Shown here: one piece after another, positions 1-64,000 of the stretch | Layout: each line of letters starts with the position of its first letter | How positions within the stretch are numbered: the stretch's first letter is position 1 | Origin: an uncultured virus (IMG/VR IMGVR_UViG_3300020159_003425) | Lineage: Duplodnaviria; Heunggongvirae; Uroviricota; Caudoviricetes | Length of the DNA stretch: 64,000 bases | Strand: one strand, 5' to 3' | Virus record (IMG/VR): IMGVR_UViG_3300020159_003425 | Notes under the pieces: model-generated | Seen by the model: the letters and a program-made list of their open reading frames with translations, nothing else | Told to the model about the DNA's origin: nothing | Databases searched by the model: none | Program-made: the position numbers and the translations under genes

Positions 1-64
1 GAGACCAACCACAAAAATAAGAGCTTTGATCATTTCCGTTCCTTTTCGATTTACTATGGAATGG

Positions 65-93
65 ATTCTATCCGAATCCTGGGAAAGTGGCAA
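65..93 (-). promoter_or_regulatory. sigma70-type early promoter TTGCCA-N17-TAGAAT
   Basis: Minus strand reads ttgcca ctttcccaggattcgga tagaat, upstream of an RBS and ATG at 33 (ORF runs off the window). Confidence 0.7.
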
Positions 94-125
94 CCATCCC
101 TTGGATAGTTGACCGGAGTGGAGGG

Positions 126-344
126 TTATTCCTCCTTAGCCATTTCCTTGCCCATGTCAAAGTCCAGGCATTCCTGCAGCGTGGGCTCTGGGAACAGGAG
201 GCATTCCTGCTCCACAATTTCACAATACACCTCAGCCACCCAGGAGATGGGGACCTCATGCTTTGCGGCAATCTCCGCAAAGGCCAGGTTGCCGAACAGG
301 ATGTCCTCTTGGATATCCAGAAACAGGTTGGAGACCTTGCTCAT
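126..344 (-). CDS. hypothetical early protein (MSKVSNLFLDIQED...)
   Basis: ATG at 344 follows aaaggaaagat; promoter immediately upstream; start trimmed from the ORF track. Confidence 0.7.
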   Translation of the reverse strand: MSKVSNLFLDIQEDILFGNLAFAEIAAKHEVPISWVAEVYCEIVEQECLLFPEPTLQECLDFDMGKEMAKEE

Positions 345-372
345 ATCTTTCCTTTTCGATTTGATGGAATCA

Positions 373-400
373 ATTGTACCAGAACCAGGGGAAATGGCAA
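373..400 (-). promoter_or_regulatory. early promoter TTGCCA-N16-TACAAT
   Basis: Minus strand ttgcca tttcccctggttctgg tacaat. Confidence 0.7.
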
Positions 401-432
401 CCATGCTCGGAATACTTGACCGGATTGGTGGA

Positions 433-594
433 TTATTGCGATTCCAAGCAAACCGCATTGATGTGGTCCTGGATAGAACCAATGGTTGCGGATTCTTCCT
501 CAGAATCTACGGAATGTTTCATTTCCTCCAGAGCATCATAGATAGCATCCAATTCTTGGGAAGTGAAAACAAGAGTATACGTTTTTTCGCTCAT
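433..594 (-). CDS. hypothetical early protein (MSEKTYTLVF...)
   Basis: ATG at 594 after gaaaggaaccat; acidic small ORF. Confidence 0.7.
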   Translation of the reverse strand: MSEKTYTLVFTSQELDAIYDALEEMKHSVDSEEESATIGSIQDHINAVCLESQ

Positions 595-700
595 ATGGTT
601 CCTTTCAAAATTCAATGGTTGGAGTATGGCGGAGGACTGGAAGAATGGCAACTGTAAACTTTAGTATTCCATCGGAAGGATGGAGTACTTTTGTGCTGTA

Positions 701-728
701 TTGCAAACCCCACCAGCCCCTGTATAAT
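701..728 (+). promoter_or_regulatory. early promoter TTGCAA-N16-TATAAT
   Basis: ttgcaa accccaccagcccctg tataat, with gagtactttt 8 bp upstream as in two other copies. Confidence 0.7.
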
Positions 729-867
729 GGTACCTATTCGAAAGCAGGACTGGGGTGGACACGGAGGCTGCGTGACTGATCCACGACTATCGATACCTCT
801 CCCGCGATAGAAATTTCCAATGGCGAACCGCTTGCCACAGCATTCCGGTCAAGATTGCCAATAGTGC

Positions 868-895
868 TCGCCATTCCCACCAGAACCTGTATTAT
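868..895 (+). promoter_or_regulatory. early promoter TCGCCA-N16-TATTAT
   Basis: Same architecture as the other copies (spacer ends in ctg); precedes the ORF at 927. Confidence 0.55.
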
Positions 896-926
896 CCAAG
901 AATCGATTCAACGAAAGGCAAACGAA

Positions 927-1136
927 ATGGCAAAAAGTAAACTTAAGTATGCAGAAATCCACAATGTAATTCGTGAGTTTTCGGATGCATCCCAAACCAA
1001 ATACAATAGCTATGCATATGCTGCTGGCTATCTGGAATCACAATTGGCACTGGTTCTCGCTGATGTTTCTATTAGTAAACAGAATGAAATTATGAATCTG
1101 TTTCAGCGCACCATTAATGATTTGAAAAAGGCTTAA
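927..1136 (+). CDS. hypothetical protein
   Basis: ATG at 927 (MAKSKLKY...) after gaaagg. Confidence 0.7.
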   Translation: MAKSKLKYAEIHNVIREFSDASQTKYNSYAYAAGYLESQLALVLADVSISKQNEIMNLFQRTINDLKKA

Positions 1137-1137
1137 T

Positions 1138-1296
1138 ATGTTTACAATAGATTATGATGGCGAATTCTATAATGTATATCAGGCTGGTGTACATATTGAA
1201 ACGTTTTTGAGTATTACTGAAGCACAAGATTATGTGGAATGTCTGAAATGGGAGCGAGATAATGCATTCTCAGAGCTCGGATGCGAGTTTGATTGA
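1138..1296 (+). CDS. small hypothetical protein (52 aa, MFTIDYDGEFY...)
   Basis: Read by hand; below the ORF-track cutoff; abuts the upstream stop. Confidence 0.55.
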   Translation: MFTIDYDGEFYNVYQAGVHIETFLSITEAQDYVECLKWERDNAFSELGCEFD

Positions 1297-1543
1297 TATA
1301 GCTTAAATGGCTATAATGATTATCTGAGTGGTCCTGCGTGATTTTGGTAGGTTTGGCAAGTAATTCGGTGAGATATACGAACTAAGTGTCCAATCCTACT
1401 ACCTATCCGCGACACTCTCCGCGCATTAATAACCATCCAGTCATTAACAAACAATCAGGTAAGCATTAAGGTAAAAATTCAGGTAAACTCTATTTAATAC
1501 AATGGTTCTCATTAGCAATATTCTGGAGAACTATTGTATTAGG

Positions 1544-1571
1544 TTGACAAACCCAGGTAAACCTGTACAAT
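1544..1571 (+). promoter_or_regulatory. early promoter TTGACA-N16-TACAAT
   Basis: ttgaca aacccaggtaaacctg tacaat upstream of the ORF at 1606. Confidence 0.75.
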
Positions 1572-1605
1572 GCATTTCATCGGTTAAACAAACGGAACTA
1601 AACAA

Positions 1606-1929
1606 ATGGCAAAACTTCTTATTACCACCCAAGTATATGAGAACTATGGTGCTCACGATTGGGATGGTACTGGTGAGGTACCCCAATACTGGAAAGCGAA
1701 AGGTGGCAATGATTATGTCATCAAAAACTTTACTGATTTTGGTTCTGTTACTGAAACCATTATGGTGATTCGTTCTAAAATCGAATTGGATGATAGTTTC
1801 TGCCGTGAGAATATTATTAATTGGGAGATTGTCTCGGATGATTATCTGACTGAGTTTGAGCGGGACCAATTGGAATATGAAGGTAAGATTACCTATTCTC
1901 CCTTGGAATTGAACCAACTGATTGATTAA
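1606..1929 (+). CDS. hypothetical phage protein (TQVYENYGAHDWDG...YWKAKGG)
   Basis: ORF directly after a promoter; first gene of a tightly packed operon. Confidence 0.8.
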   Translation: MAKLLITTQVYENYGAHDWDGTGEVPQYWKAKGGNDYVIKNFTDFGSVTETIMVIRSKIELDDSFCRENIINWEIVSDDYLTEFERDQLEYEGKITYSPLELNQLID

Positions 1930-1942
1930 AAAAGGAAAGATT

Positions 1943-2206
1943 ATGAAACATCACGACATTATCGAAATGGTTAACGATTTGCTGGATGAGCAAGGTGAGG
2001 TTACTATTGGTAATCTAACCTTTTATCCTTCTGATATTCTTCGCAAATGCGATCCTACTGCTTATCGTATTACTGTCAATGAATATATCGATAATATGAT
2101 TGCTGATCTGGAATATGATCTGGAACGCCTTGATACTGATATTGATGGTGATGAAATTCAGGATATTAAAGATAATATCGCTGAACTGGAAGATTGTTAT
2201 ATCTAA
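1943..2206 (+). CDS. hypothetical acidic protein
   Basis: ATG at 1943 after aaaggaaag. Confidence 0.75.
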   Translation: MKHHDIIEMVNDLLDEQGEVTIGNLTFYPSDILRKCDPTAYRITVNEYIDNMIADLEYDLERLDTDIDGDEIQDIKDNIAELEDCYI

Positions 2207-2217
2207 AAGGATAGATT

Positions 2218-2433
2218 ATGTCTTATAATGCTTCTTATTGGTTTGCTCGCGGTTATTATGATGGGCGATCTAATGGTGAAAGTGATTTTGCCAATGTACC
2301 AGAGGAACAATTTTTCTCTTATGAGTCTGGTTTTATTGCAGGCTGTGAGGATTATAATGAATTTGATGAAAGTGCTTATGATGGGCAACCTGATGAAGCA
2401 CAGGAATGGCACGATTTTGATCCCGATTGTTAA
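2218..2433 (+). CDS. hypothetical protein (C-terminal QEWHDFDPDC)
   Basis: RBS aaagga; operon packing. Confidence 0.75.
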   Translation: MSYNASYWFARGYYDGRSNGESDFANVPEEQFFSYESGFIAGCEDYNEFDESAYDGQPDEAQEWHDFDPDC

Positions 2434-2444
2434 GAGGTACTAAC

Positions 2445-2654
2445 ATGGGTTTTGAAAAGAAAATACTAGAGGTAATCTCTCCTGCATTGGAGACAGGTGA
2501 ATATGCGGAATTCTTTAATGGTACGCTATTCTTAGAAGGTGTATCGGATAAGACAGGTAAGGATGTATATAACATTCTCACCAAACGCTTAGGTAAGGAA
2601 AAGATTGGTTTCTCTCCTTATCGTGATGGTTTCGTTGCAATCGATTTTAAGTAA
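2445..2654 (+). CDS. hypothetical protein
   Basis: ATG at 2445 after gagg. Confidence 0.7.
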   Translation: MGFEKKILEVISPALETGEYAEFFNGTLFLEGVSDKTGKDVYNILTKRLGKEKIGFSPYRDGFVAIDFK

Positions 2655-2663
2655 AGGTTAATA

Positions 2664-2891
2664 ATGGCTGATATTCAAGATTATGGTATGTTCACCGATG
2701 CTGGCAACATAATGGTCGGCTGTATCGTTGCTGGTGCAAAGGCTGCAAATCTAACCTGGAGTCAGGTGTACGATATGCTGCATACTATCTCCAAAATTGA
2801 TGCTTATGGTGAAGCAACCGATACAGCAGTGCGTGAGATAGTTTATGATGCAATTGGTGCATATGAACGTGAAGAAGATTTTTGGGTTTAA
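2664..2891 (+). CDS. hypothetical protein
   Basis: RBS aagg; operon packing. Confidence 0.75.
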   Translation: MADIQDYGMFTDAGNIMVGCIVAGAKAANLTWSQVYDMLHTISKIDAYGEATDTAVREIVYDAIGAYEREEDFWV

Positions 2892-2903
2892 ATAAAAGGA
2901 TAT

Positions 2904-3086
2904 ATGATGAAAGATTTGAATTGGATTATGATGCTAGACATTCTGGCAGGTGCAAAGTTTACCAACTATGGTTTGAACCAAATGGCTCAACTTAACTGTG
3001 GTGAAGTAATCGAAACCAAACAATATACTTTGATGACGGATCGTAACTATGAACCGACCAGTGCGGAAAGGTTTGCAAATCTATGA
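2904..3086 (+). CDS. hypothetical protein
   Basis: RBS aaagga; ATGA overlap with next gene. Confidence 0.65.
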   Translation: MMKDLNWIMMLDILAGAKFTNYGLNQMAQLNCGEVIETKQYTLMTDRNYEPTSAERFANL

Positions 3087-3346
3087 TCTATGTCATATAC
3101 CATATTGATACCACATTATCAATGAAGCACATGAATACATTTGAATCTGGTGCAAAACGGTCGGTTACTTGCATGAATCGTAATGCAGGCAGTATTCAAT
3201 ATGCATATGCATCATTAGAAGATTATGAAACCAAAGTGGTCACTACCAAAAAGGTTAAATCACTTATGACTGGCGAAGAAATTGAAATTCCAAGTAATAC
3301 ACCACGATCTTGTGATCCGTCTTCTGAACTTTTTTGGAGTATGTAA
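3083..3346 (+). CDS. hypothetical protein (C-terminal TPRSCDPSSELFWSM)
   Basis: Translationally coupled on both sides. Confidence 0.75.
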   Translation: MIYVIYHIDTTLSMKHMNTFESGAKRSVTCMNRNAGSIQYAYASLEDYETKVVTTKKVKSLMTGEEIEIPSNTPRSCDPSSELFWSM

Positions 3347-3561
3347 TGGCAGTTGTTCGAACACCTATTAAAATACCTCTTAGCTCTCTTGTCAAAGAGC
3401 ATTGGACTTCCGAGTCCAAAGAGGAACTATTACAATTCTTTGAAGGTGTGGAGAGGTCCTACCCTACCCAGGGGTACGGTACCATGATCTCCAACATTCA
3501 CCAGGACCCAACCGGGGCGCTCTGGCACGCTGATTTTAGTCGGTTTACCAGCTGTGACTGA
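3346..3561 (+). CDS. hypothetical protein
   Basis: TAATG overlap at 3346. Confidence 0.7.
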   Translation: MAVVRTPIKIPLSSLVKEHWTSESKEELLQFFEGVERSYPTQGYGTMISNIHQDPTGALWHADFSRFTSCD

Positions 3562-3598
3562 ATACTTGACCGGAGTTTGTGAATACTTTTGTACTACA

Positions 3599-3626
3599 TT
3601 GCCAAATCCTAGGACTCCTGTACAAT
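3599..3626 (+). promoter_or_regulatory. early promoter TTGCCA-N16-TACAAT
   Basis: Preceded by aatacttgaccgga and gaatactttt, as at 8601-8666. Confidence 0.75.
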
Positions 3627-3656
3627 AGGCTGTTCTGATGTTAGTGGATCTTAACC

Positions 3657-3851
3657 ATGTTACGTAAATCAAATCTTGTTTATGTTGCGGAAGATTATAA
3701 GTTAGATTATGATGAATTTTCTGACTATTGTTTCCAATACCATTCTCAATGTGTCTGGCGCGTCTATGATGGCTTAGAATACTGCCATGCCGGCAGTGAA
3801 TCCTATCTTGTTGGTCAGTTTCTAGAATTTAAGGAAAAAAATGCAGTTTAA
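3657..3851 (+). CDS. hypothetical protein
   Basis: ORF after promoter. Confidence 0.6.
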   Translation: MLRKSNLVYVAEDYKLDYDEFSDYCFQYHSQCVWRVYDGLEYCHAGSESYLVGQFLEFKEKNAV

Positions 3852-4353
3852 TGATACCAAACCCACCAAATCCGCTATGTACCTTGTTGACCGTGGTATG
3901 CAAGGTAAAGCATACCGCTATTACAATGCAGATACCGATTCTTGGGGTATGTGCGGCTTTGATATGAACGAAGCAAACGAAGGCAAAGATAAACCGTCCG
4001 CTGTTGGTTTCTTCCCTTGGGTTGGTCCTTTGACTGGTCCCAAGTATGATGCCGATGCACCCGTTGTTATTGTGGCGGATGAAACGGTACGCAAAACCAA
4101 ACCCGCAAGGAAAATGGCTAAGATGCGTGGTGTTGCTGCGCCTGTTGCACCTGTTGCAAAAGTCAAAACGCCCCGTGTATCTATCAAAGCGTCCGCAGTG
4201 CATCCTGATGGTACCGTTTGGTACCGTGAAGACCGCCAAAAGTGGATTGCTATGATGAATGGCAAACAAGAGGCGGCGCGTCCTACTGCTGAAGCGTGTC
4301 TTAAGTTTCTTAAGAAGAAATACAATGTTGATGGCAATGTAATTGCAAAATAA
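3841..4353 (+). CDS. hypothetical protein, possible C-terminal AP2-like DNA-binding segment
   Basis: RBS aaggaa; GTVWYREDRQKWIAMMNGK resembles the AP2 beta-sheet pattern (weak). Confidence 0.7.
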   Translation: MQFNDTKPTKSAMYLVDRGMQGKAYRYYNADTDSWGMCGFDMNEANEGKDKPSAVGFFPWVGPLTGPKYDADAPVVIVADETVRKTKPARKMAKMRGVAAPVAPVAKVKTPRVSIKASAVHPDGTVWYREDRQKWIAMMNGKQEAARPTAEACLKFLKKKYNVDGNVIAK

Positions 4354-4354
4354 T

Positions 4355-4576
4355 ATGACTATACCTTTAGAACGAACTAGAGCTGTTATCAATACACGCC
4401 AGTTTCTTTTGGATTTATTGAATCCAGAAGTGACACCACGGGTACCTAGACCTATTCGTGATCGCGCAAACCATTTGCTGCGGCATTATCCAACCAATTT
4501 TGATATGGACATGATTGCAGAACGGGAAGACAGCAAAGAAAATATCTTATTCAAAATCTTTGGTAAAGGTGTTTGA
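4355..4576 (+). CDS. BPSL0761-like small protein
   Basis: MT-x-P-x-ERTRAV...PRVP...A..LLRHYP pattern. Confidence 0.65.
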   Translation: MTIPLERTRAVINTRQFLLDLLNPEVTPRVPRPIRDRANHLLRHYPTNFDMDMIAEREDSKENILFKIFGKGV

Positions 4577-4827
4577 TGAATAGGAAATACATAGAACTTG
4601 CAGAAAAGGCTGGTTTCAGCCTATGGGGCAAAGAAACCTGGAATCCCGGCGATGTAATCGATTGGTCTGCCAGATATGATAAAGAACTGGAAAAGTTCGC
4701 CGAGTTGATTGTTAGGGAATGTGCTGGATTATTTCCTAATGTTTATGTGGAAATTGAAAACGAATACGGGCATACTCCTGTGATCGCGGCAGATTACATA
4801 AAAAAACATTTCGGAGTTGAAGAATGA
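4576..4827 (+). CDS. hypothetical protein (EKFAELIVRECA family)
   Basis: TGATG overlap; paralogous to 6602-6925. Confidence 0.75.
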   Translation: MNRKYIELAEKAGFSLWGKETWNPGDVIDWSARYDKELEKFAELIVRECAGLFPNVYVEIENEYGHTPVIAADYIKKHFGVEE

Positions 4828-4948
4828 ATCAAGCCATTGAATTTGTTATGTCGTTTTACAATATTTCTCGGGAAGATGCTGTGAATCTTTATTGGGATGA
4901 AGTTGAAGCATATATGTTACTGGCTTCAAAAATGAACGGAGTTGAAGA

Positions 4949-5200
4949 ATGAAAACCTCTGATATAAACCGTGAGATTGACCGTATGACACAAAATAGAA
5001 AACGACATTTCTCCAACACCAATAATCCCATTGATTTTCCTGTGTTTACCGTTGTAATTTGTTCAGAATGTTCTGAGGAACACTTGACAACCGAAGTAAA
5101 ATCTGTTAACATAGAGGAAGATATCCAAGGGCGGGATGTTCTGTATTTTGTGTGCCCGGTTACTAACATGGAAACCAAGAGTTTGGTGTATAAGAAATGA
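4949..5200 (+). CDS. hypothetical protein, possible Zn ribbon (CSEC...CPVT)
   Basis: RBS ggag; Cys motifs. Confidence 0.65.
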   Translation: MKTSDINREIDRMTQNRKRHFSNTNNPIDFPVFTVVICSECSEEHLTTEVKSVNIEEDIQGRDVLYFVCPVTNMETKSLVYKK

Positions 5201-5409
5201 ATGTGGTTTATGTCCTCGAAATGTATGATCCCCATGATAGTAATGAAAACCAATCTCGCATTCTCAATGTCTTTTCTACAATGGAAAAGGCTATAGAATA
5301 CCGTGATAGGTATATTAGGGAAGAATACGAAATTGAAGATACTTTTGATGGTGATCTATTAAGAGAATCTGATGCTGAGTTTTTCATTGACAAATATCAG
5401 GTGATGTAA
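5197..5409 (+). CDS. hypothetical protein
   Basis: ATGA overlap. Confidence 0.7.
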   Translation: MNVVYVLEMYDPHDSNENQSRILNVFSTMEKAIEYRDRYIREEYEIEDTFDGDLLRESDAEFFIDKYQVM

Positions 5410-5414
5410 TTAAG

Positions 5415-5585
5415 ATGGATTTTCTAAATCGTGCTGAAAGGTATGCCGAAGCCCGTGGCGATGAAATGTGGTTCAAATACACTTACGCCTTTTTTCGCCA
5501 GACTCATGGTGTAACCGATTCTGTCTGGAAAACCTTGGCTTATCTGTATAGTAATGAAGTGGCTGATCTTTTGGAGTTTCAATAA
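5415..5585 (+). CDS. small hypothetical protein (56 aa, MDFLNRAERY...)
   Basis: Read by hand; fills the gap and couples to the next ATG. Confidence 0.55.
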   Translation: MDFLNRAERYAEARGDEMWFKYTYAFFRQTHGVTDSVWKTLAYLYSNEVADLLEFQ

Positions 5586-5872
5586 TGAACGAAGAACAAA
5601 ATGATCCATGGCAAGACTTTTCAGAATCTTATGAAAAGGCCATGAAAGAAATAGAACAAAGGCAGGAAGAATATTGGAACTCCCTTTCAAAGGATGACCA
5701 ACTAAAAGCATTTTGTGCCGTTGTTCGCCGTATTGTGCAGGCCGAATTGAAAGATAAAGGCTCTTATCGTTGGGCATTGTATGATGTTTTTGGTTTTGGT
5801 CCAGAAGCGTATGTTCAAGGTATGGAGTGTGGTTTTATGGCCTTGCACAATTCAATAATAGAAAAGGAATAA
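5585..5872 (+). CDS. hypothetical protein
   Basis: ORF with GSYRWALYDVFGF motif; operon packing. Confidence 0.75.
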   Translation: MNEEQNDPWQDFSESYEKAMKEIEQRQEEYWNSLSKDDQLKAFCAVVRRIVQAELKDKGSYRWALYDVFGFGPEAYVQGMECGFMALHNSIIEKE

Positions 5873-5874
5873 CA

Positions 5875-6159
5875 ATGATAAAAGTTGTAATTAACTGTGA
5901 TTTTGGTGGCTTTGGTTTGTCTGATAAGGCTGAAGCATTGTATAAAGAGCGCAAAGGGATCACCGATCCTGATTGGTGGTACAATGATATCCTGCGTGAT
6001 TGTCCAGTATTGGTTCAAATCGTAGAAGAAATGGGTAAAAAGGCTGATGGTCGTTTTGCTGCATTGAAAGTCGTGGAAGTGCCTGATGATGCAGATTGGT
6101 ATGTTGAAGAATATGATGGTTCTGAATGGGTTGCGGAACGCCATCGGACTTGGCGTTAA
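5875..6159 (+). CDS. conserved phage hypothetical (KVVINCDFGGFGLS...EYDGSEWVAE)
   Basis: ATG at 5875 after aaagga. Confidence 0.8.
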   Translation: MIKVVINCDFGGFGLSDKAEALYKERKGITDPDWWYNDILRDCPVLVQIVEEMGKKADGRFAALKVVEVPDDADWYVEEYDGSEWVAERHRTWR

Positions 6160-6171
6160 AGGATTTTAAAT

Positions 6172-6618
6172 ATGCGATTATTTCTGGACACCGAATTTAA
6201 TGGTTTCAATGGCAAACTAATGTCAATGGCTTTGGTGCCAGAGGATAGTAATGTTCGCGAGTTTTATAAAGAACTTGAAATCAAAGATCAATTGCATCCA
6301 TGGGTGCGTGATAATGTCATGCCTCATTTGAATCTAGTCCCATGTACCCACCATGAGTTTCAACAGGCATTGGCACAGTACCTATGGGAAGTGGGTGAAT
6401 GCACCATCATTGCTGATTGGCCTGATGATATCAGGCATTTTTGTGAATCATTGATTGTTGGACCTGGCCAAATGATTTCATTCATGCACAATATTAAGTT
6501 TGAACTCGATTTGGGAATTGAATATAGTTCTTTGGTGCCGCACCATGCACTATATGATGCACGAGCAATTCGCCATTTTTATTTGAAACGGGAAAAACAA
6601 AATGAACGAAAATATTAA
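6172..6618 (+). CDS. DEDDh 3'-5' exonuclease-like protein
   Basis: ExoI LFLDTEF and ExoIII HHALYDA motifs. Confidence 0.75.
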   Translation: MRLFLDTEFNGFNGKLMSMALVPEDSNVREFYKELEIKDQLHPWVRDNVMPHLNLVPCTHHEFQQALAQYLWEVGECTIIADWPDDIRHFCESLIVGPGQMISFMHNIKFELDLGIEYSSLVPHHALYDARAIRHFYLKREKQNERKY

Positions 6619-6925
6619 AGCAGGTGCAGATATTCATGCAGGTGACGGTGGATACAGTATCGGTACACAAGAAAAGTATGACGAATTTGCAAAGGTTCGC
6701 AACCAATCATTGGGTAAAATGAGAATTAAAGAACTTGCTGAACAGGCTGACAAACTGGCGGCCGCAGAAAATAAACATTACGGATTGATAGAATATTCAG
6801 AAAAGTTCGCCGAGTTGATCGTCCAAGAATGTGCAAACGAACTACTCAAATGGAAAGATGAACCTTTTCCGTATGATCCTGGGTTTGGTGCAATATTGAT
6901 TAAGAGTCATTTTGGAGTTAAATGA
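6602..6925 (+). CDS. hypothetical protein (EKFAELIVQECA family)
   Basis: Paralogous to 4576-4827. Confidence 0.7.
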   Translation: MNENIKAGADIHAGDGGYSIGTQEKYDEFAKVRNQSLGKMRIKELAEQADKLAAAENKHYGLIEYSEKFAELIVQECANELLKWKDEPFPYDPGFGAILIKSHFGVK

Positions 6926-7133
6926 TGATAATTCTTAACCTTTTTGTTGCCATTCTTTGTGGCATTGTTGCTAAACAATCATTTGAACATGGATTAACCA
7001 AACATGGTTGGATGTGTTTGGTGCTATCGGCAATAAATGCGGCATTCTATCTCGATGCCGTAATTTAAGGGCTTGCCAAAGGCATTTCGGTCCGCCATAA
7101 TCACGGTGTAGCCCCTTTGAGAATGATATTATT

Positions 7134-7340
7134 ATGAAACTTAAGCTTAAGACAATGCCTCCTGTTGGTAACACCAAAGAAGTGGAGAAATTTGCATGGT
7201 TACCAACTGTGGTTGGATCCAATGATAACCGATACCTTGTTTGGTTTGATTACTATACCTGTTTATATGAATATATGTTTGATGGAACTTCTGGTTATTG
7301 GCATCTAAGGGCCAAATTCACCTCACCTCCGAAAGATTAA
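7134..7340 (+). CDS. hypothetical protein (KFAWLP family)
   Basis: Similar to 11208-11423. Confidence 0.6.
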   Translation: MKLKLKTMPPVGNTKEVEKFAWLPTVVGSNDNRYLVWFDYYTCLYEYMFDGTSGYWHLRAKFTSPPKD

Positions 7341-7341
7341 T

Positions 7342-7557
7342 ATGATTCGTGAAAAGACTTTTAAATCTGAATATGTTATTGACTTGACTGGTCCTGAAGG
7401 CAATGCATTTTGCCTAATGGGTCATGCACGTAAACTATCTAGAACTCTTAATCTTAACACCGAACAGATTATGAAGGAAATGATGAGTGGTGATTATGAG
7501 AATTTAGTCCAAGTGTTTGATGGTTACTTTGGTGATTATGTTGTCTTAGAACGATAA
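7342..7557 (+). CDS. conserved phage hypothetical (IDLTGPEGNAFCLMG)
   Basis: Motif common in large myoviruses. Confidence 0.8.
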   Translation: MIREKTFKSEYVIDLTGPEGNAFCLMGHARKLSRTLNLNTEQIMKEMMSGDYENLVQVFDGYFGDYVVLER

Positions 7558-7591
7558 CTGTTGTACCTGTGCAACATCTGGCAAAAACCTG

Positions 7592-7619
7592 TTGCCATTC
7601 TTACCAACACCTGTAGAAT
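7592..7619 (+). promoter_or_regulatory. early promoter TTGCCA-N16-TAGAAT
   Basis: ttgcca ttcttaccaacacctg tagaat, then ggagtttttatatg. Confidence 0.75.
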
Positions 7620-7652
7620 ACACTACATCGATTCAACAACTGGAGTTTTTAT

Positions 7653-8129
7653 ATGGGCACTCGCTCTGCTATCGGCATCATTGGTAACGAATCCGTTCGT
7701 GGCATCTATTGCCATTGGGACGGTTACATTGAACACAACGGACAGATCCTGAACCGTTTTTACCCTACTGCCAACCTTGTTAACGCTCTTATTGAACAAG
7801 GTGACCTGTCCGCTCTTGGTGCTGAGATTGGTACCAAACACCAATTCGGTGCTAAATCTGAATACATTGAAACCGATTTGACAACCTCGGTGGCAAAAGA
7901 GTGCACCTTCTACGGCCGCGACCGTGGTGAGACCAATATTCAAGCAAAAGAATTCGAAAGCAAGGAAGAATTCTTGGACTATTTCGATGGTTGTGGTTGT
8001 GAGTATTTTTACCTGTTTGATCCGATGCAAGGAACCTGGTCGGTTCTTGGACACAATGGTTTTTTTAATCCTCTTACCGCTGTTATTGCTGAACTTGAAC
8101 AAAAACGAAAGGTTGAATCTAATGTCTGA
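7653..8129 (+). CDS. conserved phage early protein (MGTRSAIG...IYCHWDGY)
   Basis: Strong RBS ggag; recognisable conserved motif. Confidence 0.85.
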   Translation: MGTRSAIGIIGNESVRGIYCHWDGYIEHNGQILNRFYPTANLVNALIEQGDLSALGAEIGTKHQFGAKSEYIETDLTTSVAKECTFYGRDRGETNIQAKEFESKEEFLDYFDGCGCEYFYLFDPMQGTWSVLGHNGFFNPLTAVIAELEQKRKVESNV

Positions 8130-8356
8130 TCAGAAACCTACCATCTTGGATAATATCCTATTCTTTACATTGATTACAATCTTTGTTGTATGTACAGTTT
8201 CATTGGTGCAGTCAGGCATCATTGGTGTATTTTCCCTTTTGGGTTCTTGTAAATGAAAAATGATTTTGCCAATCTAATTGTATTTGTTGCATTTAAAACA
8301 GTACAGTATTTGGCATTTTTTGTTGGTGTTTTTACATTTGTTTATGGATTATTGAA

Positions 8357-8599
8357 ATGAAAACTTCTGAAATTAAAAAAGGTATGCGTATTCTCTTGTC
8401 TAATGGTTGGTATGCAACTATGAAAGATAATCTAAGAGGATCTACGAGGTTGGCTGAAGTTGAGGGTTTTTATACTGAAACCGGATCAGTATATTCGCAT
8501 GATATTGTTGCTGTTGAAGTCAATGGTCAATTTCAAAAAGTAGAACATACTGAAAAAGAAAATAAACTGAAAAAACAATTGGAAGAATTTTTTGGTTAA
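8357..8599 (+). CDS. hypothetical protein
   Basis: Clean ORF ending just before the next promoter. Confidence 0.75.
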   Translation: MKTSEIKKGMRILLSNGWYATMKDNLRGSTRLAEVEGFYTETGSVYSHDIVAVEVNGQFQKVEHTEKENKLKKQLEEFFG

Positions 8600-8638
8600 A
8601 AATACTTGACCGGACTGTGTGAGTACTTTTTTCTCATA

Positions 8639-8666
8639 TTGCCATTCCTCTTGGTTCTGTTAGAAT
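8639..8666 (+). promoter_or_regulatory. early promoter TTGCCA-N16-TAGAAT
   Basis: Near-copy of 3561-3626; followed by aaggagtttttatatg. Confidence 0.75.
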
Positions 8667-8701
8667 ACTCTTATTGATTCAGTAACACAAGGAGTTTTTA
8701 T

Positions 8702-9544
8702 ATGCCCCGTGGCGTCCCCAAAGCAGGTTTCCGTATGACCAAGAACCGTATCGCAACTGGTGGTGCACCTAGCGTGCCCCAGACTGTCCAGGCGCCTGTG
8801 GTCGAGTCTCGGTTCACCATCAACCAACGCTTCGGTTTCGTGTCCGACATGGTTATGATGCTTGCACGTGGTGACCAGGCATCTGTCGTGGTGACTGGTC
8901 CTGGTGGTCTTGGCAAGTCTTTCACCGTGACCAAGGCATTGGCTGACATTGGCATGACCGATGTGTCCCTGGTCGATGATTTCGCTGTTGGTTCTACTCT
9001 TAACACCAAGAAGTCCTTCCGTGTTATCAAAGGTTACTCTACGCCTAAAGGTCTGTACCGTACCCTTTATGAGAATCGCGAAGGCGTGATTGTATTTGAT
9101 GACTGTGATTCGGTTCTTAAAGATCCGACCTCTCTTAACCTTCTTAAAGGTGCTCTTGATTCTTATTCGCGCCGTATTATCTCTTGGCGTGCTGATATGC
9201 GTGATGACGAGCTGCCTACGTCCTTTGAATTCAAAGGTCGCGTGGTGTTCATCTCTAACCTTGCATCTACGCAAATTGATCAGGCGATTATCACCCGCTC
9301 CATGGCGGTTGACTTGACCATGACCAATGACCAGAAGATCGAGCGTATGCGTCACCTTCTGGATTCTGGTGAGTTTATGCCTGAGTTCGACATGGTGCAC
9401 AAGGTAGATGCTATGAATCTTATCGATTCTCTCAAAGATTCTGTCAAAGAGCTGTCGCTTCGCACGCTCATTCAGGTAACAAAAATTCGCAAGAGCGCAG
9501 GTAGCAACTGGCGCAACCTTGCAGAATACACCATCTGCGGTTAA
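8702..9544 (+). CDS. AAA+ family P-loop ATPase
   Basis: Walker A GPGGLGKS, Walker B IVFDDCD, sensor-like VVFISN. Confidence 0.85.
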   Translation: MPRGVPKAGFRMTKNRIATGGAPSVPQTVQAPVVESRFTINQRFGFVSDMVMMLARGDQASVVVTGPGGLGKSFTVTKALADIGMTDVSLVDDFAVGSTLNTKKSFRVIKGYSTPKGLYRTLYENREGVIVFDDCDSVLKDPTSLNLLKGALDSYSRRIISWRADMRDDELPTSFEFKGRVVFISNLASTQIDQAIITRSMAVDLTMTNDQKIERMRHLLDSGEFMPEFDMVHKVDAMNLIDSLKDSVKELSLRTLIQVTKIRKSAGSNWRNLAEYTICG

Positions 9545-9545
9545 T

Positions 9546-9782
9546 ATGTACAAATCACTACTGCACAGTCGCCCTTATGCGACATTCGATGCAAACAATA
9601 AGAAACACCGAATAGAATATTATAAGTTTCTTGCGACTAACACTTGGTCAAAATGCCCAGTGCAGTTTATGATTCAAGTACCTTACACGGAATTGCCGCA
9701 TGAGATAAACAATAAATTGGTCAGTTATTATTTCGAAAAAGAATTTGGCAAAAAGAAAGTAGTTGACAATGAATCTATTTGA
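9546..9782 (+). CDS. hypothetical protein
   Basis: ATG at 9546 next to the upstream stop. Confidence 0.7.
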   Translation: MYKSLLHSRPYATFDANNKKHRIEYYKFLATNTWSKCPVQFMIQVPYTELPHEINNKLVSYYFEKEFGKKKVVDNESI

Positions 9783-10236
9783 GAACGGTGAAAGTTTTGT
9801 TATCAACTATGATAAGTTGATTAATTCAAAAAATCTTTTGGCGGTGACACGCAAGCTCGCAATCGATTTGATGGCAAAACCTTACATGACTATTGAGCAA
9901 TTCTTAAGCAATATCTCTGATGGTGATATCACCGTATTGCTTGAAATGTCGGTAGATGATGACGATGAAGATGCTGATCCACTTGATGGCATTGGTGATA
10001 CCGAAAAATATCTAGAGGACTTATTTTTAATTTCCGAAATGTTGGCAACAGCAGAAGGGCTTGACAGTTCGGATGGATATGATACCGTACAGCTTAGAGT
10101 TAGTCAATTGATTGCCTTTCTTGCAGTAGAATCCTTGACAAGAAAAGGTCTTGTTAAATCTTATCCGCAGAACATGTCATTTGGTGAAGACATGGCGAAG
10201 AAAATTATTGCAGAAAGGCTTGATGAAGATGAGTGA
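9769..10236 (+). CDS. hypothetical acidic protein
   Basis: Overlapping, coupled ORF. Confidence 0.75.
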   Translation: MNLFENGESFVINYDKLINSKNLLAVTRKLAIDLMAKPYMTIEQFLSNISDGDITVLLEMSVDDDDEDADPLDGIGDTEKYLEDLFLISEMLATAEGLDSSDGYDTVQLRVSQLIAFLAVESLTRKGLVKSYPQNMSFGEDMAKKIIAERLDEDE

Positions 10237-10426
10237 AGTTATTGTCAAAAGTGATGTGAACAAATACCTTTACAAAGTTCTTGGTAATAATTATATGGTT
10301 GATAGTTGGTGGCACACCGAGAATATTCATTTCGATTTGAATACACCAGAAGAGGTGTACCAATCGGGTGATGCAGGTCGCCAGCGGGTGATTGAATATG
10401 TGCGTAACGCATTTGAAAGGAAATAA
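10229..10426 (+). CDS. MbcA/ParS/Xre antitoxin C-terminal-like protein (DUF2384-like)
   Basis: VLG...V.SWWHTENIHFDLNTPEEV...G...V..YV resembles the toxin-binding domain pattern. Confidence 0.55.
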   Translation: MSEVIVKSDVNKYLYKVLGNNYMVDSWWHTENIHFDLNTPEEVYQSGDAGRQRVIEYVRNAFERK

Positions 10427-10427
10427 A

Positions 10428-10811
10428 ATGGAATATGAACAACAAAAACAACGCGCTGCAACGATGCAAGTGATGCAAGAAAGTAAGATGGCATCTTATG
10501 GTGCAATTCGTGGTGCAGGTTATGCTCAAGATCAAACCCTTAGTAGTCCTTCCGTGACTTTGAATAAAAGTTCTCCTATTGATGCTGATTTGGATGGAAT
10601 GGAGCGAGAGTTGAATGTATTAATTGATAGTCTTGCAATTCTTAGACAACGATTGAATCCTGTACTTTGCGCGGGTTTTGAATTCGCTGAAACGTCTGGT
10701 GAACCTATGCGTGAAGCTTCACCCATTTCGTACCGACTAAATGTTTTCCGTTCTTGCGTAAGAGAAGCAACCAATAGGGTTGACGCTCTTAGAAGTGGGC
10801 TTGAAGTCTAA
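10428..10811 (+). CDS. hypothetical protein
   Basis: ATG at 10428 after gaaagga. Confidence 0.7.
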   Translation: MEYEQQKQRAATMQVMQESKMASYGAIRGAGYAQDQTLSSPSVTLNKSSPIDADLDGMERELNVLIDSLAILRQRLNPVLCAGFEFAETSGEPMREASPISYRLNVFRSCVREATNRVDALRSGLEV

Positions 10812-10959
10812 TGGGCTGGGAATACGAAGTCAATGTTTGGGATTGTCCTATTGGAGGTCCCTACAATTGGCTGCAACTCTATGCGGGTCAAAGCCTGTTC
10901 AAAGCCATCTACAATATGTGGTGGGCTAAACGCCAAGGTTGGAAGTGTATCAAGTTTGA

Positions 10960-11205
10960 ATGGAGACCATCGTGAGTGATAATGAAATTGCATTGTACGG
11001 TAAACCAAAAAAAGATATCATTGACCACATTGAAAATAGTGGCGAATTCAAATCGTATGGTATTCGTGTGGTTCTATCATCTTATCTGGTTGACATTCAA
11101 GAGATGAACGATCATAATGTTTATGGTTCTTATACTGTCAGTATTCGCCAATCATTGAACATTATTAATATGTTGTTGAGTCACTATGACCTTGGTCGGA
11201 GTTAA
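10960..11205 (+). CDS. hypothetical protein
   Basis: ORF in operon orientation; start uncertain. Confidence 0.6.
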   Translation: METIVSDNEIALYGKPKKDIIDHIENSGEFKSYGIRVVLSSYLVDIQEMNDHNVYGSYTVSIRQSLNIINMLLSHYDLGRS

Positions 11206-11207
11206 TT

Positions 11208-11423
11208 ATGAGATTCAAACTTAAAAAGAAACAATACAAAGTAGGCGATCTTAAATCGTTTCACAAGTTCGCTTGGTTTCCAATTAAAGTGGAAGATAGT
11301 ATCGTCTGGTTAGAAAGTTACACTTCAATGTGTGAACGTAAAACCTATATGAAGAACTTAACTTTTGAAGAAGTCGGAAAATGGGTTGAATATGACCGCA
11401 GGCTTCGCGATTATTATTATTAA
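11208..11423 (+). CDS. hypothetical protein (KFAWFP family)
   Basis: RBS ggag. Confidence 0.7.
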   Translation: MRFKLKKKQYKVGDLKSFHKFAWFPIKVEDSIVWLESYTSMCERKTYMKNLTFEEVGKWVEYDRRLRDYYY

Positions 11424-11432
11424 GGATAAACT

Positions 11433-11681
11433 ATGAGTTTTGAAGAAGACCGTGTTAAACGTAATAGGCGCATTCAATACAAACAAAATGCAATCAAGAA
11501 ACAAACCAAGATTGCTAAGAGTAATGGTCTAGATGTAACACAACCACACAAATTTGCAAAACACCACGCAATGGACTGTGGTAATCCTAAATGTATGTTG
11601 TGTGGTAATCCTAGAAAACTATATAAAGAACCTACAATTCAAGAAGAGTCCTTTAAACAAACGGAATCCTGGGATGAATGA
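11433..11681 (+). CDS. basic Cys-motif protein (CGNPKCMLCGNPRK)
   Basis: RBS aagga. Confidence 0.75.
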   Translation: MSFEEDRVKRNRRIQYKQNAIKKQTKIAKSNGLDVTQPHKFAKHHAMDCGNPKCMLCGNPRKLYKEPTIQEESFKQTESWDE

Positions 11682-11684
11682 TGC

Positions 11685-11713
11685 TTGCCAACCACATCTG
11701 GTTGGTATATAAT
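11685..11713 (+). promoter_or_regulatory. sigma70-type promoter TTGCCA-N17-TATAAT
   Basis: Intergenic, upstream of the CobS-like gene. Confidence 0.7.
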
Positions 11714-11741
11714 TGATACACATTACATTATGGAGATTTAA

Positions 11742-12893
11742 ATGAATTTCAACAAGAATCAACTTGCTTTTATCAAGGCGGCAGAAAACATCTTTGGCGT
11801 TGGTTGCATTATGACGCGAGATGGCATTCAGCATGTTGTTGATGAAACTGGTGCACCTTTTCCCTACTGGTTCGTGACCAAATCGGAGTTCCGTGCTGAA
11901 CGTGGTCGTTACAAACTGCCTGACATTGGCAGCAAATTCAAAACGAAAGAAGTTCAACCTGAACCTGAAGCTGAAATGGCACTCTCTGCTCAGGTGCTGA
12001 CATTCAAACAACCCAAACTGATTGATGAATCTGATGTTTCTATCCCTAAGAAATATCCCGATTACGTGCCTTTTGGTTTTTTCAAAGACTTGCGAAACAT
12101 TGTTAAGTCTTCTCAATTCTATCCTATCTTCATCACTGGTCTATCCGGTAACGGCAAGACTTTGATGGTTGAACAGGTCTGTGCGGATCTAAACCGTGAA
12201 TGTATCCGCGTTAACATTTCGATTGAAACTGATGAATCTGATCTTCTTGGTGGTCCTACCCTTGTTAATGGTAACGTTGTCAACCGTGATGGTCCTGTTA
12301 TCACCGCGATGAAACGTGGTGCAGTTCTACTGATTGACGAAGTTGATCGTGGTTCGAATAAACTGATGTGTCTGCAAGGCATTCTTGAAGGTAAACCCTA
12401 CTACAACAAGAAGAACGGCGAGATGGTTTATCCTGCTGAAGGCTTCAACGTTGTTGCTACTGCAAACACCAAAGGTCGTGGTTCTGAAGAAGGTCGTTAC
12501 CTGTCTCAGATTCTTGACGATGCATTCCTTGAACGTTTCCCGATTACTGTCGAACAGGAATATCCTGACGCAAAGACTGAAAAGAAAATTCTTTCTCCTC
12601 TTATTGAAGATAAAGATTTTGTTGAGAATCTGGTTCAATGGGCTGACGTTGTTCGCCAGTCCTTTGATCAAGGTGCTGTTGATGAAGTCATTTCGACACG
12701 GCGCCTTGTGCATATCGCCAAAGCATTCAAAATCTTTGGTGATCGTATGAAAGCAATTGAATTGTGCGTCAGTCGATTCGATACTGAAACCAAATTGGCT
12801 TTCATGGACTTGTACTCTAAAGTTGATGCCAAAGTAGAGGCGCCTCAACAAGGTGCTGTTGGGGCTAATACGTCTGAAGAAATTCCCTTCTGA
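11742..12893 (+). CDS. cobS: CobS/MoxR-like AAA+ ATPase (CbbQ/NirQ/NorQ-type C-terminus)
   Basis: Walker A GLSGNGKT, Walker B LLIDEVD, ATANTKGRG, LDDAFLERF, ISTRRLV; typical of T4-like aquatic phages. Confidence 0.85.
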   Translation: MNFNKNQLAFIKAAENIFGVGCIMTRDGIQHVVDETGAPFPYWFVTKSEFRAERGRYKLPDIGSKFKTKEVQPEPEAEMALSAQVLTFKQPKLIDESDVSIPKKYPDYVPFGFFKDLRNIVKSSQFYPIFITGLSGNGKTLMVEQVCADLNRECIRVNISIETDESDLLGGPTLVNGNVVNRDGPVITAMKRGAVLLIDEVDRGSNKLMCLQGILEGKPYYNKKNGEMVYPAEGFNVVATANTKGRGSEEGRYLSQILDDAFLERFPITVEQEYPDAKTEKKILSPLIEDKDFVENLVQWADVVRQSFDQGAVDEVISTRRLVHIAKAFKIFGDRMKAIELCVSRFDTETKLAFMDLYSKVDAKVEAPQQGAVGANTSEEIPF

Positions 12894-12929
12894 TGTTTTT
12901 TTATAATGTTAATTTGAAAAGGAAATTAT

Positions 12930-13256
12930 ATGACTAACACCGTTCGTAAAGGCAAACAAAATCGCCATGAGAAAATCACCGTCACTTTGCTGTCAGGCAA
13001 ACCTGTGACGCCTGATGAAATCAAAGCCGTGTTCAAAGGCACGGATCAGGAATCGGTTCTGTACCGACTGCCGACCAACATCTACAACATTCGTAAGGAT
13101 GGTGGCATTATCAAGGTGCATAAGAGTGGGCGTAACGTCACCGCATATCAACTTGTCAACTACACCGAGTTTAATGCAAATGGTCGTTATGTTGGACTCA
13201 CCCAACCTGTTGCCATCCAAGAAGTTGTTGAACAGATTGCCGTAACCAATGAATGA
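12930..13256 (+). CDS. hypothetical protein, possible winged HTH
   Basis: LLSGKPVTPDEIK...IYNIRKDGGII pattern; RBS aaagga. Confidence 0.7.
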   Translation: MTNTVRKGKQNRHEKITVTLLSGKPVTPDEIKAVFKGTDQESVLYRLPTNIYNIRKDGGIIKVHKSGRNVTAYQLVNYTEFNANGRYVGLTQPVAIQEVVEQIAVTNE

Positions 13257-13482
13257 TTGGGACAAAGACAATCTACATTTTCTTCTGACTGTCAGTTCAG
13301 AAGTTTTTGAAGATTGGCTCGCACAAGCCGATGAAGACGATATTGAATATGCAATGGAGTTGATTCAACAGGCAAAGTCTGAGTTGATTCTTCAGAAGAT
13401 GGAAATTTTAGATGATGTTGAAGATACAACCGATGCAAAGTCCATCTTACAAAAAATAAGAGATAGAAAGCTTGACAGGTAA
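13249..13482 (+). CDS. hypothetical acidic protein
   Basis: Overlapping coupled ORF. Confidence 0.75.
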   Translation: MNDWDKDNLHFLLTVSSEVFEDWLAQADEDDIEYAMELIQQAKSELILQKMEILDDVEDTTDAKSILQKIRDRKLDR

Positions 13483-13500
13483 TACCGGTTCTGATATAAT
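13472..13500 (+). promoter_or_regulatory. consensus sigma70 promoter TTGACA-N17-TATAAT
   Basis: ttgaca ggtaataccggttctga tataat. Confidence 0.85.
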
Positions 13501-13522
13501 GGTACAATACAAGGAGTAAAAT

Positions 13523-14374
13523 ATGAAAATCGCAATTTGTTCAGACTTGCATCTTGAGTTTGGTACCATTAGTCTCGAAAACACCGAAAATGCCGATGTG
13601 TTGATTTTGTCTGGTGATATCTGTGTTGAAAATGACTTGCTTGAAAGAGATACTTATGAAATTCGGTTTGATGACAAATCTTCTAGAATTCATACATTCT
13701 TCCAAGAATGCTGTACAAGATTTTCTTCCGTTGTATACATCGTGGGAAACCATGAACATTACCACGGTGATTATGCTGTCACTATTGGAAATCTGCGTTC
13801 TCGCCTTTCTTATCTCTCTAATCTTTATCTACTAGATAAACAAGTGATGAAGGTTGATGATGTAACTTTTATTGGTGGTACTCTTTGGACAGATATGAAC
13901 AAGGAAGATCCCAACACTTTGTATTCAATCAAAGGTTATATGAATGATTATCGAATCATCAAAAATTCGAATTCACTGGTTACTTTTAAAGATGCAGAAG
14001 GAAAATTTCACACACGAACAGGAAAATTCTCACCAGAAGATTCTGTAGAAGATCACAAGGCAATGTTGAAATTTATTTCTGAAGTTGTTGATAATAACAC
14101 ACAAGATAAATTTGTGGTTGTTGGTCACCATTCTCCAAGTAAAATATCAACGAAGCCCCAATATGAGAACGATGTTATGGTGAATGGTGCATATAGTTCG
14201 GACTTGTCTGAATTCATCCTTGATCGACCACAAATCAAACTTTGGACTCATGGGCATACACACCATGAATTTGACTATATGATTGGTGGTACACGTATTG
14301 TTTGCAATCCTCGTGGTTATATTAACTATGAAGTGCAAGCAGATGACTTTAAATTAAAATTTGTTGAGGTATAA
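13523..14374 (+). CDS. calcineurin-like metallophosphoesterase
   Basis: SDLH, GD, GNHE, HH, HGHTH motifs. Confidence 0.92.
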   Translation: MKIAICSDLHLEFGTISLENTENADVLILSGDICVENDLLERDTYEIRFDDKSSRIHTFFQECCTRFSSVVYIVGNHEHYHGDYAVTIGNLRSRLSYLSNLYLLDKQVMKVDDVTFIGGTLWTDMNKEDPNTLYSIKGYMNDYRIIKNSNSLVTFKDAEGKFHTRTGKFSPEDSVEDHKAMLKFISEVVDNNTQDKFVVVGHHSPSKISTKPQYENDVMVNGAYSSDLSEFILDRPQIKLWTHGHTHHEFDYMIGGTRIVCNPRGYINYEVQADDFKLKFVEV

Positions 14375-14375
14375 T

Positions 14376-14687
14376 ATGGAAAAGAAACTATACATGGTAG
14401 AGACTGTTTCGATTTTTCGAATGCGTTATGTTGTCGAAGCACATGAAGCTTCACATGCTAATGATGAAGTGGTGATGAAACTCGGTGAAAGTACTGTTGA
14501 TTTTTCGGAGTTCTCACAAAAACATGTTGATGAATTGATCACTTCTACTCGGGAAATTTCTGTTGAAGAATATTTGAAAATGTTCGATGAAGAGAATGAC
14601 TACCTAAGTAAGTGGAACATTCCTCAAAAGATGCAATACATTCACAGCATTGATTATAAAGATGATAAAGATTCTAGTAACTGGTAG
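14376..14687 (+). CDS. hypothetical protein
   Basis: ATG at 14376 after gagg. Confidence 0.75.
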   Translation: MEKKLYMVETVSIFRMRYVVEAHEASHANDEVVMKLGESTVDFSEFSQKHVDELITSTREISVEEYLKMFDEENDYLSKWNIPQKMQYIHSIDYKDDKDSSNW

Positions 14688-15498
14688 TTCTGGCTATATT
14701 GGGCGACACCTCTGCCAAACATTGAAAGAACATTTCGTTGTTGGTTTGGACAAGGTGCACCGCCCACAAATGGCAGAACGATTGATTCTACAAGATATCA
14801 ACGACCATGCACCCATTTGGCATCCAGATGGTGGTTATGATGTTGTTGTACACTTGGCTGCACACGTTAATGTTGAACAATCAACGAAATGTCCCATGCA
14901 GTATTTTCGAAACAATATTAGTGGCACCATGTCGATGTTGGAAAATATTGATTACAAACATTTCATTTTTGCATCGACAGGCGCAGCGGCAAATCCAACA
15001 AGCCCGTATGCAACGTCTAAGTTGGCTGCCGAAAGTATTGTCAGAGAGTTTTGTGGATTGAATGATAAGAAGTCTACGATCTTTCGTTTTTATAATGTTG
15101 TTGGTTCTGCTGGTTATGAACCAACTAATGTTGATGGTCTGATGTATAACTTGATGAAAGCGAGGCAAACCGGTGAGTTTAATTTATTCGGTACTGACTA
15201 CCCTACACCTGATGGCACCTGTGTTCGTGATTACCTACACGTATTGGAAGTATGTAGTGCCATCAAACTTAGAATTGAAGAGCCTAATGAAGAGTTCCGT
15301 TTTCGATTGGAAAATCTAGGATCAGGCACAGGTTATTCTGTTAAACAAATGATTGAAACCTTTAAACGGGTTAATGATTGTGACTTCAATGTCAACAATT
15401 TACCTCGGCGCCAAGGTGATTTACCGGAATCCGTCCTCAAGGATGTCTCGCCATATATGCATTATTTGTATAAAATAGAAGACATGATGAAAGTTTAA
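14662..15498 (+). CDS. NAD-dependent epimerase/dehydratase, UDP-glucose 4-epimerase-like
   Basis: GSSGYIG, YATSK, RFYNVVG, DYPTPDGTCVRDYLHV, RRQGD. Confidence 0.9.
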   Translation: MIKILVTGSSGYIGRHLCQTLKEHFVVGLDKVHRPQMAERLILQDINDHAPIWHPDGGYDVVVHLAAHVNVEQSTKCPMQYFRNNISGTMSMLENIDYKHFIFASTGAAANPTSPYATSKLAAESIVREFCGLNDKKSTIFRFYNVVGSAGYEPTNVDGLMYNLMKARQTGEFNLFGTDYPTPDGTCVRDYLHVLEVCSAIKLRIEEPNEEFRFRLENLGSGTGYSVKQMIETFKRVNDCDFNVNNLPRRQGDLPESVLKDVSPYMHYLYKIEDMMKV

Positions 15499-15500
15499 TT

Positions 15501-16169
15501 ATGAAAGTATACATCTCCAATTATCGCAATCACTGGATTTCTCCATACACTGTGTTGGAGAAGGTATTCTTTTGGCGTGAGATTGATTACGATGAACCTC
15601 TGATCGACAAACTGTCAAACATTTTGAATCCTATTAGTATTGGATTGCAAAAGTTTCTAGACTTTGTTCATCCTAGAATTCAATATGTGAAGATCGATCA
15701 CTATGACACATGGAACATGGACTCCATGTTGTCACCTATCATTCTTCCTATGTTGAAGCAATTGAACGCAACCAAACATGGTTCAGGTTATATTGATCTA
15801 GAAGATGTGCCAGAAAATCTGCGTTACACAAACACAGAAGACTATGATGCACAAGAGACATTTGATTTCTACAAAGACGAATCTACGGAGAAAATTGAAT
15901 GTGACATTCATACCCGTTATGATTGGGTTCTGAATGAAATGATTTGGGCTTTCGAACAACTGAATGATGGAAATTGGGAAGATCAATATTGGATCAGATC
16001 ACCAGAGATTGATTTCACCAAACATCCAGAAGATGAAGGTAAAGAAGTTACTCCCGTTCGTTGGAAAGTTCAAGGTGAATGTGACTGGGAAGGTCGCAAC
16101 AAACACCAAGAACGTATCAACAATGGATTGAGACTGTTTGGTAAGTACTATCAGACTCTATGGGACTGA
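15501..16169 (+). CDS. conserved phage hypothetical protein
   Basis: 222-aa ORF ending GLRLFGKYYQTLWD. Confidence 0.8.
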   Translation: MKVYISNYRNHWISPYTVLEKVFFWREIDYDEPLIDKLSNILNPISIGLQKFLDFVHPRIQYVKIDHYDTWNMDSMLSPIILPMLKQLNATKHGSGYIDLEDVPENLRYTNTEDYDAQETFDFYKDESTEKIECDIHTRYDWVLNEMIWAFEQLNDGNWEDQYWIRSPEIDFTKHPEDEGKEVTPVRWKVQGECDWEGRNKHQERINNGLRLFGKYYQTLWD

Positions 16170-16172
16170 TTT

Positions 16173-16412
16173 ATGTTTTCTTTGTTACACTACATTTCAG
16201 CATCACGTAGGCTGAAGGAATCCGAGAAAACTATCTATATGATGGGTGGTAGAGAAGAGTGTGATGCCATGATTCTCGCTCAAAATGAAATGATCAAGTT
16301 GGAAAGGGACTACTACAAAGAAGAATCAATAAAACTTGGATTTTATTTGGCTGTGTTTTCGTTGGTTGGATTGTTTGTTGTTACATTTTTTATGAAGGTG
16401 ATTTATGTTTAA
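16173..16412 (+). CDS. hypothetical membrane protein
   Basis: C-terminal hydrophobic helix. Confidence 0.65.
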   Translation: MFSLLHYISASRRLKESEKTIYMMGGREECDAMILAQNEMIKLERDYYKEESIKLGFYLAVFSLVGLFVVTFFMKVIYV

Positions 16413-16656
16413 GAAATTTTATGATTGGTTTTTGATGAATGTGGGTTCTTGGGCCATTACAATTTTCATCCTTACCTCAATTGTTGTCGTTTATCAAAGT
16501 TTTTCTCATACACCAAATACTGTGGAGTATAAAGACTTTAAAGACGGCATTCAGAATCACCTTGTTTGGTCCATTAAAGGTGAATGTTTCTTTGTTCGAC
16601 CACAGACAGAGTTGACAGTACATTTAGTTCGTGTGGCAGATTGTGATAAAAAATAA
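16405..16656 (+). CDS. hypothetical membrane-anchored protein
   Basis: N-terminal hydrophobic helix. Confidence 0.65.
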   Translation: MFKKFYDWFLMNVGSWAITIFILTSIVVVYQSFSHTPNTVEYKDFKDGIQNHLVWSIKGECFFVRPQTELTVHLVRVADCDKK

Positions 16657-16665
16657 GGAGAAGTT

Positions 16666-16998
16666 ATGAGTTTGTTTGTTGAAGTTAATTCGATTGAAAA
16701 AGGTTGTCCAGTTATCATTAACTTGGATCACATCGTTGAGATTGCACCTCTGATTGATGGTGGTTGCGCTCTGTTTATGATTGATAATGCTGGCATGAAT
16801 TCGAAATCTGCTCTGCGTGTTTCGGATAATTATGATCAGTTCAAGCAATTCGCAATGCAGACTGTAACTGCTGAAGACATTGCTGCCCGGTTTCCTAAGA
16901 CTAAGAAAGAACCTGCACCTATTGCAGACTTGAAGGTGCCTGAACCCAAGGTCAATCCTAGAATCCCTAAAGCCGATATTGAAATTCCTAAACTTTGA
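16666..16998 (+). CDS. hypothetical protein
   Basis: Strong RBS aaggag. Confidence 0.8.
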   Translation: MSLFVEVNSIEKGCPVIINLDHIVEIAPLIDGGCALFMIDNAGMNSKSALRVSDNYDQFKQFAMQTVTAEDIAARFPKTKKEPAPIADLKVPEPKVNPRIPKADIEIPKL

Positions 16999-17007
16999 GA
17001 TAAATAG

Positions 17008-17295
17008 ATGATAGAGCTTTTTAAACCAACCTTTGATTGGATCAAAGATGACTTTGCCTCTCATCCTTTTCGCTTTTGTGTCGAGCTTCTTGCTTGGGCT
17101 ATCAGCATTGGTTGCTCTATCACTATGGCAGTTACCGTCCCGAACCCTCCTCTTATTACTCTTTATCCAATTTGGATCTTGGGTTGTAGCCTGTACGCTT
17201 GGGCTGCTTTTACTCGCAAGAGTTTTGGGATGCTTGCTAACTACTTACTGTTGACGACAATCGACACAGTAGGTTTAATTAGAATGTTAACGTAA
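17008..17295 (+). CDS. small multi-pass membrane protein
   Basis: About three hydrophobic segments; late-promoter-like gataaata just upstream. Confidence 0.75.
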   Translation: MIELFKPTFDWIKDDFASHPFRFCVELLAWAISIGCSITMAVTVPNPPLITLYPIWILGCSLYAWAAFTRKSFGMLANYLLLTTIDTVGLIRMLT

Positions 17296-17474
17296 TGTCT
17301 CCAAGATTAAATCTAGTACTATTATCGTTGTTAGGATCCCACGAACTGGTAATGCAGTGGTGGGAATCCAAAAACAAAGCTTTCGATAACGAAACTCCTA
17401 GTGACATGTTTGCCAAAGACCCACAAAGAGTGATACAATACATTAAAGGTCAACTTAATTCCGATTACAGTTAA
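17295..17474 (+). CDS. second MbcA/ParS/Xre antitoxin C-terminal-like protein (59 aa)
   Basis: Hand translation MSPRLNLVLLSLLGSHELVMQWWESKNKAFDNETPSDMFAKDPQRVIQYIKGQLNSDYS; absent from the ORF track. Confidence 0.55.
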   Translation: MSPRLNLVLLSLLGSHELVMQWWESKNKAFDNETPSDMFAKDPQRVIQYIKGQLNSDYS

Positions 17475-17645
17475 AATGCCATATATCACCTATTTGATTT
17501 ACATCATTTTCTGGGAACTACTAATCTTTGGTGGTACAGGTTATGCGGTTTTTGTTTTGGACCATAGTGGTTGGTGGTTTCTACTTGCCACCTTTCTTGG
17601 TGCAGCTGCATACAGCCCAAAGAAATGGATTCACGGACAAGAATA

Positions 17646-17795
17646 ATGTGGCGACTTTGGGCTAAGGCAATTGGTGAGAAACACGGTAAAACCGACAATG
17701 AATCCGATAAAATCGCTTTCATTCGGACAATTATTGTTTTATCATACCTGATCACAAACTGTTTTATTATTGCAGGCGTTATTCGCCATTGGTGA
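17646..17795 (+). CDS. small membrane protein (MWRLWAKAIG...IAGVIRHW)
   Basis: Motif common in aquatic T4-like phages. Confidence 0.7.
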   Translation: MWRLWAKAIGEKHGKTDNESDKIAFIRTIIVLSYLITNCFIIAGVIRHW

Positions 17796-17799
17796 ACCT

Positions 17800-18105
17800 A
17801 TGTTTAGAACAACTATTTCTTATATGTTTCCGCAGCATCCAAAAAACAAATTCAAATATTGTTTTGAAATGCGAAACTACGGTGGCAATGAAAGGTCTGA
17901 ACTGGAATCCTGGTGTTTGGCTGATCCAGAAAATCGCCGTTGGGGTAACATGGGTTACGTTGAATGTCAAAAAGATGAGGACGCCATCGAATTCATCAAT
18001 ACATGGGGTATCAACTGGAAACTTAAATCCAAAAATGAAAAACCTTTGGAAAAAGAAATGGTTGCCAAACTAAGTTATAGTCGTGTAGGATTGAAAAATG
18101 TATGA
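17800..18105 (+). CDS. hypothetical protein
   Basis: ATG at 17800. Confidence 0.65.
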   Translation: MFRTTISYMFPQHPKNKFKYCFEMRNYGGNERSELESWCLADPENRRWGNMGYVECQKDEDAIEFINTWGINWKLKSKNEKPLEKEMVAKLSYSRVGLKNV

Positions 18106-18273
18106 ATCACTTCCAATGAAAACCATCAACACAACTGATGGTACGCCATATATTTCACTAATTGACGAAGGTGAAACTTTCTCAATTCAATTGCATCGTT
18201 ATAGTCGTGTTGTTGTTAATTTGGATAAAAAAGTTATTCCTGAAATGATTGAACATTTGAAGAATCTGAAGAA

Positions 18274-18852
18274 ATGAACATCTTCTATCTTGATCCTGAT
18301 CCAAAAATCTGTGCTGAAATGCATGTGTCAAAACATGTTGTTAAAATGATCATTGAGTATGCACAGCTCATGTCAACTGCACACCGTGTCCTTGATGGCA
18401 CAGAATACACCGATCTGACAGCAAATGGTCGCCGTATCAAACGGTGGCGTATGGATGATCCTTTTATGGAATCTACTCTGTACAAGGCATCACACATCAA
18501 TCATCCATCTGCTATCTGGTGCCGCGAGAACAAACAAAACTATTTGTATTTGCATCGTCTGTGGCATTATTTGCTGCAAGAATACACCTATCGTTATGGT
18601 CGTAAACATGAATGTGAGAAGCTTAGTGCTGCACTCTATCTGAGGCCAGAAAATATCAAAGATGGTGAATTCTTTGCACCGACACCTGCAATGCCACCCG
18701 AACTGAAAATCATTGCCGAAAATCCAGTGCCTGGTCGTAAATATGATTCACTCAAATCATATCACAACTACTACAACGTTTCAAAGCGCAGTTTTGCAAC
18801 ATGGAAAGGCAAAGTCAATTCCCGTCCAACACCAGAGTGGTACAATGTATGA
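18274..18852 (+). CDS. pyrimidine dimer DNA glycosylase/endonuclease V-like protein
   Basis: MNIFYLD...KHVVKMIIEYAQLMSTAH...HINHPSAIWCR pattern. Confidence 0.75.
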   Translation: MNIFYLDPDPKICAEMHVSKHVVKMIIEYAQLMSTAHRVLDGTEYTDLTANGRRIKRWRMDDPFMESTLYKASHINHPSAIWCRENKQNYLYLHRLWHYLLQEYTYRYGRKHECEKLSAALYLRPENIKDGEFFAPTPAMPPELKIIAENPVPGRKYDSLKSYHNYYNVSKRSFATWKGKVNSRPTPEWYNV

Positions 18853-19064
18853 AGTATTATTCTATTTCTTTTCCGGGTGAATTTGGTCAACACGTGGATG
18901 AAATTTGGTCTGAAGACCAAATCATAAATTCATATTACAAGTATTGGTCGGGTAAGATGATTGAGAATGTACCTAGTTGTGATTTGTGTAGAAAAAACTG
19001 CATCGAAGATTGGTGCGTAGTACATTGGGCAATTGAAGTACCTAAACCTGACTGGTTGGATTAA
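18849..19064 (+). CDS. hypothetical protein (CIEDWCVVHWA)
   Basis: ATGA overlap. Confidence 0.7.
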   Translation: MKYYSISFPGEFGQHVDEIWSEDQIINSYYKYWSGKMIENVPSCDLCRKNCIEDWCVVHWAIEVPKPDWLD

Positions 19065-19090
19065 GAATAAAACAACGCATAAATAGAATT

Positions 19091-19369
19091 ATGATTTATA
19101 CATTTTTAAATATAAACACTGGTGAAGTTGAAGAACATACAATGAGACTCTCTGAGTATGATTCTTTCAAAGAAAACAATCCACATCTCCAACGACATTT
19201 CTCATCTGACAGCATCCCTGGGTTAGGTGACGGAATGCGTATGGACACACCAGGAACAGGCAGGGCGGATTCCACCTTTGAGAAGTACGTCATCAACCGT
19301 ATTAAAGAAAGTGTACCTGGAAACACTATCAAAGCTGGTCACAAAACGAAGATGCAGCGGGAATGGTAA
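19091..19369 (+). CDS. conserved T4-like phage protein (FmdB-like, Cys-less)
   Basis: YTFLNINTGEVEEHTM...ENNPHLQR; usual position upstream of phoH; cataaata promoter-like site upstream. Confidence 0.7.
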   Translation: MIYTFLNINTGEVEEHTMRLSEYDSFKENNPHLQRHFSSDSIPGLGDGMRMDTPGTGRADSTFEKYVINRIKESVPGNTIKAGHKTKMQREW

Positions 19370-19501
19370 TGGCTCAGATTCCCGCACTGTTCTTACCCAA
19401 GAAATATTCTGAGAATAAAAAACCTCAGACAAAGGAACAACAGAAGAAAAAACCTGTTGTTCCCAAGAAAAAAGTTTCTGCATTACTAAAAGGGAGAGTT
19501 G

Positions 19502-20266
19502 ATGGTCACAAAGAAAACACCAGCCAGATATATCGAACAGCAAGACGAAGAGAGTGTTAATAGGACGAGACACCAACCGGTTACAAATAATTCACTTAAG
19601 ATAAAATTAGATCATCTCAAGACATTTGAACCTCTGACAGAAAATCAGAAGTTGTTCTTTGAGATGTATAAAGGCGGTGCCTACTTCATGGGTCTCTTTG
19701 GAAGCCCAGGAGTAGGCAAAACTTTTTTGGCGTTATACAAATCTTTAGAAGAGGTATTAGACAAGACAAATTCATTCAAACAGGTAGTTGTGGTTCGTAG
19801 TTTGGTACAGTTGCGTGATGTTGGTTTCTTACCAGGTTCACTAGACGAGAAACAGGAAATCTATGAGTTGCCATATAAAGAAATTTGTCATACACTGTTT
19901 GGTAGACCAGATGCATGGGATAGATTAAAAGAACAGGGGCATGCTCGATTCATTTCAACAACTGCGATTCGTGGTATTTCCATTGATGACGCAATCATTA
20001 TTGTTGATGAGAATCAGAACCTGAACTGGTCTGAAGTGAATACGATTATTACTCGCGTTGGCCATCGTTCGAAGATCATCTTCTCTGGTGACTTCAAACA
20101 AACTGACCTAATTAAGACTAATAAGGATCAAACAGCATTCCATAGTTTCTTGGAAGTTGCAAGAAAGATGCCATCGTTTCAAGAGGTTTATTTTACACCT
20201 GATGATATTGTTAGAAGTAGTTTAGTCAAGCAATGGATTGTGGCTTGCGAAGAACTTGGTTATTAA
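19502..20266 (+). CDS. phoH: PhoH-family ATPase
   Basis: GSPGVGKT, GFLPGSLDEK, IRG, IIVDENQN, GDFKQTDL, DIVRSSLV. Confidence 0.92.
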   Translation: MVTKKTPARYIEQQDEESVNRTRHQPVTNNSLKIKLDHLKTFEPLTENQKLFFEMYKGGAYFMGLFGSPGVGKTFLALYKSLEEVLDKTNSFKQVVVVRSLVQLRDVGFLPGSLDEKQEIYELPYKEICHTLFGRPDAWDRLKEQGHARFISTTAIRGISIDDAIIIVDENQNLNWSEVNTIITRVGHRSKIIFSGDFKQTDLIKTNKDQTAFHSFLEVARKMPSFQEVYFTPDDIVRSSLVKQWIVACEELGY

Positions 20267-20278
20267 AGAAAGAAGAAT

Positions 20279-20932
20279 ATGTTTAATTATTGCCCACCCA
20301 TGAAATTGCCTGACCTGAAATCGGAAACTTTTCCAGATGGTAAAAGATATTATGTTACACCGAGTGGTTCTAAACTACCTTCTGTGACTACAGTTGTTGG
20401 TGCACAAAAGAAACAGGCAATCATGGAGTGGCGCCGTAGAGTTGGTGAAGATGTTGCAAATAAGATTTCGAGACAGGCAACCTCACGTGGTACTAATGTA
20501 CATACTCTATGTGAAAAGTATTTAAACAATGAAGAATTGGGTGAAATGATGCCTGATGCTTTTGAAATGTTCAAGTCACTTAAACCTTATTTGAATCGTA
20601 TCAATAACATTCATTATCAAGAGGTTGCATTGTGGTCTGAACAGTTGGGTTTGGCTGGGCGCGTAGACTGTATTGGTGAGTTTGATGGTGTGTTGTCTGT
20701 AATTGATTTTAAGACTTCTAAGAAGATTAAAACTGTTGAACAAGTTGAGGATTATTGGTGGCAAACAACAGCATATGCTCTTTTTTATGAAGAAATTGTT
20801 GGTATACCAATCAATGATCTTGTAATTATTATGGCTGTAGAAAACGACAAACCAATAGTAATGCAACAAAAAACTTCGGACCACATTGAAGGATTAGTTC
20901 GCGCAATTGAATATTTTAAGAAAAACTCTTAG
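20279..20932 (+). CDS. PD-(D/E)XK exonuclease
   Basis: LPSVTTV, RGTNVH, AGRVDCI...IDFKTS, QxxAY. Confidence 0.88.
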
Positions 20933-21419
20933 TGTGATTTGCAAATTGTCCTCTACTATATTCTTTACGACAATGTAAACATGACACCGACTTTTTGTTT
21001 AAGTCACTTCTTTTGGAACCAACAGCATTTTTATTTCCAATCATAAAATTGCTGTGATTTTTGTTATGTGTTTCTGTTCTTAAATATGGAATTTTTCGAC
21101 CACTGAATATTTTTGAATAATAATCTTTCAAATGTTGTGGAGTTTTTCGACCAGAAACGCCTTCGCCTCCATCTGTTCTGTTTATTAAAATTCCTGTTTT
21201 ATTGTCTTTTCTGCCATACCATCGAATATATCTTCTTTCTAAGGCGAAAGCACCAAGTTCAGATAAATTTTTTTCTAAAATAACTATGAATTTATTATCT
21301 TTTGGTACTGGTACACTTTTATGTTTTGAATGTGATCTTTTTTTCTTGCCTTTTCCAATATAATATGGTGTTCCATCATTTCTAAGATAGGCGTAAACAT
21401 AGTAACTATAAATATTCAT
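20916..21419 (-). mobile_element. free-standing GIY-YIG homing endonuclease (Seg-like, NUMOD3-like segment)
   Basis: YYVYAYLR...PYYIGKG, LERRYI, N.TDGGEG; antisense to neighbours, AT-rich; ATG at 21419. Confidence 0.8.
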
Positions 21420-21420
21420 G

Positions 21421-21486
21421 CTGACATTCCCTTTAATGTTAGAGTGGATGCGGAGGTGAGAGTCTGGCGATCCACACCTATTTATA
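21421..21486 (-). promoter_or_regulatory. T4 late promoter TATAAATA plus hairpin leader of the homing endonuclease
   Basis: Minus strand TATAAATA (21479-21486), stem gtggat...atccac, then ctaacatt-aaaggg-aatgtcag covering the RBS. Confidence 0.7.
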
Positions 21487-21498
21487 CCATAAAAACTC

Positions 21499-21527
21499 TT
21501 GACAAATAAATAAATAAGAGATATACT
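21499..21527 (+). promoter_or_regulatory. tmRNA promoter TTGACA-N17-TATACT
   Basis: Immediately upstream of the acceptor piece. Confidence 0.8.
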
Positions 21528-21532
21528 ACAGT

Positions 21533-21843
21533 TTATTGCTGTATGAAGCAAAGAGAAAAGGATTCAAGACGCGGGGGCAGTGCCCGCCAGGTCCACCATA
21601 AGCACGAGACTCGATCACGGATCCACCTGTTACAGCAGGGGTGTAAAGAGTTAATCATCTGTAGTGCTTTTGATGGGCCTGACACAGGATCGATTGGGTC
21701 AAGAGTAACAGAGTGGACAGCACGGTAGGCGATGACCGTAAATCAAGCAAAAAAAGTAAACGCAAACGATGAAAAGTTCGCATTAGCAGCCTAAACGCCG
21801 CTTAGGGTTTCGGTTGGTTTCCTCGTAACAGAATAACCAACCA
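21533..21843 (+). ncRNA. ssrA: circularly permuted (two-piece) tmRNA, tag ANDEKFALAA
   Basis: T-arm and caggtcc-A-CCA (ends 21598) lie upstream of the 5' strand gggcctg (21675-21681), giving a 7-bp acceptor stem with G3.U70; tag frame 21762-21794. Outer ends approximate. Confidence 0.93.
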
Positions 21844-21879
21844 TTTTACACACAACTCATAACACACAAGGAGATTAAT

Positions 21880-22161
21880 ATGAGTAACATGACACCTTTT
21901 GAAATTCGTCTTGAACTACTAAAAATGGCAAGAGACATGTTATATGATTCTTATCACGCAGAGAGAGACCGTCTTCAACAAGACTGGAACATCAAATGCG
22001 ATACGGCAAGGTCCAAGGGTGAAACACCACCCGAACATCCAACTTTGCCGACCATTCCCTCAGAACAAGAAATTATCACCAGAGCTCAAACGCTCAATGG
22101 TTTCGTTTCTAACATTCAGCAGTCCGAACCTGTTGTAAAAGTTACTAACAAGAAGATTTAA
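21880..22161 (+). CDS. conserved phage hypothetical (MTPFEIRLELLKMA)
   Basis: Strong RBS aaggag. Confidence 0.85.
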   Translation: MSNMTPFEIRLELLKMARDMLYDSYHAERDRLQQDWNIKCDTARSKGETPPEHPTLPTIPSEQEIITRAQTLNGFVSNIQQSEPVVKVTNKKI

Positions 22162-22217
22162 AATTTCTTGAGGGTTGGAGGGGCTTTGTCCCCTCCTTAC
22201 ACACACAAGGAGAAATA

Positions 22218-22709
22218 ATGAAGTTTTCAAAAACTTTAGCTTTTGTTATTCTATCACTGGTCTTACCAACGACAGCACAAACAAGACCAAATGTTGCCGC
22301 ACAAGTTTCGAGCGATTTCAATAAACAAATTGTATGCATGGCGAAAAATCTTTATTATGAAGCTGCAATGGAATCACATGAGGGTAAATTGGCTGTAGCA
22401 CAAGTCACAATCAATCGTGCAAACAATAAAAATTATCCTTCCGATATTTGCGGTGTTGTGTACCATAAAACTGGTTCCACATGCCAATTCTCTTGGACAT
22501 GTGATTCGGATAAAAAAGAGATTCGTAACAGATATGCATGGGAAGAAAGTCTCTATATCGCAAGAAGAGCTTTAACTGAATCCATCTTGCACCATGAGCT
22601 TGCCAAATCTAATGCATTGTTCTACCATGCAACATACGTTGAACCTGGTTGGTCTAACGTTAAGTATGTTAAAAAAATTGGTAATCATATTTTTTACAGT
22701 AGAAAGTAA
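22218..22709 (+). CDS. SleB-like cell wall hydrolase (Hydrolase_2)
   Basis: Signal-like N-terminus; CMAKNLYYEA, AVAQVTINR, CQFSW, ALFYHATY, IGNHIFY. Confidence 0.9.
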   Translation: MKFSKTLAFVILSLVLPTTAQTRPNVAAQVSSDFNKQIVCMAKNLYYEAAMESHEGKLAVAQVTINRANNKNYPSDICGVVYHKTGSTCQFSWTCDSDKKEIRNRYAWEESLYIARRALTESILHHELAKSNALFYHATYVEPGWSNVKYVKKIGNHIFYSRK

Positions 22710-22711
22710 TT

Positions 22712-22933
22712 ATGCCCACAAAGAATGAAATTAGTGAATTTAGCAACAAGATTATCGAATTGGTTGAATCTGAAGGCTGTACAATTATGGACGCTATCGT
22801 TAGCGTGTGTGAAAAAAGTGGCATGGAGATTGATGTTGCATCGACCCTTGTTTCCAGTTCTCTCAAAAGTAAACTGCGAGAAGAAGCAGAAGCACTTAAC
22901 ATGCTGAAAAAGAGTTCTAAATTGCCACTATGA
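22712..22933 (+). CDS. 33: late transcription co-activator gp33
   Basis: FS..IIELV...MDAIV..CE...IDV...LKSKLREEAEALNML; synteny 33-59-32. Confidence 0.85.
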   Translation: MPTKNEISEFSNKIIELVESEGCTIMDAIVSVCEKSGMEIDVASTLVSSSLKSKLREEAEALNMLKKSSKLPL

Positions 22934-23550
22934 TACTAACATATGAAGAGGGCTCAGGCTTTTCCGCCTTTGCCATATTCAATGGGATTAAACTTCATTT
23001 TACTTCTTCTAGTTACGATTTTTTTAAGTATAACGGCAAGTCGAACGTTACCAAGCAGAACTTTGCCAACCGAAAAGACAAGTATTCGTTCTATAAACTT
23101 TCCAGAAAATACAGAAATGAAGACTTGGTAAATTTCTATGTTGCCAACTTCTTAGTTAAAGATATAACATGGATCGGTGATATAACTGGCGCAGAAGGTG
23201 AAGAGAATTACAAGATGTGGCAGAAAAGAAACCAGAGCTTGTCTTATCGCTTTAAAGAAGATATAATGTATCTTGTAGACAAAGTTTCTACCAGTTCTGA
23301 TATGATTAAGGTGAAAGATGGGCAATACCCATTGCTGTTGAATGAAACCATGCAAGGTGCGGTATCCATTGAAACTTTGTCTATACTCAATCACATGATG
23401 GGCTTCTTTGAAATGTGGGACAAAAAGATATCCGATACAATTATTTGGCCAACATGGAAAATGAAGTGTGAGAAATACACACCATTCATTCACTACGATG
23501 CATCAAAATACAAAGAAACATTTAAAGAGGCGATCAAGGAATATGCCTAA
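22930..23550 (+). CDS. 59: helicase loader gp59
   Basis: IKLHFT..SYDFFKYNGK...RKDKYSFYKLSRKY. Confidence 0.9.
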   Translation: MILTYEEGSGFSAFAIFNGIKLHFTSSSYDFFKYNGKSNVTKQNFANRKDKYSFYKLSRKYRNEDLVNFYVANFLVKDITWIGDITGAEGEENYKMWQKRNQSLSYRFKEDIMYLVDKVSTSSDMIKVKDGQYPLLLNETMQGAVSIETLSILNHMMGFFEMWDKKISDTIIWPTWKMKCEKYTPFIHYDASKYKETFKEAIKEYA

Positions 23551-23556
23551 ATACTA

Positions 23557-23585
23557 TTGACATGGTTTCTTTACTGTGTTATACT
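23557..23585 (+). promoter_or_regulatory. promoter for gene 32, TTGACA-N17-TATACT
   Basis: ttgaca tggtttctttactgtgt tatact. Confidence 0.75.
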
Positions 23586-23645
23586 AAGTTTTCGTTATGA
23601 ATAGTGTGGACAATCCGTTAATAATCCGTTTAAAAAGGAAATACA

Positions 23646-24530
23646 ATGAGCAATTTTGCTAACATGAAAAAATCGTCCGGCAATCTGGACAAACTCACTA
23701 AAGCCATTGAAGCACTCAACGCTTCTTCAGATGGTAAATCCGACAAAGACAATTTCTGGAAACCAGAAGTAGACAAAGCTGGCAACGGCATGGCTACGAT
23801 TCGTTTTCTTCCCGCACCAGCAGTTGATGGTGATGATGGATTGCCTTGGATTAAAATCTACTCTCATGGCTTTCAGGGACCTGGCGGTTGGCTGATTGAT
23901 AACTGCCTGACGACAAAGAATCAACAGTGCCCCGTGTGTGAACACAATAGTCGCCTGTGGAATTCTGGCATCGAAGCCAACAAAGAAATCGTTCGTAAAC
24001 AAAAGCGTAAACTGAATTACGTTGCCAACGTTTACATCATATCTGATCCTAAGCATCCAGAGAATGAAGGCAAAGTCAAACTGTATCGTTTCGGCGCAAA
24101 GATTTTTGAGAAGATCACCGAAGCAATGAACCCACAGTTTGAAGATGAAACCGCAATCAATCCGTTTGATCTGTGGAAAGGTGCTAACTTCAAGCTGAAG
24201 ATCACCAAGGTTGCTGGATATCAGAACTATGACAAGTCTGAATTCATGTCACCTTCTGCACTTCTTGATGATGATGAAGAACTTGAAAAGATTTGGAAAT
24301 CTGAACACTCTCTGAGTGAAATGGTTTCAGATAAAGAATTCAAGTCTTATGATGACCTGAAGTCTCGTTTGGATAAAGTTCTTGGTGGTGCTGATGCGCC
24401 TGCAAAGACTACGGTTGAACAGATGCGAGCTGCACCTAAGAAACCTGTTGTTGCTGATGATGCACCTTTTGAAGTTGCAAGTGATGACGATGAAATGTCT
24501 TACTTCTCCAAATTGGCAGATGAAGATTAA
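23646..24530 (+). CDS. 32: single-stranded DNA-binding protein gp32
   Basis: FWKPEVDKAGNG.A.IRFLP, HGFQGPGGW..NC, CPVCE, GANFKLKI, NYDKSEF, acidic tail. Confidence 0.97.
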   Translation: MSNFANMKKSSGNLDKLTKAIEALNASSDGKSDKDNFWKPEVDKAGNGMATIRFLPAPAVDGDDGLPWIKIYSHGFQGPGGWLIDNCLTTKNQQCPVCEHNSRLWNSGIEANKEIVRKQKRKLNYVANVYIISDPKHPENEGKVKLYRFGAKIFEKITEAMNPQFEDETAINPFDLWKGANFKLKITKVAGYQNYDKSEFMSPSALLDDDEELEKIWKSEHSLSEMVSDKEFKSYDDLKSRLDKVLGGADAPAKTTVEQMRAAPKKPVVADDAPFEVASDDDEMSYFSKLADED

Positions 24531-24558
24531 ACTGAGATAGACTGATCCTCCTCAGTTC

Positions 24559-24583
24559 AACCCCGCCTAGTGCGGGGTTTTTT
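24559..24583 (+). terminator. rho-independent terminator after gene 32
   Basis: aaccccgc-ctagt-gcggggtt followed by a T run, between convergent genes. Confidence 0.9.
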
Positions 24584-24585
24584 GT

Positions 24586-26058
24586 TTATACGACTCTTGT
24601 GTTGTCCATGATCAATCGCATGAACGTTGAATCCATATTTCTAACAGCAATCGTATTCAGTTCTGCTGCATTTTGTGGCATCTGTCTCGATTGAGTGGTG
24701 TTGACATTATTGACAACAGATGGTGCTGCAGCAGGTATAATTGTTGGTAAATTGGAATTCAAATTCTCGGCGGATGCACTACTCAATCTTTGACCCAAAT
24801 TTGTACCAGGAACTGCTGGTGGTGCAGCGGGCATCATAGGATTGCTAGGCATACTTGACGATCCTGTTGCAGGAGCAGCGGAAACAGGAACAGCAGATGT
24901 AGTACTAGCACCAGGCATTCTATTGAATCCGCCCATGGTAGGGGGAGCAGGCGGTGCAGCAGCTGCAGGTGCTGGTTGTGGTGCAACAGTAGATGCTGGA
25001 GGTGCTGCAGCAGGCGCAGGTGCCTGTGTTTCAACATTGGGCTTTGTCCATAATTGATTTTTTGGATCAGATAACCAGGTTCTTAGAGTTTTTTCGTCTG
25101 CGCCATATCTCTCTTGTAGAACATCCTCTGGAGTTTTGGAATCCAGAGCCATTTGAATCTCACCCCTTCTTGCCGTTCCTTGTTGTGTCAAAGCTTTTGC
25201 GGTGTTTTTCTTTCCTTCTTGGCCTGCTGTAGTGTTGTTTCTCAGAGAAAGAGCGTATGGATTATTATCATATTTTGGATTGAATGGATCGGCTTCAATC
25301 GCTTCTTTCTCTTTTGATACCAAAAATGCCAACATAGTTGGTGCTGCAGCAATTACGAAAGCTGGGCTAGTAACAACACCTGTTACAATGCCAGATATGC
25401 CTCTCACAAGAGCACTGGCCGCCCGAGCAGCTTTACCGCGGCCGCCCCCGAGACCGGAAGGTAATTTGGCATTTGGTATTCTACGTAACAAATCCATCAA
25501 ACTATCTAAAAAACCACGGTTATCGTTTTCTTCAGAAGCAGTTCCTTCGCCCTTGTTTAATTTACTTAATGCGTCCAATAATTGTTTGTGTCTCTTTTCA
25601 TCTTCTAGTTTCTTTTCTTCAGCAAAGTTTAATTCTGTGTCACTTCTTTGCAAATCTCTTTCTCTAGTAATTTGCATCAGATAATAGATTTTTCTGAGCA
25701 TCTCATTTACACCTTCAGAACTACCTGTGCCAGGTTCTTTACCAATTCTTGATGCGGTGCCACGTTCACGTATTGGCTGCATACGCCCAGAGAAATATTG
25801 AATATCCCTTTGCGAACGACCTGTCAGTTTACCTAATAAAGCAGGACCCAGACTTGAACCGCCAGTCAAAAACTTTGCAATGTTCAACGGATCAAATTTT
25901 TCTTTAAATCCCTTTACTCTAGCTTGTGTTCTAAGGGATATGGTTTTACGAATTGCACCACGAATTGTTGTATCACCAGCAAGTTGATCCGATAAGATAT
26001 CAGTGAAACTTGCGTTACGTATTCTTCTGGCTTTTTGGTAATCTAAATTTGTAGCCAT
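24586..26058 (-). CDS. baseplate hub / tape-measure-locus protein (gp29-like position)
   Basis: Helical N-terminus, Pro/Ala linker, C-terminal VVNNVNTT; last gene of the gp26-gp51 operon. Confidence 0.6.
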   Translation of the reverse strand: MATNLDYQKARRIRNASFTDILSDQLAGDTTIRGAIRKTISLRTQARVKGFKEKFDPLNIAKFLTGGSSLGPALLGKLTGRSQRDIQYFSGRMQPIRERGTASRIGKEPGTGSSEGVNEMLRKIYYLMQITRERDLQRSDTELNFAEEKKLEDEKRHKQLLDALSKLNKGEGTASEENDNRGFLDSLMDLLRRIPNAKLPSGLGGGRGKAARAASALVRGISGIVTGVVTSPAFVIAAAPTMLAFLVSKEKEAIEADPFNPKYDNNPYALSLRNNTTAGQEGKKNTAKALTQQGTARRGEIQMALDSKTPEDVLQERYGADEKTLRTWLSDPKNQLWTKPNVETQAPAPAAAPPASTVAPQPAPAAAAPPAPPTMGGFNRMPGASTTSAVPVSAAPATGSSSMPSNPMMPAAPPAVPGTNLGQRLSSASAENLNSNLPTIIPAAAPSVVNNVNTTQSRQMPQNAAELNTIAVRNMDSTFMRLIMDNTRVV

Positions 26059-28388
26059 TATTCTTTACTCTTTCTTGTATATGCTGAACTGTCATCGACA
26101 GCAGGTCGTTTTTTTTGTTGTGCTGCAGCTGGTGCCGGAACGTTAAAATTGTTTGTTGTCTGTTGAGTGGGTGTTGCAGAATTTCCCCTTGTTGTATCAT
26201 CACGCCTCAAATTTGGGCTTATGTCAACATTTGATGTTGGACTTAATGTGGATGCTGTTCCTTCTATCAATTTTTGAACACCCGGTAATCTTTCTAGAGC
26301 TGATGTTAAACCTGTTTTCCTTTCTTGGTTTTTTTGCTGTTCATAATATTTTTTAAGTAATTCTTGATTTAATCCTGCGCCACCAAATCCAACATTTAAT
26401 GCAATATATTCTGTGGCAGTTTTTGCATCAGGAAAAGAATTTAATATTTCCATTCCTTTTTCAACTTGTTTCGCAGTGCTGGCCTTTGCTCCTCCGGCAG
26501 CCTTGAAGCCTAGAGACATTGCTACATAAGTTAAAGATGCTTTGAAATTTATATCATCATCTTTTAATATTAAATCTGGATCGTTTAATAAATCTATACC
26601 CAAATACTTACCTATTTTTTCATACGTGTCTTTGTGTGTTATTTGAATAAATCCTCTTCCTCTATATTTCCAACCACCCCTATAATTACCAGTAAAATCA
26701 AAAAATCCATAATCATCCAGTTTTAAAGCCGCATCAATTTGTTCTGGAGTTTTATATCTGTTTGTATTACTTCTATAAAAAGTTTCATTAAAATATGTGT
26801 ATCCACTACCTTTTCGTTTTCTTTCCATTCCATAAATTTGATCTCGCCAAGCAGAAACACCTTTTTCTCCAACATTTGCAAATCCAGTCTCTTTTGCAGA
26901 AACAGCAATAAAACCAGTTATTGCGGACTTATTCGTTAATCCCATTTTTTGAAAAACTTGTGTTGCTTGACTTATTTTTTCAGCAAAAGTCGGTTGTCTA
27001 GTTGCTGATGGTCTTCCTGATGGTGCCGGTCTTGCACTGGGTGCTGCCGGTGGTCTAGGTGCAGGTGTAGCAGTTGGTGGTGCAGCAGGCGCCGGTGTTG
27101 CTGAAGGTGGCGCAGCAGGTGGTGTCTCTACTCTTTTAGCTGTTTCACTCTCTCTAGCAACCCTTTCAGCTCTTTCTCGAGCTTCTCTAGCAGTTCTTTC
27201 TTGAGCTTCTCTAGCCGCTTCTCTTTCTCTAGCAGCGCGCTGAGCAGCTTTACCAGCTTCTCCTACTGCTTTCTCTTCATCAGATGTTCTAGTATCTCTT
27301 CTTCTAGTAACTTCTTCAGCCTGTCTTCTAGCAGTTTCAGCCTGTCTTCTAGCAGCTTCAGCCTGTCTTCTAGCTTCTTCAGCCTGTCTTCTAGCTTCTT
27401 CAGCCTGTCTTCTAGCAGCTTCACGCTGAGCAGCTTTACCAGCTTCTCCTACTGATTTTTCTTCATCGGATGTTCTAGTATCTCTTCTCCTAGTGGCTTC
27501 AGCCTGTCTTCTAGCTTCTTCAGCCTGTCTTCTAGCAGCTTCTCTCTCTCTAGCAGCTCCTTCAGCCGATCTTCTTGCTTCTCTATCTGATTCTCTTCTA
27601 GCTTCTCTAGCAGCTCTTTCTTGAGCTTCTCTAGCAGTTCTTTCTTGAGCTTCTCTAGCAGCTCTTCTTTGTCTTTCTATTTTAGCTGCCTCTGCGGCTT
27701 CTCTAGCAGCTCTTTCTTGAGCTTCTCTAGTAGCTCTTTCTTGAGCTTCTCTAGTAGCTCTTTCTTGAGCTTCTTTTCTAGTTTTTTCCAAAGCTGCTTG
27801 TCTCGCTCTTTCGGCAGCTTGTTGCCTAGCAATTTCTTGTTGTCTAGCAATTTCGGTCGCATCAGGTTTTGCTGGTGGACCTGCTGGTTTTGTTGGTTGC
27901 CCAGCAGGTGGCGCAGGCGGTTGAGTAGTCGATGGTCCTGCTGGTTTTGGTGCGGCTTCACCTGGTTTTGTCGGTGGTTCAGCCGGTTTACCTGAAGGTT
28001 TACCCGGAACTGGAACACCAGCTGGTTTACCAGGTTTTCTTTTGCCTGCTGAACCTACACCAGGCAATCTTGGGATTGTAAAATCTTGTTTAGTCTTCGC
28101 CTTCTTTGGTGTAGGCTTCCTACGAATCGTTAAAGCTTTAATTATTTCACTGTGTCGTTTATTTTTTTCGATATCTTCTTCTTCAAGATATTTTGATCTT
28201 CTTTCGTGTTCAAGTTTATTAAATGTCTCTTTTTGAACCATCAACTTGTATATACCACCCAGTATCTCTGAATCGGATGCGCTTTTGCCGAGCACTTCTG
28301 AATCTTTATTACTGCCGCGCAAAAGACTCATCAGACCACCCATAATTCCTTTGGTAGTCTTTTTAGTTGAATCTTTTATATCTGCCAT
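26058..28388 (-). CDS. hub/tape-measure-locus protein with GH19 (chitinase/lysozyme-like) domain
   Basis: KETG and GWKYRGRGFIQITHKDTY...IDLLNDPDLI motifs; long AREAQERA charged repeats. Confidence 0.75.
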   Translation of the reverse strand: MADIKDSTKKTTKGIMGGLMSLLRGSNKDSEVLGKSASDSEILGGIYKLMVQKETFNKLEHERRSKYLEEEDIEKNKRHSEIIKALTIRRKPTPKKAKTKQDFTIPRLPGVGSAGKRKPGKPAGVPVPGKPSGKPAEPPTKPGEAAPKPAGPSTTQPPAPPAGQPTKPAGPPAKPDATEIARQQEIARQQAAERARQAALEKTRKEAQERATREAQERATREAQERAAREAAEAAKIERQRRAAREAQERTAREAQERAAREARRESDREARRSAEGAAREREAARRQAEEARRQAEATRRRDTRTSDEEKSVGEAGKAAQREAARRQAEEARRQAEEARRQAEAARRQAETARRQAEEVTRRRDTRTSDEEKAVGEAGKAAQRAAREREAAREAQERTAREARERAERVARESETAKRVETPPAAPPSATPAPAAPPTATPAPRPPAAPSARPAPSGRPSATRQPTFAEKISQATQVFQKMGLTNKSAITGFIAVSAKETGFANVGEKGVSAWRDQIYGMERKRKGSGYTYFNETFYRSNTNRYKTPEQIDAALKLDDYGFFDFTGNYRGGWKYRGRGFIQITHKDTYEKIGKYLGIDLLNDPDLILKDDDINFKASLTYVAMSLGFKAAGGAKASTAKQVEKGMEILNSFPDAKTATEYIALNVGFGGAGLNQELLKKYYEQQKNQERKTGLTSALERLPGVQKLIEGTASTLSPTSNVDISPNLRRDDTTRGNSATPTQQTTNNFNVPAPAAAQQKKRPAVDDSSAYTRKSKE
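27130..27850 (-). repeat. coding tandem repeats (24-nt AREAQERA, 21-nt ARRQAEE, duplicated RRDTRTSDEEK block)
   Basis: Visible repeats gcttctctagcagctctttcttga and cagcctgtcttctagcttctt. Confidence 0.9.
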
Positions 28389-28394
28389 TATCGT

Positions 28395-30485
28395 TTACTT
28401 AACTTTTTTATTTTTCAGATTTTTTCTGGAATATGGTGAACTATCATCAACAGGTGTGTCGTCTAATTCCGTTGCGGCTTGTTGTGCCATATTAACATTG
28501 TTTGTTATTTGTTGAAGAGGTGTTGTATTTTGTCTGGAACTCATCTGTCTTCTGGCGTTAGTATTTGTTACTGACGCATCATTGACTGAACTACCCACTG
28601 TAGAAGGCACTGTAGTAAGGTTTTGTGTGGGTGTTGCACTACTACTGTTGATATATTGCATACCTTTTTGAATACGCAATTCTATTCTATTTAATAATCC
28701 TCTTTCCAATTCTTTATATTGTTCATCGGGAGTTCTCCGAAAATAACCTCTTAAATTTTTTCTGTCATAATCTGAGATAATTTTTATAAATTCTTCAGGA
28801 GTTTTAGCTTTCTTACCTTCTTCCAGCGCGGCTCCTCTAAAAGCTATTCCTGGCCCATATTGTATTTTTCTATCCGTCATAAACACAATAACTCCAGGAT
28901 TATTTGCAATATTTGGTGCGAAGTTTTCTAATAGTTTATTTTTTGTTGGTTGTTCGAATTTCTTGTCGAACCACTGCAACTGAGCCTTCAATAATTCTTC
29001 AGGCCTTGTGCGTGCCAAATTCCACCAAGCTTCATTAAATTTTTTTGTTTTGTCTGGTTCTACATGACTGCCGGGATCAGGTAAGCCAAAGTTTGGAAAC
29101 ATTCGAACAAAAGAATCTAATGTTGATGTATTTGAAATCGCAGTTTTTGTTTTTTGGTCAATAGCTCTTATGTTGTTTATACCAAATAAACCATATGAGG
29201 TAGAATTTTGTAAATCTGGTGTTGCCGCACCAACTCTAGAAACTCCAATTGGTAAACCAATTTTTTTAGCTGTGCGTTCATTCGTTACAGGAGCTAAAGC
29301 TTCGGCCGCAGAAGAAACTCCCTGTTCACCTTTCATTGAAGCTAATGCAGCACCAGAAATAATAATCGCAGAAGTTACAATTGGAACTCTTGCTGCCGAA
29401 GGCGCAGTAGCAGGTGCAGGTGTGGCAGTTGCTGGTGGTCTAGGTGCAGGTGTTGCTGTAGGTGGCGCAGCAGGCGCAGGTGTTGCTGAAGGTGGCGCAG
29501 CAGGTGGTGTAGCCGATTCTCTTCTTCTAGCTTCTTCAGCCTGTCTTCTAGCAGCTTCACGCTGAGCAGCTCTTTCTTGAGCTTCTCTAGCAGCTCTTTC
29601 TTGAGCTTCTCTAGTATCTCTTCTCCTAGCAGCCTCTCTAGCAGTTCTTTCTTGAGCTTCTCTAGCAGCTCTTTCTTGAGCTTCTCTAGCAGCTCTTTCT
29701 TGAGCTTCTCTAGCAGCTCTTTCTTGAGCTTCTCTAGTAGCTCTTTCTTGAGCTTCTCTAGCAGCTCTTCTTTGCCCTTCTATTTTAGCTGCGTCCGCAG
29801 CTTCTCTAGTAGCTCTTTCTTGAGCTTCTCTAGTAGCTCTTTCTTGAGCTTCTTTTCTAGCTTTATCTTCAGCATCTTTTCTAGTTTTTTCTAAAGCTGC
29901 TTGTCTCGCTCTTTCGGCAGCTTGTTGCCTAGCAATTTCGCCTGCATCAGGTTTTGGCGGAGTTTGTGATGGTGCCGGTGCTGAAGGTCTAGCAGGTGCT
30001 GGAGCAGGTGCTGGAGCAGGTGCTGGAGCAGGTGCTGGAGCAGGTGCTGGAGCAGGTGCTGAAGGTCTAGCAGGTGCTGAAGGTCTAGTTGGTGCTGGAG
30101 CAGGTGCTGGAGCAGGTGCTGGTGCTCTAGATGGTTTTGGTCCTTTACCAGGTATTCCAGGCATCTGCGGCACACTGACACGTTTTTTAGCCTTTATTTT
30201 CTTTGGTGCAGGCTTTCTACGAATCGATAATGCTTTAATTATTTCGTTGTGTCGTTTATTTTTTTCAATCTCTTCTTCATCAAGATAGTTTTTTCTTCTC
30301 TCATGTTCAAGTTTATTGAATGCTTCTTTTTGAACCATCAACTTGTATATACCACCAAGAATTTCAGAATCGGATGAGTTTTTACCAAGTGTCTCCGAAT
30401 CTCTATTACTGCCGCGCAAAAGACTCATCAGACCACCTATAATTCCTTTGGTAGTCTTTTTTGTTGAATCTTTTATATCTGCCAT
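28395..30485 (-). CDS. paralogue of 26058-28388 with a different, probably lysozyme-like, C-terminal domain
   Basis: Near-identical first ~95 aa and repeats; distinct domain with GEQG...SYGLFGIN...DRKIQYGPG. Confidence 0.7.
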   Translation of the reverse strand: MADIKDSTKKTTKGIIGGLMSLLRGSNRDSETLGKNSSDSEILGGIYKLMVQKEAFNKLEHERRKNYLDEEEIEKNKRHNEIIKALSIRRKPAPKKIKAKKRVSVPQMPGIPGKGPKPSRAPAPAPAPAPAPTRPSAPARPSAPAPAPAPAPAPAPAPAPAPAPARPSAPAPSQTPPKPDAGEIARQQAAERARQAALEKTRKDAEDKARKEAQERATREAQERATREAADAAKIEGQRRAAREAQERATREAQERAAREAQERAAREAQERAAREAQERTAREAARRRDTREAQERAAREAQERAAQREAARRQAEEARRRESATPPAAPPSATPAPAAPPTATPAPRPPATATPAPATAPSAARVPIVTSAIIISGAALASMKGEQGVSSAAEALAPVTNERTAKKIGLPIGVSRVGAATPDLQNSTSYGLFGINNIRAIDQKTKTAISNTSTLDSFVRMFPNFGLPDPGSHVEPDKTKKFNEAWWNLARTRPEELLKAQLQWFDKKFEQPTKNKLLENFAPNIANNPGVIVFMTDRKIQYGPGIAFRGAALEEGKKAKTPEEFIKIISDYDRKNLRGYFRRTPDEQYKELERGLLNRIELRIQKGMQYINSSSATPTQNLTTVPSTVGSSVNDASVTNTNARRQMSSRQNTTPLQQITNNVNMAQQAATELDDTPVDDSSPYSRKNLKNKKVK
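29520..30125 (-). repeat. coding tandem repeats (24-nt AREAQERA; 12-nt ggagcaggtgct = APAP)
   Basis: Directly visible in the sequence. Confidence 0.9.
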
Positions 30486-30679
30486 TATTTTCTACTTCGT
30501 TCTTTTATTTTTAAATTTTCTTCTTCAAGATATTGTATCAATAATGTGATGTAGATATCCCTTTCCCAGGGTATCATACTCTCAAGCTCAGACAAACTAT
30601 ATTTGTGGTGTTGCATCAATGAAAAGTTTGTCTTGTAATAGTTCTTTAAATCATCATAACAAATTATAACCCGAAAAAA
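30485..30679 (-). CDS. 51: baseplate hub assembly protein gp51-like (start uncertain; possibly reached by frameshift)
   Basis: NYYKTNFSLMQHHKYSLSELESMIPWERDIY; the first in-frame ATG (30616) lies inside the conserved block. Confidence 0.8.
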   Translation of the reverse strand, partial: FFRVIICYDDLKNYYKTNFSLMQHHKYSLSELESMIPWERDIYITLLIQYLEEENLKIKERSRK

Positions 30680-31395
30680 CTTTCGAGCCCTTCCACTTCC
30701 AAACTGTGGTTGAAACCACACTTGGAACAAACTATTTCAATTTTCTTCTTTAATCTTGGAATGTTATTGAAGAAATGTTCGATTCTTTCGAATTGTTGTT
30801 GATTCATACTCTCAACAAATTCAATCAACTCTTCTTTTGACGTTTCTTTTGCATAATGAAATTGTTCACCGTCATAGATGTATTCAATTGAATTTGCAAT
30901 CATATTGAATGTAACATCAGTAATGTTGTCCATATCGATTGAGTCTTTAATTAAACCAAATTGTGGATAACGCATCTTCACAACAATTTTATTATCGATT
31001 GCAACTTCCGGATCAACTGTCTCTTCAGATTGTGGATAAATTTCAGTCAAATTGATCTTAGACTCCATGATGTTGCCACATTCTTTCGTTTCAGAAACTT
31101 TATTGTTGCAACGATATTTTGATTCTGAAATTTCACCAACAGATTTTGCTCTGAGGTTGATAAAGTAGTATTCGATATCAATAATTGGAAGTTCATCCAA
31201 ATCCATATCTTCTGTTAATGTACAAACATTCAAAATTTCTCTGATGTTGTGTTGAATGGTATCCGCATCACCAGATTCCATTGCCATCAAAAGATTCTTT
31301 TGTTCTTTGACTAAGAACGGTCTATATTTCAGTTTCTTTTTAGAAAGTGGCAATTCAATTTCATATGTTGGCACTTCAAGTCTTGGTAAAGCCAT
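30664..31395 (-). CDS. 26: baseplate hub assembly chaperone gp26
   Basis: MALP...YRPFLVKEQK.LLMA, DIEYYFINLRAKSVGE, MRYP, C..C...EGLESFF. Confidence 0.9.
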   Translation of the reverse strand: MALPRLEVPTYEIELPLSKKKLKYRPFLVKEQKNLLMAMESGDADTIQHNIREILNVCTLTEDMDLDELPIIDIEYYFINLRAKSVGEISESKYRCNNKVSETKECGNIMESKINLTEIYPQSEETVDPEVAIDNKIVVKMRYPQFGLIKDSIDMDNITDVTFNMIANSIEYIYDGEQFHYAKETSKEELIEFVESMNQQQFERIEHFFNNIPRLKKKIEIVCSKCGFNHSLEVEGLESFFGL

Positions 31396-31412
31396 AGTAA
31401 CTCCTTATAAAT

Positions 31413-31931
31413 TCAAATGGTTTCCCATCTAGTATATGCAAATGTTGCATTCAGTTTATGATATCCGTCAGCACTCCAGTCCAAATCCATCTGATTGATT
31501 GAAATTGGATAGGATTCGATGAATTTTACTTCATATGTTTTTTTGTCTGTAACATCATATTGTATGATTGTAATATCTGTACAATACGTATTTCTATATT
31601 TAAAGTTGTTCGTTGAAGATGGATTAACAAGTTCCATCCATGCATCAAATAGTTTTTTCTGTTTCATATCACTATCAACGATCAAAGTCACATCAAGATC
31701 GTTATATGTTGTGAGATATGGAAATTTTTCGACTGGACCGTAAGTTCTTTGTTCTGTTGTTGCCAAAGTTCTTCCAGGTATTTGAGCATTTTCACAACGA
31801 AATGTTAATAATTCTTGCGAACCGCCAAAGGAATTTAAACTTCCGGGCAGAGGAAAGATTGCTTCAAATCTACTTGGTCTAGCAAAATCGCCTTTAAAAG
31901 ACGAGATAATTTTGTCAATTGCTAATGGCAT
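31413..31931 (-). CDS. tail tube / baseplate-tube initiator family protein (gp19/gp54-like)
   Basis: ARPSRFE, CENAQIPGR, FDAWM, ESYPISI, FAYTRW. Confidence 0.8.
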   Translation of the reverse strand: MPLAIDKIISSFKGDFARPSRFEAIFPLPGSLNSFGGSQELLTFRCENAQIPGRTLATTEQRTYGPVEKFPYLTTYNDLDVTLIVDSDMKQKKLFDAWMELVNPSSTNNFKYRNTYCTDITIIQYDVTDKKTYEVKFIESYPISINQMDLDWSADGYHKLNATFAYTRWETI

Positions 31932-32552
31932 TTATGAATTCCTTATTTCTTCGATAGAATCTTGCCAAACCGTCTTGGCAGGTTGTTTCTTAAACTGGTG
32001 TACAGGTAGGTAAGTTGCCACATCCCACTCATCAGGTTGTACCGCCAGGATTCTTGATCTAATATGTGAGTACAAGTACTGTTTGACACACGGCCTGAAC
32101 TCCCTGAGTCTCCTGGTTGCGTCCAGTATGTCATAGGTGATGCGTATGCGTTTAATCTCATCATTCTCATCATAGATGGCTCTACCCATCAACTTACGCA
32201 TGAACAGGATTCTGTAATTAATTGGTAAATAATGTATATTCAAACCCAAAAATCCATCCGCATTTCTCTGGAGTGGCATCACAAGTGGAAATCTGTCATA
32301 ATATGGTAATTCAGATTTGCCCTTTGGATCGTATATGAAGAAGTAAAGCCCACCAAGTAAAAACTTCTGTCTATTTGATGGTGGTGTGTATCTATACTTC
32401 TCCTTTGTCATCGGTGGGATGTATGCAGTCGGATTTCTCAGTTGCAACATCTTTTGTTTCAACCATGCAAAAGACTGGCGGCTCATTGTCTGAACGCCAG
32501 CTGCAGCTTTTTCTTCTGCTATTTTAGTGAGTATTGAGGGTTTTGTAGCCAT
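31932..32552 (-). CDS. 2: DNA end protector protein gp2
   Basis: YFFIYDPKGK..LPYYDRFPLV...GFLGLNIHYLP; ATG at 32552. Confidence 0.9.
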   Translation of the reverse strand: MATKPSILTKIAEEKAAAGVQTMSRQSFAWLKQKMLQLRNPTAYIPPMTKEKYRYTPPSNRQKFLLGGLYFFIYDPKGKSELPYYDRFPLVMPLQRNADGFLGLNIHYLPINYRILFMRKLMGRAIYDENDEIKRIRITYDILDATRRLREFRPCVKQYLYSHIRSRILAVQPDEWDVATYLPVHQFKKQPAKTVWQDSIEEIRNS

Positions 32553-32563
32553 CCAATATTTAG

Positions 32564-33010
32564 TTATAGTCCAAGGTGTTCTTCTGTGATGATTTTGAAT
32601 TCCCAACCACGATCTAAACAGTATTCGTTGGCGGCTTTCCATTTTGCCTGGTTGACACCCCAGGTTGCAACTTCATTAATGTACTGTTTTGTTACTCTTC
32701 TTTTGACTTCTGGTGCACTTGTTTGTTTTTTCGGCTTCACCTCAAGCATCATTGTCTTCTGTTTTCCGTCTTTTGTTCGCACTTTGACTAGAAAATCTGG
32801 AAAATATCTATGCCATTTTCCATCGACCGGCGATATATAAGGAACAATCATTTCTTCAGAAGCCCAAGATATAATATCTGGATTTTTGTCGAGCCAGTTC
32901 ATCACCCTACACTCCCAAGACGAGCGATAAACGATATTTGTGTGATCACCCACATATTTTTGTGGATTTCTGGGTCTAAACAGACCCTTGTAAGATGATT
33001 TGTATGACAT
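32564..33010 (-). CDS. 4: head completion nuclease gp4 (TnsA-like)
   Basis: P.NPQKYVGD...YRSSWE, WASEE, HRYFPDF, EVKPKKQT, NQAKW.AA; ATG at 33010. Confidence 0.92.
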   Translation of the reverse strand: MSYKSSYKGLFRPRNPQKYVGDHTNIVYRSSWECRVMNWLDKNPDIISWASEEMIVPYISPVDGKWHRYFPDFLVKVRTKDGKQKTMMLEVKPKKQTSAPEVKRRVTKQYINEVATWGVNQAKWKAANEYCLDRGWEFKIITEEHLGL

Positions 33011-33017
33011 ATAAATA
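33010..33017 (+). promoter_or_regulatory. T4 late promoter TATAAATA
   Basis: Exact consensus 40 bp upstream of gp48. Confidence 0.7.
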
Positions 33018-33057
33018 TTATGTATGCATTTTGCAATCAAAGAATAAGGTATACTAA

Positions 33058-34098
33058 ATGGCGACTATTCTCAGTCCAGAAGAAAACAATGCAGGAGCAC
33101 CTGGTGGAGCAGCAACTGCATCTCAAACACTTTACAATGAAGTTTCACAACCGGTTTTTGATCCTTCGGCTGGGCCCGCAGCAGACCTCTATAAGTCAAA
33201 ATATACTGTTGGTCCAAATTATATTTTAGCTTATCCAAAAGATTTGGAAAGTTCAAAAAGAGGGCATGCTGTATATTTTGATATATATGAAATTGCACCA
33301 GTTTCTTTAAAGGAAGCGTTGGGAAAAGTTGGCATTAGTTTAAATTCGTCGGACACAGCAGTAGCAGTTAATGATGAAAGTGGTGGACATTCCGTTAAGA
33401 GACCAGATGAAGAAGTTGCTGAAAATATCTCTGGTGCTTCTAAAACCAGCTTAACCTCTTTGTTTAAAAGTGCTGTTAGCTCAACTCCGGTTAGCGTTAC
33501 ATCCAGAACAAGAGACAATTCTATTGCAACCATTGCGTTATATATGCCGGAGACACTCAATTTTGATTATGATGCTACATATAATCAATTAAATTTGGCA
33601 ACAGCTGTAAATGCTACACCTTTGTCTAGTCTTGGTCCAGCAGCTATAACATCATTTATGGAAAATGCAGCAACCAAATTAGCAATGAGTGCTGCCGGTT
33701 ATGTTTTCAACCCACAGGAACAAGTGTTGTTTGAGGGTATAACTTTTAGAACATATGCAATGAATTTCACTTTCACACCGAGTTCTATAGAAGAAACAAA
33801 CAGTGTAAACTCTATCATACGAACATTCCGATATCATGCTGCACCACAAATAGGTGGTGTTGGAGGATTTTTCTTCATTCCCCCATCGGTTTTTAATGTA
33901 TCTTTCCGTTACAATGGAAAAGTTAACCCAAACATAAATCTTTTAAAGAGAAGTGTTTTGGAAAGAGTGGAAGTCAATTATGCACCAAATGGATGGGCAG
34001 CTTTTGAAGGTAACGGCGCACCGATTCAGACAACCATGTCACTTCAATTCAAAGAAATTGTTCTTGTCGATAAGACTCAGATCAAAGAAGGATTCTAA
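33058..34098 (+). CDS. 48: baseplate tail tube cap gp48
   Basis: IALYMP, NPQEQVLFEGITFRTY.MNFTFTP, VEVNYAPNG, LQFKE. Confidence 0.85.
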   Translation: MATILSPEENNAGAPGGAATASQTLYNEVSQPVFDPSAGPAADLYKSKYTVGPNYILAYPKDLESSKRGHAVYFDIYEIAPVSLKEALGKVGISLNSSDTAVAVNDESGGHSVKRPDEEVAENISGASKTSLTSLFKSAVSSTPVSVTSRTRDNSIATIALYMPETLNFDYDATYNQLNLATAVNATPLSSLGPAAITSFMENAATKLAMSAAGYVFNPQEQVLFEGITFRTYAMNFTFTPSSIEETNSVNSIIRTFRYHAAPQIGGVGGFFFIPPSVFNVSFRYNGKVNPNINLLKRSVLERVEVNYAPNGWAAFEGNGAPIQTTMSLQFKEIVLVDKTQIKEGF

Positions 34099-34697
34099 TG
34101 AATTATTTTGAAAGCTATCCAAAAGTAGTTACAACTCAAAAAGATGGCACGCGAAGTGTCATGGTCAACTTAATGGCCAGAAGTAGCATTATACAAAGTT
34201 TATTGGATGATCCACTTTTATTCTATTCATATGAAGTGCAGGATGGCGAAACGCCAGAAATGATTGCACATAGATATTACAATGATTCTTATTACTACTG
34301 GTTAATTCTTTATGCAAATGAAATAAGTGATCCACAATGGGGATGGCCATTGGATCGTGCATCTTTCGAAAGATACATTGCTCAAAAGTATACAACAGAA
34401 AATCCATATACAACAATACATCATTATGAAAAGGTGATTACGCAATTCGAATCGTCAACAAGAATCACAACGGTAAAAAAGATAACTATTGATGAAGAAA
34501 CTTACGATATTCTGTCACCATCAACCACAGTTTATCAATTTCCAACAAGCACAACAACGATAACAATTTCAAAATCAGCATTAACATTGTATCAATATGA
34601 ATTAGAATTGAACGAATCGAAAAGATCAATAAAAGTCATAAAGAAAGAATTTGCAGAAACTGTTAATGCACAATTTGAAACATTAATGTCCGAATAA
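34098..34697 (+). CDS. 53: baseplate wedge protein gp53
   Basis: YF..YP, Y.VQDGETPEMIA..YY.D..YYWLILYAN, HHYE, YE...NE.KR.IK. Confidence 0.9.
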   Translation: MNYFESYPKVVTTQKDGTRSVMVNLMARSSIIQSLLDDPLLFYSYEVQDGETPEMIAHRYYNDSYYYWLILYANEISDPQWGWPLDRASFERYIAQKYTTENPYTTIHHYEKVITQFESSTRITTVKKITIDEETYDILSPSTTVYQFPTSTTTITISKSALTLYQYELELNESKRSIKVIKKEFAETVNAQFETLMSE

Positions 34698-34698
34698 A

Positions 34699-36030
34699 AT
34701 GGTCGATACTCCAAAAAACGTAGCTTATTACCCTCAAAGTGCCAGTGTAGATGAATTAAGAATCTTTGCTTCAACTGGTGAATTTGATGTAACTAAGCTT
34801 TTAACAGAACTATCTTTTTTTGAAGACATGTATAGTTTTGTCATTTCTGGGTATGTAATTTTGCGTGATGGTGTTGGATTAGTAGAAAAATTGCAATTGT
34901 CGGGCAAAGAGGAAATTCAAATTAGTTTTGGATCAACAAAAGGTGGATCAGAAAACGTTAATAAATTACCTGGTAATCTGAAGAAGTATCAAATCTATTC
35001 AATACCAGATAGAAAACCAGTTGGAAATCAAAACAGTGAATTTATAAAAATATACTTCTGTTCAAAAGAATTATTTGACTCTGAACAAATAAAGGTGGTA
35101 AAATCTTACAAAGGTAAGGCAATACATCAAATCGTAACTGACATTCTTTTAACGCAATTGAAAGTTGATCCAAAAAGAATAGATATACAAAACTTTGAAA
35201 AAACAACTGGTGTTTATGATTTTATAATTCCAACACTACGACCATTTGAAGCAATAAGTTGGTTGTGTACATATGCAAAACCAGCTAAGTTTGGTGAACA
35301 ACGTGCGGATATGCTGTTTTTTGAAACAAAAGATGGATTTCAATTCAGATCAATTGCTAGTATATACAAAGATCGACCATATAAAACATACACATATAAT
35401 ATAAAAAACATTGAGAGTCAAACTTTTGAACAAAAAGAGACTTCTATATTAGATTATCAATTTGTCAAAGACTTTGATAGTTTGAATGAAATAAACTCTG
35501 GTACTTTTGCGAATAGGGTAATGTTTTTTGATCCTTTGAATAGAACAATTAATTATAAAGATTATGATTATACAAAAGACATTACCTCAAGGCTGAATAA
35601 GAATTCACCAACAGATGCATCGGAATATAAAGATTTTGCAAGAGGTGCTCTAAAATTGGTTGTTTCAAATTCAAATCAAAAGTTGAAACCAACATTTCAG
35701 AATTTAGATCCTTCTCAAAAGAATCTTATACCAGATGTTTTTGTTCAAGAAACTGTACAGAATAGAACTGCTCAGTTGGCTTTGGCGAATTATACAATTT
35801 TAAAGATTAGAGTTCCGGGTGATACCGGTCTAACAGCGGGTTCAATAATAAATCTTAATTTACCAGCTTTAGATTATCAAAATGGTAGAAAACAATTTGA
35901 TAAGTTTTATTCTGGTAAATATTTGGTAACATCTGTTAGACATATATTACAATCACAAGGTGTGTTCCAGACTATTTTGGAAATAACTAAAGATAGTTCG
36001 CAAGCTGCATATGTTGATATACGCAATTAA
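34699..36030 (+). CDS. baseplate hub protein (gp27-like)
   Basis: FFEDMYS...G, PFEAISWL, FFETKDGFQFRSI, VPGD..L.AG, SGKYLVTSVRH; lies just before gp5. Confidence 0.7.
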   Translation: MVDTPKNVAYYPQSASVDELRIFASTGEFDVTKLLTELSFFEDMYSFVISGYVILRDGVGLVEKLQLSGKEEIQISFGSTKGGSENVNKLPGNLKKYQIYSIPDRKPVGNQNSEFIKIYFCSKELFDSEQIKVVKSYKGKAIHQIVTDILLTQLKVDPKRIDIQNFEKTTGVYDFIIPTLRPFEAISWLCTYAKPAKFGEQRADMLFFETKDGFQFRSIASIYKDRPYKTYTYNIKNIESQTFEQKETSILDYQFVKDFDSLNEINSGTFANRVMFFDPLNRTINYKDYDYTKDITSRLNKNSPTDASEYKDFARGALKLVVSNSNQKLKPTFQNLDPSQKNLIPDVFVQETVQNRTAQLALANYTILKIRVPGDTGLTAGSIINLNLPALDYQNGRKQFDKFYSGKYLVTSVRHILQSQGVFQTILEITKDSSQAAYVDIRN

Positions 36031-36045
36031 TGGAGTGAAATTTAA

Positions 36046-36396
36046 ATGTCAAATTTTTTAGGTAAGGACGGATTAATTTGGTGGGTTGGAACCGTAGAGA
36101 ACAGAATGGATCCTCTTGGTTTAGGTCGTTGCCAAGTTCGAATTTTTGGTTGGCACTATGATGGCACCAAAGATTCACAACAGAAGATACCAGTAACTGA
36201 TTTGCCTTGGGCTATGCCAATACAACCATGCAACAATTCAAAATCCTTTTCTTCTCCTGAACTGGATGATTGGGTAGTTGGATTTTTCTTTGATGGTTTA
36301 GCTGGTCAGTTTCCTGTAATGTTTGGTGTTATTCCTGGTTTCTTACCGACAGCAGAGGATAAGAAAGTTGATGGAAATGATTATAGTTACATCTGA
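36046..36396 (+). CDS. 5: gp5 N-terminal OB-fold domain (standalone)
   Basis: WWVGTVENRMDPLGLGRCQVRIFGWH...DLPWA...WVVGFFFDG...PVMFG. Confidence 0.88.
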   Translation: MSNFLGKDGLIWWVGTVENRMDPLGLGRCQVRIFGWHYDGTKDSQQKIPVTDLPWAMPIQPCNNSKSFSSPELDDWVVGFFFDGLAGQFPVMFGVIPGFLPTAEDKKVDGNDYSYI

Positions 36397-36403
36397 GGTA
36401 TAA

Positions 36404-37312
36404 ATGGCAACAGAACAAAAACCAACAACAGTCAATCTCGGTGGATTCGATTTAATAAACTTCAAAATCAAGGAAAGTTTTCCACCAAATTCAGTATTCT
36501 CAAGTGTGTTTGCAAAGCCTGGTGTACAAACTACGCCAGGTTTGGCTCGAGGTTATGTTCCGGGATCATCAATTGACCTTATGAACAAAAACTTGACACA
36601 CGTTTGTGATTTCAGATTTATCTTCAATATTGATATTTTTGCATCTTTAGGTTTGGTAAATCCAGTTGCTGCAATACAAAGAGCCATTCGTAATGCAAAA
36701 TTAAAAGCAGCAACTCGCATGAGAGATTTGTTGCAGAAAGCTATTGCAATAGTCAAAAAAATAATGGCAGCAATAAGTAAAGCTTTAAATCTGGATTTTT
36801 CTGGGCAAATTTCTTTGACTGTTGATTTAGCTAAAGATGCCATCAGAAGAATAAATCAAGCTATTGAAGATGTGGCTGATGCAATTGAGAGCGTTTTAGA
36901 GTGGGTATTCTTTGCACAACAAATTATCGAATTAATAAACTGGATAAAAAGTTTACCAGAAAAAATTAAAAATTTATTACTTGCGTGTATTGCAAACTTC
37001 ACCAGTTCATTGCAACAGGCAGTTGACAGTATAAAATCTATTCCTAGTCAGATTGAAAATGCAACGGTTGGTCAAGCAAGATTAATCGCTGATCAATTTG
37101 TTGGTGTAGTGAAAGATTTACAAGATTCTACAACATTAGAATTTAATAATGATTCGAAAAATTATTCTCCAGAACTTCTATCATTAATAACTGATCCAAC
37201 AGAAGATGGTGCGAATAATTTCATAACATATATAGGTGCAAATACACCAAATGCGAATGCTGCGTTTGCGAATTCAACCGGAGCATTAATGGAAAAAGCT
37301 TCTTCACCTTAA
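36404..37312 (+). CDS. hypothetical helical protein between the gp5 halves
   Basis: RBS gagg; amphipathic helical composition. Confidence 0.75.
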   Translation: MATEQKPTTVNLGGFDLINFKIKESFPPNSVFSSVFAKPGVQTTPGLARGYVPGSSIDLMNKNLTHVCDFRFIFNIDIFASLGLVNPVAAIQRAIRNAKLKAATRMRDLLQKAIAIVKKIMAAISKALNLDFSGQISLTVDLAKDAIRRINQAIEDVADAIESVLEWVFFAQQIIELINWIKSLPEKIKNLLLACIANFTSSLQQAVDSIKSIPSQIENATVGQARLIADQFVGVVKDLQDSTTLEFNNDSKNYSPELLSLITDPTEDGANNFITYIGANTPNANAAFANSTGALMEKASSP

Positions 37313-37318
37313 TAAATC

Positions 37319-38197
37319 ATGTCAACACCTTTACCAAAACCAAAAGGCGTCCTTGCTTGGACAGAACCAGAATCTGCTGCAAATAGTGATTATCAACCCG
37401 TATACCCATACAATACTATAACGCAGACAAAGGGTGGGCATTCATTCGAAATGGATGATACTCCAACAAGAGAACGAGTTCGCCTGCAACACAAATCTGG
37501 AACATTCACAGAGATTCATCCAAACGGTGATGAAGTACATAAGATAATTGGAGATGGTTACCACATTATATTGGGTGATCACAACATATCTATCGGTGTT
37601 GATGATGGGCAATTAGCCAAAAAATTGAACATTACAGTCAACGGTGATGCATATTTCTATGTAAAGGGTGATAAAGTTGAACAGATTGATGGTAGTGTTG
37701 AACAGTTCATCAAAGGTGATTTCACACAGACAGTGCAAGGAACACATACAGTATCATCTTTTGGTAACATGAAGATTAATGCTGGATCGAGTGTAAGTCT
37801 TGTTCCTGGTCTGGAAAGTAAACTAACAATTAATTCAAATTTCGTTAAGATAAATGCGGATGTTGATATCGCCACGGGCCTTGTGGCCAATAAGATAACA
37901 TCGAGAGGAAGAATTGATTCTGGACCATTATCTGGAATCAGTGCTGGTGTAATGGGATTCTATTCATTGACCGGTGGTGTTTCCATTGGGCTTCCAACGC
38001 CAGCAATACCCGCCACTATAATGTGTTCTGGACCAATAACCTCTTTTTCTAGTGTGTCTGCACCACTCGGTACTTATGGTATCTCCTCTTCTTTACTAGG
38101 TTTTGATGTTATTAACACTCTATTAAGAAAAGTTCACACACATGTTGCAAAGGGTGGACCAACTTCACCTCCATTGAATCAGGAAGTAACAATTTAA
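37319..38197 (+). CDS. 5: gp5 C-terminal beta-helix spike domain
   Basis: PVYPYN...GHSFEMDDTP..ERVRLQHKSGTFTEIHPNG, V.GD repeats, terminal HTH motif. Confidence 0.85.
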   Translation: MSTPLPKPKGVLAWTEPESAANSDYQPVYPYNTITQTKGGHSFEMDDTPTRERVRLQHKSGTFTEIHPNGDEVHKIIGDGYHIILGDHNISIGVDDGQLAKKLNITVNGDAYFYVKGDKVEQIDGSVEQFIKGDFTQTVQGTHTVSSFGNMKINAGSSVSLVPGLESKLTINSNFVKINADVDIATGLVANKITSRGRIDSGPLSGISAGVMGFYSLTGGVSIGLPTPAIPATIMCSGPITSFSSVSAPLGTYGISSSLLGFDVINTLLRKVHTHVAKGGPTSPPLNQEVTI

Positions 38198-38207
38198 AGG
38201 ATATATT

Positions 38208-39053
38208 ATGGCTGGAGTATACGCTTTATTAGGATTCGACACAACAGATCCAATAGCTAATGGTGCTGTTGAACAACTGAGTCCATCAGTTCAGACACAA
38301 ATGAAAATGATGCCACCATTAATGCAACCATGGCAAGAAACCGATTTGATATCAAATGAAACTGAACAATATTATTTGAATCCTGTATCAAATACGATCA
38401 ATGTTATCTGGTCAACATCAAAAACAATTACGAATTTATCATTTTCAAATGTTATCACAGGTACGATAAATGTAACATTCAGTAATCCTGGTGTTTCCAG
38501 TATTATGGATCCTGCACTGATGGTCGTGAGAGATGTGACGCAAAACGTTGCAGGCCGTTTTATGGTTCACACAGACAGAATGTCCAATGTGATACCAATA
38601 GATTTCGATATTACCTCACCACACTATGAAACCGCTATAGGTTTTGGTAAACTGATTATGTATATTGTCAATCAAACCGATAATATACAGAACAACTCAC
38701 CTATGATTGGTAGTTTTTCTAGTCTTTTTGTTGCAAATACACTGTCGGATCAATCAAACACATTTCTTTCAATATCAAATGTTTACTTGGGTTCATTTGT
38801 TGGCAACGTTTCTTCATTGGGTTTGACGGATGCTAATGCATTTTCAAATGCTGCAAATCAAGTTTCAAACACAATGACGACATATCGACAAAAAGACTTT
38901 GATTTCTTTGCAAATTCACAAATGATTGTGGATAGGTATAATAAAGTTAGTGAATTCAATAGGATTGGTCAGACAGAACTGTTCCTGATTAATGATTACA
39001 TCGGAACACCAAATCTGAAGAACAATTTGGCAAATACTGTTAACCCACCCTAA
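38208..39053 (+). CDS. hypothetical virion protein
   Basis: RBS aaagga; within the baseplate operon. Confidence 0.75.
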   Translation: MAGVYALLGFDTTDPIANGAVEQLSPSVQTQMKMMPPLMQPWQETDLISNETEQYYLNPVSNTINVIWSTSKTITNLSFSNVITGTINVTFSNPGVSSIMDPALMVVRDVTQNVAGRFMVHTDRMSNVIPIDFDITSPHYETAIGFGKLIMYIVNQTDNIQNNSPMIGSFSSLFVANTLSDQSNTFLSISNVYLGSFVGNVSSLGLTDANAFSNAANQVSNTMTTYRQKDFDFFANSQMIVDRYNKVSEFNRIGQTELFLINDYIGTPNLKNNLANTVNPP

Positions 39054-39128
39054 AATTTCGAAATTTTTCGTTTTGGCCCAAGAATTTTCTCCGACGATAT
39101 CAAAAGTCCAAAAAAGCGATTTACTTTT
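39053..39128 (+). repeat. dispersed intergenic element, copy 1
   Basis: Aligns by eye with 57646-57722. Confidence 0.7.
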
Positions 39129-39144
39129 CGCACATAAATAAAAG

Positions 39145-39540
39145 ATGGCACAAACACTAAACAAACTATATTCGGACATAGATTTCACCTTCACCAGAGT
39201 ACCGGTGACAGGTGATGTTGCCGTTAGTTATGATTTTCAGGCTGTCACACGTTCCGTTAGAAATCTATTACGAACAAATAACTACGATAGACCTTTTAAT
39301 CCCGATCTAGGTTCAAGATTGAACGCATTATTGTTCGAACCAATGAACCCTTTGACGGAAAACAGTATAGAAAATGAAATTGCTCAGATGATTGAGGCAT
39401 ATGAACCCAGAGTAATTTTGCAAAAAGTGAATGTGGAAGCAAATGATGCTCAAAATGCCTACAATGTGACAATAAGTTTTTTCCTACAGAATGCTACCAC
39501 ACCAACATCAATAACAATCCTTTTAGAGAGAAACCGATAA
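39145..39540 (+). CDS. 25: baseplate wedge protein gp25
   Basis: YSDIDF.F, SVRNLL.T...RPFNPDLGS...LLFE, YEPRV; cataaata at 39133. Confidence 0.93.
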   Translation: MAQTLNKLYSDIDFTFTRVPVTGDVAVSYDFQAVTRSVRNLLRTNNYDRPFNPDLGSRLNALLFEPMNPLTENSIENEIAQMIEAYEPRVILQKVNVEANDAQNAYNVTISFFLQNATTPTSITILLERNR

Positions 39541-41616
39541 ATGGCTGGAGCAAATAGTAATATTCAGATAACAGACTTGGATTTTAATGATATTAAAACC
39601 AATCTAAGGAACTTCTTAAAGTCACAAAACGCTTTAAAAGACTATAATTTTGAAGGTTCAGCACTCTCTGTACTGTTAGACATTCTATCATACAATACAC
39701 AGTATAATGCATATTATTTGAACATGGTTGCTAATGAGATGTTCTTAGACTCTGCAATCCAAAGAGAATCTGTGGTTTCACTAGCAAAACTACTGAATTA
39801 CACACCAAAATCAGCAATTGCACCTGAAGCTACAATTAATGTTCTTGTCAATCAAGTGACAGATGCATCACTAACATTACCAAAAAACACACCATTCTTA
39901 TCCGAAAACCTTGATGGTATCAACTATGGTTTTGTTGCGACAGACTCTTCAACTGTTGCGGTTTCTGGGCAGCAAGCACTCTTTTCGAATGTAACAATAA
40001 AACAAGGTATTGTTGCGTCAATATCATATCAGGTCGATTCAACTACAAATCCAACCTACACATTCTCTATTCCTGAAGAAAATGTTGATACCACGACACT
40101 TTTAGTGTCAGTTCAACAGTCTGTTTCAAATACAACATACGAAATCTTTACAAAAGCATCAGATGTTTTACTGTTAACAGGCGATTCAACAGTTTACTTC
40201 TTGCAAGAGGGTGTCAGTGGTCTATATGAAATTAATTTTGGTGATGGTATTTTAGGTAAAAAACTTGTTGATGGCAACATCGTCAATCTGAGTTACTTGT
40301 CCACAAACGGTTCAGCTTCTGCTGGTGCAAATAGCTTCATCAACATGGATGCAATTGGAGGTTTCTCCAACGTTTCTGTTACATCTGTACAGCCAGCATC
40401 TTATGGGCAAGACAAAGAATCTATAAGTTCTATAAAGTTTCAGGCACCAAAGTCTTTCTCTGCACAAAAACGTGCGGTAACTAAAGAAGACTATATTACG
40501 GCAATTCAACAGAACAACTTGGGTTATTCTTTTGATGCTGTGAACGTTTGGGGTGGGCAAGAAAATGATGTGCCAATTTATGGGCAAGTTTTCATTTCAT
40601 TGAAGCCAGCAGGCTCTTATAATCTAACACAATTACAGAAACAGAAGTTGATTCAAGATGTAATTAAACCAATTTCTGTTCTAACGGTTTCACCTACAAT
40701 TGTGGACCCAGACTACAGTTACCTGCAACTGACTGTAAATGTATTGTATGATCCAAATAAAACAAACTTAACAGCTTCACAAATCAAAACAAATGTGAAG
40801 AATGCAATTACGAATTTGGCTGCAACTCAGTTGAACACCTTCAACTCCACATTCAATATTACAAACTTTAATAATGCGGTAAACAATGTCAGTCCATCAA
40901 TTATTACAAATGAAATAAGTTTACAAGTACAGAAAAAATTCTTCCCAATTTTAACTATACCAACAACATACAATCTTTATTATGGAACACCACTCAAAAG
41001 AGGTATGTTCCAAAGTGGAATCAGCACATCACCATCATTGCAATTCAGAGATCCAGACAATCTATCATCAATTATTAGTGGTGTACAGATTGAAGAGGTG
41101 CCATCGTCAACAGGTGGTGTTGAATCGATTTCCATTATCAATCCGGGCTTTGGTTATCAGAGCTCACCAACAATCGAAATTCTTGGTGACGGAGTTGGTG
41201 CGACAGCGGAGGCTGTAATTGCTGCCACCGGTTCATTGAAGTCGATCAATGTAACCAACAAAGGTTCTGGTTACACAAGTGCGATTGTTAAGATTACACC
41301 AAAGTCAAATGATACGACGGGTCAATTGGCAGCCGCAACTGTAAACCTTGAAGGTCGTTATGGTACACTAAGATCATTCTATAATAACAATGAGAACGTG
41401 AAGATCATATTGAATAGTTCTGTTGGTACTGTTGATTACAACTTGGGTGTCATCACACTTGAAAACTTCAATCCTTATGGCGTACAGAATGATCTTGGTC
41501 AATTGACAGTTTCTGCAAATCCAACAACATCGATTATTTCGTCAACTTATAATAGGATCATCACAGTAGATCCATTTGATCCGAATTCGATTATTGTTAA
41601 CGTAAATACTAAGTAA
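39541..41616 (+). CDS. 6: baseplate wedge protein gp6
   Basis: LDFNDIK.NL..FL, DYNFEGS.LSVLLDILSYNT, FGDGILGK, QKRAVT.EDY. Confidence 0.95.
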   Translation: MAGANSNIQITDLDFNDIKTNLRNFLKSQNALKDYNFEGSALSVLLDILSYNTQYNAYYLNMVANEMFLDSAIQRESVVSLAKLLNYTPKSAIAPEATINVLVNQVTDASLTLPKNTPFLSENLDGINYGFVATDSSTVAVSGQQALFSNVTIKQGIVASISYQVDSTTNPTYTFSIPEENVDTTTLLVSVQQSVSNTTYEIFTKASDVLLLTGDSTVYFLQEGVSGLYEINFGDGILGKKLVDGNIVNLSYLSTNGSASAGANSFINMDAIGGFSNVSVTSVQPASYGQDKESISSIKFQAPKSFSAQKRAVTKEDYITAIQQNNLGYSFDAVNVWGGQENDVPIYGQVFISLKPAGSYNLTQLQKQKLIQDVIKPISVLTVSPTIVDPDYSYLQLTVNVLYDPNKTNLTASQIKTNVKNAITNLAATQLNTFNSTFNITNFNNAVNNVSPSIITNEISLQVQKKFFPILTIPTTYNLYYGTPLKRGMFQSGISTSPSLQFRDPDNLSSIISGVQIEEVPSSTGGVESISIINPGFGYQSSPTIEILGDGVGATAEAVIAATGSLKSINVTNKGSGYTSAIVKITPKSNDTTGQLAAATVNLEGRYGTLRSFYNNNENVKIILNSSVGTVDYNLGVITLENFNPYGVQNDLGQLTVSANPTTSIISSTYNRIITVDPFDPNSIIVNVNTK

Positions 41617-41617
41617 A

Positions 41618-44425
41618 ATGATTCCTGATTTTCAGAAAACTTCTTTACTGATACCATCTCAACTTCCCTCTTTTGTTAGGGAAAATCCAGACTATGACAA
41701 GTTCGTTACGTTCTTGCAAGCATACTATGAATGGATGGAAGTGAATGGCAATGTCACCGAGAGAAGTAAAAACATTCTTAATTACAAAGACATTGACAGA
41801 ACAACAGAAGAATTTTTACAATATTTCACGGATGAGTTTCTTCAATATTTCCCACAAGAAGTTCTAATCGACAAAAGAACTGCTGTAAAGTATGCTCGCC
41901 AGCTGTACTACACAAAAGGCACACCAGCATCCTATCAATTCTTATTCAGAGTCTTATATGATTCTGATTTTGATATCTTCTACACAAAAGATGCAGTACT
42001 GAAAGCATCCGATGGTTCTTGGTACGTTGCAAGAAGTTTAAAACTAGCTACAGGCAATAAAAACTTCTTGAAGGTGAATAACTATAGACTGTTTGGTGAG
42101 ACAACAAAGTCGATTGCAACGATTGAAAATGCAACATCAACAGGCAACAGAGTTGAAGTCTTTATTTCTGACATTACAAGATTGTTTCAGTCGGGTGAAT
42201 TTGTTAGAGTAGTTGATACAAACAATCAAGACGTTCTGTTTGGTGGACAACCACTCAGAGCAAAAATTGTAGGTCAGATCAGTCAAATAAGAATTGATCC
42301 AAACAAAAGAGGTTTACTGTATGAAACTGGCGATCCGGTGGTCATTTATGGTGGATTAAACTCTGCCAATGGAGTTGGTGCATCCGCAACGGTTGGATTA
42401 ACAACAGCAGGATCAATTCAACGTATAAATGTTGTCGATGGAAGTTATGGATTCAGACAAGAACCAAATACAATCATCTCACTCACAAATGCACCTGGTG
42501 CATCCGCTGTTGTTGGATCTATAGATCCGAATCCAACAAAAACCGCAAACGTTACTTTATTATCCATAGAGTCCATTTCTCCAAAAAGATTCTTAACAAT
42601 TGGTAGCCCCGATTATTTTTTCACAAATGTGGCTTCCGCAAATGCAAATACTAGATTGTCGGATGCATTTACATTCACCCAGTTTGCTGCATATCCAATA
42701 TCATCCATTATTGTTACAAATGGCGGCGGTGGTATCAGAACTATTCCAACGGTGCAAGCAACATCGGTATATCAGAATGACATAGGTGACTCAATTGATC
42801 TAGGTAATTTAGGTATACTTTCACCAATTCAAATTGTAAGTGGTGGGCATGGTTATCAAGCGAACGACCAAATTGTTTTCAATGGTGGATCAGGTGTTGG
42901 TGCTCGAGCAAATGTGAGAACTGTCTCCGCCACCGGTGCAATTACAGATGTTGAATATGTTTATGGTCCTGTAAGAGATTATCCACTTGGTGGTTTAGGA
43001 TATTCAGAATTATCTATACCCACAGTAACTGTTCAATCAGCTAATGCACAAGCCGCAAATGCAAGCTTGGTTGTTCCTGGTATAGTCGGTAGAGGTGCAA
43101 CATTCTCTGTCATAACAGACAGAACGGGTGCAGTTACAACAATTAATATTAGTAATCCGGGTGAAGATTATGTTTCTGCACCAGGTGTTTCTCTAAGAGT
43201 TGAAGATATTTTAGTTTCTAATGTTATTTCATCAGCACCAGTGGAAAATGGAGATGTTATTTTCCAAGGAGTTGATGCCAATACATCGACATATTTGGCA
43301 TATGTGGATTCACTGTCAGTATATCAATTCAATGCTGATCCAGCACAGACAATATACAACTTGCGTGTCTACAACTACAATGCAACATCAAATACTGCAT
43401 TACCGTTGAGAACCGAAAACAATGCCAATCTACGAATGGTTGGTGCAGCACTAGATTCCAACTACAATTCTAGTGGTGTGAGAAGATATGGTGACGGTAA
43501 CGCAAGAGCTAATGCATTGTTCTTGAACGGGCTGGTTGTCAGTCAGGGACAATACCTGAACTCAAGAGGTAAACCAAGTTCTTCTGACGTACTACAAAGT
43601 AAAATATATAACAACTTCACTTACATAATTAGTGTTGAAAAAGAAATCGAAAAATATAGAGAAATATTACTGAACCTGTTACATCCAACAGGAATGAATT
43701 TCTTGGGTCGTTATGTGTTGAGATCGAATACTGATTTTCAAATAGACACCTACAGTGCGGTGTTCCAAGGATATCCACTGGATTACTACACGGGATATAC
43801 TGGTACACACGCACACATTTATACCAGTTTCACAAATGGTAGCAACAACATAATTTACTTTGATGATCTGGCTGGTGCAAACATTGCTAACATCGTATTT
43901 GCAAATACAGACACAATTGTTTTGAAACCAACAAATGGTCCATATGTATCATCAAAAGTTATTTCGGTTAATGGTGCAGCCAACACTGTAACAGTTGAAA
44001 GTAATGTTTGGTTGACATATGCGAATGTTGCATTCGTGTCTGGTAATTCCGGTTCTAATGTCATAAATATTACATCATTGACTAACGCTTACAACATTGT
44101 AAACAATGGTCAGTACAGCAACACAGCCTATCCAATCAAAGATATTGTCTATGCCGGCGATAGAGTTTTGGTTGATAACAATACAAGTAAGATTGTACAG
44201 AGTGTTGACTTTGAAAATGATAGAATTTATTTGACAACCAATTTGACTTCGAATGTTGGTAATTCATTGATGGCAGTTAACAGAACATTTGTCGCAAACA
44301 CAGAATTGAATTCAAGACAAATATTCGTTTACGGTCCACTTGGACAAGTTTATATACCAGAACTGATAACGGAAGATGGTTTCACAATAACAACTGAAGA
44401 TGATAGAACACTTCTTTTAGGATAA
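41618..44425 (+). CDS. baseplate wedge protein gp7-like
   Basis: QLPSFVRE...FLQAYYEW, YYTKGT..SYQFLFRVLY, YNNFTY, LLHPTG; between gp6 and gp8. Confidence 0.75.
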   Translation: MIPDFQKTSLLIPSQLPSFVRENPDYDKFVTFLQAYYEWMEVNGNVTERSKNILNYKDIDRTTEEFLQYFTDEFLQYFPQEVLIDKRTAVKYARQLYYTKGTPASYQFLFRVLYDSDFDIFYTKDAVLKASDGSWYVARSLKLATGNKNFLKVNNYRLFGETTKSIATIENATSTGNRVEVFISDITRLFQSGEFVRVVDTNNQDVLFGGQPLRAKIVGQISQIRIDPNKRGLLYETGDPVVIYGGLNSANGVGASATVGLTTAGSIQRINVVDGSYGFRQEPNTIISLTNAPGASAVVGSIDPNPTKTANVTLLSIESISPKRFLTIGSPDYFFTNVASANANTRLSDAFTFTQFAAYPISSIIVTNGGGGIRTIPTVQATSVYQNDIGDSIDLGNLGILSPIQIVSGGHGYQANDQIVFNGGSGVGARANVRTVSATGAITDVEYVYGPVRDYPLGGLGYSELSIPTVTVQSANAQAANASLVVPGIVGRGATFSVITDRTGAVTTINISNPGEDYVSAPGVSLRVEDILVSNVISSAPVENGDVIFQGVDANTSTYLAYVDSLSVYQFNADPAQTIYNLRVYNYNATSNTALPLRTENNANLRMVGAALDSNYNSSGVRRYGDGNARANALFLNGLVVSQGQYLNSRGKPSSSDVLQSKIYNNFTYIISVEKEIEKYREILLNLLHPTGMNFLGRYVLRSNTDFQIDTYSAVFQGYPLDYYTGYTGTHAHIYTSFTNGSNNIIYFDDLAGANIANIVFANTDTIVLKPTNGPYVSSKVISVNGAANTVTVESNVWLTYANVAFVSGNSGSNVINITSLTNAYNIVNNGQYSNTAYPIKDIVYAGDRVLVDNNTSKIVQSVDFENDRIYLTTNLTSNVGNSLMAVNRTFVANTELNSRQIFVYGPLGQVYIPELITEDGFTITTEDDRTLLLG

Positions 44426-44428
44426 AAA

Positions 44429-45841
44429 ATGTCAACAGTAAAAATTACAGAATTATCGTCAAAATCATTAACAACAAACATTTCAAACACGATATTTGTT
44501 GGTGTAGATTTACCGACAGGTACAACAGGAAAGTATACTGCCAAAAACATGGCAGACAACCTGTATGCAAATAATGCGCTGAATGTTGGTAGCGATTTCA
44601 CATTACTGAGTAAACCAATTACATTCGCTGATGGCACAACACAGAATACTTCATTTGCAGTCACTGGTACATATGCAAATGCTGCCTTCTTAAAGGCCAA
44701 TTCAGCATATGACTCACAGAATACAACTGGAACATACGCAAATGCAGCCTTCTTGGTGGCGAACACACCTTCACATGTAGCAAACTCTGCTGCAATCTAT
44801 GCCAATGGAGCATTCTTAGCCGCAAATACACCAACACATGTGGCCAATTCAGCCGCACTTTATGCCAATGGTGCTTTCGCAAAAGCAAACGCAGCACTAG
44901 CAAATGCATCAGGCACTTTTGCAGGTGATCTAACAATTACAGGCAATACTCAAGCACAAAAAGTTAACACAGGTAACTTAACTGTAGTCGGAACATCTGC
45001 TGTATCAGGTAATGCAAACTTTGCAGGCATAGTGAATGTGACTGGTGCAGTCAACATGAATGCAACACTTGTTCTTGCTAACTCCAATTTTAGTGCATCT
45101 GAATCTGCGATAACAATACAGGCAACCGAAACTGTACAAGTTCCTTCGCAAGCAGGAACGATGTTGCACATTTCTGGAAAAGCAAACACTCCATCAAGAA
45201 TTATTTTTGATTCTTTCAGTACCGATGGATCTGCATATTCGATAGTTGCAGGTAGAACTGCTAGAGGCACAGTGGTGTCACCATCTCCAACTCAAAACAA
45301 TGACATTTTAATGAGAGTTGCTGGTAACGGATGGGGCACAACAGGTTTCGCACCACTCGGTGTTGCTCGCATTGATATTGTTGCCACAGAAAACTATACA
45401 GATTCAGCTCGTGGTTCTAAAATCATTTTCTACAACGTTCCAAACGGTTCAAACGTAGTTAATCAAATCGCTTCATTCAATGCAGACCGTATTGATTTTA
45501 CAGGTGTTGTGAGTCCAGAAAAAGGCTTCATCTACTCGCCAAGAAATTTAGGTGCTCAAACAGCAATCACTATTGATTTTGCAACAAATTCAATGATTCG
45601 AGCAACATATAGTTCAACACTTACAATTGGTTTCTCAAACTATACATATGGTAAAATTGTTGAAGTGTGGTTAACAAACACAGCAGGCACCGGGCAGACA
45701 ATAAACTTGGGTGTTTTAGCAAACAATTCAACAACAGGTTCATCCACACTCTCTGTAGCCTCACAGAGATCAGCAAAATTACAATATTTTAGTATTGATG
45801 GTGACCTGGCAAATACTTTCTGTGCAATAACATATGCGTAA
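44429..45841 (+). CDS. fibre-like virion structural protein
   Basis: MSTVKITEL start; YANAAF..AN repeats shared with 54630-57647. Confidence 0.7.
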   Translation: MSTVKITELSSKSLTTNISNTIFVGVDLPTGTTGKYTAKNMADNLYANNALNVGSDFTLLSKPITFADGTTQNTSFAVTGTYANAAFLKANSAYDSQNTTGTYANAAFLVANTPSHVANSAAIYANGAFLAANTPTHVANSAALYANGAFAKANAALANASGTFAGDLTITGNTQAQKVNTGNLTVVGTSAVSGNANFAGIVNVTGAVNMNATLVLANSNFSASESAITIQATETVQVPSQAGTMLHISGKANTPSRIIFDSFSTDGSAYSIVAGRTARGTVVSPSPTQNNDILMRVAGNGWGTTGFAPLGVARIDIVATENYTDSARGSKIIFYNVPNGSNVVNQIASFNADRIDFTGVVSPEKGFIYSPRNLGAQTAITIDFATNSMIRATYSSTLTIGFSNYTYGKIVEVWLTNTAGTGQTINLGVLANNSTTGSSTLSVASQRSAKLQYFSIDGDLANTFCAITYA

Positions 45842-45854
45842 TAAATAAATTACT

Positions 45855-47222
45855 ATGACAAATAAAATTGTAATCACACCAGAAGCAAAGCTCCTACAGG
45901 TACAACAGAGTTATTACGCACCTGTTGCCGTAATCACATCCAAAAACAATTTACCTGTTGAAACAGATTATTGTTTTCTCTCCAGGGTTGATCCATGGCC
46001 AGTAGCAAACACTCCACCTACTCCTGGATTGGATCAGAAAAGTAGAAAAGAAGTCTTCAAAAACATCTTTGCAGTAAAAAAAGTAAACACATCTGATATT
46101 TCTCCGGTTATCCAAAGAATAAACTGGGAATCTGGAGTCGTTTTTGATTTCTATCGTGATGATATTAACATATTAGAACAAGATGAAAACGGAAACCTTG
46201 TTTACAATTTCTATGTTAAGAATAGATACGATCAGGTTTTCAAGTGTTTATGGAACGGAAATGGTGCAGCTGCAACAGATGAACCGATGTTTACACCAGG
46301 TACATACGGAACAAATAACATCTATGTTGGTTCCGATGGTTACAAATGGAAATTTATCTATTCAATTGACGCCGGCCTAAAAGTTAGGTTTATGGATACA
46401 AAGTGGATGCCCATTGGTGTCAGCACAAATTCATTGAATCCATTATTATCTTCTGAAGGTACTGGTGGAGTTGAGGTCATCAACGTTTACAGTGGTGGTT
46501 CGGGTTATGATGCACCAAATGCAACAATTACAGTAACTGTAACAGGAGATGGCAATGGCGCAGTTGCAACAGCCAACACATCAAACGGATCTATTATTGA
46601 TATCATCGTCACAAACCCTGGAGCAAATTATACTTTTGCAAACGTAACTGTTTCATCCGCTTTGGGTAATGGCGTTGTCGCATACGCAAACACATCACCA
46701 GTTGGTGGCCACGGCTTTGATCCAATTTCTGAACTTGGTTGTTCACATGTTATGTACTCAGTTGAGTTTAATGGATCTGAAGATGGTGAAATACCAACAG
46801 ATGTTGACTTTCACCAATTAGGTTTAGTTGTCAATTCAACTTCAAAACAAACAACTCCAAATCCTGCAAACGGTGCAATCTATAGAACAACAACCGATTT
46901 AATTGTTGCTTCAGGTTTTGGTACTTTTGAAAGAGATGAAGTTGTTTATCAAGGTGCATCTTTGGCCGCAGCAACCTTTACTGCAAAAGTTTTGAGTTTT
47001 GATGTTGCAAGCAATGTACTCAGACTCATAAATATAACGGGAACTCCAACAATTAATGGTTCCGTTTACGGAAACACATCATCAACAGCAAGAACTGTAC
47101 TAACCGTCAGTTATCCAAACTTTGTTTTATTCTCTGGTTACTTGGCATATATAGAAAATAGAGAAAGCATCCAAAGAAGTTTTGACGGCATAGAACAATA
47201 TAGATTCGTATTAGGTTACTAA
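45855..47222 (+). CDS. 8: baseplate wedge protein gp8
   Basis: RINWESG, FYV.N....VFKCL.N, DGYKWKFIYSI, GGHG.DP..ELG, YIENR. Confidence 0.88.
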   Translation: MTNKIVITPEAKLLQVQQSYYAPVAVITSKNNLPVETDYCFLSRVDPWPVANTPPTPGLDQKSRKEVFKNIFAVKKVNTSDISPVIQRINWESGVVFDFYRDDINILEQDENGNLVYNFYVKNRYDQVFKCLWNGNGAAATDEPMFTPGTYGTNNIYVGSDGYKWKFIYSIDAGLKVRFMDTKWMPIGVSTNSLNPLLSSEGTGGVEVINVYSGGSGYDAPNATITVTVTGDGNGAVATANTSNGSIIDIIVTNPGANYTFANVTVSSALGNGVVAYANTSPVGGHGFDPISELGCSHVMYSVEFNGSEDGEIPTDVDFHQLGLVVNSTSKQTTPNPANGAIYRTTTDLIVASGFGTFERDEVVYQGASLAAATFTAKVLSFDVASNVLRLINITGTPTINGSVYGNTSSTARTVLTVSYPNFVLFSGYLAYIENRESIQRSFDGIEQYRFVLGY

Positions 47223-47231
47223 AGGAAAAAA

Positions 47232-50200
47232 ATGGCTCTGAATTTTAACGTTGATCCATATTACGATGATTTTGATCCATCAAAGAATTTTCATCGTATT
47301 CTTTTTAAACCAGGTGTGGCAGTACAGGCAAGAGAACTAACACAGTCTCAAACAATACTGCAAAGCCAGATTTCCAAATTTGCAGACAACATTTTCTCAC
47401 AGAATACACCAGTTACTGGTGGTAAAGTTACTGTCAACCAAAATTGTTATTATTTAAAACTAAACGCACAGTACAATAGTATTGACATTGTTGCTGGTGA
47501 TTTCACAAATAAAATTATTCAAAACTCAACTGGTCAAGTTATTGCAAAAGTAATTAAGACAGCAGAAGCCACAGGTACAGACATTGCAGCAGGAGATCCA
47601 CCGACACTGATCGTTACATATCTTTCTGGCAGCCAGTTTAGTGATGGTATGGATATTTTTCCAGTAGATGGTTCCAACTTTGCTGCAACAATTATTGGCA
47701 CTCTTGGTGGTTCAACAGGTGTTGGGCTTTCTTCTGTTGCATCCATTTCTGATGGTGTTTTCTATATTGTTAATGGTTATTCACAATCCAGTACACAAAA
47801 TGAAGATGGTTCATATACCAAATATTCAATTGGTAACTTTGTATCTGTTCAACCACAAACAACAATACTAGACAAGTACAGTTCAACACCGTCCTATCGT
47901 GTCGGTTTGTCGATCCAAGAAACAATCGTAGACTATATCGATGATCCATCACTGTTGGATCCTGCCGTTGGTGCATCAAACTATCAGGCACCAGGTGCAG
48001 ACAGATACCAGATCAACCTTTCACTAACAACATTACCCTTAGAACTTGGTAATGATGATGCGTTTGTTGAATTGTTGAGAATTGAAAACGGCAATGTACA
48101 GAAGCAAGTTGACAATACAGTTTATTCTGTCATCGACGAATACTTTGCAAAGAGAACTTCAGAAACAAATGGCGACTATATCGTCAGCAATTTCAAGATA
48201 ACACCTTCAGCAAACACAATCGATGCGAACACATATGTTCTGGGAGTTGGTCCTGGTGTTGCATATGTTCAAGGTTTCAGATTAGAGAACCAGTCAACAC
48301 TACAAATCACTTCTGACCGCGCAAGAACTACCGACTCGGTAAACAACAATAGTAACTTTATTGATTATGGAAACTACATTTATATTGACAATCTAAAAGG
48401 GCAAGGCAGTAGTTTCTTTGATATCACAACAGGAAGCCCAGTTGACTTTCACATTGTTGGCACCACAGATGTTAATAGATCAAACACAACAACATACAAT
48501 TCAACTTTAGCTGGCAGTGGTTATATTCGTGCGTTGAGTTATGTTCAGGCTTCGAACGGTTCAAATACACAAACATATACTTACAAGGCACACATCTTTG
48601 ATCTTGCAAGTAAAACACTTTCGAGCAACGTTTCGGCTGCTAATAGCACTTTCACAACACTATATGTTGGTTCTGCTGGGTTACTATCTAACGTGGCGAA
48701 CGCATATGTTGGTTGTTCTCTAACAATCAATTCTGGTACAAATGCTGGTGATGCAAGAACAATCACGTATTACGATCCAAATAACAAAACAATTCAAACA
48801 GACGCACCATTCACAATTACACCTGATGGAACTTCTCAGTTCTCGATTCGTTTTGGTGTAAAGGACTTCGAAACAATTGTGCAACCTGTCACAGGAACAC
48901 CTTACACATTCACAGGCAGTGCGAGCGTTAGTTCTTTAGGCAAGGTAAACAATGTTGCTTCTGGTTACACACAGCTGTTTAATCCAGGAAATTCACAACT
49001 GATCTTCCCATTGGGTAACAAGTTTGTTTCTGCTGTAACAGATTCTTCTTACACTTCATTACAAGAATTTAGAGCACAATCTTTCGCAAGTTACTTAACT
49101 GGTTCCAGAAGATATCTGCAATTAGATCCATCATCAATAGGAGTATTTGATTTCATCAGAACAGGAACAACAGAGTCCGCTGATGCAGTCAGACAAAATT
49201 GGATAGTTGTTGTAACAGACAGATTAACCAACACTACAATAAACAACGGTGATGTTATTGATTTCACAACAGGCAGCAGAAGTATTGCTGTTGATTCGGA
49301 CAAGAACGGTGTGTATCTGACATGCCCAGACCTTGCACCATTCACTGCAACAATCTATGCCAAGTTATCTGTCACAGATGGTAACGACACAAACTATGTA
49401 CTGAAAACCAAAACTCTGGTTCAAGCAAACACATCAGTCGCAAGTTCTACTGGTCCAGATGGTATCGTCAACAATACATACATTGATTTAACTAACGCTC
49501 AAATTTGGATTCCAACTGCTGGCGTTTTGGATTATGGAAACAACCAGAAGTTGTATGTTTCAGATGTTAAGAGAATTGTTAAGATTATCGATACAAATGG
49601 TGAGACACCAAACGTATCTATGTTGACAACGGGAACAGATATAACATCTTATTACACATTCAATGATGGGCAGACAGACAATTACTATGGTCATTCATAT
49701 ATCACATTGAAACCAGGTCGTCAGAAGCCTGTTTCGTTGTGGATATTGTTTGACTATTTCAGTCACTCTGGTGGTGATGGTTACTTTAGCGCACAGTCTT
49801 ACACAAACGTTGGCTTCACCGACAGACCAAAATACTATGCGGGTAACGGTACACTGTATGACCTAAAAGATTGTTTAGACTTTAGACCTTCTGTGTTGAA
49901 TGGTCAAGGCAACTTTGTATTCAAATACAAGATCACACCAACAACAACAAACAATTCTGGTTTCTTTATTCCTGCTGATCTGAGTGCATTTACATCAGAC
50001 TATGCATATTATCTTGGAAGAAAAGATATACTTGTAATTGGTAAAGACAAAGGTCTAAGATTAATTCAAGGTGTTCCAGACATTAATCCTGTTTTCCCTG
50101 GTCAGCCAGAAGGATCTATGTTGTTAGCTAAAATCTCTTTAGATCCTTATACTGAGTACGTAACTGGACAAACAACAACTGGGCAAGTTGCAAACATCAA

Positions 50201-52319
50201 TGTTCAACCAGTGATTCACAAGCGCTGGGCATTCAAAGACATTACAGATTTACAGACACGTGTTAATAATCTGGAATACTATACATCACTGAATTTACTG
50301 GAACAAAAGGCCACAAACCTACAGATACCAGATGCTAACGGTTTAAATCGTTTTAAGAATGGTATTTTGGTTGACGACTTTTCAACCTTTAGTGTTGCTG
50401 ATACATTCAATCCAGACTTTAGTGCTGCAATTAATACAAGGTTGCAATACTTAACACCTGCAATATTGGTTAAGAATTATCCGTTGCAGAACCAACAGTT
50501 ACTGAGTGTTGGTGGTTTCAAGGGACTGTCAAATACAGCCACTACGGGATTAACATACAAACCAACAAACTCCGACAACTCTCCAATTTATACCCTAAAG
50601 TATACAGAGGAAATAATTGCGAGTCAACCGTTGGCAAGTCGAGCAATTTCAATCAATCCTTTTGCCGTGGCAGATTCGATTGGTACGTTGACTCTGACAC
50701 CACCTATGGACAACTGGATCGACAATACAAAACAACCAGATTTGTTGTTCATTGATCCCAACCTGAGAATGTATCAACCATCAAGTACATTAAACTTACT
50801 TGAAGGTAATCCAACATTGGCTGTTGCTGACTGGAAAACAATTCCAGGAACAGAAACGACAACCACACAAACATTAAACGAAACGAACACAGATGAATAT
50901 GGCAATTCATATTCTTCTTCTTACAATGCAAACGTTACAACTGTAGATAAACAAAATATCTATACCTACGGATATTGGTCACAAACATATTCCGTTGAAG
51001 GCAATTACATCTCCAACGTTTCTCTGTTACCATATATCAGAGAACAACAGATTAGTTTCAGAGCAACCGACATGTTGTTCAATACAACAGTTAACGCATT
51101 CTTTGATGAGAAACGTGTCTCACGTATGGTTAGAAAACCAAACATCATTGAACTGAGTTCTGTTTCTGGAACATTCAATGTTGGTGACACGATTGGATAT
51201 GTTGTCAGTTCGATATTCACCAAGACTGGTGTGATATCCGATATCTATACCTATGCAAACGGTAACGTTCGTTTATATGTCATAGGTGATATTGGTACCA
51301 CATCTTATGGTGCAACAGTGAGAAACGGATTCTTTAATGCATTCGGTGTATATCAAAACAGCACAGCAAGTGGCACATTTGTTTCACAAACTCACTACTC
51401 TGGTGCATTTGCAGCCAATACATCTTCAACAAATACTGTAACACTCGCAACAACTGCTTCATCAAGCAACACCGCATATGTTGGGCAAGAGTTCTGGATC
51501 GTCAATGGATCAGAAGCAAGTGTCATTTCAATACCTATCGGCCAGAAGGCAACAATTTCAAGTTACAATGGTGTAACTAAAGTGGCAACACTGAGCAGAA
51601 ATGTGATTGCAAAAACTGGTGAAACCTATTCTATTGGATCTCTGACAACAAACGAAGTTGGATCTGTGTCTGGTGTCTTTAACTGCCCTGGCGGTTACTT
51701 CCACGTGGGTGAAAGAACTTTCAGAATAGACAATAGAATTGTTACGGAAGGTGCAACAGACTTCTTCTACAACAAAGGAACTGAAACTACATCCTGTGAG
51801 GCAACATTCTTTGCACAAGGAATCTCAACATCTTCTCAGAAAATTAATTACTCTGCAAGTATTTCTGGTCAAGCAAACACAATCACGACCATAAAGACTG
51901 CTAATGATGTTGTAACAAACACTCAAAGAATTCAAAGTGGTGGTGGCGGCGGTTGCTGTGTTATTTCTACCGCAATGTCTGATATGGGTATCTGGTCATC
52001 AGATCAGAAGTTCGATCTGATCGAATGGTGTGAGAAGTATCTGCACAACAAGACAATCGGTGAATGCTTCCGTCGTGGTTATCAAGTCATTGGTTCCAAG
52101 ATTGCAGTACCATTGTTGAGAGATCAGGGTATTATTGGTAAGATTGCTAGACCTTATGGTAACTGGGCATTCACCAACGGCACAAACATGGTTCGTGGTA
52201 AGAAGTTCTCATGGTTGTCTGTACCAAACTCTATAGTCTGGATCGCAGGTTTCATGGCAGTTGGTGCAGTTGTGACAACAAAGTATGCAAACAAGTGCTG
52301 GAAAAAACTGTACAAATAA
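47232..52319 (+). CDS. large virion structural protein (VrlC/DUF4815-like), N-terminal part
   Basis: NFNVDPYYDDFD..KNFHRILFKPG.AVQARELTQ.Q, APGADRY, LEYYTSLNLLE, RFKNGILVDDF. Confidence 0.85.
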   Translation: MALNFNVDPYYDDFDPSKNFHRILFKPGVAVQARELTQSQTILQSQISKFADNIFSQNTPVTGGKVTVNQNCYYLKLNAQYNSIDIVAGDFTNKIIQNSTGQVIAKVIKTAEATGTDIAAGDPPTLIVTYLSGSQFSDGMDIFPVDGSNFAATIIGTLGGSTGVGLSSVASISDGVFYIVNGYSQSSTQNEDGSYTKYSIGNFVSVQPQTTILDKYSSTPSYRVGLSIQETIVDYIDDPSLLDPAVGASNYQAPGADRYQINLSLTTLPLELGNDDAFVELLRIENGNVQKQVDNTVYSVIDEYFAKRTSETNGDYIVSNFKITPSANTIDANTYVLGVGPGVAYVQGFRLENQSTLQITSDRARTTDSVNNNSNFIDYGNYIYIDNLKGQGSSFFDITTGSPVDFHIVGTTDVNRSNTTTYNSTLAGSGYIRALSYVQASNGSNTQTYTYKAHIFDLASKTLSSNVSAANSTFTTLYVGSAGLLSNVANAYVGCSLTINSGTNAGDARTITYYDPNNKTIQTDAPFTITPDGTSQFSIRFGVKDFETIVQPVTGTPYTFTGSASVSSLGKVNNVASGYTQLFNPGNSQLIFPLGNKFVSAVTDSSYTSLQEFRAQSFASYLTGSRRYLQLDPSSIGVFDFIRTGTTESADAVRQNWIVVVTDRLTNTTINNGDVIDFTTGSRSIAVDSDKNGVYLTCPDLAPFTATIYAKLSVTDGNDTNYVLKTKTLVQANTSVASSTGPDGIVNNTYIDLTNAQIWIPTAGVLDYGNNQKLYVSDVKRIVKIIDTNGETPNVSMLTTGTDITSYYTFNDGQTDNYYGHSYITLKPGRQKPVSLWILFDYFSHSGGDGYFSAQSYTNVGFTDRPKYYAGNGTLYDLKDCLDFRPSVLNGQGNFVFKYKITPTTTNNSGFFIPADLSAFTSDYAYYLGRKDILVIGKDKGLRLIQGVPDINPVFPGQPEGSMLLAKISLDPYTEYVTGQTTTGQVANINVQPVIHKRWAFKDITDLQTRVNNLEYYTSLNLLEQKATNLQIPDANGLNRFKNGILVDDFSTFSVADTFNPDFSAAINTRLQYLTPAILVKNYPLQNQQLLSVGGFKGLSNTATTGLTYKPTNSDNSPIYTLKYTEEIIASQPLASRAISINPFAVADSIGTLTLTPPMDNWIDNTKQPDLLFIDPNLRMYQPSSTLNLLEGNPTLAVADWKTIPGTETTTTQTLNETNTDEYGNSYSSSYNANVTTVDKQNIYTYGYWSQTYSVEGNYISNVSLLPYIREQQISFRATDMLFNTTVNAFFDEKRVSRMVRKPNIIELSSVSGTFNVGDTIGYVVSSIFTKTGVISDIYTYANGNVRLYVIGDIGTTSYGATVRNGFFNAFGVYQNSTASGTFVSQTHYSGAFAANTSSTNTVTLATTASSSNTAYVGQEFWIVNGSEASVISIPIGQKATISSYNGVTKVATLSRNVIAKTGETYSIGSLTTNEVGSVSGVFNCPGGYFHVGERTFRIDNRIVTEGATDFFYNKGTETTSCEATFFAQGISTSSQKINYSASISGQANTITTIKTANDVVTNTQRIQSGGGGGCCVISTAMSDMGIWSSDQKFDLIEWCEKYLHNKTIGECFRRGYQVIGSKIAVPLLRDQGIIGKIARPYGNWAFTNGTNMVRGKKFSWLSVPNSIVWIAGFMAVGAVVTTKYANKCWKKLYK

Positions 52320-52322
52320 ATC

Positions 52323-52772
52323 ATGGGACTAAGTGTAGCTGAATATTTTGCACAAAAGGAGGCCTGTGCCTCCTGTGTGGATCATGGTACAGAAGAACAT
52401 TGTGTAACTACACTGTTAAGCAGAAAAGAAAACTGTTTTGTTTATAGTATCATTCACAATCAAATAGGTGAGTATAAACAACAAGAGATCGAACTTCTCC
52501 GAAAAATGAGAGAAGATTGTTCAGAAGAAGAAAATGTAATTTATTATGTTAGAGGTGAAAATATAATTGAAAAGATGGACCTGATGAATAAACCTTTTTA
52601 CGAACAGGTTTCTATTTTCAGTTATATAAATTACAAATATATTAAAACTGTTGTCGAAGCATTGGTTCAAAAAAGAACAGATGATGCAAAACGTCTAATA
52701 AATACTATGTTAGAAGTTCTTGAAAAAGAGAATAACATACCGAAGGAATTAAATGAGTTCAAGTACTATTGA
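52323..52772 (+). CDS. hypothetical protein with CFI-box-CTERM-like pattern
   Basis: NCFV...EIELLRKMRED...IYY.RG..II..M...YI..VV pattern. Confidence 0.55.
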   Translation: MGLSVAEYFAQKEACASCVDHGTEEHCVTTLLSRKENCFVYSIIHNQIGEYKQQEIELLRKMREDCSEEENVIYYVRGENIIEKMDLMNKPFYEQVSIFSYINYKYIKTVVEALVQKRTDDAKRLINTMLEVLEKENNIPKELNEFKYY

Positions 52773-54408
52773 TCCAGTAGCGCAAACATTTATCATAGAT
52801 GGTCAAAATTTTCCATCTGGAGCTTTCTTAAGTTCTGTTAATTTGTTTTTTAGAACAAAGCCATCGACGAGCGTACCTGTTCGCCTTTGCATATTATCAA
52901 CTATCAATGGTTATCCAACTGGGCAACCTCTAGAGTATTCTATTGTTAGTTTGCCATCCACTTCTGTTAATGTATCCGAAACACCGCATTACCTGAATTC
53001 AAGTACGTATACGAATTTTGCTTTTTCGGCACCGGTTTATATTAATCCAGACCAATTGTATGCAATAGTTGTTCAGTCTTCTTCAGATGATTATACACTG
53101 TGGTGTTCACAACAAGGTGATTCTGCATTGTTATCAACATCAAAAGCTTTACCAACAGACGTTAATCCATCAACACCAACAAAGATTGTTACCACTCCTT
53201 ATGTTGGTGATTTGTTCGAATCTCAGAATGGATTAACTTGGACTGCCGACTTATTAAAAGACTTGATGTTTACGATCAATAGATGTAAGTTTGATACAAA
53301 TACATCGCCTTCAATGTCATTTGTTGTACCGGCAGGATTACCAGAGAGAAGAACAATTGAATCGGATACATCTCTTGCTACATCCAATTCTATATACGAT
53401 CTATTCAACCTATCCACAACAGACTTAACACCACCAGGAACCACTCTTTCATATCAGTATACAACAACACTAGAGTCTGGTTCAGCTGATGGTCCATATA
53501 ACGTGGTACCAGGAAAATATGGTACACCAAAATCGGAAGATGTGGCTTTGAATGACAACAAGGGATCGAGAGTATTAAACTATACCGCAAACGATTCATT
53601 TAAATTGCAAGCCACTTTATCTACAGACAACGATGCTGTCAGCCCAATTATTTCGGAAGACGGATTGAGCCTATGGACAATTCGTTATAGAATTAATAAC
53701 ATGGGTATTTCAAACGATGATATTTTCCTTATTTCTGGTGGCCGAGGATACTTAGCCAATGCGAACGGAACAATTTCTTATCCTCAAATTAGCGTTTCTG
53801 CACCAGATTTGGGTGGTGGTGAACAAGCTTACGTTTCTGCCAACATCCAATCTGGAAATATTGTCAGTGTATATGTTACATCAGAAGGTTCTGGATATCT
53901 GACAACACCATCAATCACCATTTCAAATACATCAAACGTGTCGGCGAACGTGATTATTGCTGGTGAAACATCACCCGCCGGCGGAAACGGCAGAGCCAAA
54001 TATATAACACAGGTTGTCACCTTGGCAGAAGGTAGTGATTCTGGTGACCTAAGAGTCTACACAACAGCTTATAGACCACCAAATTCAGACATTCATGTTT
54101 ATTATAAGATTGTGGCCAGAGATGACACACAAAAAATTGAACAAGGTGATTGGAAATTGATGACAATTACAACTGGTGCCGGAAGATACTCGACAAGTTT
54201 TTCCGATATCGTTGAATATGAATTTTCACCAGGCACATTAAACGTTGCAGATGAATTTGTGAGTTATACCAGTAAAGCTAACGGGCTTTCCTATACATCA
54301 TTCTACCAGTTTGTAATTAAAGTTGTTATGTCGTCTTCCGATTCGACGTTTGCACCATTCTTGGATGACATAAGAGCAATTGCTCTGCCGCCAGGAACAG
54401 GACTATAA
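52753..54408 (+). CDS. VrlC-like structural protein, C-terminal part
   Basis: DPVAQTF...FLSSVNLFF..K, G.LFESQNG.TW, DLMF, AKYIT..V.L, DIRAIAL. Confidence 0.82.
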   Translation: MSSSTIDPVAQTFIIDGQNFPSGAFLSSVNLFFRTKPSTSVPVRLCILSTINGYPTGQPLEYSIVSLPSTSVNVSETPHYLNSSTYTNFAFSAPVYINPDQLYAIVVQSSSDDYTLWCSQQGDSALLSTSKALPTDVNPSTPTKIVTTPYVGDLFESQNGLTWTADLLKDLMFTINRCKFDTNTSPSMSFVVPAGLPERRTIESDTSLATSNSIYDLFNLSTTDLTPPGTTLSYQYTTTLESGSADGPYNVVPGKYGTPKSEDVALNDNKGSRVLNYTANDSFKLQATLSTDNDAVSPIISEDGLSLWTIRYRINNMGISNDDIFLISGGRGYLANANGTISYPQISVSAPDLGGGEQAYVSANIQSGNIVSVYVTSEGSGYLTTPSITISNTSNVSANVIIAGETSPAGGNGRAKYITQVVTLAEGSDSGDLRVYTTAYRPPNSDIHVYYKIVARDDTQKIEQGDWKLMTITTGAGRYSTSFSDIVEYEFSPGTLNVADEFVSYTSKANGLSYTSFYQFVIKVVMSSSDSTFAPFLDDIRAIALPPGTGL

Positions 54409-54409
54409 G

Positions 54410-54637
54410 ATGTTAGTCAAAGTAGAAGGTACAAATCTGTATCGCGATACAGAAACTATGGCTTTAATTAATAGAGACACAAAAGAAAAAAACGATTACG
54501 TAATGAAGTCTCGTTTAATTAAGAACCAAAAAGATCAAATAAATACCGTCAAAGAAGAAATAGAAGTCATCAAAGGTGAAATGTCTGAGATTAAACAATT
54601 GATGATAAAACTACTCGAAAAAGGTTCAAATGGCTAA
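54410..54637 (+). CDS. small conserved coiled-coil protein (KVEG.NLYRD...ALIN)
   Basis: ATG at 54410; typical neighbour of VrlC-like genes. Confidence 0.8.
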   Translation: MLVKVEGTNLYRDTETMALINRDTKEKNDYVMKSRLIKNQKDQINTVKEEIEVIKGEMSEIKQLMIKLLEKGSNG

Positions 54638-57600
54638 TACAGTTACATCGTTAAGTTACGCAAACACATTTGGTGAGTGGGTTGTTGCGACAAATAGTCT
54701 TATTAGAGAAAATAATGATCTTGCGGCAAACGACTATGTTAAAAGCACAGGTACACTTTACCTGAATGAAACTACACAAAACTCTCTTCAAGCAAACGGT
54801 ACCGTAATTATACAGAAACAGTTACTTGTACAAGGTACAGGTTCATCTGCTACTGTACAGAACAACATGAACGTTGGTAGTCAACTATATTTGACAAATG
54901 GTTCTTTAAGTTTAGTTGCTTCTGGTCAAGCAAACGTTGCTGGGCAGATTAACGGGCAAGCTTCTGGTATTGGTCTATTCATTGCAAATAATGCACATAT
55001 TGGTGGCAACACAGTTTCTGCGGTAAGAGTTACGACAGGTATCTTGCAAGCAAACTCTTCTGTTAATACATCGAACGCTTCAATTGTTAACACAGTATTC
55101 ACCAAAGATTTACAGGCAAACTCTACAGTTAACACAGCAACAGCTTCTGTAACTGGTACTACATTTACTAACGTATTACAAGCCAACACATCAACAAATA
55201 CAAGCAACGCTTCGATTGTTGGAACAACATATACTGGTATTTTACAGGCAAATACTTCTGCAACTGTTGGTACATTACAAGCTAATACATCAACAAATAC
55301 TGCCACAGCATCCGTAACAGGTACCACATTTACGAATGTATTGCAAGCAAATACATCAACAAATACTGCCACAGCATCTGTAACAGGTACCACATTTACT
55401 GGTGTACTGCAAGCCAACACCTCTACAAATACTGCCACAGCTTCTGTAACTGGCACCACATTTACAAATGTGTTACAATCCAATACGTCTGTTAATACAG
55501 CAACAGCGTCCATAACAGGCACCACTTTCACTAATGTATTACAAGCCAATACATCAACAAATACAGCAACAGCATCCGTAACAGGCACCACATTTACTGG
55601 TACACTACAAGCTAATACTTCTGCAACTGTTGGTACACTACAAGCTAATACTTCTACAAATACAGCAACAGCATCTGTGACGGGCACCACATTTACAAAT
55701 GTGTTACAATCCAATACGTCTGTTAATACAGCAACAGCTTCTGTAACTGGCACCACTTTCACTAATGTATTACAAGCCAATACCTCTGTAAATTCACCAT
55801 TGGTTGTCGCAAACAATATCACTTCAAACAATACAATTACAGCAAATAATATTTCGTTGTCTAATGTATTGAATGGTAACACTGCCACAGGATACTTCAA
55901 CAGTATTCAAGTTCAAGGTGGTGGTTTAACCATTAACGGTAACTTTGTAATAACTGGCACAACAGTTTACACTGCGAACACTTTCATACTTTCTTCAGAC
56001 GTTTCGTCTGGTATTTCGAGTTACTATAATGTAGATAGGGGTTCTTCTGGTGTAGATGCTGCATTCCGTTGGAATGAACTATCTTTGTACTGGGACATGT
56101 TGAATGTCACATCGAACGTATACTATCGTGTTCTAACGAATGAGTATTTTAATGATACGTTAACATCTACCAGCACCACATTAGTTGCAACCGCAAACGC
56201 AGTCAATGCATTAAATACACTTTATAATACATCAAATACATTCTTGCAAGCTGGTGTTGTTTCGAATGGTTTATATGCAAACGCAGCATTCTTAAGAGCT
56301 AACGCAGCATATGGTTCACAAAATACCACCGGCACATACGCAAACTCTGCATATGCACAAGCCAACACTGCAACCAATAATGCAGCAGGAGCGTCCTTGT
56401 ATGCAAACGGAGCTTTCATTCAAGCAAACGCAGCATTCTTAAGAGCCAATACACCAGATGCTATAGCTAACTCGGCAGCACTCTACGCTAATGGAGCTTT
56501 CACTCAAGCAAATTCTGGATATAATCAAGCGAACACTGCTACAAACAATGCTGCAACAGCAGATTCTAAAGCAGTAACAGCTGGTTCTTATGCAAACTCA
56601 GCATATACACAAGCAAACACCGCGACCAATAATGCGGCTGGCGCATCACTATATGCAAATGGTGCATTCATTCAAGCTAATGCAGCATTCTTAAGAGCCA
56701 ATACACCAGATGCTATAGCTAACTCAGCAGCACTTTATGCAAATGGTGCTTTCGTACAGGCTAACGCTGGTTATACACAAGCCAACACTGCAACTAATAA
56801 TGCAGCTGGTGCCTCATTATATGCCAATGGTGCTTTTGTACAAGCCAATGCTGCTTATGCTCAAGCAAATACAGCAACCAATAATGCAGCAGGAGCATCT
56901 TTGTATGCTAATGGCGCTTTTAGACAAGCCAATGCTGCTTATGCTCAAGCTAACACCACTGCATCTTCAGCTACAAACGCTAGTAATCTTTCAAGTGGCA
57001 CCGTACCTCTTGCTAGACTGAGTGGAATAACAACGACACAACTTAGTGCGTCTGCTGCTATTACAAATTCACAGTTAGCAAGCAGCACAATATCTGGTGT
57101 CTCCTTGGGTGGAACTTTACCATCACACACAGCTGGATCTTATTTGGTTGGTAGTGCTTATAATGGCAGTACAGGTCAAACATGGTCTGTTAACGCGACA
57201 ACTACAAATACTTTTAGTGCAATTGCAGCAAGAGATGGTGCAGGTGACATATATGCAACAGTCTTCAGAGGACTTGCAACTAGTGCCAACTACGCCGACT
57301 TGGCAGAAAAATATCTAGCTGATAAAGAGTATGAAGTTGGAACAGTTGTTTCTGTTGGTGGTGAAGCTGAAGTTACTGCTAGTTCATATGGTGAGAGAGC
57401 AATCGGAGTAGTATCCGCTCATCCTGCTTATATGATGAATAGTGAATTGGAAGGTGGAACTTACATTGCACTTAAAGGTAGGGTTCCAGTGAAAGTTACT
57501 GGCACTATACGCAAAGGGCAACGTTTGGTTGCATACAACAATGGCACAGCAGTTGCAGCAGTACCACATGCAAGTGACGTTTTTGGTATTGCGTTAGAAT

Positions 57601-57647
57601 CCAGTGATGATACTGGAACAAAACTAATTGAAGCAGTGATTTTATAA
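54630..57647 (+). CDS. tail fibre protein with repeats and C-terminal intramolecular-chaperone-like domain
   Basis: NTFGEWVVATN start; LQANTSTNTATASVTGTTFTNV and YANGAF.QAN repeats; ANYADLAEKY...GVVS..PAYMMN...GRVPVKV. Confidence 0.8.
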   Translation: MANTVTSLSYANTFGEWVVATNSLIRENNDLAANDYVKSTGTLYLNETTQNSLQANGTVIIQKQLLVQGTGSSATVQNNMNVGSQLYLTNGSLSLVASGQANVAGQINGQASGIGLFIANNAHIGGNTVSAVRVTTGILQANSSVNTSNASIVNTVFTKDLQANSTVNTATASVTGTTFTNVLQANTSTNTSNASIVGTTYTGILQANTSATVGTLQANTSTNTATASVTGTTFTNVLQANTSTNTATASVTGTTFTGVLQANTSTNTATASVTGTTFTNVLQSNTSVNTATASITGTTFTNVLQANTSTNTATASVTGTTFTGTLQANTSATVGTLQANTSTNTATASVTGTTFTNVLQSNTSVNTATASVTGTTFTNVLQANTSVNSPLVVANNITSNNTITANNISLSNVLNGNTATGYFNSIQVQGGGLTINGNFVITGTTVYTANTFILSSDVSSGISSYYNVDRGSSGVDAAFRWNELSLYWDMLNVTSNVYYRVLTNEYFNDTLTSTSTTLVATANAVNALNTLYNTSNTFLQAGVVSNGLYANAAFLRANAAYGSQNTTGTYANSAYAQANTATNNAAGASLYANGAFIQANAAFLRANTPDAIANSAALYANGAFTQANSGYNQANTATNNAATADSKAVTAGSYANSAYTQANTATNNAAGASLYANGAFIQANAAFLRANTPDAIANSAALYANGAFVQANAGYTQANTATNNAAGASLYANGAFVQANAAYAQANTATNNAAGASLYANGAFRQANAAYAQANTTASSATNASNLSSGTVPLARLSGITTTQLSASAAITNSQLASSTISGVSLGGTLPSHTAGSYLVGSAYNGSTGQTWSVNATTTNTFSAIAARDGAGDIYATVFRGLATSANYADLAEKYLADKEYEVGTVVSVGGEAEVTASSYGERAIGVVSAHPAYMMNSELEGGTYIALKGRVPVKVTGTIRKGQRLVAYNNGTAVAAVPHASDVFGIALESSDDTGTKLIEAVIL
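55040..55790 (+). repeat. 22-aa (66-nt) coding tandem repeats in the tail fibre
   Basis: Roughly a dozen LQ(A/S)N(T/S)S units, two shortened to 11 aa. Confidence 0.9.
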
Positions 57648-57722
57648 ATTTCGAAAATTTTCGTTCCGGCTCCTGAAAAATCTCCGCGAGCTTCAGGAGT
57701 CCAAAAGCTCATTTTACTTTTT
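57646..57722 (+). repeat. dispersed intergenic element, copy 2
   Basis: Aligns with 39053-39128; contains hairpin ctcctgaa...ttcaggag. Confidence 0.7.
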
Positions 57723-57725
57723 GAC

Positions 57726-58211
57726 ATGATAACATTAAATGAATTTGAAAACTTCTTGTACACCGATTTGGTTTATGAACAGAAAATAGTTTCGGTAATT
57801 GACGATCAACATAGGCAGATATTGATTGAAAATATCCGGCAGTTACATGATTATACCAACTGCACCATAAAATTGGAACAAATGGAAAAATACAATGAAG
57901 GTATTTTCCAGAAGTGTCAAGAGTTGAGGAAGAAATACTCACATCCAGGTCCAGTAACCTGCCACGCATTTCTTGCGTTCAAAGGTTCCAAAAGTTTTGG
58001 TGTACACACTGACCCAGATAATGTTATAATAGAATGTCTTTTTGGTTCAAAAACATTATATGTTGCAACCAAAAATGATAGAAGACATGTGCTCAAACAA
58101 GGCGAATATATATTCATACCAGCCAATACAGAACATGAAATCATTAATGAAGAAAAGTCATTGATATTGAGTTTTGGATTTGAAAATTTTATACTGAAAA
58201 ACTTAAATTAA
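57726..58211 (+). CDS. JmjC-like/cupin Fe(II)-2OG oxygenase
   Basis: SFGVHTD (HxD), GSK, L..GEYIFIPANTEH (distal His). Confidence 0.8.
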   Translation: MITLNEFENFLYTDLVYEQKIVSVIDDQHRQILIENIRQLHDYTNCTIKLEQMEKYNEGIFQKCQELRKKYSHPGPVTCHAFLAFKGSKSFGVHTDPDNVIIECLFGSKTLYVATKNDRRHVLKQGEYIFIPANTEHEIINEEKSLILSFGFENFILKNLN

Positions 58212-58214
58212 ATT

Positions 58215-59264
58215 ATGGAATCGATGTTCTACCTCAAGACGACAGAAACTTGTAACCTAGACTGTCTTCACTGTTTCACAAGTGGTTCCAAAGGTGCAAA
58301 AATTTATTGGAATCATGTCAAGGTTGCTGACTGGTTACGAAAACTTTCGGCAAAAACACCACACATAACACACGCACATTTCGAATTTCATGGTGGTGAA
58401 CCTTTCTTAGCAGACATTGCCTCCCTACAATACGTATACGACAATTGCCAAAACCTTTGGCAGAGTCAAAGTTGGGGTGTCACAACCAATCTGACGTTCA
58501 AACTAGATCAAGAAAAGATAGATTTTATAATGGGTCCATTGGATGGTAGAGTTGGTACCAGTTGGGATCCAGACATACGATTTGCAAATCCAAAGCAATA
58601 CGACTTGTGGAGAAAGAACGTACAAACACTGGTTGATTTGGGTGTTGTAATTAAACTGTTCATCAGTGTAACCAAGGGTACGATTGCAATAGAACCAATA
58701 GACTTACTAGAGTGGGTGAAATCTCTTGGTGTAAAAGAAATGGCATTAGAACGTTTAACAATGAACGGCAGTGCAAAGCAGAACTTACATATCTTTCCCA
58801 CAAATATCGAACAAGACAAGTGGTTTTTGAAAATGCACCAACAAAGTGAAGAACATGGTGCAAGAGACTGGTTCGTAAATGAATTTATGAAAACCGTATA
58901 CGACAAATTCGAAACAGGATTTACAGGCGGCGGAACATTCTGTAGAGATTGTGAAGAGAAATTATTCACTGTGAATGCTGACGGCACCGTATCGGGATGT
59001 CCAAATTCTGCACCAGAATTTCAATTTGGCACCATAGATGATGATATAGATGCGTTATTATCCAATCCTCAGAGATTGGAGAACATTGCTTGTGAAAGAG
59101 CAAGAGATCCAAGGTGTTACACATGTGAGGTGTTTCAGTATTGCAATAGTGATTGTCATCAGTTGGAATGGCAAGATGATATTTGTGGTGCACCAAAAAG
59201 TCTAATGATGGACTTGGCAAAAATAAATAAAAAACATCCAGTTTTCAACCTTTTGCAGGTCTGA
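58215..59264 (+). CDS. radical SAM/SPASM enzyme
   Basis: CNLDCLHC, FHGGEP, TTNL; C-terminal CRDC...GCP...CYTC...CNSDC...C. Confidence 0.93.
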   Translation: MESMFYLKTTETCNLDCLHCFTSGSKGAKIYWNHVKVADWLRKLSAKTPHITHAHFEFHGGEPFLADIASLQYVYDNCQNLWQSQSWGVTTNLTFKLDQEKIDFIMGPLDGRVGTSWDPDIRFANPKQYDLWRKNVQTLVDLGVVIKLFISVTKGTIAIEPIDLLEWVKSLGVKEMALERLTMNGSAKQNLHIFPTNIEQDKWFLKMHQQSEEHGARDWFVNEFMKTVYDKFETGFTGGGTFCRDCEEKLFTVNADGTVSGCPNSAPEFQFGTIDDDIDALLSNPQRLENIACERARDPRCYTCEVFQYCNSDCHQLEWQDDICGAPKSLMMDLAKINKKHPVFNLLQV

Positions 59265-59265
59265 T

Positions 59266-60291
59266 GTGTTAACAAGAACAAAACCATACTCCACCGCATA
59301 CGATCAGTACGGAGATCCATATAAACTTGTGGAATTTCGTATGATGGTGTTGAACAACTGTTCTATGGACTGCAAAGGTTGTTTCTACAAAAGGACAGAC
59401 AACAACTTCAATGATTTCAAGAGTTCAAGAAATTTGGCAGAAGACATGCAGTCAAATGGATATAGACTGGAAACTTGTTATCTACTACCAACAGACATAT
59501 TCGATAACAAAGACAACTATTCATTATTCGATAATGAAGATTTTGCAAAAACGGTATCTCAATTTGCGTACCTGGGCATAGCATCAACATTGGAAGATGG
59601 TTTTGATACCAAATTCTTCGACATAGTTTATGGGTTAAATGATCATATCAAGATTGAATTGCAGGTGAATCTTCTCATCAATAGATTGTTTGATATAAAC
59701 TATCAAATGATACTCAAACACAATGTAAACCGAATCAAAAATCTATACAAGGATAGAGTAGTAATTAATCTGGCAATCAATACCGGATTCTCACTCGACA
59801 CTAAGGAAAAGGATAAGATTAAATCGATGTTGAAATACCTTAGTGAAGATGGTATTGTCGAATTAAACTTCACTTTCCTATACAACAAAGATATTTCTGA
59901 GGAAAAGAAACAAAAGATGATGAAGGATAGCATCAGAATCATTCAAGATTTTGGTGATTTCTACCAGGAAGATGAATCCTTTGTCACTAAATACAATATG
60001 CGTACATTTTTACGCAAACCATCTTTCGTTTTCGTTGGAGAACCAAACACAGTATACGTCAATCCAATAGTTCCTTTTGATGAATATGTGTATATCAAAA
60101 AAGATAGATACATTGTACAGACTCCAACATATGATGGTTTTTTAAATTCTTATGGTAAAATAACTGAGATAAATACACCAGTAGTGGACGCCTGTGAGTC
60201 ATGTGAAAACTTAACTCATTGTATGGGCAAGTTTTACTTTGCTATATCGAATGATTTTGACTTGGGGTGTTTCTTAAATCTGAAGGAATGA
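59266..60291 (+). CDS. divergent radical SAM-like protein
   Basis: CSMDCKGC (CxxxCxxC); PTDIF instead of GGEP; C-terminal CESC..L..C...C; GTG start. Confidence 0.75.
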   Translation: MLTRTKPYSTAYDQYGDPYKLVEFRMMVLNNCSMDCKGCFYKRTDNNFNDFKSSRNLAEDMQSNGYRLETCYLLPTDIFDNKDNYSLFDNEDFAKTVSQFAYLGIASTLEDGFDTKFFDIVYGLNDHIKIELQVNLLINRLFDINYQMILKHNVNRIKNLYKDRVVINLAINTGFSLDTKEKDKIKSMLKYLSEDGIVELNFTFLYNKDISEEKKQKMMKDSIRIIQDFGDFYQEDESFVTKYNMRTFLRKPSFVFVGEPNTVYVNPIVPFDEYVYIKKDRYIVQTPTYDGFLNSYGKITEINTPVVDACESCENLTHCMGKFYFAISNDFDLGCFLNLKE

Positions 60292-60301
60292 TGGAGAAAA
60301 A

Positions 60302-60841
60302 ATGGCAAATTCTGGTTCATTAATTACAAAACAAAGTATAGTAGATGATTACTATGCGTATATTCGGAATCCTGCTTATAACGCAGTAGTCTTTTGGTCC
60401 GGAGATAACCCAGGACCAACCAGAATTAACACTGGCGCACTTGGACCCAGAGATTTTAGTGCTAATTTGGCAACTGGCAACATAACAGATTCTGTTGTAA
60501 CTGCTGCAACCATCATCAATCAGGTTAGGGCTTTTGCTGTATATACCACTGCTGCAAGAAGAGCGAGAAGTGGTTTCATAGTGGATGATTTTTCACCAGA
60601 CAATCCACCATATACAATTGATGATAGAACCGATGTTTGCCGCTTGACGGATTCTTATCTAATTAGTTACACTTATGGTGGAAGTGTGAGTAATCCTGTG
60701 GGCGCAACAAACATCAATCAATTCTACACTAATATTAGAGCAACTGCTCAGAATGCACAGACAACGGCCGATGTAGTAGATTTACGTGTGTGTCACAGTT
60801 CATGTCACAGTTCATGTCACTCATCAAGAGGAAGAAGATAA
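60302..60841 (+). CDS. candidate modification substrate with C-terminal (CHSS)3-RGRR
   Basis: Strong RBS ggag; ends VCHSSCHSSCHSSRGRR; embedded among radical SAM genes. Confidence 0.75.
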   Translation: MANSGSLITKQSIVDDYYAYIRNPAYNAVVFWSGDNPGPTRINTGALGPRDFSANLATGNITDSVVTAATIINQVRAFAVYTTAARRARSGFIVDDFSPDNPPYTIDDRTDVCRLTDSYLISYTYGGSVSNPVGATNINQFYTNIRATAQNAQTTADVVDLRVCHSSCHSSCHSSRGRR

Positions 60842-61900
60842 ATGTTTCATATTGCTAACAGAGTGTATTTGGAATACGACTACAAATTTCATCAACAGTA
60901 CCCATATATTGTTGCATCGAGTAGATGGAAAGATCATCCAATAACTATATCGAAAAGTGAACTGATTGCTCAGGTACCGAGTTTTCAAGAACTATTATCT
61001 GAGAGATATAATAATAACATTGAAACCTTTTGGTCATCGTTATTATCAGAAACTAGAAAACTTATTGTTTTCGTTGATCCAGAAACCATGGCAAAGTTAC
61101 AGTTCCAGTATTGGAAAAGTATTTTCAAAGATGACATAAAGGCGGAAGACTTACACAAGTTGCACGCCAGTTGGATAGAAAGTAACAGATTGTCTAGTTA
61201 CTACTCCTTAATTGGTTCATGGGACAGAGGCACAAATTCATGGTCTAAATCCAATGCATTCACCGAGTTGGCAATACCGACTTTGGCGGATTCTACCAAA
61301 TTATTCAATGAAACTGTTGCATCGAATACCATCAAATCGATGAACAAATCATCCATCAGTTTTGAATATTTGATGGCCGAGTTCTTTCACAACAATGCAT
61401 CCAATTATAAACAAGAATTACTAAAAAGAATTGAGTTTCTAACTTGGGATAACTGGTTGGACGAACTGGAACACTTGAAATATGAAATCATTTCCGGCAA
61501 TATCGATGCCGGTAAATTGGATACATCTCTAAGAATGAGTATTGGCAACATCGAAAGTGAACTGGCCAAAAGCGACTTGTTAAAATGGACTGTCGATCCA
61601 GCTTTTACCAATGATGCCGAGTATATTAAAGCAAATTATGATCCACAAATTTTCGTTAACTGTTATATCAAATTAGCAGAAGTATGGCAACACGACTACG
61701 ATGACATGTCACAACTCAGCAGACTAATTAATGAGAAACAATATGAAGAATTGTTAAACAGAGATGTTAATAGAAACTATGGTTGCTCTTATACACGCAC
61801 ACGATTCTTTGCAAAATCCAACCATGTATTTGCCACATGGTGTTACGACTTGAAGAGAAAAGGACAAACTTCTCAGTTGGCACCATTCGTTCTACGTTAA
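60842..61900 (+). CDS. hypothetical protein in the radical SAM cluster
   Basis: 352 aa, starts at the base after the substrate's stop; no motif recognised. Confidence 0.8.
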   Translation: MFHIANRVYLEYDYKFHQQYPYIVASSRWKDHPITISKSELIAQVPSFQELLSERYNNNIETFWSSLLSETRKLIVFVDPETMAKLQFQYWKSIFKDDIKAEDLHKLHASWIESNRLSSYYSLIGSWDRGTNSWSKSNAFTELAIPTLADSTKLFNETVASNTIKSMNKSSISFEYLMAEFFHNNASNYKQELLKRIEFLTWDNWLDELEHLKYEIISGNIDAGKLDTSLRMSIGNIESELAKSDLLKWTVDPAFTNDAEYIKANYDPQIFVNCYIKLAEVWQHDYDDMSQLSRLINEKQYEELLNRDVNRNYGCSYTRTRFFAKSNHVFATWCYDLKRKGQTSQLAPFVLR

Positions 61901-61937
61901 TGTAATATTTTATTGTTTGTGACTATTTAATTATAAT

Positions 61938-63059
61938 ATGTATTCTGTATTTTCAAATGAATTCAATGTCGTTTACCTTAGAGTGGTTCAGGGGTGCAAT
62001 TTAAATTGCACACATTGTTTCACATTAGGCAATAAAGATCCTGTCATGTTTACGGAGTTATCCGTTTTGGAAAAGTTCTTAACGTCCATACGAAACAATG
62101 TGAACCCACAGAAAGTCACATTTTACATTCATGGTGGTGAAACATTTTTAGCTCCACTAAAATATCTATCGAGTGTGAATGATTTAATTCGGGAAAAGTT
62201 TCCTGATATAAAGATGGATATAATTCCACAAACAAACTTAATCTACAAAGTGGACCAAGAGTTTGTGGAATTTATCAAAAAAGAATACAGAGGCACGATA
62301 GGTGTTAGTTGGGATGCCGATATACGATTCGGATCGGTAGCCATCAACAAAAAATCTGAACAAGAAGAAGTGTTCTTTAAGAACCTCCGATATCTGATCG
62401 ACAATGGCATCAAAGTACATATTGCTATCACTGCACAAAAGAATTTATTGAACTATGATCCAATAGAGATCGTAGAAAAATTTGATGGTGTTGATAGTAT
62501 AGACTTTGAATTGTTAACTACATTCGATGATCAAACAAGAAGTCTACGACCAAACAATTTGAAATGGGCAAACTGGTTGGATAAATTGGTAACATATTAT
62601 GAAGACAATAATACCACTTGGTGTTTGCCACAAATTGATCTGTTTACCAAAACACTAATGACTGGAAAAATGTTTGATTGTAAATGCAATTGTTGCGACA
62701 AACGAACATTCACTTTAAATCCAAATGGTACCGTTGGTTTATGTCCAGACATGACTTATGTTGAACCATTCAGTACAGTGGACGAAATGTCAACGGATTG
62801 GCCAGCATTTGAATCCAAGTCTCTGGATCTGATAATAAAGAAGATCACTGCACAACAAGAACATGAGATGTGTTTCAAGTGCGAACATTATGACATATGC
62901 GGTGGTAATTGCGACTCTTCTTTGTTCGATGACACCGAAGAGTGTCCATTAAGTAAGAAGGTAATTGGTCGTATAAGAGGCAATATAAATAAATTTATTC
63001 GACTTTATGAACAAAAAGCCAAATTTAATTTGACAGAACTGAGAGAAAATTATGAATAA
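61938..63059 (+). CDS. radical SAM/SPASM enzyme
   Basis: CNLNCTHC, IHGGET, QTNL; CKCNCC...LCP...CFKC...CGGNC...CP. Confidence 0.93.
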   Translation: MYSVFSNEFNVVYLRVVQGCNLNCTHCFTLGNKDPVMFTELSVLEKFLTSIRNNVNPQKVTFYIHGGETFLAPLKYLSSVNDLIREKFPDIKMDIIPQTNLIYKVDQEFVEFIKKEYRGTIGVSWDADIRFGSVAINKKSEQEEVFFKNLRYLIDNGIKVHIAITAQKNLLNYDPIEIVEKFDGVDSIDFELLTTFDDQTRSLRPNNLKWANWLDKLVTYYEDNNTTWCLPQIDLFTKTLMTGKMFDCKCNCCDKRTFTLNPNGTVGLCPDMTYVEPFSTVDEMSTDWPAFESKSLDLIIKKITAQQEHEMCFKCEHYDICGGNCDSSLFDDTEECPLSKKVIGRIRGNINKFIRLYEQKAKFNLTELRENYE

Positions 63060-63798
63060 GATCCGAGAAACTGTGGCACCTTTGCCAATTGAAACAATCA
63101 AAGAATATTTTCACGACAAAGAAATTTCTTTCTTGGTTGATTATGAAAACTCTAAGATTGCAGATAAAATTTTCTTAACATATGTTTCAAATCTGGACAT
63201 ACCGTTAGATATCAAATTAAGAAAAGACTTTCCCAAAGAAAAATTGTTCTCGTTGATTGATGCATATATGGATATGAAAACAATATGTGATGTTAAAACT
63301 TTAAGTATGATGGTAGTACACATTCTACTCAAAGCAATCGGCGTAAACACGAAAGAGTCATTGTCAAATACTTTTATGACAGAAGAATTGGTTGATGAAT
63401 TCATTGAAACAAGAAAAGAAAAAGTTTCAAGGTGGGCTCACTTTTTGGATTCTTCAATGTTGTTTCTGATTTATTCTTACAAAGATTTGAATGAAAAAAT
63501 AAAAGTCGAAGAATCATTTCCTAAAATAGAAGATGCAAACTATGTCGGTTTGAACATCGTAAACCTATTCAGTGTTCCTGGTTTTATGAATTGTTATTTC
63601 AGTGCGGGTCCAACACCAAGTATGAGTTTCTTCACCGAACAATTCACCAAGTATATGTTCAAAGGTAAAAACCTATTTGATTATTTCAACAACGAAGAGA
63701 ATATGTTTGTACCACTACTGGTTGGGCTTGTCGAAAAGAAGTTACATATGGATCCAAGAGAACAATTCAAGGACGATTTGAGTCTGGAAGTAAAATAA
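63052..63798 (+). CDS. hypothetical protein in the radical SAM cluster
   Basis: ETVAPLPIE.IK.YF...FL.YVSNLDIP; TATAAATA at 62984-62991 upstream. Confidence 0.8.
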   Translation: MNKIRETVAPLPIETIKEYFHDKEISFLVDYENSKIADKIFLTYVSNLDIPLDIKLRKDFPKEKLFSLIDAYMDMKTICDVKTLSMMVVHILLKAIGVNTKESLSNTFMTEELVDEFIETRKEKVSRWAHFLDSSMLFLIYSYKDLNEKIKVEESFPKIEDANYVGLNIVNLFSVPGFMNCYFSAGPTPSMSFFTEQFTKYMFKGKNLFDYFNNEENMFVPLLVGLVEKKLHMDPREQFKDDLSLEVK

Positions 63799-63799
63799 A

Positions 63800-64000
63800 A
63801 TGGACGCTTATTTGGCATCAGGTAGTCTTAAAGACTCCTTCAATTTTTACTTCAACTTAAACTTTGAATTCTTAAATGGATGCCAGTTTAGTTGTAAGGG
63901 TTGCCACGTAAATAAAAATGGTGCTGAAGCTTTCGATGATGATAGTTATACACAATTGAAGAAAATTATGGAGAGTTTTAGTGAAGGCAACTCCTATAAA
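63800..64000 (+). CDS. fourth radical SAM-like protein (truncated by window end)
   Basis: Hand translation MDAYLASGSLKDSFNFYFNLNFEFLNGCQFSCKGCHVNKNG...; CxxxCxxC resembles 59266-60291. Confidence 0.78.
   Translation, partial: MDAYLASGSLKDSFNFYFNLNFEFLNGCQFSCKGCHVNKNGAEAFDDDSYTQLKKIMESFSEGNSYK

Follow-up and report, generated by a model that had tools for sequence, protein, structure and literature searches.

The locus and its candidate substrate

Does the repeat of Cys and His residues that closes a small protein of an uncultured phage serve as the substrate of the radical SAM (rSAM) enzymes encoded around it? We analyzed the window, the whole 64,000-nt stretch of DNA, which belongs to a T4-like phage (tail tube, baseplate wedge, hub, gp32-like and gp59-like genes). 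A 179-aa open reading frame on the + strand (60302–60841), with GGAG at 60293–60296 ahead of its ATG, ends in VCHSSCHSSCHSSRGRR followed by the stop codon, and this end reads (CHSS)3-RGRR, a tail of 16 residues. The gene lies in a cassette that runs, in order, JmjC/cupin oxygenase, enzyme A, enzyme G, tail protein, MFH protein, enzyme H, 248-aa accessory protein and the start of enzyme F, behind a large virion protein and a fibre-like gene.

54630–57647, + strand: tail-fibre-like protein with a Peptidase_G2-like domain at its C-terminus, encoded immediately before the cassette (phrog_19602 tail fibre, E = 2e-9; PF11962, E = 5e-5)
57726–58211, + strand: JmjC/cupin oxygenase (161 aa) with metal triad H94-x-D96...H137 (PF07883 and PF08007 above cut-off)
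58215–59264, + strand: core radical SAM/SPASM enzyme A (phrog_1802, E = 3e-64; SPASM TIGR04085 above cut-off; CX15GX4C and CX2CX5CX3C motifs)
59266–60291, + strand: subtype-specific radical-SAM-like enzyme G (CxxxCxxC at 32–39, four C-terminal Cys; no library family)
60302–60841, + strand: tail-bearing scaffold protein of the 'DLRVCH' subtype, 179 aa (weak match to the uncharacterised phrog_35144)
60302–60790, + strand: folded body, residues 1–163, as helix, helix, long beta-hairpin, helix (AlphaFold2 model)
60791–60826, + strand: (Cys-His-Ser-Ser)x3 core (sequence, relatives, codon use)
60827–60838, + strand: RGRR end (RxRR in the family), linked to rSAM enzymes B and D by co-variation
60842–61900, + strand: conserved accessory protein of 'MFH' type (phrog_36207), beginning at the base after the tail gene's stop codon
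61938–63059, + strand: subtype-specific radical SAM/SPASM enzyme H, a paralogue of A (SPASM match, motifs)
63052–63798, + strand: near-universal accessory protein, 248 aa (phrog_20767; AlphaFold2 pLDDT 93.6), kept in RxRR-less cassettes too
63800–64000, + strand: first part of F, a radical SAM enzyme specific to the subtype, truncated where the window stops (recognized from relatives' loci)

Enzymes A and H each carry CxxxCxxC and the full SPASM Cys motifs, scoring 32.1 and 28 bits against TIGR04085 (cut-off 27). The core enzymes B, C and D are expected beyond the window end, judging from the loci of the same subtype (L002, L166 and L167), which continue with these three and hold seven rSAM enzymes altogether. 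The 248-aa accessory protein matched no known fold (best Z 4.9), the MFH protein returned only sub-significant calmodulin matches and no atlas match, and the two families show no relation to one another. No RRE domain, peptidase or transporter is annotated in the cassette, where two core proteins are without annotation. The T4 late-promoter motif has 4 matches against 3.7 expected, none of them right ahead of the cassette.

The window's fibre gene and its JmjC and enzyme A genes (57726–59264) are nearest to those of L012, L064 and L006 (enzyme A 82–83% identical), whose tail protein is of another subtype; the cassette therefore looks recombined just after enzyme A. In close relatives, a three-gene insert (unknown, 2OG-like and SAM methyltransferase) that is absent from the window lies between the MFH and H genes (L163, 2517–4691; L071, 13779–15958; L166, 11607–13840). 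Upstream of the cassette in L159 (1093–8057) and L162 (4535–8072) are four to eight paralogous, unannotated genes of 270–310 aa, most of which start MKIIES. Within the window, a giant T4-like virion protein (phrog_358/DUF4815) is split over two genes (47232–54408): 47232–52319 covers profile positions 5–1416 and 52753–54408 picks up at position 1420. The two are separated by an unrelated gene of 149 aa. The first gene ends in a Gly-linker and a 120-aa domain that opens with two Cys and has no Pfam or PHROG match; this end may be a self-processing C-terminal domain.

The tail is selected at the protein level and conserved across the family

The core DNA (60791–60826) consists of two copies of tgtcacagttca followed by tgtcactcatca, and the initial annotation had read the different Ser codons of the third unit as a sign that the repeat is held at the protein level. 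The codons of 82 non-redundant three-unit tails bear this out: unit position 4 is Ser in all 82, written with AGY in 34 and TCN in 48, and each tail Cys and His is written with both its codons. Because the position-4 Ser is kept across the AGY and TCN codon families, we conclude that selection acts on the protein. The pattern CHxxCHxxCH is observed once in the window's six frames, compared to an expectation of 0.00026.

The body had been described as rich in Thr, Ala, Asn and Ser over its first ~160 residues, like the neighbouring virion proteins, and as having only one other Cys. Both observations hold. These four residues make up 38.7% of residues 1–163, compared to 35–55% in the neighbouring virion proteins and 22–28% in two cassette proteins and gp32, and the single Cys is C114 (codon 60641–60643). 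The protein matched no Pfam or NCBIfam family (NCBIfam at E 0.1).

A word-indexed search returned 46 relatives whose alignment has nine invariant columns, six of them the tail Cys and His residues, and a profile search returned 759 clusters (50% identity) at E ≤ 0.001. The end (CHxx)3-RxRx is found in 171 of the first 193 family proteins, and most of the rest have GSI or GSL ends, or 2, 4, 5 or 6 units. Conservation among homologues, on which the initial annotation had made its proposal depend, was checked with a body-only query (P0038, residues 1–176), chosen to take the tail's pull out of the ranking. The tail was present in all of the best 120 of 259 matches (117 exact, 3 one residue off), with no tail-less body among those 120.

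Across 1009 C-H-x-y units from 335 distinct proteins, y is Ser in 880, Asn in 96, Ala in 27 and Asp in 6, and never Gly or Thr; x is free, is Gly 222 times and is most frequently Gly in the third unit. The y pattern repeats in two sets picked independently of the tail (177 and 358 units). Cys-His-Ser-Ser is correct for the window's protein, but the unit of the family is C-H-x-[S/N/A/D] and not strictly CHSS. Tyr stands in place of His in 3 proteins, and in 2 proteins the third (last) Cys is lost while aromatic-x-A/N is retained. In L041, L044, L053, P0149 and P0164 the tail is expanded to between five and more than ten units, in some cases interrupted by NVPV spacers, and comes without additional core enzymes.

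A tblastn search of cultured phages with the tail protein is insensitive, and relatives were instead reached through enzyme A, which led to 15 cultured-phage records. The gene after enzyme A ends in a Cys-His tail in all four that were translated (Atu_ph07, RSL2, pPa_SNUABM_DT01 and Phosso). In a pattern-limited scan of cellular genomes, the tail profile had no match and enzyme A was found on one contig, in a Rickettsiales MAG, with phage-like gene content. This contig (L130, NZIN01000021.1) carries T4-like structural genes and a full cassette and is probably a mis-binned phage contig. The Cys-His tail is genuine, under strong selection and widely distributed.

The tail gene and the rSAM enzymes are linked in both directions

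When loci were found by the tail, a same-strand open reading frame of more than 200 aa with CxxxCxxC was present in all 58 viral loci, and a family rSAM enzyme was present in all 65 testable metagenome loci (80 returned, leaving out 3 without a called tail ORF and 12 that were too short). No enzyme-less tail locus was found in the 58 viral and 65 testable metagenome loci. When loci were found by enzyme A alone, 63 of 68 had the tail gene, in most of them as the gene that follows. Two of the five misses are on contigs that stop within 250 bp of enzyme A (L099 and L103), and the other three (L121, L125 and L129) appear, by comparison with L122, L123 and L126, to be members of a subfamily with the tail gene ~7.5 kb upstream, past the contig DNA covered.

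The core kit is nearly constant across 66 non-redundant loci (A in 63, B in 64, C in 60, D in 60, JmjC in 59 and the 248-aa-type accessory protein in 65), and is joined by MFH-type proteins in 57, some 2OG oxygenase in 56 and a B12-dependent rSAM enzyme in 26, though counts across loci are not independent because the sequences are related. In two loci of a divergent clade, L047 and L051, the tail is present but neither A nor C has a clear orthologue. This clade (L043, L046–L051) has two tandem short tail proteins (126–140 aa) and divergent rSAM enzymes; in L047 and L051, enzymes B and D and the small protein lie on the opposite strand.

The enzyme set follows the tail sequence

The family contains proteins that have lost the terminal arginines, and we compared the cassettes of both kinds. 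Among 94 distinct RxRR proteins with long flanks, A is present in 89, C in 86, B in 93, D in 88, JmjC in 84 and a 136-aa small protein in 80. Among the 8 distinct RxRR-less proteins with long flanks, A and C are present in all 8, and none of the 8 has B, D, JmjC or the 136-aa protein. The link of JmjC to RxRR is weaker than that of B and D, because 10 of the 94 RxRR loci lack JmjC and the RxRR-less loci retain other 2OG-type oxygenases.

The RxRR-less proteins were counted as two events. The first lineage is a T4-like clade with the tail end CHGS[I/L], whose cassette contains a fibre gene, A, the tail protein, the accessory protein, two MFH-like proteins, C, a B12 rSAM enzyme, a hydroxylase-like protein and fibre genes; this cassette lacks B, D, JmjC and the 136-aa protein. 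The second is a single contig with phiKZ-like flanks (L161), where a Gly-rich extension replaces RxRR and the cassette has only A, the accessory protein, MFH, C and two 2OG oxygenases. Five whole RxRR-less contigs (44–99 kb, 27–41% complete) contained no B or D orthologue, and four contigs searched for JmjC contained none, with positive controls matched in both searches. The enzyme A tree places the two lineages apart (p-AU = 5.9e-7), but on the enzyme C tree a monophyletic grouping of them is not rejected (p-AU = 0.055); both are 23-row quick trees with rows picked from an 80-row quick tree.

A second co-variation involves the body. In the window's own subtype, DLR[VI]CH, the extra rSAM enzymes F, G and H are all present in 9 of 11 loci and two of them in the other 2, compared to none in 119 of 121 loci of other subtypes and F only in the remaining 2. 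The subtype has its own MFH type and is found in both T4-like and phiKZ-like (L166) contexts.

The RxRR-less lineages keep A and C without B and D, so the enzymes present change with the tail. Such dependence of the enzyme complement on the sequence of the putative substrate is, across these few independent events, the strongest sign that the tail is a substrate. The initial proposal of a candidate rSAM substrate gains support from the two-way linkage and from the loss of B and D alongside RxRR, with the modification itself predicted from sequence.

The body is modelled as a folded domain and a relative is found in virions

The AlphaFold2 model of the tail protein has a mean pLDDT of 87.7 and a pTM of 0.80, with blocks over residues 11–160 at pLDDT 82–97 and the last residues unplaced. 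The only matches to its body fold are phage proteins that are themselves uncharacterised, including Atu_ph07 A0A2L0UZF9. Comparisons with the PDB returned nothing by Foldseek at E ≤ 0.001, by VIA-align (best Z 3.7) or by profile search, an atlas search gave no usable match, and a homotrimer prediction scored 0.01. In longer relatives, virion-type Gly_rich_2 domains are fused in front of the body or inserted into it, and in P0219 and P0155 the tail is located inside the chain. Such fusions and insertions would be the behaviour of structural modules, unlike that of short leaders. In a further relative (P0214; L162, 10001–11242), the Cys-His units lead directly into the opening Cys of a tandem array of three Hint domains and there is no RxRR; self-cleavage there would release the C-terminus of the tail, and the cassette downstream in L162 is lost at the contig end.

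The virion evidence comes from one phage, Atu_ph07, as PEG-purified particles. Its gp170 is a 296-aa relative of the window's tail protein (homology P 99.2%, fold E = 7e-5), and its computed mass of 31,894 Da agrees with Table S5 of PMC6102473. According to that table, gp170 was present in purified virions with 8 peptides and 35% coverage, while gp165–169 and gp171–172 are absent from it. It spans gel bands 1–9 with its maximum in band 1, where the other proteins that peak are mostly of 75–140 kDa (PMC6102473). In the table, gp170 is the sole band-1 peak among the 34 proteins of 25–40 kDa with at least 3 peptides; two more proteins of this size, with 1–2 peptides each, likewise peak in band 1. 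This migration, as tabulated, shows a stable or linked gp170 oligomer rather than any particular chemistry: the loading buffer as given for the gel names no reductant (PMC6102473), and the band-1 signal could equally come from disulfide bonds or from an oligomer that withstands heating. The accessible text of the AP-J-162 and S13 papers gives no virion MS of their own, and the virion table of phage RP31 is uninformative on the tail because the RP31 region has no Cys-His tail gene.

The suggestion that the N-terminal part is a folded structural domain rather than a cleavable leader is thus supported by the AlphaFold2 model, by the virion-type domain insertions and by gp170 in virions.

Proposed mechanism

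We propose that the window encodes a virion protein whose C-terminal tail is modified in the manner of a RiPP by a dedicated rSAM battery, and we give this reading, whose chemistry is inferred, a probability of about 0.72. Because B and D are lost where RxRR is lost, the enzymes very probably modify the tail. The protein would be a folded component of the particle, probably tied to tail fibres or other appendages, and its C-terminal 16 residues would be the substrate of the phage-encoded enzymes. The SPASM enzymes A and C would act on the C-H-x-S/N/A/D units, while B and D, perhaps with JmjC, are predicted to act on or need the arginines. The variable oxygenases and methyltransferases may tailor the tail further, though some of these enzymes may well act elsewhere. 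The body could double as an enzyme-docking domain and a structural part, and the modified tail could stiffen the protein, lock it covalently into the particle or form a tip that binds the host surface.

No cassette enzyme reaches the cut-off of a characterised maturase, and the chemistry is therefore unreadable from family membership. The likeliest candidates are a triceptide-like bond between the His ring and a C-beta within H-x-S, a thioether at Cys, or both; a thioether from Cys to y or to another residue is equally open, and with A and C both present both bonds may occur. We put the odds that at least one of the modifications is such a crosslink at about even. More tentatively, and with the balance somewhat against it, the cassette could be a phage RiPP-like maturation line in which two rSAM/SPASM enzymes staple the Cys-His-x-Ser units and two further rSAM enzymes with an oxygenase rework the terminal arginines. 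On this reading the staples would be His-Ser cyclophanes, thioethers or both, and might link one subunit to another; the appendage would then be covalently locked and run at the top of an SDS gel. Phages would in that case use rSAM crosslinking in the construction of their particles; at least four enzyme families would be new, and arginine may be a further target of radical chemistry.

If the preferred reading is true, radical-mediated protein maturation joins virion assembly in both T4-like and phiKZ-like phages and supplies several new families of peptide-crosslinking enzymes. The consulted portions of earlier work list phage rSAM clusters as Fe-S-related auxiliary or unknown genes, with no substrate (PMC5332604, PMC8066314, PMC11898562). 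The tail protein gives these clusters a candidate substrate and a testable, predicted division of labour. No description of the tail or cassette as a system was found in the open literature searched, as distinct from subscription papers (e.g. the RSL2/RSF1 genome paper) and bioRxiv supplements.

Alternative explanations

The best surviving alternative, which we nevertheless consider unlikely, is a true RiPP: the body would serve as an extended leader, or as a carrier, and the 16-mer, once modified, would be released by cleavage as a free peptide that acts against the host, against rival phages or against a defence system, for example HXS. An invariant core behind a variable body and the many tailoring enzymes are what such a system would show, HxsA is reported to be both modified and cleaved (PMC13128918), and the Hint domains of P0214 sit directly behind its tail. 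Yet no peptidase or transporter was identified in the conserved part of the cassette (with two core proteins unannotated), the body folds well, accepts virion-type insertions and has a relative in virions, and tails are also found internally (P0219 and P0155).

Slightly less probable is a tail that stays unmodified and binds metal in the virion (Zn, Fe or Fe-S), or one that carries Fe-S for the enzymes; metal binding would be a minor rival or a second role. His-coordinated iron occurs in phage fibre tips, and three Cys and three His at fixed spacing, in tails that grow to 4–6 units and more, would suit a metal. However, a metal site leaves unexplained the disappearance of B and D together with the arginines, the extra rSAM enzymes that follow one body subtype, the exclusion of Gly and Thr at y, and the changes of His to Tyr and losses of the last Cys. 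It also sits poorly with the finding of no tail-less body among the 120 listed matches and no enzyme-less locus among the 58 viral and 65 testable metagenome loci.

The weakest alternative, that the enzymes act mainly elsewhere (on the tail fibre, DNA bases or a small molecule) with the tail protein as a co-inherited helper, draws on reported phage rSAM enzymes that modify DNA bases (PMC8989533), on the position of the cassette behind fibre genes in 39 of 66 loci and on a different rSAM cluster without a Cys-His tail in the same slot of phage RP31, but we regard it as improbable since A and H have full SPASM motifs and best (sub-threshold) matches to peptide and protein maturases, and since the enzyme set co-varies with both tail sequence and body subtype. 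The RP31 cluster (L244, 3173–10743; ORF70–76) has four CxxxCxxC proteins behind fibre genes, and its 125-aa ORF70 ends in a His-x-His motif that could be another type of substrate.

Comparison with known systems

The preferred reading, a virion protein with an rSAM-modified tail, invites comparison with three peptide-modifying systems and one class of oxygenases. The first is HXS, an antiphage system of HxsA, HxsB, HxsC and HxsD (TIGR03976–03979; Li et al. 2026, PMC13128918), which, as described there, has a protein-sized substrate with His-Xaa-Ser repeats and needs rSAM enzymes. A +8 Da change in HxsA maps to an SHRSS motif (PMC13128918), and the register of the phage tail fits this motif as well. 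H-x-S is present in 880 of 1009 tail units, though in a four-residue register with Cys. As described, HXS is bacterial and periplasmic, with a signal peptide, a peptidoglycan-binding domain, two rSAM enzymes and no Cys in the repeat (PMC13128918), whereas the phage system has a four-residue C-terminal unit with Cys, four to seven rSAM enzymes and oxygenases, and a relative associated with virions. The cassette's enzymes score far from those of HXS (29–41 bits against a cut-off of 370 for HxsB, TIGR03978, and 15–32 against 268 for HxsC, TIGR03977). The HxsA model matched neither the tail protein (E 0.1) nor 150 family members among the 25 of 31 families listed.

Triceptides are made by rSAM/SPASM enzymes that include the His-specific cyclophane synthases HaaB, YhhB and HtkB, and the bond reported for them joins His-C2 to the C-beta of the third residue in aromatic-X2-X3 (HAA, HNR and HTK; PMC11499958). 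By analogy, the tail's H-x-S/N/A/D without Gly would fit the same His-C2 to C-beta register. The third residue bears a C-beta in all 1009 units (S/N/A/D), and the Tyr found for His in 3 proteins keeps the aromatic. Triceptides are, in that account, short cleaved bacterial peptides, mostly with one rSAM enzyme (PMC11499958). The cyclophane-synthase models YhhB, AmcB, FxsB, GrrM/OscB, DynA and DarE were all far under cut-off in the cassette (YhhB, 51 bits against 445; DynA, 63 against 450).

CXXX-repeat peptides and ranthipeptides (TIGR04114–04119; PapB, NF047865; SCIFF, TIGR03974) share a Cys at each fourth residue beside rSAM/SPASM enzymes, and a thioether is plausible; the phage tail differs by its invariant His, its folded body and its viral setting. 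TIGR04114–04118 are families of CXXX-repeat rSAM targets, and in the 25 of 31 families listed for 150 members of the tail-protein family, no CXXX target model had a match. Scores for the enzymes were also far under cut-off (CXXX maturase, 19.5 bits against 150; PapB, 45 against 340; SCIFF maturase, 20 against 425).

For the oxygenase, the nearest comparison is with the JmjC ribosomal oxygenases ycfD, NO66 and MINA53 and with JMJD5, for which hydroxylation of protein His or Arg is described. The cassette cupin passes PF08007 and has the metal triad, yet it differs from these enzymes in being a 161-aa stand-alone phage domain with a candidate substrate only. Enzymes A and H carry the general features of rSAM/SPASM protein maturases. 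The phage system resembles HXS and RiPP maturation, yet by NCBIfam cut-offs it is outside the HXS, triceptide and CXXX families.
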